32,000 nt of DNA, taken from contig NJBF01000019.1 of assembly GCA_003144275.1 (NCBI GenBank), positions 44,907 to 76,906 on the forward strand, given 5' to 3'. The notes beneath the pieces were generated by a model. The model was not told the DNA's origin, did no database searches, and saw only the letters and a program-made list of their open reading frames with translations. The stretch is from Candidatus Heimdallarchaeota archaeon B3_Heim (GTDB taxonomy: Archaea; Asgardarchaeota; Heimdallarchaeia; Hodarchaeales; Hodarchaeaceae). This document shows positions 1 to 32,000 of the stretch, one piece after another (position 1 is the stretch's first letter; the number at the start of each line of letters is the position of its first letter). The position numbers and the translations under genes are program-made.

Positions 1-592
1 TCACAAGCATTGCAAACCCATGATCTCCAAGCGTGCCTGTCGTTATTATAATATCCTTTGGTTGAATTGAACTGTCAGTTATTCGTTGTCCCGATGGTAT
101 CTCTCCCAGGCCCGTAGTGTTTATTATTAATCCAGTTTCATCCATCGAACCTAAAGGCATGACTTTGGTATCACCTGCGACTATTCCAATCTTAAATTTT
201 TCAGTAATTTCCGATATTGTATCAATAATATTGGCTAGAACATCGAATTTCAGCCCCTCCCTTATTACTAGTGCCAATGTCATTGCAATAGGTCGAGCTC
301 CCATCATAAGAAGATCGTTTATGGTACCAGCTGCAGCTAATGTACCAATATTCCCTCCACGGAAGAATAATGGTGAGACAGTAAAAGAATCAGTCGTTAG
401 TACTAAATCGATTGACCTGTTGGGTAAAGGGATAATCGCTCCATCATCGAAAGATTCGACTCCAACCCCCTCATCAGAAATTTTCTTTATTTTAATACGA
501 TTTGTTATGAATTCAAGGAGGGTATCCATTTTCTTTCCTCCCTGTCCCATATCAAGTTCCACAATTTTGTAATTAAAGTTGTCCAATATCAA
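1..592 (-). CDS. hypE: Hydrogenase maturation protein HypE (carbamoyl dehydratase); 3' end runs off the window
   Basis: Absent from the ORF track. My translation of the minus strand reads ...KIVELDMGQGGKKMDTLL...SFDDGAII...DLVLTTDSFTVSPLFFRGGNIGTLAAAGTINDLLMMGARP...IVAGDTKVMP...IINTTGLG...IIITTGTLGDHGFAML, which are the HypE/PurM-fold motifs. TTG start at 592 or 586, preceded by GGAAGG. Confidence 0.92.
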   Translation of the reverse strand, partial: MILDNFNYKIVELDMGQGGKKMDTLLEFITNRIKIKKISDEGVGVESFDDGAIIPLPNRSIDLVLTTDSFTVSPLFFRGGNIGTLAAAGTINDLLMMGARPIAMTLALVIREGLKFDVLANIIDTISEITEKFKIGIVAGDTKVMPLGSMDETGLIINTTGLGEIPSGQRITDSSIQPKDIIITTGTLGDHGFAMLV

Positions 593-745
593 TTGCCTTC
601 CTTATGAGCATCAACGTTTACTTGAAATCAACTAGTATCGATCTACTAATCTAAATATCGGAAAAATACTTTTAATAATTCTTATGTGCTTCTTTACGTA
701 CATTATTTCAAGAAGTTGGCTTCATGCATAAGGAGGAATATGTAA

Positions 746-2314
746 GTGACTCCCAAACAATATGACACAGTGATCTATAATGGGCATATAGAAACATTTG
801 ACGATAATTTAAATACTGCACAGATGGTTGCGATTACCAATGGTAGATTTAGTTATGTTGGAGACCATAGTGAAGAATTGATCAAAAATGCAATCAATTC
901 CATCAATATCAAAGGAAAAACTGTCCTCCCCGGGTTTATTGACCTCCATACACACCTTTGGACTGAAGCTGACATAATAGATATCGATTTAACTGAAATT
1001 TCTACATATAAAGAAACTTTGGACAAAGTAGAAATCGCAGTTAAGTCAAAAAAACCTGGAGAGTGGGTCTTTTTTTCTGGTTGGGATGAGTCCTTTTGGT
1101 TAGATAAAAAAGAATTTCCCACATTAAAAGATTTGGATAGGATAAGTCAAGACAATCCACTTTACATGAAAAGAGAAGATGGGCATCTCGTTGTTGTAAA
1201 TTCACTAGCACTAAAGCAGTTGCCAGTTTCTTTAGAGCATAAAGGGGTAATGAAAGATGATGAAGGACATCCAACGGGAGTTTTAAAAGATGTTTGGCTT
1301 AATCTCACCCCTTATTTCCAAGATCTTATTTCTGAAAGTATTAAAGCCTCATGTAAAATTGCTGCATCTGTAGGAATAACCGCTGTTGTTGATAATCTCA
1401 CCATCGTGCCAGAGGGACAACAAAATATCTTGAAAGAATATTTTGAGCTAGATATGAACGATGAAATACCAATACGAGTATTTCTAAATCCAACTCGTGA
1501 TTTAATGGAAGATCATGTTAAAAAAGGGGTTCATCGAAATCAAGGGAAGAATAAAATACGATATTCGGGGTACAAAGGTTTTTTTGATGGTGCATTAGGA
1601 TCTCATACAGCTATGTTAAGTTTTGAATATGCAGATATGGGTGGTAAGGGTGATAAGTTTCTAGATGAGGCTGAGCTGGCATCGCAGGTTAAATTCGCAG
1701 AGGAAAATGAGTGTACACTATGCATTCACGCAATTGGAGATCAGGCTATAGAAAAATTGCTGGATTGCTTTGAAGAAGGGCTAACTAATGCAGGAAATGC
1801 CTTTACAAAACAAAAACATAGAATCGAACATGCGGAAATGATAACTGATTCTCAAATTGTTCGTGCTAACAAGTTGAGAATTATACTGTCAATGCAGCCT
1901 AATTTCTTGAAGTGGCAATATCCTGGAGAATTATATGAGCAGCGGCTCGGCCGAGATAGAATATATTCATTAAATCGCTTTAATAAAATTTTGCAGCTAA
2001 GGGCCAATCTGTCATTCGGTTCAGATAATATGCCCCTTTCTCCATTATATGGGATACATCAATCAGTCAATTTCCCCTCAAAAGATACCCAGATCTCTGT
2101 TGAGGAGGCAATTAAAGCATATACCATTAGTAATGCAGTAGCTCTCTCAGTAGAGCATGAATTAGGTAATATTATGAAGGGCAAATATGCTGACCTTATT
2201 ATTTTGGAGGAATCACCATTTACAATTAACTCCAGTGAGATAAAGGGATTAAAAATTGAACAAACTTACGTAGAAGGATTATGTGTGTACGATGGAACTT
2301 CAAATCCTATGTAA
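746..2314 (+). CDS. Metal-dependent amidohydrolase, Amidohydro_3/YtcJ-like
   Basis: Motifs PGFIDLHTH, LKREDGHLVVVNS, KGFFDGALGSHTA, IHAIGD, HRIEHA, FGSDNMP and GKYADLIIL. AGGAGG at 731-736 precedes the GTG start. Confidence 0.9.
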   Translation: MTPKQYDTVIYNGHIETFDDNLNTAQMVAITNGRFSYVGDHSEELIKNAINSINIKGKTVLPGFIDLHTHLWTEADIIDIDLTEISTYKETLDKVEIAVKSKKPGEWVFFSGWDESFWLDKKEFPTLKDLDRISQDNPLYMKREDGHLVVVNSLALKQLPVSLEHKGVMKDDEGHPTGVLKDVWLNLTPYFQDLISESIKASCKIAASVGITAVVDNLTIVPEGQQNILKEYFELDMNDEIPIRVFLNPTRDLMEDHVKKGVHRNQGKNKIRYSGYKGFFDGALGSHTAMLSFEYADMGGKGDKFLDEAELASQVKFAEENECTLCIHAIGDQAIEKLLDCFEEGLTNAGNAFTKQKHRIEHAEMITDSQIVRANKLRIILSMQPNFLKWQYPGELYEQRLGRDRIYSLNRFNKILQLRANLSFGSDNMPLSPLYGIHQSVNFPSKDTQISVEEAIKAYTISNAVALSVEHELGNIMKGKYADLIILEESPFTINSSEIKGLKIEQTYVEGLCVYDGTSNPM

Positions 2315-2360
2315 CAACCGTTCTGAACTATCACTCTTAATGGAGAAATGATGATTAGAA

Positions 2361-3356
2361 ATGCAACGAAAAAAACGAGTACTGCTAACACATAAAATTC
2401 CAGAAATTGGTATCGACCTTCTGAAGAAGCATTTTGAGGTTGTTATATTAGATTCTGAAGGTTCATTAGATATCCAATTGAATAAAATCTTACCTACCGT
2501 TGATTATCTTATCTCTCTTTTATCAGTAAGGATAGATAACAATCTATTAAGAAAGTTTCCAAATCTTAAGGGAATTGCTAATTATGCTGTCGGTTACAAT
2601 AATATAGATATCAATGCTGCGATTGAATGTGGTATACCAGTAACGAATACTCCTGATGTTTTAACCAATGCAACTGCAGATCTAACGTGGGGACTAATTC
2701 TAGCAGTTACACGAAGAATTGTTGAAGGGGATAAAGAATGTCGTCAAGCTACATTTTCAGGATGGGCACCTGAGTACATGTTAGGATATGAATTATCTGG
2801 GAAAACCCTGGGGATCGTGGGAATGGGGAGAATTGGTACAGCCGTGGCAAAAAGAGGGACTGGCTTTGATATGAAAATTTGTTATCATTCTCGAACGAAG
2901 TCAAAGGATCTGCCCGAATCAATGAAAGCAGTGCATCTTCCTGATTTAAAAACATTCTTAGAATCTTGTGACATCGTAAGTCTACATGTACCATATACAG
3001 ACAAAACTCATCACTTTATTGGGGAAAATGAGTTGAACTGGATGAAGAAAAACGCCTTTCTAATTAATACATCTCGTGGGAAAGTGATTGACGAAGTAGC
3101 GTTAATTAACACACTAAGTGAGAGTAAAATTGCTGGTGCAGGTCTAGATGTCTACTATAATGAACCATTAATACCCAAGGGGTTACGTGAATTAAATAAT
3201 ACGGTACTAACTCCCCACATTGGATCTGCAACAAAACAAGCTCGCGAAGCAATGGCAATCATGGTCGCAGAGAATATTATTGCAATCGAAAAGGGATTAA
3301 TACCCCCCAATTTAATACCTGAAATGAAAAAAGAGATTTTGAAAGGAAATCATTGA
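2361..3356 (+). CDS. gyaR: Glyoxylate reductase / D-glycerate dehydrogenase (D-2-hydroxyacid dehydrogenase)
   Basis: Motifs AVGYNNID, NTPDVLTNATADL, Rossmann GIVGMGRIG, LINTSRG, AGLDVYYNEP and LTPHIGSAT. Confidence 0.88.
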   Translation: MQRKKRVLLTHKIPEIGIDLLKKHFEVVILDSEGSLDIQLNKILPTVDYLISLLSVRIDNNLLRKFPNLKGIANYAVGYNNIDINAAIECGIPVTNTPDVLTNATADLTWGLILAVTRRIVEGDKECRQATFSGWAPEYMLGYELSGKTLGIVGMGRIGTAVAKRGTGFDMKICYHSRTKSKDLPESMKAVHLPDLKTFLESCDIVSLHVPYTDKTHHFIGENELNWMKKNAFLINTSRGKVIDEVALINTLSESKIAGAGLDVYYNEPLIPKGLRELNNTVLTPHIGSATKQAREAMAIMVAENIIAIEKGLIPPNLIPEMKKEILKGNH

Positions 3357-5044
3357 ACTTTACTTAGATTTCCTTTACAATAGGGGCAAACTCTGATGCC
3401 AGTTTTTCCGATGTCATCATAACAATTCGCACAAACCATTCGTGAACATTGATCACATTGGTAAGCAGAGTCAGTTGAGGGATGCTGCTCATTGTCTAAT
3501 TGACAGAAGAAAGATTTTCTTTCATCAGGGAAAAATTTGTGAGAATCGGACTTCTGCTCTACTGGTGTGCCACAATTCTTACAGAAACGACTATCTGACT
3601 TCAAAGTGTCACCACAGTTTTTACACCATTTAGAATTTGCAGGAGTTGTCGCTTTAGGTGTACCATAGTCACGCCCATGAAGTTTAGCCCCACAATTTGT
3701 ACAAAAGACATCACTAGGCCTGTAAACCGCTTTACATCTATGACACTCAGTCTTTTGAGGTGACGGGGCCGTAGTAGTTGTAGCAGTCTGTGTTACTGCT
3801 GAACCTGTACTCGTGGCTGCTGCACTTGCACTTTTCTTAGAACTTCTTCGTTGGACTACCGCAATTATGAGAACGAGGACAGCGATAAAGCCTATAACGA
3901 ATAAAACAGGCCTTGCATCCTTCCAGTGGTCTTCGTATGTCACATCTGTATTATACCGAACTTCAAACGAAATGTCTACAGATTCTTCAGAGTTGACAAA
4001 TGGATTCATATATATGAAGAAATACCAGGTGCCATCATAGGGCACTGTAAATGTTCCAGATTGTCGATCGTCGACATCCTCAATAAATAAACCTGGGGGG
4101 TCAGCTGCAGAGAAATCAATATTGTCCGTGGCAACATAATCCACCATAAAATCTATCTGAATCGGTGAAGTGGTCGGGTTGTACCATACTAAGTACCAAT
4201 CCTGGGCGTAGGTAACCACAAAGGTATTCTCATAGGGGTCAGAGCCAACGTAGGAATCCTCGGGTATTATTGTCTCCCAATTGTTCCAACGATTAAGAGC
4301 ATTTGCATCAGCAACAAAAAATTCTATATCACCGCCTGAGGTTACGTTAAATTGGAAGGTTAATACAGAACCTGGCTTTAAAAAGTACCCAATGTATTGA
4401 TAGTCATGATCAGCCTGAACGATCATACTCTCGGAATAGCTACCAGTAAGGTCTTGATCTTGCGGTAAATTCTCAAACGGTTGATCCCAAATAAGAAACG
4501 TCACCGTGGACGTTGCTTCGACGCTATAATCGATTATTTGATCTTCTTTCATCGGTTCCCGTTCATACCAATATTCATTATACCAAATAGTTTGTGTATC
4601 TTGATATGTGACTGTTCCACTTTCATTACTACTAGCAAATGGATAAGGAATGAAAGCCATACTAATCATTGGTAGAATTACGAGTAATGCGATGATACCA
4701 AGAACTGCGCCACCACCCCAATAAACAGGTGCATAATACCATCTTCGGTATGGATATCCCCACCACCAATTCCAATGCCACCATCGACGATACCATGGCC
4801 GATAATAACCGCCCCAATAACGTCGATGACGTCTACGATGATAGTTTCTTCCTGGACGAGATCGTGGGGCACGAGAAACAGTTCGACGAGAACCTGTGCG
4901 ACCAAAGGGCCGACCTGATCTTCTTACTGATCCTACTCTGAAGCTTCGACTTCCACCTCGGAAACCTCCACCTCTAAACCCACCACCACCTCGAAAACCG
5001 CCCCCTCCACCGCCTCGAAATCCACCGCCACCGCCACGAGGCAT
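3350..5044 (-). CDS. Two-TM membrane protein: Gly/Arg (RGG-like) N-terminus, GOLD/emp24-like extracellular region, two zinc ribbons, C-terminal RING-like Zn finger
   Basis: Start moved from 5095 to the ATG at 5044, which follows GAGGAGG. Hydrophobic helices AVLGIIALLVILPMISMAFI and VLFVIGFIAVLVLIIAVV; CxxC pairs near the C-terminus. Domain names are inferred by eye. Confidence 0.8.
   Translation of the reverse strand: MPRGGGGGFRGGGGGGFRGGGGFRGGGFRGGSRSFRVGSVRRSGRPFGRTGSRRTVSRAPRSRPGRNYHRRRHRRYWGGYYRPWYRRWWHWNWWWGYPYRRWYYAPVYWGGGAVLGIIALLVILPMISMAFIPYPFASSNESGTVTYQDTQTIWYNEYWYEREPMKEDQIIDYSVEATSTVTFLIWDQPFENLPQDQDLTGSYSESMIVQADHDYQYIGYFLKPGSVLTFQFNVTSGGDIEFFVADANALNRWNNWETIIPEDSYVGSDPYENTFVVTYAQDWYLVWYNPTTSPIQIDFMVDYVATDNIDFSAADPPGLFIEDVDDRQSGTFTVPYDGTWYFFIYMNPFVNSEESVDISFEVRYNTDVTYEDHWKDARPVLFVIGFIAVLVLIIAVVQRRSSKKSASAAATSTGSAVTQTATTTTAPSPQKTECHRCKAVYRPSDVFCTNCGAKLHGRDYGTPKATTPANSKWCKNCGDTLKSDSRFCKNCGTPVEQKSDSHKFFPDERKSFFCQLDNEQHPSTDSAYQCDQCSRMVCANCYDDIGKTGIRVCPYCKGNLSKVQ
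4940..5044 (-). repeat. Low-complexity GGN codon repeat encoding four FR(G)n units
   Basis: Translation MPRGGGGGFRGGGGGGFRGGGGFRGGGFRGGSRSFR. Confidence 0.9.
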
Positions 5045-5048
5045 TTTT

Positions 5049-6017
5049 TTATTCCTCCTCGGGTGTGGCGGACGTTTCGCGGAATACAAGGTCACGAGAA
5101 ACGGCTGCGAGTAGACAAATTATTGCTATAACTGAGAATAACAATCCACCAAAATCAATTTGAGTACTAGAAACACGTAGGACATCCATCAGAATGAAAG
5201 AAACAAAGAATAGCCATTCTACTATAATTCCTAACAGACCTAATAAAGTACCAATAGCATGCCAATTCCGATTGACTTTAATCATCTTATAATCTGCATA
5301 TGCCCATTGGAAAATTGCATAAATGCTTACAAGACCAAGAACGATAAATAAGACCCCAAAGATTGACAAAGAAAGCCATAAAAAGTTAAATTGACCTTGG
5401 ATATCTGTATATCGGATCCAAAAACTAGCCCCACGAACCTCAAAAAGATAGTACGTGGCTGTGAAACCCCCTTGGCTTGCAATCGGTGCTTTTAGGTAAC
5501 CAACAATACCTATAAGGGGAGCAAAAATCCCGAAAAATAGGTATAACACCGACATAAGAATGGTAAAACTATAATTTGCAAATCGTGGATTAGAAACAGG
5601 TATGAGGCCTTTTTGGTCTTCATACTTTTCAGGTAAAAAACCCCAGCAATCAGTTATCGTAGCAACTCCGATAACTTCATTATTTTCTACAACAGGAACG
5701 ACTGATACATCTAAATCTCTCATACGAGCAAAAGCATCGGATACTGTTGTACTTTTTGTGACTGGGTCAATTGTGTACATAATCTCGGTTACTTTTGACT
5801 TATCCACAGATAACCCTTCTGCAACCAAGCCAGTTACAATATCAAAATCAGCTATGACGCCCTGATACATATTATCGTCATCAAGGACAACCAAATCAGG
5901 AATTCCTTTTTCCTTCATTTTTAATGCCGCTTCTTGTACTGAGGCATTGGCTGAAATTGTATCATACTCATCATCAATTGTTAAATCTTGAATTAAGAAC
6001 TCTTTTTCTTTTGACAA
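5049..6017 (-). CDS. CBS-pair protein fused to a C-terminal domain of about 4 TM helices
   Basis: Two CBS repeats (TISANASVQEAALKMKEKGIPDLVVLD...GVIADFDIV; VTKSTTVSDAFARMRDLDVSVVPVVENNEVIGVATITD) followed by four hydrophobic segments. TTG start with GGAGGT upstream. Confidence 0.85.
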   Translation of the reverse strand: MSKEKEFLIQDLTIDDEYDTISANASVQEAALKMKEKGIPDLVVLDDDNMYQGVIADFDIVTGLVAEGLSVDKSKVTEIMYTIDPVTKSTTVSDAFARMRDLDVSVVPVVENNEVIGVATITDCWGFLPEKYEDQKGLIPVSNPRFANYSFTILMSVLYLFFGIFAPLIGIVGYLKAPIASQGGFTATYYLFEVRGASFWIRYTDIQGQFNFLWLSLSIFGVLFIVLGLVSIYAIFQWAYADYKMIKVNRNWHAIGTLLGLLGIIVEWLFFVSFILMDVLRVSSTQIDFGGLLFSVIAIICLLAAVSRDLVFRETSATPEEE

Positions 6018-6272
6018 TGTGAAAACAAACCTCCAGCGGAAAGCATAGTTTCATTTCCAAATTAACTGGAGGTGAGGATATAAAGATTTCATTTATGGAA
6101 CATATCCCGAGATGAAAAAGTAACTTAGTTGTGGAATAATGTGAGGAATTCATAAATGAATTATTGGAGAATGGTTATCAAAGACATTCTAAGTGGATGG
6201 TAGATTTTTGTTATTTCGAAGAGATAAAAAACTGTGGAAGAGAAGTAAGGAACTATTTGTACAATTAGCAAA

Positions 6273-6401
6273 GTGAATACAATTGTTATTTCTTGGGTAG
6301 TCACCGTTCCAGTAACTACAGTACTTGGAGCAATTATCTGGTTTGTTGTTGATTGGGTATATGTTGCATTGAGTTTCGGAATGGTTTCTCTTCTCTTTTA
6401 A
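6273..6401 (+). CDS. Possible 42-aa hydrophobic peptide or remnant resembling the last helix of a PiT-family transporter
   Basis: GTG-started ORF (V)NTIVISWVVTVPVTTVLGAIIWFVVDWVYVALSFGMVSLLF. Its TAA overlaps the cdc6 stop codon. Confidence 0.3.
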   Translation: MNTIVISWVVTVPVTTVLGAIIWFVVDWVYVALSFGMVSLLF

Positions 6402-7681
6402 TCTCCGTTCAACAAAGATCCAAGGGAAGTGATAATTTCCTCTGTCGGTAAGTCACGAATCCTTATGGTTGAAATTCGTCCTAAAGACCGACCATTAGTA
6501 TGACGATTTTCCACTTCTTGTTGAATTAAACCAAGTCGGCCTAAATCCTTTAGATATGCCCATACTTGTGTTTGCCGTCTACTACGTATACTTGCTTCTT
6601 CGCACACCCTTTCGTATTCTCTTTTTACCTCGGGAGTAGTTACAAATGACTGATTACAAACCGAAAGAAGACGGGCAATACTGAGCAACACAAGTTTTTG
6701 GTGGGTGTTTAAATCATCAATTATTGATTTTTCAATTGGTAGTACTTCCACGACTGCCCGTCTAACGTGCTCTGTACTAAGTTTTTTTTCTCCCTCAGCT
6801 TCACAAATTTTTGCTGTTCTCCAAAGAAGTTCAATAGCAAATCTAGCATCACCTTTTTCTTCAGCGAGACTGGCAACTGTATCTAGCAGCTCATCGCTAT
6901 AACTATCTTCACATAACCCCTGCTCTGCTCGGGTTGCTAGTATATCGAATAGTTGATACCGAGTGTATGGGGCAAATGTAATATAGTTGCGACCTAAAGA
7001 TGAAGCGGTAGAAGTATCTAAATAATAACGGAAATTTTTATCCCGAGTAATCGTGAGAAGATTAAAACGGGACTCTAAACGATCCTGAGAAAGTTCGAAT
7101 TCTTCTCTAATAATAGGTGATTCTTCTAATCGGGAAAGAGAATAAAGAAAATCAGTCCTTTCCTCAGGTAACAGGTAATCAATTTCGTCTAAGACAAGGA
7201 GCACTGTTAAGTTCTGTTCGTATAGTAAGAGAGTGAACATTCGTAATAATTCATCAACACTGAACCCTCTCAAGGGAAATCCTGACACTAGATATCTGAG
7301 GACGGTTGTTAGAATGAGATGTGGAGTTTTAGTCTTCCTACAATTCATATGAAAATATCTAAATCTCGGCTCTCCATGATTACGATTTTTAGCAATATAA
7401 GTTGTCAATTCATTTCCAAAAGCATGGGAGATGACAGTTTTCCCAGTCCCCACTGGTCCATAAAGAATTACTTTCTTTGAGGAAGCAGTCGGACTCGTGA
7501 TGATAGATTTAAAATACGAAACAAGGGCTTTCATTTCATCTTCCCGATGCCAGATAGAATGAGGTGTATATGAAGATGTAAACACTTTTTCTCCTTGATT
7601 TACATCACCATCATCTTCGCGAAAAACTGTTGGATGAGAACCAAAAAGATCTGAAAATGAGTAATTATTATTGGTATCCAT
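6398..7681 (-). CDS. cdc6: Cdc6/Orc1 replication initiator (AAA+ with C-terminal winged helix)
   Basis: YTPHSIWHREDE, Walker A GPVGTGKT, MNCR, Walker B VLDEID, sensor-2 GDARFAIELL, and a wHTH C-terminus (RRQTQVWAYLKDLGRLGLI...GR). Confidence 0.95.
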   Translation of the reverse strand: MDTNNNYSFSDLFGSHPTVFREDDGDVNQGEKVFTSSYTPHSIWHREDEMKALVSYFKSIITSPTASSKKVILYGPVGTGKTVISHAFGNELTTYIAKNRNHGEPRFRYFHMNCRKTKTPHLILTTVLRYLVSGFPLRGFSVDELLRMFTLLLYEQNLTVLLVLDEIDYLLPEERTDFLYSLSRLEESPIIREEFELSQDRLESRFNLLTITRDKNFRYYLDTSTASSLGRNYITFAPYTRYQLFDILATRAEQGLCEDSYSDELLDTVASLAEEKGDARFAIELLWRTAKICEAEGEKKLSTEHVRRAVVEVLPIEKSIIDDLNTHQKLVLLSIARLLSVCNQSFVTTPEVKREYERVCEEASIRSRRQTQVWAYLKDLGRLGLIQQEVENRHTNGRSLGRISTIRIRDLPTEEIITSLGSLLNGD

Positions 7682-8373
7682 TTTTTCAACTCGAACAGAA
7701 TTAAGTCGGGTTCAATCAGAAAGTTACCTTTTAATTCGGTATTAAGTGAATATATTGTCGCTTCGTAAAAAAGTCTTAAGGACACAATTATTAAAATCAA
7801 ATAGTAACTAAATATGGATTAACCGCAGATAGATAGTTGAGGAGTAAGTATAAGTGATTTAGAGTCAGGAGAATTCCCGTAGTGTGTTGATGTTTGTGGA
7901 TTTTCTTTCATAAATAGAGTTCAACGAATTTTTACGGAATTTTTGTCAGAACCACCAGATGAGATATCTAAAAACAATTACTAAGATTCTTCTCTGCGAT
8001 ATTCTAGATAATTCTTATTCAATAGAGAGTAAAATGAAAGTGATCAACTAGGACTTATTCTAAAACTACCTCTTGGAGTGAGAGTGACTTCTTCGAAAAT
8101 GACAAAAATAAACCAGAATATCTATTTAACTGTATAGTTGCAAATATATGAACGAAATCCTGTAATTACCGCTTTACTTGCGGGGATAACTACTTGAAAC
8201 TAAATCTTTGTTCTTCTCTTCCAAAGATCAGCCATATTTATTTTGATTTACCTAGTAGAGTCCATTGAATTACGATTAAGCAAGGAATCATTTAGATAAT
8301 ATGCTCTGTTTAGTTAAAACGATGTGTGAATCATATCTTATCATATCATATGAAATCTACGGTGTGATCTAGG

Positions 8374-9459
8374 ATGCCACCCCGCAAGAAAAAATCAAAC
8401 AATGCTAAGAATGAAATTGTTGAGGAAGAAGGTGTGTTGGAAAGTGCAATATCAGAAAATTCCACCTCTGTTCCTAATGTAGCTACTAATAAAGAAGCAT
8501 CAACTGGGAATATTGATGAACTTCCAGGTATTGGCCCTGCAACCGCAAAGAAATTGAGGGAATCAGGCTTTGGAACATTGGAATCGCTCGCTACGGTGAG
8601 TATTGGTCAATTAGTTGCAGTAGGTAATCTTGGAGAAGCTACTTCAAGTAAAATTATCCAAGCAGCGAGAGATGCACTTAATTTTGGTTTCGTTTCTGCA
8701 GATGAAATATTAGAACGTCGACGAAACATGTTAAAGATTACTACCGGTTCAGCATCGCTGGACGACCTATTTGGTGGTGGAATTGAAACTAGTGCAGTTA
8801 CTGAACTTTATGGGGAATTTCGGACTGGAAAAACGCAATTAGCTCATCAATTATGCGTTGCTGCACAGCTACCCCGTGAATTAGGTGGATTACGTGTTGA
8901 TGGACCAATTAAAGTAATTTATATCGATACTGAAGGTACTTTTCGGCCTGAACGTATTCTAAATATGACTAAGAGATGGGAAGGTGATTTGGATGTCAAA
9001 CAGGTCTTAAAAAACATTATGCATGGCCGTGCATATAATAGTGACCATCAAATGGTTCTAGCTGAAAAAGCAGCTCAAGATAGTCAAACAGAGCCAATCG
9101 GATTGGTCATAGTTGACTCATTAATTGCACATTTTCGTGCGGAATATATTGGCCGAGGAACATTGGCGAGTAGACAACAAAAATTGAACCAACACATCCA
9201 TACTTTACTTAAAATGGCCGAAGTCGGAAATATGGCCGTCATTCTCACTAATCAAGTCCATTCTAAACCAGATATGTTTTTTGGTGATCCAACTTTGCCT
9301 GTTGGTGGACATATTGTAGCTCATGCAAGTCAGACTCGTGTTTACCTTCGAAAATCCAAGGGTGAACGCCGGATTGCTCGAATTGCCGATTCACCTCTTT
9401 TACCTGAAAATGAAACAGTATTCGCTATCACTGGCGATGGTATTATCGACGTGAACTAG
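8374..9459 (+). CDS. radA: DNA repair and recombination protein RadA
   Basis: HhH N-terminal domain (IDELPGIGPATAKKL), FVSA polymerisation motif, GEFRTGKTQLAHQL, YIDTEGTFRPERI, Walker B IVDSLIAHFRAEY, GRGTLASRQQKL, TNQV and GGHIVAHAS. Confidence 0.97.
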   Translation: MPPRKKKSNNAKNEIVEEEGVLESAISENSTSVPNVATNKEASTGNIDELPGIGPATAKKLRESGFGTLESLATVSIGQLVAVGNLGEATSSKIIQAARDALNFGFVSADEILERRRNMLKITTGSASLDDLFGGGIETSAVTELYGEFRTGKTQLAHQLCVAAQLPRELGGLRVDGPIKVIYIDTEGTFRPERILNMTKRWEGDLDVKQVLKNIMHGRAYNSDHQMVLAEKAAQDSQTEPIGLVIVDSLIAHFRAEYIGRGTLASRQQKLNQHIHTLLKMAEVGNMAVILTNQVHSKPDMFFGDPTLPVGGHIVAHASQTRVYLRKSKGERRIARIADSPLLPENETVFAITGDGIIDVN

Positions 9460-9468
9460 CTATTTCTC

Positions 9469-9514
9469 GGTTTTTAGGGAGGCATCAAGTTTCCTTAAAA
9501 ACCACCTTTTCTTT
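9469..9514 (+). terminator. Hairpin plus T-tract downstream of radA
   Basis: GGTTTTTAGGGA (9469-9480) pairs with TCCTTAAAAACC (9492-9503) with one G-U pair, followed by TTTTCTTT (9507-9514). Confidence 0.55.
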
Positions 9515-9746
9515 CTGAATCAGGCGTTGCCTGTCCCTATTATGACCTTTATTTGAATATTGAGGTCAATACGTCTTGAGAGAAAGGTTTGAACGATTTT
9601 TCACATACTTCCATAACACCCGGTGTACCATACCGAGTGTATATTGTGGACTCCAGAAAACCGAAGTGCGCATTCTTCTTTCGGAATCCTTAAATTTACG
9701 TTGTTTTGGGAGTAATAAATTGAAAAGAATAAACTGAAGTGAGTTA

Positions 9747-10448
9747 ATGCAGTTGCATCCAAAAAGTATGTTGAGTTTGTTGTGCGTTATATTGATGCTA
9801 AACACACCGTTCATAACGATGGTTAAATCTGTAGAATTAGAATATACTATTAGCTCGGGAGATTCCTTTACTTATCAATTTTTAAACTCCACAGTTCCAG
9901 AAGGTATATCGATGACGAACCTTACAGGAACATATACTTCACTTCTTGCTATAGGGTCAAATATGACCATTACTATTACAGAAGTTACGGACTTATCTTG
10001 TAAAGTGATTAAGAGTTATGAAGTAATTGATATTGAAGGTAGCATTGTATTTACTATTCCTCGGATGTAATATCACCTAATTCGACCTACAATTGATAAT
10101 AAATCATATTGGCTAGAAATTATGGAAGTAGAATCTCCAGATTGGAATATGTCGCTACTAGGGGACTATATTACTTATACTCAAGATTATTCTAATGCAG
10201 CAAGTTGGCCTAAATATCAAGAAGAAAAATGGAACTGGAAGACAGGAATATTGGACTATTATTATAAACGGATAGCATTTACTCAAGGTGGATATCTAAA
10301 CAGTCCAACTGTGACGGAATATCAGCTACGTAGAACAAGTCTTACTTCAGAATCTTCGAAGACAAACATCTCGTATGGGTTAATGGGGACTATCTCAGGA
10401 ATTGTTCTACTCATATTATGGAAGAGAAATAGAATGAAATCTGGATAA
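9747..10448 (+). pseudogene. Secreted, C-terminally anchored protein interrupted by one in-frame TAA (10068-10070)
   Basis: ORFs 9747..10070 and 10122..10448 share a frame and the stretch between them is open (YHLIRPTIDNKSYWLEI). The first part has a signal-like N-terminus; the second ends in a TM helix plus WKRNRMK. Confidence 0.7.
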
Positions 10449-10450
10449 TT

Positions 10451-10981
10451 ATGGCAAGAAACTCCCCCTCATTTCTTATTACAGGCCCTCATAAGGCAGG
10501 AAAATCTACCCTGTGCTTAGATATTTTGAATCATGTTCAAACGCGTGAACTCTCTACTGGTGGGGTTATTACACTCCAAAACAATGTAAGATGGTTTTAC
10601 CTAATTCAAAGCAAAAAGAAAGTGTTATTTGAGGCCAGAAATCACGAATCATCGGTTTCAATTGGGAAATTTCGTATTAGTGAGGAAAATTTACAGCTTG
10701 CTCTGCAACACATTGCACAAGGACTGGATTGTGAATACCTCTTCATCGATGAAATTGGCATTCTGGAGATGAGTGGAAAAGGATATTTTCCTGTACTTGA
10801 AACGGCCCTTACTCGACCTCAGGGGAATATAATAGTTATTCGTGAATCGATCTTTGATAATTTTCTATCTGAATTTAGTTTAAAATTCGATTACGAAGTG
10901 CTTCGATGTAGTTTTGGTAAGAACAAGTCTCTCTTGAACCAAGTGAAAAGAAAAATAGATAAGAATTTTCAGGAGAAGTAG
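10451..10981 (+). CDS. Nucleoside-triphosphatase, THEP1/NTPase_1 family
   Basis: Walker A ITGPHKAGKST, TGGVIT, SIGKFRI and Walker B LFIDEIGILEM. Confidence 0.85.
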   Translation: MARNSPSFLITGPHKAGKSTLCLDILNHVQTRELSTGGVITLQNNVRWFYLIQSKKKVLFEARNHESSVSIGKFRISEENLQLALQHIAQGLDCEYLFIDEIGILEMSGKGYFPVLETALTRPQGNIIVIRESIFDNFLSEFSLKFDYEVLRCSFGKNKSLLNQVKRKIDKNFQEK

Positions 10982-11061
10982 ACTCACCAGTTGTAAACCT
11001 TTACAAAATTGTTTAATAAGAATTTAATCTTCTAAAATCCCAGTTATGGAGTCCATTCCCT

Positions 11062-12576
11062 TTGGTCACAGAAAAATACATAGGTGCTATTGATCAGGGT
11101 ACCACAGGCACAAGATTCATGATTTTTGATCACGAAAGTAATTTGATTAGTTCGCACTACAAAGAACATCAACAAATCTTTCCTAAACCTGGGTGGGTAG
11201 AGCACGATCCTCTGGAAATATGGAAAAATACGGATTTTGTTATACAAAAAGCCCTGCAATCTGCTAAGTTATCTATTGATGATTTAAAGGCCATTGGTAT
11301 TACAAATCAGCGAGAAACGACAGTTGTTTGGAATAAAAATTCTGGAAACCCGATTTGTAATGCCATCGTCTGGCAGTGTACTCGTACTAATGACATCTGT
11401 GAATCGTTAAAGAGGGAAGGATTAGAAGATGAGATCAAAGCTCGAACTGGTTTAGTTACAGCAACTTACTTTTCGGGCCCCAAAATTCAATGGATCTTAG
11501 ATAATGTAAGTAAATCACGCTCAAAAGTTACAAATCAACAGCTTCTTTTTGGTAATATTGATACATGGATTCTATGGAATTTAACTGGAGGGATTAAAGG
11601 TGGAGTTCATGTCACAGATTTTTCAAATGCATCTCGTACAATGTTGATGAATTTAAAAACATTAAAATGGGATGATGAGCTATTAGAAATTTTAAAAGTT
11701 CCTCGATCTATGTTACCTGATATTCGTCCTTCTAGCGATTCAAATATTTATGGATACGTATGGAAAGCCGAAGGAGAAGGTCCCCCGATATGTGGTGACT
11801 TAGGAGATCAACAAGCAGCCTTGTTTGGGCAAACTTGTTTTGAAAAGGGAAATGCAAAGAACACGTACGGAACTGGTAACTTCCTTCTTATGAATACTGG
11901 AAAAAATATAGTTCAATCGAAATCAGGATTAATTACAACGGTTGGTTATGGAATTGGTAACGAAATCACCTATGCGTTGGAAGGAAGCATTGCGATAAGT
12001 GGAGCAGCTGTACAATGGTTAAGGGATCAATTAGGTTTTTTTTCAACAGCTAAGGAATCTGAGGAATTAGCATCTTCGGTTCAAGATAATGGAGGAGTGT
12101 ATTTTGTTCCCGCATTTGTTGGACTATTTTCCCCCCATTGGGATATAACTGCGCGTGGAACAGTAGTGGGACTAACTAGAGGAAGTAACAAAGCACATAT
12201 CACCCGTGCTGTATTGGAATCTATCGCATTTCAATCTGTAGATGTTTTCAATGCCATGGAAGTAGATAGTAAAGTTAAGTTGTCTAATTTAAGAGTAGAT
12301 GGAGGAGCATCAAAGAATAGCTTGTTGATGCAATTTCAAGCGGATATTTTGGGGATTGAATGTATTCGACCAAGAATTGAGGAAACCACAGCTTTAGGAG
12401 CCGCATACGCAGCGGGGTTAGCTGTAGAATACTGGCAGGATTTAAAGGAGCTAGAGGAAACATGGGCTGTTGATAGGATTTTTAAGCCGAGAATGAGTGA
12501 GGATGAACGTAAAAAACACCTTCACTATTGGAATAAGGCGGTAACGAAAGCCAAAGCATGGGTAGATCCTAGTTAG
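11062..12576 (+). CDS. glpK: Glycerol kinase
   Basis: GAIDQGTTGTR, PGWVEHDP, GITNQRETT, NAIVWQCTRT, YFSGPKIQW, TDFSNASRT, GDQQAALFGQ, KNTYGTG, YALEGS and LRVDGGAS. Confidence 0.97.
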   Translation: MVTEKYIGAIDQGTTGTRFMIFDHESNLISSHYKEHQQIFPKPGWVEHDPLEIWKNTDFVIQKALQSAKLSIDDLKAIGITNQRETTVVWNKNSGNPICNAIVWQCTRTNDICESLKREGLEDEIKARTGLVTATYFSGPKIQWILDNVSKSRSKVTNQQLLFGNIDTWILWNLTGGIKGGVHVTDFSNASRTMLMNLKTLKWDDELLEILKVPRSMLPDIRPSSDSNIYGYVWKAEGEGPPICGDLGDQQAALFGQTCFEKGNAKNTYGTGNFLLMNTGKNIVQSKSGLITTVGYGIGNEITYALEGSIAISGAAVQWLRDQLGFFSTAKESEELASSVQDNGGVYFVPAFVGLFSPHWDITARGTVVGLTRGSNKAHITRAVLESIAFQSVDVFNAMEVDSKVKLSNLRVDGGASKNSLLMQFQADILGIECIRPRIEETTALGAAYAAGLAVEYWQDLKELEETWAVDRIFKPRMSEDERKKHLHYWNKAVTKAKAWVDPS

Positions 12577-13303
12577 AAGGGACTTCGACAGCTTCGGCTA
12601 ATTCGATTACCGAATTAAATATCTTAGAGGGATTAGTTAATTTTAATATTTTTGAGGAGGCATAACCCGTTGTTAATCCAATTGTTGTGATACCAAGATT
12701 ATTACCGGCAAGAATATCCCCTCCTAGATCACCAACAATTGCGCACAAATATTTCTGTTCTACAAGGTCAAATGATCTGATGAATTTTTCAATTCCCGCC
12801 TCCTTCGATTTTCCAAATTCTCCCTTAGCCAGAATATTTCTTTCTGGTATTATGTTACTGTTTTGAAAGTATTTAAATAAGAAAGTTAAGATTTTTTTAC
12901 GAGAAGTATAACTAATAATCCCAATTTGAACTCCTAGTTCCTTCAGTTTAATTATCCCTTTAGTTGTCCCCTCTGTTGGTTTCGCAGAAGAGAAATACTT
13001 CGAATGATTCTGTGAAAGATACCAAATTGCCTTTAGAGATCGAATAATACCAAATCCCATTTTTCGGGAAACTTGGTAGGAAGCCTTTATAATTTTCCAT
13101 CTCACATTAGCATCTCCAGGTACTAATTTAGCCTCGATTATCTCACTCGCTAAGGAAATTGTTTTGATATGGTCTGTACCAAGATAATCAGCAATTAGTC
13201 CGAAATAAAATGATTTTGTGTCAACCAATGTGCCATCGAAATCAAAAAGTATAGCTTTAAGTGATACAGGAGTTGAGTTAGACATATGATTCGATTCCAT
13301 CAA
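12569..13303 (-). CDS. HAD-superfamily hydrolase (phosphoglycolate-phosphatase-like)
   Basis: Motif I LFDFDGTLVDT, motif II IISYTS and motif IV VGDLGGDILAG. Start may be a few codons downstream. Confidence 0.85.
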   Translation of the reverse strand: MMESNHMSNSTPVSLKAILFDFDGTLVDTKSFYFGLIADYLGTDHIKTISLASEIIEAKLVPGDANVRWKIIKASYQVSRKMGFGIIRSLKAIWYLSQNHSKYFSSAKPTEGTTKGIIKLKELGVQIGIISYTSRKKILTFLFKYFQNSNIIPERNILAKGEFGKSKEAGIEKFIRSFDLVEQKYLCAIVGDLGGDILAGNNLGITTIGLTTGYASSKILKLTNPSKIFNSVIELAEAVEVPSN

Positions 13304-13337
13304 CTAGTTTGATAATAAGCTGGTAAGGAAAAGCTGT

Positions 13338-13349
13338 TTTTCATGAAAA
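13338..13349. promoter_or_regulatory. 12-bp palindrome in the divergent HAD/amidohydrolase intergenic region
   Basis: TTTTCATGAAAA is a perfect palindrome; its function is not established. Confidence 0.25.
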
Positions 13350-13517
13350 CCGTTTATTATCTTCCACATAGAGCAATTTTTTGTGTGATCTTAAAGGTTG
13401 GTGTCTTTTAGTTTTATTAATCATTTCTGAGATCTGTTTTGTTACTAAAACTTCAACTCAATTATACCCTTTAAAAAAACATCAAGTTTATTGCATTGAT
13501 GAGAAAATGGCAAAAAC

Positions 13518-14474
13518 ATGCAGTTTGATTTTTCTAATCTACTAAATGGACTATCAAAGCTTCATACGAAGATTTGGGATTCTCATGTTCACATATGGAG
13601 CGCTGATGCCTTTGAACCATTGTTAAAGATTGGTAGGAAATATGGTGTGCATCATTTCATGGGGATCGCTGCGCCTGATGTAAAAAAAACTTTAGAAGAG
13701 GATGGACACGACGATCTTATCACGTTTGCCTATTATCTCCCGATTGATGCATTTGCCAAACATGAACCAGAGAGGATACTCACTGCTATTGAAGAAGCGC
13801 ACTCGGAAAATTACTCAATGGTTAAGGTATGGTTTGGTCCTAGATTCCTTGATTTTTTTGAAGCAGATAAACCATTTTCTCTTAATCTCCCAATTTTCGA
13901 TCCAGCTTTTACATTAATTGAAGATTACCACATTCCAATGGATATTCATGTTGCTGATCCAGACATCTGGTATATCACAAAATACCAAGACGTGGAGCGA
14001 TATAGATCAAAAGAGCAGGCATTGAACGAGTTTCGAGAAGTAATGAGAAATCATTTGTCTTTGAAATTAATTAGTGTTCATTTTCATAGTCTCCCAGAGA
14101 ATTTAAAACAAGTTACTCAGGATTTATATGATTTTCCAAACCTCTACATTGACACGGCCTCAACCAAATGGATGATTAGGGAACTAGGGAATAATATCGA
14201 GCGTACAAAGGAATTCTTTGAACAACATTACAAAAGGATACTTTTTGCAACAGATATTTCCGTTGGATGGGAAGACCGAGACGAAAAATATCTAGCTACT
14301 CGTTATTGGGCACAGAGGTTATTCTGGGAAAGTAACCACCAAAAAATTGAACTTCCTTTTCCTGATGAGGATAATCCAAATTCCCCGACATACATTAATG
14401 GCTTGAATCTTTCAGATAAGATCTTGGAACATTTTTACTGGAAGAATGCCGAAAAATTCTTTAATTTAAGCTGA
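13518..14474 (+). CDS. Amidohydrolase family 2-like TIM-barrel metallohydrolase
   Basis: DSHVH near the N-terminus, VKVW, MDIHVADP, SVHF, LYIDTAS and RILFATD. Confidence 0.8.
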   Translation: MQFDFSNLLNGLSKLHTKIWDSHVHIWSADAFEPLLKIGRKYGVHHFMGIAAPDVKKTLEEDGHDDLITFAYYLPIDAFAKHEPERILTAIEEAHSENYSMVKVWFGPRFLDFFEADKPFSLNLPIFDPAFTLIEDYHIPMDIHVADPDIWYITKYQDVERYRSKEQALNEFREVMRNHLSLKLISVHFHSLPENLKQVTQDLYDFPNLYIDTASTKWMIRELGNNIERTKEFFEQHYKRILFATDISVGWEDRDEKYLATRYWAQRLFWESNHQKIELPFPDEDNPNSPTYINGLNLSDKILEHFYWKNAEKFFNLS

Positions 14475-14479
14475 CAAAA

Positions 14480-15526
14480 GTGGTTAGAATTAGAATGACT
14501 AAAGGTTTTAATATTGTACAAATCGGTTTAGGTCCAATGGGTAAACTTATTACCAGTTTGCTAATTTCTCGTAAAAATATCAATCTTCTAGGGGTTGTAG
14601 ATATCGATCCTCAGCTTGAGGGTCAATTATTAAGTGATGTTTTGGAAAATTCATCAGCTCCTCAAATTAAAATCGAAAAGAGCTTCAAACCAATAGTGGC
14701 TAGTACCCAAGTTGACGTTGTTATCGTTGCCACGACATCCTCCTTAATAAGTGCTGCATCTACTATCAAAGAGATAGTCTTAGAGGGGGTTAATGTCATA
14801 TCTATCTGTGAAGAGCTTTCTTATCCATATATTAACCACCCAGAATTGTCACAGGAGTTAGACAAATTGGCAAAGGAAAAGGGGTGTACTATTGTTGGAA
14901 CGGGTATTAATCCAGGATATTTGATGGATCTATTACCAATAGTATTAACAGCTCCCTGTCAAGAAGTAGAAAAGATATCTATTACACGAATGATGAACTC
15001 ATCTAAAAGAAGGGAACCTTTTCAAAGAAAGATTGGTACGGGCTTGTCACCGAGTGAGTTTCAAGATAAAATTAAGAAAAAAGAAATAACTGGTCATGTA
15101 GGGTTAAAAGAATCAATTCAGATGATTATCGGAGCATTAGGTTTACCTTACGGAAGGACTGTAGAATCACTTCCAGAGCCCATACTTGCTACACAGGATT
15201 TTATGACTTCCTATGGTAAATTAATTCAAAAGGGGGATGTTTGCGGCTTAAAAAGTAACGCTACTCAAATAAATTTGGATAAAGGAGAAATTTTCATCTC
15301 AATGGATTTTATTGCCTTCGCTGGGGATCATGAAGAGTATGATAGTGTTAATATACAAGGAACGCCAAATATCAATCAAAAAATAATTGGAGGCGTACAT
15401 GGTGATCTTGGTACAGCAGCTATGGTCGTAAATTTAATTCCACAGACATGTAATTTCAGTGAAGGACTCTATACAATGAAAGATATTCCCGTTCCTCGTA
15501 ATACTAGCAATGTGTGGAAAGGATAA
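14480..15526 (+). CDS. 2,4-diaminopentanoate dehydrogenase (Ord)-like NAD(P)-dependent oxidoreductase
   Basis: Rossmann QIGLGPMG, GVNVISICEELSYP, GTGINPGYLMDLLP, FQRKIGTG, GHVGLKES and GGVHGDLGTAAMVVN. Start may be the ATG at 14495. Confidence 0.8.
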   Translation: MVRIRMTKGFNIVQIGLGPMGKLITSLLISRKNINLLGVVDIDPQLEGQLLSDVLENSSAPQIKIEKSFKPIVASTQVDVVIVATTSSLISAASTIKEIVLEGVNVISICEELSYPYINHPELSQELDKLAKEKGCTIVGTGINPGYLMDLLPIVLTAPCQEVEKISITRMMNSSKRREPFQRKIGTGLSPSEFQDKIKKKEITGHVGLKESIQMIIGALGLPYGRTVESLPEPILATQDFMTSYGKLIQKGDVCGLKSNATQINLDKGEIFISMDFIAFAGDHEEYDSVNIQGTPNINQKIIGGVHGDLGTAAMVVNLIPQTCNFSEGLYTMKDIPVPRNTSNVWKG

Positions 15527-15938
15527 TTAAAAATATTACAGAATTACTAATCTGATAGCAAATAATTTTACTACGGTATTTACATAAAAGTCTCATTGGA
15601 CTTCCAGATGGCTGAATGAAGTGATGCCTTTGGCAACCACGACTAAATTTGCCAGACAATACAGTGAAACTGCATTCTGGACAGGATGAGTCACACATCC
15701 GCTATCGGGAAAAAACTAGCTCTCCCCGAGAACTAGCTTTCAAGGGACTACTTGAAACACATCTAGTTTTGACATCTACAACATCAATAATTTTCAACAT
15801 ATTTGGGCCAATACTCTCTTGCCTTTGACGGGTAACTCGTCTAACGTAGTTACAAGAGATTATGACCTTGGAGCTAAGGAAGAATTTTTTTCATCACCTC
15901 AAGGTTGAAGATGTAAGGGAGGGAGACCTTTTAAGGTT

Positions 15939-17393
15939 GTGAAAGAGAGAGGTCAGCGAATACGAAAAAAATCACTTTATCGGACAAAAATGACCATGGA
16001 TGAATCGAATGAATCCAAATTACGAAAATATGGGTTAGAATTTATTAAGGATTTAGCGAAGGATAGAAAGATAGCAATTCAAACATTGGGAGTGTCATTC
16101 AGTGGATTCAAAAATGACCTACTGAACCGATCGAATATCATCACACGACATGAAGATCGAGTATATGTTGATTCATTGTTGAAATCACTTGATGACGATG
16201 TTAATAGGTCTATCGAGAGCCAATTAACACGTATTACAATGTCTTCATTTAATTGGATAAAAAATATGTTAATCCAAGATGTTACGTTCGATGACACAGG
16301 TGCAAACGAAAAATTCACCAAAGACGACCAAGAAAGGCTAAAAAATCAAACTAATGATCTATCCCGATTGAATCATTTAAATGAATCCTTACAAGAGCAA
16401 TTAAAGATTAAAGAGAAAGAGTACGGTGATATTGACGCAAAATTCGGCAGCTATCAGAAAGAAATGCAAAATCTTATAATTGAAGAGAAGACCAAGAATG
16501 AAAATTTATCATTTCAACTGGAAGAAGCTTTAAACGAATTGCGTGAAAAAACAAATAAATTAGACAATAAAGGTGAAAATTTCGTTACGTTAGAAGAGAA
16601 AAATGCCTCCTTACAAATGGAATTAATTGAAAAAACAGCTGAGATTTCACGATTAAACTCTTTTGCGGATTCTCAAGCATCAGAAGCCATGGAAACTTGG
16701 GCAAGCGCATATTCTGAACAACAGGAAGAATATCAGAAGCTTTTCTATGAGCAACAAGAAAAATACAAGTTTAAAGAAGAACAGTTCCAGGTCTCATTGA
16801 CTAAAGTTAAACACGAGTATGAAGAATCAGCTAAAACGCGTCTAAGAGAAAACACCAAACAATTCCAAGCAGAAATAGAAGAACTACAAGCTAAATTGGT
16901 AGAAGCTCAAACAAAGAAAGCTGATATCTCGAAAGAATTGCACTTTCAAATTACGGAATTATCTGCAAGAAATGCTTTACTGGAAGACAAAACAACAAAA
17001 ATGGATAAACAGATTCTGGAGTTATTAGAGCTAAATGACAATATATCCAAAAATATAACCGATTATATAATAGAAATAGATAAAGTAAACGCAGAGTTAG
17101 AAGAAGCTAAGAAGCGTGAATCGGATATTAAACAAACAAAAATTACAGCTCAAACTTTGAACAAGGTTAGAAATATTAATGATTATATTGAACAAGTTCT
17201 ATCCCTTTCTAACTATGCACCGATTACAATCCTTATTAGAATGAATGGGGAAATGAGCTTAGAGGCATTAGCCAAAAGTGTTGGTATGGACCCAATCGTT
17301 CTAGAAAACCAGCTTAAACCGTTACACCAGCGTGATTTAATCGATTTAAAACATGATGGACGAGTTGTTGCCAACATACCCACCTCTGATTGA
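15939..17393 (+). CDS. Long coiled-coil protein with C-terminal winged-helix domain
   Basis: About 280 aa of E/K/Q/L heptad-rich sequence, then a wHTH-like tail (GEMSLEALAKSVGMDPIVLENQLKPLHQRDLIDLKHDGRVVA). The real start is probably ATG 15990 or 15996. Confidence 0.75.
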   Translation: MKERGQRIRKKSLYRTKMTMDESNESKLRKYGLEFIKDLAKDRKIAIQTLGVSFSGFKNDLLNRSNIITRHEDRVYVDSLLKSLDDDVNRSIESQLTRITMSSFNWIKNMLIQDVTFDDTGANEKFTKDDQERLKNQTNDLSRLNHLNESLQEQLKIKEKEYGDIDAKFGSYQKEMQNLIIEEKTKNENLSFQLEEALNELREKTNKLDNKGENFVTLEEKNASLQMELIEKTAEISRLNSFADSQASEAMETWASAYSEQQEEYQKLFYEQQEKYKFKEEQFQVSLTKVKHEYEESAKTRLRENTKQFQAEIEELQAKLVEAQTKKADISKELHFQITELSARNALLEDKTTKMDKQILELLELNDNISKNITDYIIEIDKVNAELEEAKKRESDIKQTKITAQTLNKVRNINDYIEQVLSLSNYAPITILIRMNGEMSLEALAKSVGMDPIVLENQLKPLHQRDLIDLKHDGRVVANIPTSD

Positions 17394-17451
17394 TCCACTA
17401 TAGATACAAGACCCAAAAATTGTATTTAGCAGACAATTGTATTTTATAGAA

Positions 17452-20151
17452 TTAATGAGAAATTTCCTTTGTGACTTCTGCAAGATCCATCTTGACACCC
17501 TGTATTATCGCAGGAATCTGCGATATAAGGACAATTAATAATACACCAAACCATAAAATAATCCAGGTTTGGGGTGAAACTATGATCTTGAAGTAGAATA
17601 ATCTTAAAGCGTTACTAAGGATCCAATCTGCAAGTAGTAAACCGGGGAGAATTCCACCGAGGATCCCCATGATTGTTTGGCTGAGATTTTCAATTGTAAT
17701 AATGAATAGAAATTCTTGATCCGATAAACCAAGTGTCAGCATTGTGGCACTCTCCCGTGATCGTTCTTGAAAATTAATGTGTATGGTTGTAAAAATGGCG
17801 GCTCCTGCTAAGATACAGGCAAAAACAAGGAAAATTGCTACAATTACATTGAAAGCTGCCATAGTGAGATTGACTGATGTTCGGAAATCGTACCCAAAAG
17901 TAATGGATCGAATTTCACTAAGAGAACTAATCTCTGTTTTAATATTTTCTAGAATTGTAAGATTATCTGGGTTTTTTACTTTTAGAATTAACTTAGAGTA
18001 GGGAGATAAGTCAATATCGAGATGAGAATTCTTGAAAATATCAATACCCATTGCTTCTGTAAGGGTTTGTACCGTGGTATAAGCAACAGTACTCCATATC
18101 TCTTCAGATACTCCTGTTACCGTGATATCTGCATTACTAAATTTAACTTCCTCCGCGTTACTAGAAAATGATAACCTTTCCTTGTTTTGAGTAATGAGAT
18201 TTTCTAGATAACTCAAAGTTTCATTTCTTGCACGATCTTCTCCAAATGTATACCATAAATTCCATGTTACATTAGCTGCCCAAAAAGCATAACTGATGTA
18301 AGGTATTCTCGGATAGCCATAAGATAGAATACTACCCGTGGAGGAACTTAAAGTCCTAGCCAGACCAGAAGTGAGTATAATACTGTCGTTAGGTAATAAT
18401 TGATCTTCTTTCGAAGTCCATTGAAAATTATGAGTCTGAGGAGAGGAGGAATTCCATGCGATTATTAATGCTTCTTCCTTACGACTACTTGTCTCAATAA
18501 TAGAGGGAATCTCTAATACAGCATCTACTGATTCAACACCTTCGAGTTGCTCAATAAAATCTATATCATCTATTAATCCAAGGTCCGCAAATTTAAAACC
18601 ATCATAGCTAACAGTTAAGTGATAATCTGAGGTCTGGGTGAATTGTCTGGAGATTCCAGTGTTAACTGAATCGTTAAATGCTCCTGATACAACTAAAATC
18701 ATCACAGAGGCGGAAATCGCAATTATCGTTGCGATTGTGCGCGATCTTTGTCTAAAAAGATTACGAAGAGGAATTGTGAAACGGATGCGAAATGATCGAA
18801 TTCTGAATAGCTTCTCAATGAATGAAAAACGCCCCTTACCAACTTTGATATTCCCCTGAAGCGCCTCTCGAGGTGACATTTGATTAGCTTTAACTGCAGG
18901 GATTAACCCACTAATAAAAGTTACTGTAACTCCAAAAAAGAATGCACTTAATATCACACCTAGTTGTAATTCTATTGAAATTATGGTTGGAAAACCCATG
19001 AAGTAAGCGTAAACCCAGGTTATACCTCCAGATACTATAATTCCCAATACAATCCCCACAAAACTTCCTAATATTCCCAGAATTAGCGAATAGGAGGTGT
19101 AATGAAGAAGAATATCATTGGGTGAATACCCAAGACTGGAAGCAATTCCGATTATTCGACGTTGACTTTGTACTTGACGATTAAGAGTGATGAAAATGGC
19201 AATACTTGCTACACCAAGAATAAGGATGGGAAGGACAATGGAAATTTTCTGAATTTCCTCTAAATCCATATTAAGTGCCCAATTCGAGACTTGGTATTCT
19301 TGAAAAACAGGAGGTGCGAATGAATTATTGGCGTATAAATTAAGCTCACTGTAGAAACCAGAAATTATTGATGAACGGGTTTCATCAGGTAAATCATCTG
19401 CTAATTTAACTAAAATGTTATTTGCTAGGCCAGTGAGATTAGTATACTCTTGTAAAGTCTTTAAAGGCAGATAAATTATGCCGAATCTGTTATTCGGTAA
19501 AAAATCATGGCGAGAAGGAATTACAATAAGTGATTCTGGATTATAAACAATACCTTGAATGGTAAAATTAAATTCATTGCCATTTATCCTAGTTTGAAGT
19601 GAATCATTGACATCTAAATCATACATGCGAGCATAATGTGCTTCTAAAAGGATAGAATTATTATCTAGATCAGGAATGGAATTCTCCCCATTGGCAAAAA
19701 TAAAGCCATTAATCATCTCAGTTTGAGATAAACTACAATTGAAACCAACAGCTCGTCCTGCGGTAAGCTGAAAACGTAAACCATCTTTAGTTTCAATCGA
19801 TGAATTATATCCAGATGTGGCTAATAGTCGAAAATCTATTGTTCCGATCTCAGGGTTCTGTTCAGAAAAGTTTTCGCTGAAGGACTCGATTTCTGAGATA
19901 TTAAACCAAATATCAGAGTGTGTATTTACTTCTACATCAGCAAAATTAGTAGTTGCATATATTTTATCTAAAGAAGCATATAAATTTGTATATCCCATTG
20001 TGAGAGATACATAAGAACCTACTCCAAAGATACAAAGGAAAAATAATGCTGAGAACAACAATTTTTGCTGTTTAATATCTCCAATGAGTTTTTTACGCCA
20101 GTATTGCGAAAGAAAATTCATATTCTTCGTCCTTTTCTCGTATCTTACCAT
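17452..20151 (-). CDS. ABC transporter permease, FtsX/MacB-like (duplicated periplasmic plus FtsX modules)
   Basis: TM pattern repeated twice, QRRIIGIASSLGYS, RNLFRQRSRT and ERSRESATMLTLGLS. Alternative start is ATG 20121. Confidence 0.9.
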   Translation of the reverse strand: MVRYEKRTKNMNFLSQYWRKKLIGDIKQQKLLFSALFFLCIFGVGSYVSLTMGYTNLYASLDKIYATTNFADVEVNTHSDIWFNISEIESFSENFSEQNPEIGTIDFRLLATSGYNSSIETKDGLRFQLTAGRAVGFNCSLSQTEMINGFIFANGENSIPDLDNNSILLEAHYARMYDLDVNDSLQTRINGNEFNFTIQGIVYNPESLIVIPSRHDFLPNNRFGIIYLPLKTLQEYTNLTGLANNILVKLADDLPDETRSSIISGFYSELNLYANNSFAPPVFQEYQVSNWALNMDLEEIQKISIVLPILILGVASIAIFITLNRQVQSQRRIIGIASSLGYSPNDILLHYTSYSLILGILGSFVGIVLGIIVSGGITWVYAYFMGFPTIISIELQLGVILSAFFFGVTVTFISGLIPAVKANQMSPREALQGNIKVGKGRFSFIEKLFRIRSFRIRFTIPLRNLFRQRSRTIATIIAISASVMILVVSGAFNDSVNTGISRQFTQTSDYHLTVSYDGFKFADLGLIDDIDFIEQLEGVESVDAVLEIPSIIETSSRKEEALIIAWNSSSPQTHNFQWTSKEDQLLPNDSIILTSGLARTLSSSTGSILSYGYPRIPYISYAFWAANVTWNLWYTFGEDRARNETLSYLENLITQNKERLSFSSNAEEVKFSNADITVTGVSEEIWSTVAYTTVQTLTEAMGIDIFKNSHLDIDLSPYSKLILKVKNPDNLTILENIKTEISSLSEIRSITFGYDFRTSVNLTMAAFNVIVAIFLVFACILAGAAIFTTIHINFQERSRESATMLTLGLSDQEFLFIITIENLSQTIMGILGGILPGLLLADWILSNALRLFYFKIIVSPQTWIILWFGVLLIVLISQIPAIIQGVKMDLAEVTKEISH

Positions 20152-20894
20152 ATGAGATTATCAAGATCTTCCTTGGGTATTTGATCATATGTTTCTACGC
20201 CTCCCATTTGAAGAGAAATTACATAATCAGCTATTTTTGCCAGTTGGCCGTTATGAGTAGCAATGATGAAAGTTTTCTGAGTTTGTTTATTTAATTCTTT
20301 CATTAATTTTAAGATTTTAACTCCTGTACGATAATCTAAATTTCCTGTTGGTTCATCAGCTATTATAATGGGAGGATCTTTCGCTAATGCCCTAGCAATT
20401 GCAACCCTTTGTTGTTCCCCCCCACTCATTTGGCTGGGGAAGTGATTGACTCTGTGAGTCAGCCCAACCTTTTCGAGCCATTCTAATGCTGTTGCGTGAA
20501 TATCCTTTGAGTCGTATGAAATACTTCCAGAAGAATTGGTAACACCTACTAATGCAAGACCGAATTCAACATTTTCTACTGCCGTTAAGGTTGGTAAAAG
20601 ATTAAAAAATTGAAAAATAAACCCAATCTTATGTCTTCGAAATTGAGCACGTTGTTTTCGAGTCAGGAATGAGATATCAACTCCTTCAATCAGAATTCTT
20701 CCTTTAGATGGGGTATCAATCGCACTTATTAGATTTAATAGCGTACTTTTTCCAGTACCAGAGGGGCCTATCAGAACGACAAATTTCCCTACATCTATCT
20801 CCAAAGAAAGATCTGAGAGTGCACTAACTTTGACTTCTCCCATTGTATAAAATTTGGATACATTCTCAAGATTAATTAAGTTCAAACCTGACAC
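20145..20894 (-). CDS. ABC transporter ATP-binding protein, LolD/MacB-like
   Basis: Walker [11 protein letters not shown]-loop [10 protein letters not shown], signature [24 protein letters not shown] and H-loop ATHN. Confidence 0.95.
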
Positions 20895-20963
20895 ATTATC
20901 ACACTCCCCTAAATTCTAGGATAGAATTTTAATAATTATCTCCAAAAGAATCAAAAATATTGT

Positions 20964-21149
20964 TTGGTGTTGAAATTGAAAGAAGTAAATAATGTGAAGC
21001 TCAAAGTCAATGGTAAGTCTATTGGCCTCAAACAATTTGTCCAAGACTTTATTGGGCAATCAACTTTTGGAATGGTAAGTTCTTTACGTATAAAAGGGAT
21101 GGATATTCAAAAAATTTCTCTAGAAATTGAATACGGGGAAAAAGAATGA
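20964..21149 (+). CDS. Small protein resembling the C-terminal domain of archaeal MobB-associated proteins
   Basis: VKLKVNGKSIGLKQFVQDFIGQSTFGMVSSLR resembles the recalled pattern V.L.VNGK.I.LN.FV......GMV.SL. Recognised from memory, not searched. Confidence 0.55.
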   Translation: MVLKLKEVNNVKLKVNGKSIGLKQFVQDFIGQSTFGMVSSLRIKGMDIQKISLEIEYGEKE

Positions 21150-21215
21150 AGTTTCCTCAAGTATATGCACTCTTGAGGAATTTCAGAATGATAATTGGAA
21201 AATTGAATACGTGAC

Positions 21216-21458
21216 TCACTCAGAACTAATACATTTAGCTTTTTCATTATCAATTAAATTGTGGTACTTTTTATGTTGTTCAAAACTTTGGTTTTCAGCC
21301 ATATGCTCTAATCTATGCTCGAGACCCTCGAGTAATACGTGTTTCAACATATTTTTTTTGTCGGTAAATCCTAAGTCGAACACTGTAAAAACAGAATCGA
21401 AGTAGTTAACTAGCTCTTCTGGTAATTTTATTTCATAATTCATATTTGTCAAATCCAA
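21216..21458 (-). CDS. Hypothetical protein, possibly ribbon-helix-helix-like
   Basis: 80-aa ORF; a short strand (YEIKLPEEL) is followed by amphipathic helices. Confidence 0.45.
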   Translation of the reverse strand: MDLTNMNYEIKLPEELVNYFDSVFTVFDLGFTDKKNMLKHVLLEGLEHRLEHMAENQSFEQHKKYHNLIDNEKAKCISSE

Positions 21459-21559
21459 TATTCTAATTGAACTTAGCTTTGTAGAAAATATATTTTAAAA
21501 CGGTCGATACGAGATTCAATGAAATATGTTAAATACGCACAAAAATGCTATTAATTCTG

Positions 21560-21940
21560 TTAATAGGGTGCGTCGGTTATTTTAGGTGGTGCAAATTCGG
21601 AATTTAGCGGTTCTTCTTCGATGAAAATTGCTAAAATTATGTAAAGAATGAGACCTGCACCATATCCAAAAAAGGCTATGATAAATCCTATTCGAATGAG
21701 GATTGGATCAATACTGAAATGTTTTCCCAAACCTCCACATACACCTGCTATCCACCGGTCGCCTCGACTCCGATATAATTTCGGTTGTGTTGTGAGTCTA
21801 CGAGTAGAATATTCTGATATAGGACTAGATCTTGGACTATAGGATGTTTTATCCTTTTCTACTTCACTTCCACAGTTACTACAGAAAATATCAGATTGAA
21901 CAAGTTTTTGACCACAATTAACACAATAGTCTGACATCAT
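21560..21940 (-). CDS. Zinc-ribbon plus PspC-domain membrane protein
   Basis: YCVNCGQKL...FCSNCGSEV zinc ribbon and PspC motif KLYRSRGDRWIAGVCGGLGKHFSIDPILIRI...LILYIILAIFI. Start adjusted to ATG 21940/21937. Confidence 0.88.
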   Translation of the reverse strand: MMSDYCVNCGQKLVQSDIFCSNCGSEVEKDKTSYSPRSSPISEYSTRRLTTQPKLYRSRGDRWIAGVCGGLGKHFSIDPILIRIGFIIAFFGYGAGLILYIILAIFIEEEPLNSEFAPPKITDAPY

Positions 21941-22068
21941 GATACAACTCCAACAGACAATATTACTATCGAATAACACTCGACCCAAATATCCTTTTTA
22001 AGTTTCTCTTCGTGATCCATCTTATAGTTAAAAAATTGCTTTGAGATTAAAGGAAGATAGTTTAATAA

Positions 22069-23400
22069 ATGAAATCATTATCTAAAGGACCACAGGATGT
22101 TACTAATAAAATATGGAAATATTTTGAGTTCATTAGCCGTCCTCACACCTTATTACAAGTCTTTTCTCTTGATTATCTACTTAAAGATCCAGAAAACGCC
22201 AGTTTCAAAAAAGTGTGGGAACTCATTAAGCACAATAATTTAAATTGTTTTCAAATTGAATTGCAAATACAAAAGAAAATTATAATTATCTTTTACTTGG
22301 ATCTAGAGACGCCGTTAATATTTATCCCAGTACTGAATGATTCAATTAACAATCAGAACTATTTCCTTTTCTTATTAGTTACTAAATCAATCCGGTCACA
22401 CCTTGCTACTCGCTACAATCAAGAACTTGAGAGTATTCTAATCAATATTGGTACCGAATCAGAAGAAAATTCATTTCTTGTTTACAAACCAGAAGAACAG
22501 CAGGGGGGAAAAAAAGATTTGATAACTTTAAAGAAAGGAAGGAAAAAGAGTCCATTTGGAATTCTGAACAAAAAAAATAAGTTAAACTATCTTACAGGTA
22601 GAGAATGGCTTCGAATGACCAAATCTTGGATAATAGTTAGGCCACCTCCTCGTAAAAAGAACGAAATATTGCATCCTGCGAAATTTCCGGAAAAATTGAT
22701 CCGAAAGTTTATCACATTTTTTACAAAACCTGGAGAGCTAGTTGTTGATCCCTTTTTAGGAAGTGGCAGTACAGTAATCGCTGCTAAGCAATGTAATAGA
22801 AATGCTATTGGAATTGAGCTTGCAGAAAAATATGTGGGGATTAGCAATGAACGACTCACCCAACTGGCATCCCTTCCTTATAGTCCTCTTTATTTAACAA
22901 AAGAAAAAGGATACTGGGATGTAATCCATGCCAATAGTTTGAAATTATCAGAAATTTGGGAAAAAAACGGTTTTTCTGAGATTGATTTTGTGATCACCTC
23001 TCCACCATATTGGAGTCAATTAGATCGTACAGAAATGCGTCAAAAAGATCGAAAAATAAAAGGATTAGACACTAAATATAGTGAAATGAATCAACTCGAT
23101 GTTGCTAACATACGTGATTACAAATTGTTTTTAGAGACACAGAAAGGAGTTTTTCATCAGCTATATAACCTGGTGAAACCTAAAGGATATTTAGTGGTTA
23201 TCACAAACAATGTTTTTGCTGATGGTAAACTCTATCCACTAGCTTACGATACCGCAACCACTTTGTCAGAATCAGATTGGGTTCTAAAAGATGAAAAACT
23301 TTGGTTACAGGATGATAAACGTTTACTTGCCCTAGGTGTCAACAATGCATGGGTAGGTAACCGTTGTCACCAATACTGTTTAATTTTTAGAAAAGAATAG
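22069..23400 (+). CDS. DNA amino-methyltransferase (N4mC/N6mA, motif I before motif IV) with N-terminal extension
   Basis: HPAKFPEKL, motif I VVDPFLGSGST, AIGIEL and motif IV VITSPPYW; SPPY is typical of N4-cytosine enzymes. Confidence 0.85.
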   Translation: MKSLSKGPQDVTNKIWKYFEFISRPHTLLQVFSLDYLLKDPENASFKKVWELIKHNNLNCFQIELQIQKKIIIIFYLDLETPLIFIPVLNDSINNQNYFLFLLVTKSIRSHLATRYNQELESILINIGTESEENSFLVYKPEEQQGGKKDLITLKKGRKKSPFGILNKKNKLNYLTGREWLRMTKSWIIVRPPPRKKNEILHPAKFPEKLIRKFITFFTKPGELVVDPFLGSGSTVIAAKQCNRNAIGIELAEKYVGISNERLTQLASLPYSPLYLTKEKGYWDVIHANSLKLSEIWEKNGFSEIDFVITSPPYWSQLDRTEMRQKDRKIKGLDTKYSEMNQLDVANIRDYKLFLETQKGVFHQLYNLVKPKGYLVVITNNVFADGKLYPLAYDTATTLSESDWVLKDEKLWLQDDKRLLALGVNNAWVGNRCHQYCLIFRKE

Positions 23401-23403
23401 AAA

Positions 23404-24000
23404 TTATATTTTTTTTTCCATAATCAAATAAGGAAAAGTCTTCTCGGGAGGGTGATCAGTGGATAAAATACGAAACCCTTTTTGATCAACAAATCCAGTT
23501 AATAAGCTAGGATTCAACCCGTAAGGAAGCTCGATTCCGTATTTAATGAAAAAGTCTTGACTAAAACTCACTTCATAATATTTTTCGCAAGGGATAAAAT
23601 TCATTGAATGGAACCAAGGAGTAATTTCGTTATCTTCTCGGAAAGAAACCTCTAATCTATTAATTTGATTATCCTTTCGAATAATGGTAATTGCCTTTTC
23701 AAGTAGTTTAGTGGCAATTTTTTGACGTCGATATTTTGGATGAACACCAATGAGGGATATTTGGCCACAATATTCTTCATCTTTACTACATAACTGTTCT
23801 GAAGGAGGTATCAATTCAATATCGAGAAAAGCAACAATTTTACCTCCATGAAGAATTATATGCTCAACAATAGGTTGTTCATAGCGAGGTTTAACTTTTA
23901 GAATCATATCATAGTATGAGGAGGCATAAAAGGTCTCTTTCAAACATTCTAACCACTGTTTTTCGTAGTTGGGGGCATAATCCTTAATCTTTAAATCCAA
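23404..24000 (-). CDS. GNAT-family N-acetyltransferase
   Basis: Acetyl-CoA motif A IGVHPKYRRQKIATKLL and KIVAFLDIE. Confidence 0.85.
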   Translation of the reverse strand: MDLKIKDYAPNYEKQWLECLKETFYASSYYDMILKVKPRYEQPIVEHIILHGGKIVAFLDIELIPPSEQLCSKDEEYCGQISLIGVHPKYRRQKIATKLLEKAITIIRKDNQINRLEVSFREDNEITPWFHSMNFIPCEKYYEVSFSQDFFIKYGIELPYGLNPSLLTGFVDQKGFRILSTDHPPEKTFPYLIMEKKI

Positions 24001-24027
24001 TCAGCGACTCTCCATTGGTTAAGTAAA

Positions 24028-24231
24028 TTAATGCTTCATCTGAAATCCTTTTCTTATTTGTTGTTTACGGATTTTGTCTTGAGTGCATGGAGTCTCAATG
24101 TTCTTTGTAATACAGTCATTACAAACAAAAACGTGCCATCTATCTGGGCATTCAATTTTCCAATAGGAGTAAACTCGAAAGTTGGGGTCATTAATAAGAT
24201 TTAAATCACATAGAGCGCATCTTCTAGTCAT
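24028..24231 (-). CDS. Small Cys/His zinc-finger protein, RING-like
   Basis: C5-x2-C8...C28-x4-H33-x3-C37-x2-C40...C49-x2-D52. The ATG directly follows the recJ-like TAG (TAGATG). Confidence 0.65.
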   Translation of the reverse strand: MTRRCALCDLNLINDPNFRVYSYWKIECPDRWHVFVCNDCITKNIETPCTQDKIRKQQIRKGFQMKH

Positions 24232-26361
24232 CTACTGGTTCTCCGATGTTGTAACGCTAATTATCGTTAATTTTTCATGAATTAAATCAATAAATTCAGT
24301 TCTCGCACCTGTGATAAACTTAAGGCTTCCAACAATTTCATGACCTCCTCCTTCGATGTTTGCATGTGGCATATCTTCGGCTAAAGTTCTTACTAGATTA
24401 GGAAAATCGAGTTTCACATGTTGAGACCGAAATATGGCAAAATCTGGCCCTAATCCGATAGCAACTAATGGTTTTTTTGAATTTTGTCTACCAAGATGAT
24501 CAAAAAGACTTCCTGTGATCTTTCCAGGGGGAGGATAGTCAAACCGACTGGCGAATTGCTCAACATCTAATATGGCTAATTGTATTCCATTTGGTAAAGC
24601 TGTTTCTTGACAATATTCGAGAGAGATGAGTAGTTGCTTTTCGAGAAGATCTCGGGCTTCTGTGGCTAACAACTTCACAAAGGCTAGCTGTCGTTCATCA
24701 GTTCCTTTGATTCCGAGTAGATCAGTCAGCAAAAGTCGGCCTGGTGAAAATTTAAGGAAATATGCTTGGTAATCTACAGCTATCGCAATATCAGATAAAA
24801 ATGATTCAGTATAATTCCGTTGCTTAGCAAGTTCTAGGTATTGGTCGAATTCTTCCCCTTTAACTCGATCTCCGATACCTGCAATGGCTGGGATATGAAT
24901 TATATCAGTAGTAACTGCTGGGTTCACAAAACGAGCTAGCTCAACACCAAGCATACCCGTGCATATATTATAATCACCACCAGCATAATAATTATTCAAA
25001 TGATTACTAATAACTTCTTGAACAGAAGCCGAAGGAAAATGATGATCAACTACCATGACTTCCATACCATAGGTTTGTAGAAGTTTATAAGAAAAGAGAC
25101 TCTCTTCACTACTACCTGTATCAAGCATAATGACTAAGGGAAGTTTATCACCAAAGCGATTTTCATCCTCTAAAGCAAAATTAACATCTCGGACAGCATC
25201 TAAAGGGTCATAAAAGGGAGGTTTGTTAACTGTTCGCTTGATTAAATGACGTAATTTATCCTCATCAATCTGTTGATAAGTATCTCTCCATAGTTGACGT
25301 AAAGATAATTCTAACGCAATTCCTGCGGAAATCCCATCGCAATCATTATGATGACGAATTATAATGGGTTGAGATTCAAAAAATGCCCTGCGAAGTCGTT
25401 TTGCAACGGCAATAAACTTAGGACGTAAAAGATTGAGAACTTTTGATTTCACTAAAAAATCAATGGATTGAGGTTCGCTTATTGCATCTAAGTGTGCTTT
25501 TAGCTTCTTGTTGAATGCATTTGAGTATGCTTCATCGACGATGAACATATCCGCAATTTCAATTTGCTCTGCTCCGCGATGAACATTAAATTGCCCTGCC
25601 ACCTCTACAATATCCCCGATGGCCATTTCATCAACAAAATCTAATCGAAACGCAGCGGCTTCAATATTTCCAGTCTCATCTAGTAATGTGAATACTTTTG
25701 GTCCATTGGGAATCTGACGAACATTCTCAATTCGAGCAATAAAAGAGAGGAATGCCCCTACGTCCCGTTTCTGATGAATTTTTTGCAAAGGAATAGGGTC
25801 ATGCATTCTTGTAACAGAAAACTGAGATACGTCAGTTATCTTAATTTCCTCAAATTCAAGTTTATCTGCCTTCATGTTTATTAATTTTATAATAACTGTA
25901 TCATCTTTCTTTCCTGCAAAGCGCTTATTCCTTACTAATCCCTCGATTTTAGGAGCTAATTGCACGAAATAACCAAAGTCAACAATATTTACGACTTTAC
26001 TTTGATAAAGCTGGTTAAATTCAACCATTTGTTTTGTTACTGGAGGGATTAACTGGTGTATTGAAGTTTTTCCTTGACATTTTGTACACAGATCGATATT
26101 GTCTTCTTTCAGAGGATTTCCACATAAGACACATTTTAATTTGAGAGTGCCTTCTCCTAAACATGAAGGACAAGGTTTATCTGTACTTATCTCAATTTTT
26201 CCTGAGCCCTTACACTTAGAACAGGTGTCTTTCGCTTTTGGCTTTCCTCCTCCAATTAGAATCTTAGTGGATCCCATCCCACGACATTGAGGACATTTTT
26301 TCTTTATTTTCGTCGATATAATTCCGCTTCCAGTACACAGAGGACATTTTTTAGAACTCAT
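24232..26361 (-). CDS. Archaeal RecJ-like DHH protein with DnaJ-type Zn finger, S1 and OB domains (COG1107-type)
   Basis: Repeated CxxCxGxG (CPLCTGSG, CPQCRGMG, CSKCKGSG, CPSCLGEG), S1-like VNIVDFGYFVQL, OB-fold region, IRHHNDCDG, MLDTGS, VVDHH, GIGDR and DHHA1 GGGH. Confidence 0.9.
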   Translation of the reverse strand: MSSKKCPLCTGSGIISTKIKKKCPQCRGMGSTKILIGGGKPKAKDTCSKCKGSGKIEISTDKPCPSCLGEGTLKLKCVLCGNPLKEDNIDLCTKCQGKTSIHQLIPPVTKQMVEFNQLYQSKVVNIVDFGYFVQLAPKIEGLVRNKRFAGKKDDTVIIKLINMKADKLEFEEIKITDVSQFSVTRMHDPIPLQKIHQKRDVGAFLSFIARIENVRQIPNGPKVFTLLDETGNIEAAAFRLDFVDEMAIGDIVEVAGQFNVHRGAEQIEIADMFIVDEAYSNAFNKKLKAHLDAISEPQSIDFLVKSKVLNLLRPKFIAVAKRLRRAFFESQPIIIRHHNDCDGISAGIALELSLRQLWRDTYQQIDEDKLRHLIKRTVNKPPFYDPLDAVRDVNFALEDENRFGDKLPLVIMLDTGSSEESLFSYKLLQTYGMEVMVVDHHFPSASVQEVISNHLNNYYAGGDYNICTGMLGVELARFVNPAVTTDIIHIPAIAGIGDRVKGEEFDQYLELAKQRNYTESFLSDIAIAVDYQAYFLKFSPGRLLLTDLLGIKGTDERQLAFVKLLATEARDLLEKQLLISLEYCQETALPNGIQLAILDVEQFASRFDYPPPGKITGSLFDHLGRQNSKKPLVAIGLGPDFAIFRSQHVKLDFPNLVRTLAEDMPHANIEGGGHEIVGSLKFITGARTEFIDLIHEKLTIISVTTSENQ

Positions 26362-26525
26362 GGATAATTCTCCAATGTAACGCTATTTGATTATCGTTTG
26401 TTTCGCGATTACTGTTAGTAGCATTGAAAAGGGAGTATTTATTAATATAAAGGAAGAATTATTTATATTCAAAGGATGCGGAATGACTCTTACACTAACC
26501 TTGAAGTGAAAAAAGCCCAGGATAT

Positions 26526-28199
26526 TTGATTAAAATTTGTAAGGAAGAACACAAGATGGGTAAACGATCTAAAAGGAAATCCAAGCTTGAAGAATTACTT
26601 ATATTTTCTGATACACATATATCGAAATTCACTGGCTTTTTTCATCAGGACGCGTTTGAAACAGGAGCAATTTTAATTAATAAGAAGTTGAAACAGAACC
26701 CAGATGCTTTATTACTTCATTTAGGTGACATAACTGACTCTGGGACATATGAGGACTTTGAACTTTCAAAGGAGATACTTCAAACACGTTTTCCAACTGT
26801 AAAAGAGCTTTATACCATTCCAGGAAATCATGATGTACGGAACATAGGAGATCAGCTATGGAAGAGATTCTACGGTAACAGGCAGTTTTACATTGATACC
26901 CGAGAGAGGGGTGGAAATATGGTTATTCTGGGTATTGATTCCTCTGAACCTGATGAAAACACTGGTCGAATTGGCGACCGAGGCCTCGAAGCTATCGCCG
27001 AACTAGAAACCATACCAGACGACGTACTTAAAATTCTATGTTTTCATCATCATTTATTACCGATTCCTTCGACTGGGAGAGAAAGATCCATGATTTTAGA
27101 TGCTGGTGACGTTTTACCAGTGATCTGGAAGGCAGGTATAGATATTCTTATAACTGCACATCGACATTTTCCTAATAAATTTTTATTGTCTAATGGTGTA
27201 CGTAAGGCTTTGCTGATAAATTCAGGAACATTTAGTAGTTTCAAAACAAGAGGTACGGCAGGTCACACATTTGTGGACATAATTGTTAAGGATAAGAATA
27301 TTGATGTTCAATTCCATGGAATTGATGCTTACTCTAAATTCTTAACTGCAAATCAGGAAACTCAACAAATCTGGAAGGGAGAGTTAGCTACTAAAGCAAG
27401 TTATTTGGTTCCTGGTGAAAACGTGGTAACAAAAATATGTCAGTTCTCTGATACGCACTTCACGGACGGAAATGACTTTTTAGCTAAAATCTATGATCTA
27501 GGTATTAAGATGATGATTCGTGAAAAACCTAATGTCTTGATTCATACAGGTGATCTTACAAATGATTCTTATCCAGAGGATTTTGCGATAGCTAAGCTCA
27601 GATTACGAGAATTGAGAGAATTAGGAGTACCCTACCTTATTGTTCCAGGAACTCGTGATTTACAACCTTTTGGACGAGAGATGTGGGTACAACAGATCGG
27701 TCCTCTAGATCCTATATACGAAGATCCCACAGTCAGAATCTTAGGTATTAACACAGGTGCTGACGCTTCTGGTCATGTAGGTCGCAGCCGAATGCGGATG
27801 ATTGAGCAGGAATATGATTGTTATGGAAATTACAAATTTTTCTTAGTAGCGATGCATCATTCAGTTTTACCAATTCCAAGAAGTTACTTTAAAAGAGTAG
27901 TAAAGGACGCTGGTGATGTGATACAGTTTTTAACTTCTCATAATGTACCTCTCGTTCTATCAGGATTAGAACACTATGCCACGACAATGCAGGTCGAAAA
28001 TACAGTATTTGTGAATGCGGGTACATTTTCAAGCAAAAAAATCCGATCGCGTAGATTAAATACTTTCAATGTCATATCTGTCTATGAAAGTGGGCTGATC
28101 AATATCGAAGAGGTTGAAATACATTCTGGAATACGCCATAAGCTCGGATTGTATCGTATATCCCCTGAATGCTTAGATAAGGGGCCAGATGAGGCCTGA
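26526..28199 (+). CDS. Tandem calcineurin-like metallophosphoesterase (Icc/CpdA-like, two domains)
   Basis: Domain 1: SDTH, GDITD, GNHD, FHHH, AHRH. Domain 2: SDTH, GDLTN, GTRD, MHHS, GLEH. Likely start is ATG 26556. Confidence 0.88.
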   Translation: MIKICKEEHKMGKRSKRKSKLEELLIFSDTHISKFTGFFHQDAFETGAILINKKLKQNPDALLLHLGDITDSGTYEDFELSKEILQTRFPTVKELYTIPGNHDVRNIGDQLWKRFYGNRQFYIDTRERGGNMVILGIDSSEPDENTGRIGDRGLEAIAELETIPDDVLKILCFHHHLLPIPSTGRERSMILDAGDVLPVIWKAGIDILITAHRHFPNKFLLSNGVRKALLINSGTFSSFKTRGTAGHTFVDIIVKDKNIDVQFHGIDAYSKFLTANQETQQIWKGELATKASYLVPGENVVTKICQFSDTHFTDGNDFLAKIYDLGIKMMIREKPNVLIHTGDLTNDSYPEDFAIAKLRLRELRELGVPYLIVPGTRDLQPFGREMWVQQIGPLDPIYEDPTVRILGINTGADASGHVGRSRMRMIEQEYDCYGNYKFFLVAMHHSVLPIPRSYFKRVVKDAGDVIQFLTSHNVPLVLSGLEHYATTMQVENTVFVNAGTFSSKKIRSRRLNTFNVISVYESGLINIEEVEIHSGIRHKLGLYRISPECLDKGPDEA

Positions 28200-28215
28200 A
28201 ATGTAATAAAGTATC

Positions 28216-29355
28216 TTATTTTTGTTTTTTCCAAAATAACTGAGTGATTAGTGCACTAAATAACAGGATCTCTACATGAGGAATACTGCTTATACCGAAT
28301 AATCGTGGAGGGTTGGAGGTAATTGTTGTAGTTTTAACATAAGTTTGTGTAAGTTCTATCGCAGCTGAGGCATTTAGTATTCCATGTCCAGTTTCTGCAT
28401 CCCATCCAGAATCTCCTATGTCTAGTGCTGTAGAATAAAGAATGGAACGTATGTCATCCACCGAGAGATCGCTCCTTATTGATTTCATCAGTCCTATGAC
28501 ACCAGCGACGTGAGGCGCCGCATAGGACGTCCCCTGCCCGTAAAGATATCCACTTTTTACAGAAGTACTCCTCAACTGACCCCCTGGAGCCAGAATCTCA
28601 ACTTCCTCACCAATATTACTATAATATGCTTTTTCTCCATTTGAGTTCGACGCTCCAACTGCGATGACTTCAGAAAATCTGCCAGGTAATACCACTGATT
28701 CATTTCCTTCATCGGAATTTCCAGCTACCCCAATAACAGGAATATTAGCTGATACCGCAGACCGAATACTATCTCTGAATCCTGGAGGGCCTATCAATAA
28801 ATCGAGACTCATTATAATAACTGCTGCATTTTTTTGAGTCGCATATTCTACTGCTTCTTCTAATCCTGCTGGGTTAGGGATAAGAGTATTTCTATCAACT
28901 ACTCGTAAGGACATAACTTTTACTTTCGGAGCTATCCCAATTACTTCGCTATCATTTGCCGCAATAATCCCCGCAATAAATGTTCCATGGTAATGTATCT
29001 CGTCTTCGTCCTGCCAGCCTGGATTATTGTCCTGATTGATCCAATCCCATCCACTAAAATCATCAATATAGCCATTATTATCATCGTCTAGAGAATTATT
29101 GATAATCTCATCAGAGTTGATCCATTGAGCTTGAGATAAAGCAGGATGAGAAAAATCAATTCCTGAATCAATAACTGCAATGATAATATCTGTTCTCCCT
29201 GTAGTAATATTCCAAGCACCAGCTATACTGATTTGTTGAAGATTCCAAGGAAGATTAACAGGATTTGAAGTAGCTTGCGAAGTTTCTGGGATAGAACTAA
29301 TAGTTAATAACGTAGCAATGAAGGTAACAAAGAGCAAAGATTTCAAAGAATTCAT
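28216..29355 (-). CDS. Subtilisin-like S8 serine peptidase with signal peptide and C-terminal membrane anchor
   Basis: Catalytic triad motifs AVIDSGID, HGTFIAG and GTSYAAPHVAG; oxyanion AGNS; Thr-rich linker, hydrophobic helix and WKKQK. Confidence 0.93.
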   Translation of the reverse strand: MNSLKSLLFVTFIATLLTISSIPETSQATSNPVNLPWNLQQISIAGAWNITTGRTDIIIAVIDSGIDFSHPALSQAQWINSDEIINNSLDDDNNGYIDDFSGWDWINQDNNPGWQDEDEIHYHGTFIAGIIAANDSEVIGIAPKVKVMSLRVVDRNTLIPNPAGLEEAVEYATQKNAAVIIMSLDLLIGPPGFRDSIRSAVSANIPVIGVAGNSDEGNESVVLPGRFSEVIAVGASNSNGEKAYYSNIGEEVEILAPGGQLRSTSVKSGYLYGQGTSYAAPHVAGVIGLMKSIRSDLSVDDIRSILYSTALDIGDSGWDAETGHGILNASAAIELTQTYVKTTTITSNPPRLFGISSIPHVEILLFSALITQLFWKKQK

Positions 29356-29440
29356 TAAAATCTAGAGTTAATGCAAGTATGCAAAATTATAAAAGTTTGG
29401 GCATTAACAAAGACTTTTCAGGAAAATGATTTATCGGGAT

Positions 29441-30025
29441 TTAGGTGTTATATCGAGGAGATGATGGAAAAATTAGCAAAAGTTCTCCTCGTGAACGTTT
29501 TTTTATCACTTTGGAATGGAAACGGTAGGTATCAAAAATCTTTACGATCTTAGCTAAATCCTCACTTGTCACTAAGAAATGAAAAATAGGTGACTGGTGA
29601 TCAATCTGAATTTCGATTTTTCCAAACTTGTCTTTCACTCCTCCTCGTTTACTTTTCTCCCATTTGTTAAAACGCATATAAGATATATCCCCATATTGAT
29701 TATTATTCCGAATGAATAATGATCTCGAAAGTATAAGATTTTTCAAAGAACCTGAGCCATAAAATACCGAATGTTTGTTGAATTGAAGGTATTGATAATG
29801 TTTAGGTAGAGAAAATTGAATTAGAAAAGGCCAGCTCATTGGTACGATTAGGAGCGCTAGCAATTCAAGTAAAAGAAATGCAAATAATCCAATAATGGCA
29901 GTTGCGAGTGAAATGTCTCTTAGAAAGCCAGAAGTGTTCATAACCTCACATTTGAATATGATTAATTTATCATTCGGAGGATAAAAAACCCCATCTTTGA
30001 TCGATTGATCTTTGCGTTGAGCCAT
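29441..30025 (-). CDS. Hypothetical membrane protein (N-terminal TM hairpin, beta-rich cytoplasmic domain)
   Basis: Hydrophobic ISLATAIIGLFAFLLLELLALLIVPMSWPFLI followed by a basic, strand-rich region. No family recognised. Confidence 0.6.
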   Translation of the reverse strand: MAQRKDQSIKDGVFYPPNDKLIIFKCEVMNTSGFLRDISLATAIIGLFAFLLLELLALLIVPMSWPFLIQFSLPKHYQYLQFNKHSVFYGSGSLKNLILSRSLFIRNNNQYGDISYMRFNKWEKSKRGGVKDKFGKIEIQIDHQSPIFHFLVTSEDLAKIVKIFDTYRFHSKVIKKRSRGELLLIFPSSPRYNT

Positions 30026-30136
30026 TATTCATCTCTACAGAAATTCTACTTGATGTGAATAATATACGCTGGTTTATGAAACTCTTATATTTTCAGGGAT
30101 CCTAAGCGCCCTACGATTGATAGAAGAGGAAATCCT

Positions 30137-31525
30137 ATGCAACCTGATCTCTCATGCTTTTTTCACCCAGAATCAATAGCAATCATTGGTGTTAGTAGAA
30201 ATAGTTCCAAAGCGGGTTATGGTATCTTAAAGAATGTTCTTTGGACATTTTCTAGGACAGAAAAAATTTTTCCAATTAATCCTAAGGTAAAAGAAATACT
30301 AGGATTGAAAGTTTATCATTCCCTAAAGGAAGTCCCAGGAAACATTGATTTGGTAATATGTTTTGTTGCACCCAGAAGTATACCCTCTCTACTGAAAGAA
30401 TGTCACCAAAAAGGTGTAAAAGGGATAATTATTGAAAGTGCTGGGTTTGCAGAAGCGGGTAAGGAAGGAAAAGCCATACAAGAGGAAATAGGTCAACTTG
30501 GAAAGCAATTTAACATACGCATCTGGGGAGGAAATTGTATGGGAACAGTAACAGACGAGTTAATTACGACTTTCGAGCCAATTACTGCAGATATGAGGAG
30601 AAAAGGAGTTGTTTCAATCGTCGGTCAATCAGGGTATTTTTCTGGCGCAGTTATTTTACAATTATTCACAGAACGCTACACCGGTATCCGTAAAGCTGCA
30701 TCTATTGGGAATAGAATAGATATTGATGAATGTGATTTGCTCCAAGATTTCCTAAAGGATGAGGAAACTGAAGTTGCAGCATTTTATCTTGAAGGTTTGA
30801 AACGGCCACGAAAATTTTTAAAACTTGCTAAAGAGTTTACACAGTCTAAACCTCTGATTTGTTTACTTGGAGGTCAATCAGAAGTAGGTAGATTAGCTAC
30901 ACTAAGTCATACATCTAGTACTGCCCATGGTTCCCCTCAATTATTATCAGATCTACTAAAACAATCAAAAATTATACAAGCGACTGAATTTGGAGACTTT
31001 TTTAATATTTTAGAGGCCTTTGCTAAATTACCGCTACCTAATGGGAATCGTCTTGCAATCGTAACTATAACTGGTGCAGGAGGTGTTATTGGGGCAGATA
31101 TCGCAGCGAAATATAATATAAAAATACCTGAGTTCTCAGAATCGACAACACGAAAATTACAAAAGCTCTTCCCTGAATGGATGCCTCCAAAAAACCCTGT
31201 TGATTCATGGCCTGCTTTTGAAATTCATGGATTAGATGAAGCTCTCCGTCAAATTATACCAATTCTATGTGAAAGTAATGAAATTGACATGATTCTATTG
31301 ATGATTGCGGCGATGCAGGTTGCAATCACATTTGATCCCACCGTTTTACAGGATATGCAAAAATATAGGAAACCAATTATCACTTATATAGTGGGAGATA
31401 ATTCCATAAAATATCTATGGACTTCTCAGATTCGGTCCAATGGTGGAGTTGTTCATGATGATATCAATACTGCTGTTAAAATACTAGACTTGATGGCATC
31501 TCATTCTTTAACTAGAGAGACGTAA
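30137..31525 (+). CDS. Acyl/acetate-CoA ligase (ADP-forming) alpha subunit-like, CoA-binding
   Basis: FHPESIAIIGVS, IFPINP, ESAGFAE, IWGGNCMG, VGQSG, SIGN, FYLEG, phospho-His site SHTSS, ITGAGG and KNPVD. Confidence 0.9.
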   Translation: MQPDLSCFFHPESIAIIGVSRNSSKAGYGILKNVLWTFSRTEKIFPINPKVKEILGLKVYHSLKEVPGNIDLVICFVAPRSIPSLLKECHQKGVKGIIIESAGFAEAGKEGKAIQEEIGQLGKQFNIRIWGGNCMGTVTDELITTFEPITADMRRKGVVSIVGQSGYFSGAVILQLFTERYTGIRKAASIGNRIDIDECDLLQDFLKDEETEVAAFYLEGLKRPRKFLKLAKEFTQSKPLICLLGGQSEVGRLATLSHTSSTAHGSPQLLSDLLKQSKIIQATEFGDFFNILEAFAKLPLPNGNRLAIVTITGAGGVIGADIAAKYNIKIPEFSESTTRKLQKLFPEWMPPKNPVDSWPAFEIHGLDEALRQIIPILCESNEIDMILLMIAAMQVAITFDPTVLQDMQKYRKPIITYIVGDNSIKYLWTSQIRSNGGVVHDDINTAVKILDLMASHSLTRET

Positions 31526-31786
31526 CAGTAAGAATTATTGAAAAATTGAAATTGTGAAATAGTAGATCATCATAGTTTAATTGAATCACATTCGAGTTTT
31601 AGAAAATCTTTTCAAATGAATAATACAGATTATATTAGTATAGAAACTATGGGGTCTGAGCTTATTATTACAAACTCAACTTGCTGCACATTGAGAAAAT
31701 GAGGGTTCTCGATCGATGAGTAACTTCAATTCACTGGCATTTTTAAGTCTAATGGATTAGTTCATCACATTTTTATCACCTGACCT

Positions 31787-32000
31787 TTAAAATAACCTTT
31801 CCGCTATCAAGTAAGAGTTAGGCCACGGTTCCAAGTCCGAATAACGTAAATTCTCAAGTAATGATGTTAAATGGTCTTGCCAACGAGTAAAACCGAGAAG
31901 GAGAAGATAATAAAAGAGGATGATTTGTAATAAAGTTACTAACAAGCAATGGGTGACAAAACTCATCCAAGATTTCCCCAATGGACGTTTAATTGTTGTG
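31787..32000 (-). CDS. 3' end of a probable membrane protein entering from beyond the window
   Basis: The frame is open from the window edge (TTIKRPLGKSWMSFVTHCLLVTLLQIILFYYLLLLGF...AERLF*) and contains a TM-like segment. Confidence 0.45.
   Translation of the reverse strand, partial: TTIKRPLGKSWMSFVTHCLLVTLLQIILFYYLLLLGFTRWQDHLTSLLENLRYSDLEPWPNSYLIAERLF

Follow-up and report, generated by a model that had tools for sequence, protein, structure and literature searches.

Gene B, the downstream member of a gene pair on the minus strand of the 32,000-nucleotide stretch of Candidatus Heimdallarchaeota archaeon B3_Heim DNA analyzed here (the window), is the counterpart in archaea of the APD family of eukaryotes (Pfam APD1-4_N/M), and this homology is the new result of our analysis. 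Its partner, gene A, encodes a protein with a CBS pair and four transmembrane (TM) helices, and the pair is a real, conserved two-gene membrane module with probable translational coupling between its members. A Foldseek search of Swiss-Prot with gene B returned APD2, APD1, APD3, and APD4 as the top four matches, over the whole length and with E values from 3.7e-16 to 6.8e-13; among AlphaFold clusters, one Asgard ortholog came first, followed by eukaryotic APD and RING/U-box proteins. Pfam APD1-4_N was matched by 19 of 31 gene B orthologs (best E value 5.3e-6), and the protein of the window matches it weakly at residues 204–236 (14 bits vs. a cut-off of 27). A profile built only from Asgard ectodomains and run against 1.84 billion proteins gave just 159 matches, including proteins that score above the cut-off of Pfam APD1-4_N or APD1-4_M, with P0273 and P0288 passing both (profile-search E values of 2.2e-9 for P0273, which comes from the amoebozoan Pellita catalonica, 2.2e-8 for P0279, and 1.3e-7 for P0288). 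By hhalign, the gene B family aligned with APD-type proteins over 237 columns at 99.5% probability (E value 3.3e-22). A preliminary description of this DNA had correctly named every domain, namely the RGG start, GOLD-like sandwich, zinc ribbons, and RING-like finger of B and the CBS pair and four TM helices of A. It had also recognized the combination from no described system; the structural and profile comparisons instead place gene B in a known family, that of the Arabidopsis APD1-4 RING ligases.

Arabidopsis APD1-4 (ABERRANT POLLEN DEVELOPMENT; APD1-4_N is PF16040 and APD1-4_M is PF16041) are membrane RING E3 ligases. They share with gene B the whole-length layout (TM helix, nested beta-sandwich ectodomain, TM helix, and C-terminal zinc finger) and profile-level sequence homology over the ectodomain and TM2, at an identity of only 11–14%. 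Unlike APD1-4, the Asgard proteins contain additional FRGG repeats as well as a double zinc ribbon, their finger is of the C4C4 type with an aspartate as second ligand, and their genes share an operon with that of a CBS-tetraspan partner, an arrangement not known for APD. Their ectodomain lacks cysteines, whereas eukaryote-type proteins have conserved ones. Non-plant APD-type proteins resemble gene B further in their MP.GGG Gly-rich start and aromatic tract, the latter being seen in P0279 and P0287. In P0273, P0279, and P0316, for example, the head–TM–ectodomain–TM layout of gene B is followed by a Pro-rich tail with PPxY motifs, which replaces the zinc ribbons and RING finger; these eukaryote-type proteins have a Cys-rich ectodomain, and their genes lie in tandem arrays. 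PPxY motifs are docking sites for WW-domain/NEDD4-family ligases. Because relatives of gene B occur in many Asgard archaea, an origin of the APD membrane protein family in archaea is suggested.

Table 1. Positions in the window of genes A and B, their domains, and their junction motif
Feature	Residues	Coordinates	Strand	Basis or remark
Gene A, CBS-pair/tetraspan membrane protein (TTG start)	322 aa	5049..6017	(-)	ORF, translation
Gene A, cytoplasmic CBS pair (Bateman module)	1-130	5628..6017	(-)	Pfam CBS, structure matches
Gene A, four TM helices	140-312	5082..5600	(-)	model secondary structure
GAGGAGG, Shine-Dalgarno-like motif		5054..5060	(-)	sequence; inside the final codons of gene A, ends 9 nt upstream of the gene B ATG
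Gene B, APD-like two-pass membrane protein	564 aa	3350..5044	(-)	translation, ortholog alignment, model
Gene B, MPRGGG start and FRGG repeats	1-35	4940..5044	(-)	alignment, model
Gene B, SGRPFGRTG..R..SR motif and Arg/Trp/Tyr-rich tract by membrane	36-110	4715..4939	(-)	alignment
Gene B, TM1	about 111-133	4646..4714	(-)	model helix 106-131
Gene B, ectodomain, APD1-4_N/M-homologous region	140-368	3941..4627	(-)	model, Foldseek, hhalign
Gene B, inner GOLD-like beta-sandwich	197-306	4127..4456	(-)	structure match
Gene B, TM2	about 376-398	3851..3919	(-)	model helix 370-402
Gene B, double zinc ribbon (C-x2-C-x10-C-x2-C, twice)	431-495	3560..3754	(-)	Pfam DZR
Gene B, RING-like finger	505-564	3353..3532	(-)	alignment; weak but consistent RING matches in PDB and Pfam

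The head of gene B is cytoplasmic and predicted to be disordered over its first 35 residues (pLDDT below 50), and its MPRGGG start and FRGG repeats are kept in 30 of 31 orthologs. The following tract contains many nearly invariant columns (R41, G44, P46-G51, R54, S57, R58, P83, W84, R87, W89, W102, and Y103) and leads through a GGG motif, of which G111 is invariant, into TM1. In the model, the ectodomain is an outer beta-sandwich into which a GOLD-like sandwich is inserted (pLDDT about 90). This inner sandwich superposes on the GOLD domain of p24beta1 (5azw) with a TM score by target of 0.86 and an rmsd of 1.7 Å over 103 columns, and TMED/p24 proteins match gene B by Foldseek with an E value of about 1e-4; Pfam EMP24_GP25L gave no match in the protein of the window. 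TM2 is directly followed by an RR..KK stop-transfer sequence, with R399 invariant and K403 almost invariant. Paralogs carry the gene B ectodomain fused to WD40 propellers, and in one archaeal variant TPR repeats precede the aromatic tract.

The double zinc ribbon scores 37.6 bits in Pfam DZR (cut-off 27.3), and its eight cysteines are invariant in 31/31 orthologs. The finger that follows (C514-x2-D517-x12-C530-x2-C533-x4-C538-x2-C541-x11-C553-P-x-C556) has eight ligands in RING (cross-brace) spacing, as do archaeal small RING E3 proteins and the C4C4 RING of the CNOT4 type. Across 20 finger modules seven cysteines are invariant, and D517 is a cysteine in two paralogs. The finger profile matched solved RINGs of IRX3, MAT1, TRIM32, NOT4 (1e4u, E value 3.5e-3), UHRF, BRE1, RING1B, and RNF4 with E values of 3e-4 to 5e-2, and 13–16 of the 20 modules matched the Pfam families zf-UDP, zf-RING_2, zf-RING_4 (13/20), and Prok-RING_4, all with scores under the cut-offs (best 23.3 bits vs. 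27.1). The gene B finger nevertheless differs from the archaeal small RING and CNOT4 types in its second ligand, an aspartate, and in these subthreshold scores; unlike a small archaeal RING protein, it forms the C-terminus of a large membrane protein. The tail is modeled with middling confidence (pLDDT 46–86 in blocks of ten). Since the finger is of the C4C4/Asp type and only 2 of 31 gene B proteins match zf-C3HC4_3, both weakly, the RING fusions of plants and Hodarchaeales may have arisen by convergence. In the 31-ortholog alignment, the finger is present in 13 proteins, all of the Hodarchaeales/Heimdall type, and absent from the LC_3 ortholog (P0039), the related P0037, and all Loki-type orthologs. 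As these finger-less lineages still keep strict linkage of A and B, the core function of the pair cannot need the finger.

A possible connection with ubiquitin comes from elsewhere in this genome, which has four UQ_con E2 genes. A 586-residue protein with two finger modules is encoded next to JAB, E2, Ub-like, E1/ThiF, SPFH, and EAP30/Vps36 genes, and this recurrence of the RING-like module in a JAB–E2–Ub–E1 cluster makes a ubiquitin link of gene B plausible. The presence of a paralog of the gene B finger in such a cluster recalls the RINGs of archaeal ubiquitin operons, where small RING proteins act as E3 ligases (PMC5654768).

Gene A, whose orthologs start at the same position, is modeled with a mean pLDDT of 83. 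Its CBS pair is supported by Pfam (E value 6.9e-15; 55.6 bits vs. a cut-off of 24) and by comparison with solved CBS pairs (VIA Z score 16.4, rmsd 2.6–2.9 Å; Foldseek TM score by target 0.84). G117, V118, and D123 are invariant among orthologs and T120 nearly so; they fall within the protein's own G-V-A-T-I-T-D stretch. The TM part (pLDDT 85–95) consists in the model of helices 144–169, 211–244, 252–276, and 289–306, with four short beta strands (175–202) in the first outer loop, and matches no Pfam family even at an E value of 10. MgtE, CNNM/CorB, and ClC likewise fuse a cytoplasmic CBS pair to a membrane domain, and the CBS part of gene A gives structural matches with Z scores of 12–16; its own membrane part, four helices with a beta-rich outer loop, is unlike theirs, and Pfam revealed no similarity to MgtE, DUF21, or ClC membrane domains. 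MgtE is the top whole-chain Foldseek match (E value 4.4e-9), but the alignment has an rmsd of 21 Å, so the true match is confined to the CBS part.

Gene neighborhoods across Asgard genomes contain 74 A–B pairs in 73 of 301 genomes, A lying directly upstream of B on the same strand in all 74, and every exception to adjacency is a contig end; the arrangement is therefore more than chance. Full-length A and B co-occur in GTDB families f1, f14, and f27 and in one genome of f3. Hodarchaeales-type and Loki-type loci have only A and B as common neighbors, and this comparison revealed no conserved ubiquitin-system or trafficking neighbor and no linked RNA-related gene. A search for an A–B fusion protein found none, which is weak evidence. 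At the junction (GAG GAG GAA TAA AAAA ATG), the final codons of A and its stop (5051..5049) are separated by four A residues from the ATG of B at 5044, the stop codon of which is 3352..3350. GAGGAGG is over-represented in the window (9 sites vs. 2.1 expected), mostly as Glu-Glu codons, and only one of the nine, that at 5054–5060, precedes a long ORF start at Shine-Dalgarno distance. The gap between the A stop and the B ATG is 0–9 nt in seven loci of different lineages, and a purine-rich, Shine-Dalgarno-like run occupies the same place within the last codons of A in the six of them other than the locus of the window. The ORFs, junction, and start and stop positions of the preliminary description were confirmed, as was the GAGGAGG within the last codons of A, the probable ribosome-binding site of B; its interpretation is supported in part, including its proposal of a two-gene membrane system.

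The reading that we favor, with a probability of about 0.5, is a self-contained, co-translated Asgard membrane module composed of an APD-like RING E3 ligase or adaptor, B, and a CBS-regulated tetraspan partner, A. B is a two-pass protein whose N- and C-termini are both cytoplasmic, running from a Gly-rich and then aromatic-rich head through TM1, a surface double sandwich, and TM2 to a cytoplasmic tail, which in this Hodarchaeales-type genome carries a RING finger of the C4C4 type behind two zinc ribbons. On the outside of the cell, its ectodomain would most likely bind a ligand or a partner. Because its finger shares a family with that of the genome's own E1–E2–ubiquitin cluster, B would most likely act as a membrane-anchored E3 ligase or E3 adaptor, coupling ectodomain events to ubiquitin-like modification on the cytoplasmic side of the membrane. 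We infer this direction of signaling, as well as contact between the two proteins; A would be the obligate partner of B, as regulated target or co-receptor, and its CBS pair would add sensitivity to adenosine-type ligands. We consider it rather unlikely that A is instead the working part, a CBS-gated channel or transporter with a dimeric, CBS-regulated pathway for ions or solutes as in MgtE, CNNM/CorB, and ClC, and B a non-catalytic accessory whose ectodomain stabilizes or gates A and whose zinc fingers make only protein contacts, without ubiquitin. Fusion of a CBS pair to a membrane domain is typical of transport proteins, and the MgtE match, the linkage that persists without the finger, and the lack of a ubiquitin gene among conserved neighbors all agree with such a role. 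However, A has only four TM helices, unlike the membrane domains of MgtE, DUF21, and ClC, and its likeness to MgtE ends with the CBS part; moreover, the eukaryotic homologs of B are RING ligases or PPxY-tailed proteins, and the finger family is present in a ubiquitin cluster.

The closeness of the inner sandwich to p24 GOLD domains, the fusion of the ectodomain to WD40 propellers in paralogs, EMP24/GOLD-type proteins among tier-3 profile matches, and the SPFH and Vps22/36-like genes beside the paralogous finger protein would also suit a p24/TMED-like receptor, in which the ectodomain binds and sorts vesicle cargo or proteins that are secreted or exposed at the surface, the disordered Gly/Arg/aromatic head and zinc ribbons recruit coat, ESCRT, or cytoskeletal factors, and A is a co-receptor. 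This seems improbable to us, given that function cannot be deduced from a GOLD fold alone and that no trafficking gene is among the conserved neighbors. Moreover, p24 proteins cross the membrane once in type I orientation, have a coiled coil and a short tail, and lack the outer sandwich and zinc fingers; the two-pass, nested-sandwich topology of B is that of APD. Very doubtful, in our estimate, is the model of the preliminary description, in which an extracellular sensor drives both RNA binding by the RGG head and ubiquitylation by the RING, with the CBS pair adjusting both to energy charge. The FRGG repeats, CBS pair, and RING-like finger on which it draws are real; against it stands the lack of a linked RNA-related gene. 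Gene B and its eukaryote-type relatives have the MP.GGG start and aromatic tract in common, but the relatives have Gly/His-rich tracts with few arginines in place of the RGG tract, and since the RGG is so replaced and the archaeal variant carries TPR repeats, the conserved feature is a Gly-rich disordered head rather than an RNA-binding box.

The gene for a CBS-pair protein with four transmembrane (TM) helices (gene A) and the following gene, for a two-pass membrane protein resembling the Arabidopsis APD1–4 membrane RING ligases (gene B), form what we regard as a conserved operon with very little doubt. When each was searched against the same 301 Asgard genomes, we found 74 A–B pairs in 73 genomes, with A always directly upstream and on the same strand; the preliminary description had put the two forward as one system, and their adjacency is indeed conserved. 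Genomes with a single partner are few (G162, G094, G125, G172, and G291), and in each the partner lies at a contig end. Full-length A and B co-occur in three GTDB families (f1, f14, and f27) and in one genome of a fourth (f3), outside which the matches to A are stand-alone CBS proteins only. By source label, relatives of A and B come from Hodarchaeales, Heimdallarchaeota, Lokiarchaeota/Promethearchaeota, Thor-, Hermod-, and Odinarchaeota, the closest being from Hodarchaeales. No third conserved gene was found at these loci, Cdc6/Orc1, 2-hydroxyacid dehydrogenase, and amidohydrolase genes adjoining the pair in close relatives only. Since A and B are the sole neighbors common to Hodarchaeales-type and Loki-type loci, the module stands by itself; its co-transcription is almost certain and its translational coupling plausible.

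Coupling had been proposed from the junction itself (GAG GAG GAA TAA AAAA ATG), where the last codons of A provide a ribosome-binding site for B. The GAGGAGG motif and the 4-nt distance from the stop of A to the start of B are both borne out, the motif ending 9 nt before the ATG of B. The window has nine copies of GAGGAGG where 2.1 would be expected; we rejected this enrichment as a sign of Shine–Dalgarno (SD) use because eight of the nine sites have no long open reading frame starting at SD distance. Only the junction copy has one, and the remaining copies are probably mere Glu-Glu codons. The lone motif is thus weak evidence for coupling, and its conservation across loci is stronger evidence: at seven loci of diverse lineages, 0–9 nt separate the stop of A from the MPRGG start of B, and in all seven the last codons of A carry a purine-rich SD-like run (GAGGAGG, AAGGAGG, GGTGAGGTG, CAGGAGGT, or AAGGAGATGA). 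Among longer proteins we found no A–B fusion, the sole match being a fungal PB1-CBS protein, which is weak evidence. In one sediment metatranscriptome library (X12), four 151-nt contigs match gene B (window 3319–4984) at 97% identity or more and none covers gene A or the junction; they hint at expression of B or of a close relative, or may be DNA carry-over.

More distant archaeal paralogs of B (E-values 1e−35 to 1e−13) stand alone or in tandem arrays and have no CBS partner, which confines the CBS pairing to the ortholog group with an RGG head. The Logan contigs of P0245 and P0265 (two matched proteins) carry tandem arrays of up to four B paralogs with DZR tails (E-values 1e−31 to 1e−13).

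The domains assigned to the two proteins in the preliminary description (a CBS pair and four TM helices in A; an RGG region, a GOLD-like sandwich, zinc ribbons, and a RING-like finger in B) were all correct. The structural model of B has a pLDDT of 69 overall and about 90 in the ectodomain, and the charge distribution places both ends of the protein in the cytoplasm.

Coordinates of the gene pair (window positions) and of the parts of protein B (residues)
Feature	Position	Strand	Remarks
Gene A	6017..5049	minus	TTG start, 322 aa
Gene B	5044..3350	minus	ATG start, 564 aa
B, disordered head	aa 1-35		MPRGGG and FRGG repeats; pLDDT <50
B, SGRPFGRTG..R..SR motif and Arg/Trp/Tyr-rich tract	aa 36-110		motif strongly conserved
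B, TM1	106-131		model helix
B, beta-rich ectodomain	aa 140-368		model strands 144-365
B, TM2, then RR..KK	370-402		model helix
B, Ser/Thr-rich linker	between the RR..KK after TM2 and the zinc ribbons		
B, two zinc ribbons	aa 431-495		Pfam DZR, 37.6 bits
B, eight-ligand finger	aa 505-564		

In the ectodomain, a GOLD-like sandwich is inserted into a second sandwich. Kinship with birnavirus VP2 was considered and rejected (rmsd 14–22 Å, 4–8% identity), the likeness being read as this nested two-sandwich arrangement instead, and a profile of the whole of B retrieved only zinc-ribbon noise from the PDB sequences. A set of Promethearchaeota proteins (P0083–P0090; e.g., P0084, aa 58–290) have a B-type ectodomain fused to a WD40 beta-propeller, with 38% identity over 240 aa, which indicates that the ectodomain is a mobile module in Asgard archaea. 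One variant of gene B, P0217 (875 aa, on a 3.4-kb contig), has a long cytoplasmic N-terminal TPR array before the aromatic tract and TM1.

Several searches place B, as a new archaeal branch, in the APD family, which is known from eukaryotes but has been little studied; we consider the homology very probable. Among reviewed UniProt models, the four best Foldseek matches were Arabidopsis APD2, APD1, APD3, and APD4 (E-values 3.7e−16 to 6.8e−13), with alignments that cover nearly all of both proteins (for APD2, at 3.7e−16, residues 37–564 of B and 33–442 of the target); the GOLD domains of p24/TMED proteins came next (about 1e−4). Among AlphaFold clusters, the first match was an Asgard ortholog and the following ones were eukaryotic APD or RING/U-box proteins (E-values down to 1.4e−16), several of them named as APD1-4 middle-domain or RING-type proteins. 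APD proteins and B have in common the two-pass topology, the beta-sandwich between the TM helices, and similarity along the whole chain; the low TM-scores (0.25–0.32 for the reviewed models, 0.2–0.3 for the clusters) are explained by a different relative placement of the domains.

At the sequence level, the window protein itself matched the Pfam family APD1-4_N (PF16040) at 14.0 bits (E-value 0.043, aa 204–236), below the gathering score of 27 bits, and did not match APD1-4_M (PF16041). Among its orthologs, 19 of 31 matched APD1-4_N at E-values up to 0.05 (best 5.3e−6), and the best ortholog tested, P0045, reached 26.9 bits. We also built a profile from Asgard ectodomains and TM helices only, and an hmmsearch of 1.84e9 proteins with it gave only 159 matches at E-values up to 1e−3, which include orthologs, the distant archaeal group, and proteins passing the cut-offs of APD1-4_N and/or APD1-4_M. 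P0273, P0279, P0287, P0288, and P0307 were found in this way (2.2e−9 to 1.3e−5), P0273 and P0288 passing both cut-offs. P0273 is, by its source name, a transcript of the amoebozoan Pellita catalonica, and is the only one whose eukaryotic origin is given by the source name; P0279, encoded within a tandem array of APD-domain genes on a 321-kb contig, is assumed to be eukaryotic. P0287, which already scores above the APD1-4_N cut-off, lies in an archaeal context and has no CBS neighbor. An hhalign comparison of the Asgard profile with eleven APD-type proteins gave a probability of 99.5% and an E-value of 3.3e−22 over 237 columns spanning the ectodomain and TM2.

The APD-type family, Asgard B included, shares one body plan. 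Four APD-type proteins start with MPRHGGG, MPHGGG, MPAGGG, or MPVGGG followed by a Gly-rich tract, several have a Trp/Tyr-rich tract before TM1, and the tails, on the cytoplasmic side, are rich in Pro and carry PPxY motifs. NEDD4-family ubiquitin ligases dock on such motifs; the tail of the family is thus tied to ubiquitin ligases in plants, through a RING, and probably in other eukaryotes, through PPxY. The locus L022 (ENA ERZ24894574 ctg6599l, 321 kb) carries at least three tandem eukaryote-type APD-domain paralogs with short spacers, Gly/His-rich heads, and PPxY tails. The APD family has no described CBS-tetraspan operon partner, FRGG head, or combined zinc ribbon and RING-like tail, whereas the window protein has all of these. 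In a full-text search, literature naming APD1-4, DUF4792/4793, or the Pfam accessions consisted essentially of plant studies and nowhere connected the family with archaea; GOLD domains are named in a review on ESCRT systems of Asgard archaea, but only in another context.

The C-terminal finger of B (C514-x2-D517-x12-C530-x2-C533-x4-C538-x2-C541-x11-C553-P-x-C556) has eight zinc ligands in four pairs with cross-brace spacing, and we consider a RING-type fold likely. In an alignment of 20 copies of this module, seven Cys are invariant, and position 517 is a Cys in two paralogs, which identifies Asp517 as the second ligand. The module profile gave weak but consistent matches to solved RING domains (E-values 3e−4 to 5e−2), namely those of IRX3 (3e−4), MAT1, TRIM32, NOT4 (3.5e−3), UHRF, BRE1, RING1B, and RNF4. 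The Pfam families zf-UDP, zf-RING_2, zf-RING_4, and Prok-RING_4 were matched by 13–16 of the 20 modules, all below the cut-offs (best score 23.3 bits against 27.1, for zf-UDP). The profile also matched the whole length of chain a of PDB 9fhl, the archaeal ribosomal protein "aS34" (E-value 6.9e−4), which shows the same C-x2-C ... CPYC pattern. Orthologs keep a hydrophobic residue before the second ligand (L516) and a Lys right after the last Cys (K557), which by analogy may sit where residues of active RINGs contact the E2. The finger differs in subtype from the APD RING, and many B orthologs do without it: 13 of the 31 aligned have it, all of Hodarchaeales/Heimdall type, and it is lacking in the LC_3 ortholog P0039, in P0037, and in all Loki-type orthologs.

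To judge from its sequence distribution, the finger is a mobile module. The genome of B3_Heim encodes about eight further copies in other proteins, and in related genomes it occupies the C-terminus of proteins of 304–852 aa. The same genome contains four UQ_con E2 genes and, outside the window (G000:C57:1500-12500), a ubiquitin/ESCRT-type cluster. The order of its genes is JAB protease, UQ_con E2, a 262-aa unknown, a Ub-like protein (Rad60-SLD/ubiquitin), a ThiF-type E1, a 109-aa unknown, a 586-aa protein bearing two modules of the gene-B type, an SPFH/Band 7 protein, and an EAP30/Vps36-family protein. Small RING proteins encoded in archaeal operons are active E3 ligases (PMC5654768).

In gene A, the N-terminal CBS pair was matched by Pfam CBS in two stretches (55.6 bits for a cut-off of 24) and superposed on solved CBS pairs with a Z of 16.4 and an rmsd of 2.6–2.9 Å. 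G117, V118, and D123 are invariant among orthologs and T120 is nearly so; they lie in a stretch, G-V-A-T-I-T-D, which we take to resemble the ribose-phosphate motif of ligand-binding CBS domains, as a lead only. The model (mean pLDDT 83) has TM helices at 144–169, 211–244, 252–276, and 289–306, predicts four short strands (175–202) in the first outer loop, and ends in an acidic tail. The CBS pair has to lie in the cytoplasm, which puts both termini of A on the inner side of the membrane. As modeled, this membrane layout, with four helices and beta-strands in loop 1, recalls claudin-type tetraspans. No Pfam family was consistently matched by the membrane part, even at an E-value of 10; the structure searches with A (Foldseek against the PDB, VIA wide, and ESM Atlas) returned listings filled by CBS-pair matches, and an Atlas feature search with aa 135–322 gave scores of at most 0.82, inside the noise range.

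We read A and B as a membrane-anchored complex that would couple ectodomain events to E2 recruitment at the tail, with tuning by the CBS pair, and give this reading a probability of about 0.5. Directly observed are the strict linkage, shared direction, and tight spacing of the pair, the cytoplasmic CBS pair of A, and in B the two-pass APD-type layout with a surface beta-sandwich and zinc fingers on the cytoplasmic side, including one of a RING type that recurs in the ubiquitin cluster. Physical contact between A and B is somewhat favored. A complex prediction for aa 100–410 of B and aa 135–322 of A, each with its own alignment, scored 0.26 (mark, 0.32), a value that counts neither way. In such a complex, the ectodomain of B, and perhaps also the beta-rich outer loop of A, would bind an extracellular ligand or partner; in cells of the Hodarchaeales type, the tail of B would recruit an E2 and modify a target at the membrane, for which A is the obvious first candidate, and the CBS pair would tune the output to adenosine-nucleotide status. 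True E3 activity of the predicted RING-like tail is proposed tentatively. The chief weak point of this reading is that orthologs lacking the finger keep the A–B linkage, so that the core function must reside in A and in the head, ectodomain, and zinc ribbons of B.

Three other readings of the pair compete with this one. A could be a CBS-gated channel of which B would be an auxiliary subunit, which we hold to be rather unlikely. A GOLD-type cargo or surface receptor would account for the inner ectodomain (about 197–306), which superposes on the p24 GOLD domain 5azw with a TM-score by target of 0.86 and an rmsd of 1.7 Å (0.78 for 7rrm). However, p24/EMP24_GP25L proteins and B share only the GOLD beta-sandwich fold, B being a two-pass protein with a nested sandwich and not of the type I p24 architecture, and Pfam EMP24_GP25L did not match the window protein at E-values up to 1; such a receptor appears improbable. 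Still more doubtful is the version of the preliminary description, in which a cytoplasmic RNA-binding output is added to the ubiquitin-like one. The FRGG repeats (aa 1–31) on which it draws are kept in 30 of 31 B orthologs and agree with the repeated-RGG definition of an RGG/GAR box; eukaryote-type relatives have Gly/His-rich tracts in their place.

In the endomembrane system of eukaryotes, sorting and quality control are driven by membrane-anchored ubiquitin ligases and their adaptors. The ubiquitin components known from Asgard archaea are soluble ones, namely E1, E2, and small RING proteins. To these the A–B module adds a membrane protein family common to Asgard archaea and eukaryotes, down to the N-terminal motif, which in a Hodarchaeales-type lineage already bears a RING-type finger of the family found in the ubiquitin cluster. 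The finding is of real interest for how membrane-bound ubiquitin ligases arose, although the function given here is a proposed one. If the tail is an active E3, membrane ubiquitylation would be open to study in an archaeon, with gene A as first candidate substrate or regulator, and the poorly understood APD family would have a testable origin. A bolder scenario, which we rate as somewhat unlikely, is that A–B is both a working surface-coupled archaeal ubiquitylation device and the direct ancestor of the eukaryotic membrane ligase/adaptor family. The whole APD plan (MP.GGG head, aromatic belt, TM, nested GOLD-type ectodomain, TM, ligase-recruiting tail) would in that case descend vertically from a Heimdall/Hodarchaeales-like ancestor, the tail being swapped among zinc ribbon, RING, and PPxY, and the CBS-tetraspan partner being lost or still unrecognised in eukaryotes.

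Around the pair, a convergent 2-hydroxyacid dehydrogenase-like gene (2361–3356, plus strand) overlaps the 3′ end of gene B by 7 nt (3350–3356), which leaves no space for separate terminators. Directly upstream of gene A and on the same strand lies a predicted Orc1/Cdc6-like AAA+ gene (6398–7681, minus strand), followed by a putative RadA-like recombinase gene (8374–9459, plus strand).

What the first reader, a model, noticed from the sequence alone, without database searches (positions are those of the whole stretch)
4720..5044. Fibrillarin/GAR-like FRGG repeat and Arg/Trp/Tyr-rich tract at the N-terminus of an archaeal membrane protein
Seen: MPR-G5-FR-G6-FR-G4-FR-G3-FR-G2-SRSFR (the last spacers shorten stepwise), then an Arg/Ser/Gly-rich stretch, RRHRR, and YWGGYYRPWYRRWWHWNWWWGYPYRRWYYAPVYW just before TM1, with no signal peptide. 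Established: RGG/FRGG repeats typify eukaryotic GAR domains (fibrillarin, nucleolin, Gar1), which bind RNA, phase-separate and are Arg-methylated, whereas archaeal fibrillarin lacks them. Inference: a membrane-tethered RNA-binding or condensate-forming disordered region. Caveat: Gly-rich aromatic tails also occur in some bacterial proteins.
Basis: partly seen in the sequence, partly recalled or inferred. Interest (0 to 1): 0.68.

Follow-up and report, generated by a model that had tools for sequence, protein, structure and literature searches.

The report
Conserved arginine-glycine tail on Asgard membrane protein
An Asgard archaeal membrane protein starts with a eukaryote-style arginine-glycine (RGG) tail and an arginine/tryptophan stretch; the tail is real, unique in its genome and the best-conserved part of the protein, but what it binds is still unknown.

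Summary
Window 3350-5044 (-) encodes a 564-aa protein. Its first 109 residues carry five FRGG-type repeats, an invariant GRPFGRTG block and an Arg/Trp/Tyr tract that ends at TM1. The start is secure: M/V-PRGGG behind a GGAGG ribosome site in 29 loci, and 48 synonymous against 3 non-synonymous codon differences over 110 codons.

This is the only RGG cluster among 11,634 ORFs of this Hodarchaeales genome. The tail holds 27 Arg, no Lys and no acidic residue. Homologues (all named ones Asgard) keep the tail. In 400 Asgard genomes, every listed FRGGGFRGG match lies in this gene. The tail is more conserved (64-69% identity between the Hodarchaeales-like and Loki-like groups) than the ectodomain (41%) or the zinc ribbons (42%).

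Topology by charge is N-in and C-in. Between the two TMs lies a GOLD-like beta-sandwich ectodomain, and zinc ribbons plus a RING-like finger follow TM2. A CBS-4TM gene always sits directly upstream and occurs in the same families.

Best reading: a cytoplasmic, arginine-specific, RGG-type docking arm for a polyanion, most likely RNA, with the R/W/Y tract anchoring at the membrane surface. Its positional conservation argues against a purely compositional condensate scaffold. Function is inferred, not shown. I found no paper describing it. Other first-reader notes of this scan cover the same gene.

The parts
3350..5044 (-). Whole gene, 564 aa (P0001): RGG tail, TM1, beta-sandwich ectodomain, TM2, zinc ribbons, RING-like finger
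5053..5058 (-). Shine-Dalgarno GGAGGA, formed by the last codons of the upstream gene; its stop TAA (5049-5051) lies 4 nt before the ATG at 5044
   Evidence: a GGAGG/GAGGTG site precedes the start in the 19 related loci with an ATG start
4937..5044 (-). Residues 1-36: five (F)RGG repeats. The block G20-G30 (GGGFRGGGFRG) is invariant or >=90% conserved. Predicted disordered.
4865..4936 (-). Residues 37-60: R/S-rich block with invariant G44, P46-F47-G48-R49-T50-G51 and R54 (GRPFGRTG..R), followed by TVSRxP
   Evidence: 91% identity within the Hodarchaeales-like group, 64% between groups
4820..4864 (-). Residues 61-75: variable basic R/H/S linker (28% identity between groups over residues 61-78)
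4718..4819 (-). Residues 76-109: Arg/Trp/Tyr juxtamembrane tract (YRPWYRRWW ... YRPWYY). It is kept even in the variant that has lost the RGG part.
4652..4717 (-). Residues 110-131: TM1 (signal-anchor, N-in)
3941..4651 (-). Residues 132-368: acidic (net -34) all-beta ectodomain. Residues ~200-305 form a GOLD-like sandwich nested in a second sandwich.
3836..3940 (-). Residues 369-403: TM2 helix followed by QRRSSKK
3560..3754 (-). Residues 431-495: double zinc ribbon (Pfam DZR, 37.6 bits, cut-off 27.3)
3359..3520 (-). Residues 509-562: RING-like Cys-rich finger. It is absent from the ~490-aa Loki-type homologues. The same genome has paralogous fingers.
5049..6017 (-). Partner gene: acidic CBS pair (net -16) plus a 4-TM domain. 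It is always directly upstream and found in the same Asgard families.

Best explanation
The first 109 residues form a translated, strongly selected cytoplasmic tail of an Asgard-specific two-pass membrane protein. The tail has three modules. (i) A disordered RGG-type repeat (five FRGG units) plus an invariant GRPFGRTG block; together they act as an arginine-specific docking arm for a conserved polyanionic partner, most likely RNA, working beside the C-terminal zinc ribbons. (ii) A variable basic linker. (iii) An Arg/Trp/Tyr tract that lies on the cytoplasmic membrane surface next to TM1 and belongs to the membrane core.

The protein works as one subunit of an obligate two-gene complex with a CBS-4TM protein.

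Shown here: the sequence, the start, the selection, its uniqueness, its conservation, the partner linkage and the modularity. Inferred: cytoplasmic location (from charge and zinc ribbons), disorder (AF2), and the ligand (by analogy with RGG motifs).
For: - Start and selection: an SD and an M/V-PRGGG start in 29 loci; 48 synonymous against 3 non-synonymous codon differences in 110 codons between L001 and L008.
- Arginine-specific: over 64 homologues the tail averages 20 R, 0.02 K and 0 D/E, in a Lys-preferring genome.
- Meets the RGG-motif definition of closely spaced RGG/RG repeats interspersed with other, often aromatic, residues (PMC9718894).
- pLDDT is below 50 for residues 2-27 and 52-83.
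- The tail is the best-conserved part of the protein: 0.69 and 0.64 identity between groups, against 0.41 for the ectodomain and 0.42 for the zinc ribbons; invariant GRPFGRTG.
- A profile of the tail found only 11 clusters in 1.84 billion representatives, all of this family.
- Every listed FRGGGFRGG match in 400 Asgard genomes lies in this gene, and the reversed control gave 0.
- P0099 replaces the RGG part with a zinc ribbon plus TPR repeats but keeps the R/W/Y tract, TM1 and the ectodomain.
- Charges are +27, -34 and a basic flank after TM2.
- The partner gene is adjacent in all complete loci examined and occurs in the same families.
Against: - No experiment or direct computation shows RNA binding.
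- No RNA-processing genes or Rfam RNAs lie nearby.
- Eukaryotic RGG regions usually sit beside RRM/KH-type domains, not in membrane proteins.
- No PRMT5-family methyltransferase was found in this 94%-complete genome.
- The strictly co-occurring partner has an unusually acidic CBS module (-16, lowest 4% of 140-aa windows), which could itself be the ligand.
- AF2 gave moderate confidence (pLDDT 57-71) to short strands at residues 28-30 and 47-50, so part of the tail may fold on a protein surface.
Confidence: 0.4

Rival explanations
1. Intra-complex electrostatic latch. The Arg-only tail, especially the invariant GRPFGRTG block, docks onto the acidic CBS pair of the co-encoded 4-TM partner or onto the protein's own zinc fingers. 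Docking would depend on nucleotide or ionic strength, coupling the CBS sensor to the state of the ectodomain/RING subunit. RNA is not involved.
For: - The partner is strictly adjacent and co-occurs by family.
- The CBS module has net charge -16, in the lowest 4% of proteome windows.
- Position-by-position conservation is higher than in the folded domains, which is typical of a motif that folds on a protein partner.
- Residues 41-50 have a mean pLDDT of 71.
Against:
- The RGG repeat number varies from 2 to 7, which fits multivalent binding better than one fixed interface.
Confidence: 0.25
2. Membrane-surface and self-association element. Arg plus Trp/Tyr/Phe 'stickers' with Gly/Ser spacers bind anionic archaeal lipids and each other through cation-pi contacts. 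This would cluster the complex into two-dimensional patches or bend the membrane.
For: - The composition is 27 R + 26 aromatic + 28 G in 109 residues.
- Arg is used instead of Lys.
- The R/W/Y tract abuts TM1 and is retained with the membrane core in P0099.
- The repeat number varies by 15-nt units in Loki-type genomes.
Against: - Functions that depend only on composition normally tolerate sequence drift. Here the RGG and GRPFGRTG blocks are 64-69% identical across deep Asgard lineages and contain invariant columns.
- Lipid binding alone would not exclude Lys.
Confidence: 0.2
3. Not a functional feature: a mis-called start, or neutral low-complexity sequence produced by slippage.
For: There is a 15-nt DNA periodicity in the repeat, and the copy number varies among Loki-type genomes.
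Against: - The start and its SD are conserved.
- 48 synonymous against 3 non-synonymous codon changes.
- Invariant columns across 64 sequences.
- No internal start is available before TM1 without losing conserved sequence.
Confidence: 0.02

Closest known systems
Eukaryotic RGG/GAR regions (fibrillarin/Nop1, nucleolin, Gar1, FUS/EWS, FMRP RGG box)
   Same: Closely spaced RGG repeats with Gly spacers and Phe before Arg. Arginine only. Predicted disordered. Rich in aromatic residues.
   Different: It sits at the N-terminus of an integral membrane protein and has only five repeats. It is followed by a unique invariant GRPFGRTG block and a Trp-rich tract. Positional conservation is extreme. There is no RRM/KH neighbour domain, and no PRMT5-type enzyme was found. 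The genome's own fibrillarin has no GAR. Common descent with eukaryotic GAR regions cannot be shown for such simple sequence.
Trp/Arg-rich membrane-interface segments (my own knowledge: indolicidin/tritrpticin-type peptides, the HIV gp41 membrane-proximal region)
   Same: Dense Trp/Tyr with Arg right next to a TM helix. Such segments are expected to lie in the membrane interface.
   Different: Here the segment is on the cytoplasmic side of a cellular protein, is conserved as YRPWY-type units, and is not a free peptide.
p24/TMED GOLD-domain cargo receptors
   Same: The ectodomain core (residues ~205-304) superposes on the p24beta1 GOLD domain (Z 11.3, rmsd 1.4 A, 89 of 93 residues). It is a GOLD-like domain on the non-cytoplasmic side, next to a TM helix.
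   Different: The sandwich is nested in a second sandwich and flanked by two TMs. The cytoplasmic parts are long (RGG tail, zinc ribbons), not a short COP-binding tail. There is no Pfam GOLD match.
Membrane-anchored double-zinc-ribbon (DZR) proteins of archaea and bacteria; plant APD1-4 transmembrane RING E3 ligases
   Same: DZR scores above the Pfam cut-off in 64 of 64 members. 19 of 64 members give sub-threshold hits to APD1-4_N in the ectodomain and 13 of 64 to a RING/U-box model.
   Different: The APD hits stay just under the curated cut-off (26.5 against 27 bits), and P0001 itself does not match. No DZR or APD protein is known to carry an RGG tail.

Membership tests
RGG/RG-motif (GAR-type) regions | [quoted passage not shown] | tested here: met
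   RGG at residues 3, 10, 18, 24 and 29. The last three are 2-3 residues apart. Homologues carry 2-7 RGG.
RGG/RG-motif (GAR-type) regions | Intrinsically disordered; arginine rather than lysine; aromatic residues between repeats | tested here: met
   pLDDT below 50 for residues 2-27. Mean 20 R and 0.02 K over 64 sequences. Phe precedes four of the five Arg.
RGG/RG-motif (GAR-type) regions | Binds RNA or G-quadruplex nucleic acid | not testable with these tools
   Needs EMSA, anisotropy or CLIP.
RGG/RG-motif (GAR-type) regions | Arginines methylated by a PRMT | tested here: inconclusive
   PF05185 (PRMT5) gave no hit in the 94%-complete genome, although the control rang in 2 genomes. PF22528 rang in no control, so it is uninformative. 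PRMT1-type class I methyltransferases were not searched specifically.
Fibrillarin/Gar1-type nucleolar GAR proteins | The GAR is attached to a snoRNP or ribosome-biogenesis protein | tested here: not met
   The genome's fibrillarin has no extension. The only RGG cluster in the genome is on this membrane protein.
GOLD domain | GOLD beta-sandwich fold | tested here: met
   5azw_B: Z 11.3, rmsd 1.4, 89 of 93 residues. p24gamma2, TMED1, SEC14L and ACBD3 GOLD domains follow. This is fold similarity only; no Pfam GOLD match.
Double zinc ribbon (Pfam DZR PF12773) | Profile match above the curated cut-off | tested here: met
   37.6 bits against 27.3; 64 of 64 members match.
APD1-4 transmembrane RING E3 ligases | APD1-4_N domain plus a C-terminal RING | tested here: inconclusive
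   PF16040 matches 19 of 64 members at E<0.01 (best 4e-6), but the one member whose score I saw (P0046) is just under the cut-off (26.5 against 27 bits) and P0001 does not match. The RING models match only weakly.

The most novel reading that the evidence does not exclude
The tail is a true functional counterpart of eukaryotic RGG/GAR domains that arose in Asgard archaea. It would be a membrane-tethered RNA-binding and clustering platform on what may be an ancestor-like transmembrane RING E3 ligase with a GOLD-like ectodomain, regulated by a CBS-tetraspan partner. That would link RNA or ribosomes to the membrane in relatives of the eukaryotic ancestor.
Probability: 0.12. Interest if true: 0.85.

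Novelty: new variant of a known kind. Interest (0 to 1): 0.58.

Why it matters
The RGG-motif review I searched (PMC9718894) never mentions bacteria, archaea or prokaryotes, so RGG/GAR regions are treated there as a eukaryotic feature. Here an RGG-type tail is fixed under strong selection in two deep Asgard lineages (a Hodarchaeales genus and Loki-type families). It sits on a single-copy membrane protein and is the only such sequence in the genome.

This gives a compact, testable prokaryotic model for what an arginine-glycine tail does when tethered to a membrane. It also defines an undescribed two-gene Asgard membrane module: a CBS-4TM protein plus the RGG / GOLD-like / zinc-ribbon protein.

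The patchy distribution (5 of 33 Asgard families) warns against reading it as a direct ancestor of eukaryotic GAR domains.

Tried and rejected
Neighbourhoods were taken from genome-search loci instead, and the context of the RGG-less variants P0099 and P0100 could not be examined. The one genome-contig scan with P0099 returned only a standard family member (L036).
- The ESM Atlas gave nothing for the tail and only the partner's own cluster.
- NCBIfam has no family for P0001.
- Rfam found no RNA in the window.
- Paper searches ('Asgard'+'RGG'; 'Asgard'+'GOLD domain'; RGG motif + archaea; arginine-glycine + archaea + membrane protein + zinc ribbon) found no description of this family.
- Foldseek's top hits to birnavirus VP2 (TM 0.12-0.18) were rejected as generic beta-sandwich similarity. 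The idea of a capsid-like N-terminal Arg arm plus jelly roll was dropped for that reason and because of the two TMs.
- PY-NLS-like and basophilic-kinase-site readings of the R/S block were considered from memory only and are not claimed. The PY dipeptide is present only in Loki-type sequences.
- The PRMT_C search was uninformative because the control rang nowhere.
- The AF2 model of the partner was of low confidence (mean pLDDT 64).

Full report
**What is there.**
The minus-strand ORF at 3350-5095 has its real start at the ATG at 5044. That start lies 4 nt after the TAA of the upstream gene and behind GGAGGA. The 564-aa product (P0001) begins with MPR and then five (F)RGG units separated by 2-6 Gly. 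An R/S-rich block, an R/H linker and a 34-residue Arg/Trp/Tyr tract follow, running into TM1.

**More than chance.**
- The genome has 3.95 Mb in 103 contigs, 36% GC and 94% completeness. In it this is the only one of 11,634 six-frame ORFs with three or more RGG in 40 residues.
- It is also the genome maximum for G+R, for W and for W+Y+R density.
- Long ORFs of this genome prefer Lys (K/(K+R)=0.595), yet the tail has 27 Arg, no Lys and no acidic residue (P about 2.5e-11).
- The genome's fibrillarin has no GAR extension.

**It is translated and under selection.**
- In 29 related loci the gene starts at M/V-PRGGG. The 19 with an ATG start show a GGAGG/GAGGTG site upstream.
- Between two genomes whose proteins are 79% identical overall, the first 110 codons differ at 48 synonymous and only 3 non-synonymous codons.
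- An alignment of 64 full-length homologues has invariant R3, G26, G27, G44, P46-F47-G48-R49-T50-G51, R54, P83, G96, W102 and P106.
- I split the 64 sequences by length into a Hodarchaeales-like group (27 sequences of 545 aa or more, including the query) and a Loki-like group (37 sequences under 540 aa). Between-group identity by segment:

| Segment | Identity between groups |
|---|---|
| RGG block | 0.69 |
| GRPFGRTG block | 0.64 |
| R/W/Y tract | 0.56 |
| TM helices | 0.39-0.49 |
| Zinc ribbons | 0.42 |
| Ectodomain | 0.41 |
| Ser/Thr linker | 0.10 |

The 'disordered' tail is therefore the best-conserved part of the protein.

**Distribution.**
- A search with the ectodomain found 89 relatives. 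Every one that carries an organism name is an Asgard archaeon: Hodarchaeales/Heimdallarchaeota, Lokiarchaeota/'Promethearchaeota', and single Thor- and Hermod-labelled entries.
- All full-length relatives carry the tail, apart from WD40-fused extracellular variants.
- In 400 Asgard species genomes the gene occurs in the window's own genus (21/21), in two large families (10/14 and 99/135) and in two single genomes. It is absent from the other 28 families, including sister families of its own order and class.
- A profile of the tail plus TM1 was searched against 1.84 billion representative proteins. It found 11 clusters, all of this family.
- The DNA pattern for FRGGGFRGG hit 98 of 400 Asgard genomes. 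Every listed hit lies in the 5' end of this gene, and the reversed control gave no hits.
- Some Loki-type genomes carry up to seven tandem 15-nt units, so copy number is variable while at least two units are always kept.

**Modularity.**
- One cluster (P0099, 875 aa) replaces the RGG/GRPFGRTG part with a zinc ribbon plus TPR repeats. It keeps the YRPWYRRWW-type tract, TM1, the ectodomain and TM2.
- Another (P0100) has a degenerate tract and no RGG.
- The R/W/Y tract therefore belongs to the membrane core, and the RGG/GRPFGRTG part is a separable cytoplasmic module.

**Architecture and topology.**
- AF2 with 64 sequences gave mean pLDDT 75.9. Residues 2-27 and 52-83 are below 50 and residues 41-50 average 71. 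TM1 is at 107-131, a confident all-beta domain at 144-365 and TM2 at 370-403.
- Structural alignment puts p24 GOLD domains on top. p24beta1 gives Z 11.3, rmsd 1.4 A and 89 of 93 residues, and other GOLD domains follow. This core is nested in a second sandwich.
- Net charges are +27 (tail) and -34 (loop), with QRRSSKK after TM2. Together with the Cys4 zinc ribbons (Pfam DZR above cut-off), this gives N-in/C-in with the beta domain outside. This is an inference from the positive-inside rule, not a measurement.

**Partner.**
- The upstream gene (5049-6017) encodes a CBS pair plus four TM helices.
- It is directly upstream in every complete locus examined, both in the own genus and in the distant families, where the partner is only 36-40% identical.
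- Its membrane domain occurs in exactly the same families (19/21, 10/14, 94/135, 1/1, 1/31).
- The CBS part is unusually acidic: net -16, in the lowest 4% of 140-aa windows.
- A low-confidence model of its membrane part aligns best with claudin/TARP/MP20-type tetraspans (Z about 10). That is below the level that is decisive for helical bundles.

**Mechanism.**
- Shown here: a selected, arginine-specific tail that meets the published RGG-motif definition (PMC9718894). It is unique to one gene family and tied to a two-gene membrane module.
- My best inference (0.4): it is a cytoplasmic docking arm for a conserved polyanion, most likely RNA, acting next to the zinc ribbons, while the R/W/Y tract lies in the membrane interface.
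- Rival 1 (0.25): an electrostatic latch onto the acidic CBS module.
- Rival 2 (0.2): lipid binding and self-clustering through cation-pi contacts.
- The high positional conservation and the invariant GRPFGRTG block argue against a function that depends only on composition.
- An artefact is essentially excluded.

**Comparison with known kinds.**
- It works like, and formally qualifies as, an RGG motif. It is not a member of the nucleolar GAR proteins.
- Common descent with eukaryotic GAR regions cannot be established for such simple sequence, and the patchy distribution speaks for a lineage-specific invention or transfer.
- No PRMT5-type enzyme was found.
- Sub-threshold matches of 19 of 64 members to the APD1-4_N domain of plant transmembrane RING E3 ligases, and of 13 of 64 to a RING/U-box model, are a lead for the whole protein, not a result.
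- I found no paper describing this family.

**Limits.**
- No multimer prediction and no disorder, phase-separation or topology predictors were available.

Noticed in passing
window 5049-5600 (-), membrane half of the CBS-4TM partner: Its AF2 model (four TM helices with two short strands in the first outer loop) aligns best with claudin/TARP/MP20/PMP22-type tetraspans (Z 9-10.4, about 150 of 166-181 residues, rmsd above 4 A). This is suggestive, but below the level that is decisive for helical bundles, and the model confidence is low (mean pLDDT 64).
   Followed up: partly
window 3941-4651 (-) and homologues P0046 etc.: 19 of 64 family members give sub-threshold Pfam hits to APD1-4_N (the N-terminal domain of plant transmembrane RING E3 ligases), and 13 of 64 hit a RING/U-box model. 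Combined with the C-terminal RING-like finger of the Hodarchaeales-type members, this hints at a transmembrane E3-ligase-like protein.
   Followed up: partly
window 4934-5044 (-), first 111 nt of the CDS: The mRNA 5' end is 48% G, with 19 GG runs and three 2-tetrad G-quadruplex motifs in the first 80 nt. It ties for the most G-rich 111-nt stretch of the genome. This is a by-product of the Gly codons, but it is the kind of RNA that RGG peptides bind, so self-regulation is conceivable.
   Followed up: no
model me5ad29d1d61e, residues 28-30 and 47-50: AF2 makes short strands here (pLDDT 57-71). Several structural alignments span residues 28..305, as if the strands were packed on the ectodomain sandwich. 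That is topologically impossible if the tail is cytoplasmic. It is either a modelling artefact or a sign that these strands add to some beta-sheet.
   Followed up: no
G000 contig C93, minus strand, 72-aa ORF (outside the window): A small ORF with a CxxC at its start, then one divergent and three exact copies of a 10-residue Tyr/Arg/Phe-rich unit (YYRRRFRYIE). It has the second highest W+Y+R density in the genome.
   Followed up: no
G203, G207, G216 and other Loki-type genomes: The FRGGG unit is expanded to six or seven exact 15-nt tandem copies in some genomes. The repeat number evolves by slippage while the last two units stay fixed.
   Followed up: partly
P0081-P0090: The same ectodomain also occurs inserted in secreted or extracellular WD40/PQQ-type beta-propeller proteins without the RGG tail or zinc ribbons. 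This supports an extracellular location for the domain.
   Followed up: partly
G041 (family f4), contig C264:1037-3102: This is the only one of 31 genomes of that family with the operon, and its copy is Loki-like (46% identity). It is either contamination of the bin or a horizontal transfer.
   Followed up: no
window 6398-7681 (-) and 8374-9459 (+): An Orc1/Cdc6 gene and a RadA/Rad51 gene flank the operon. The Cdc6 neighbour is conserved within the genus.
   Followed up: no
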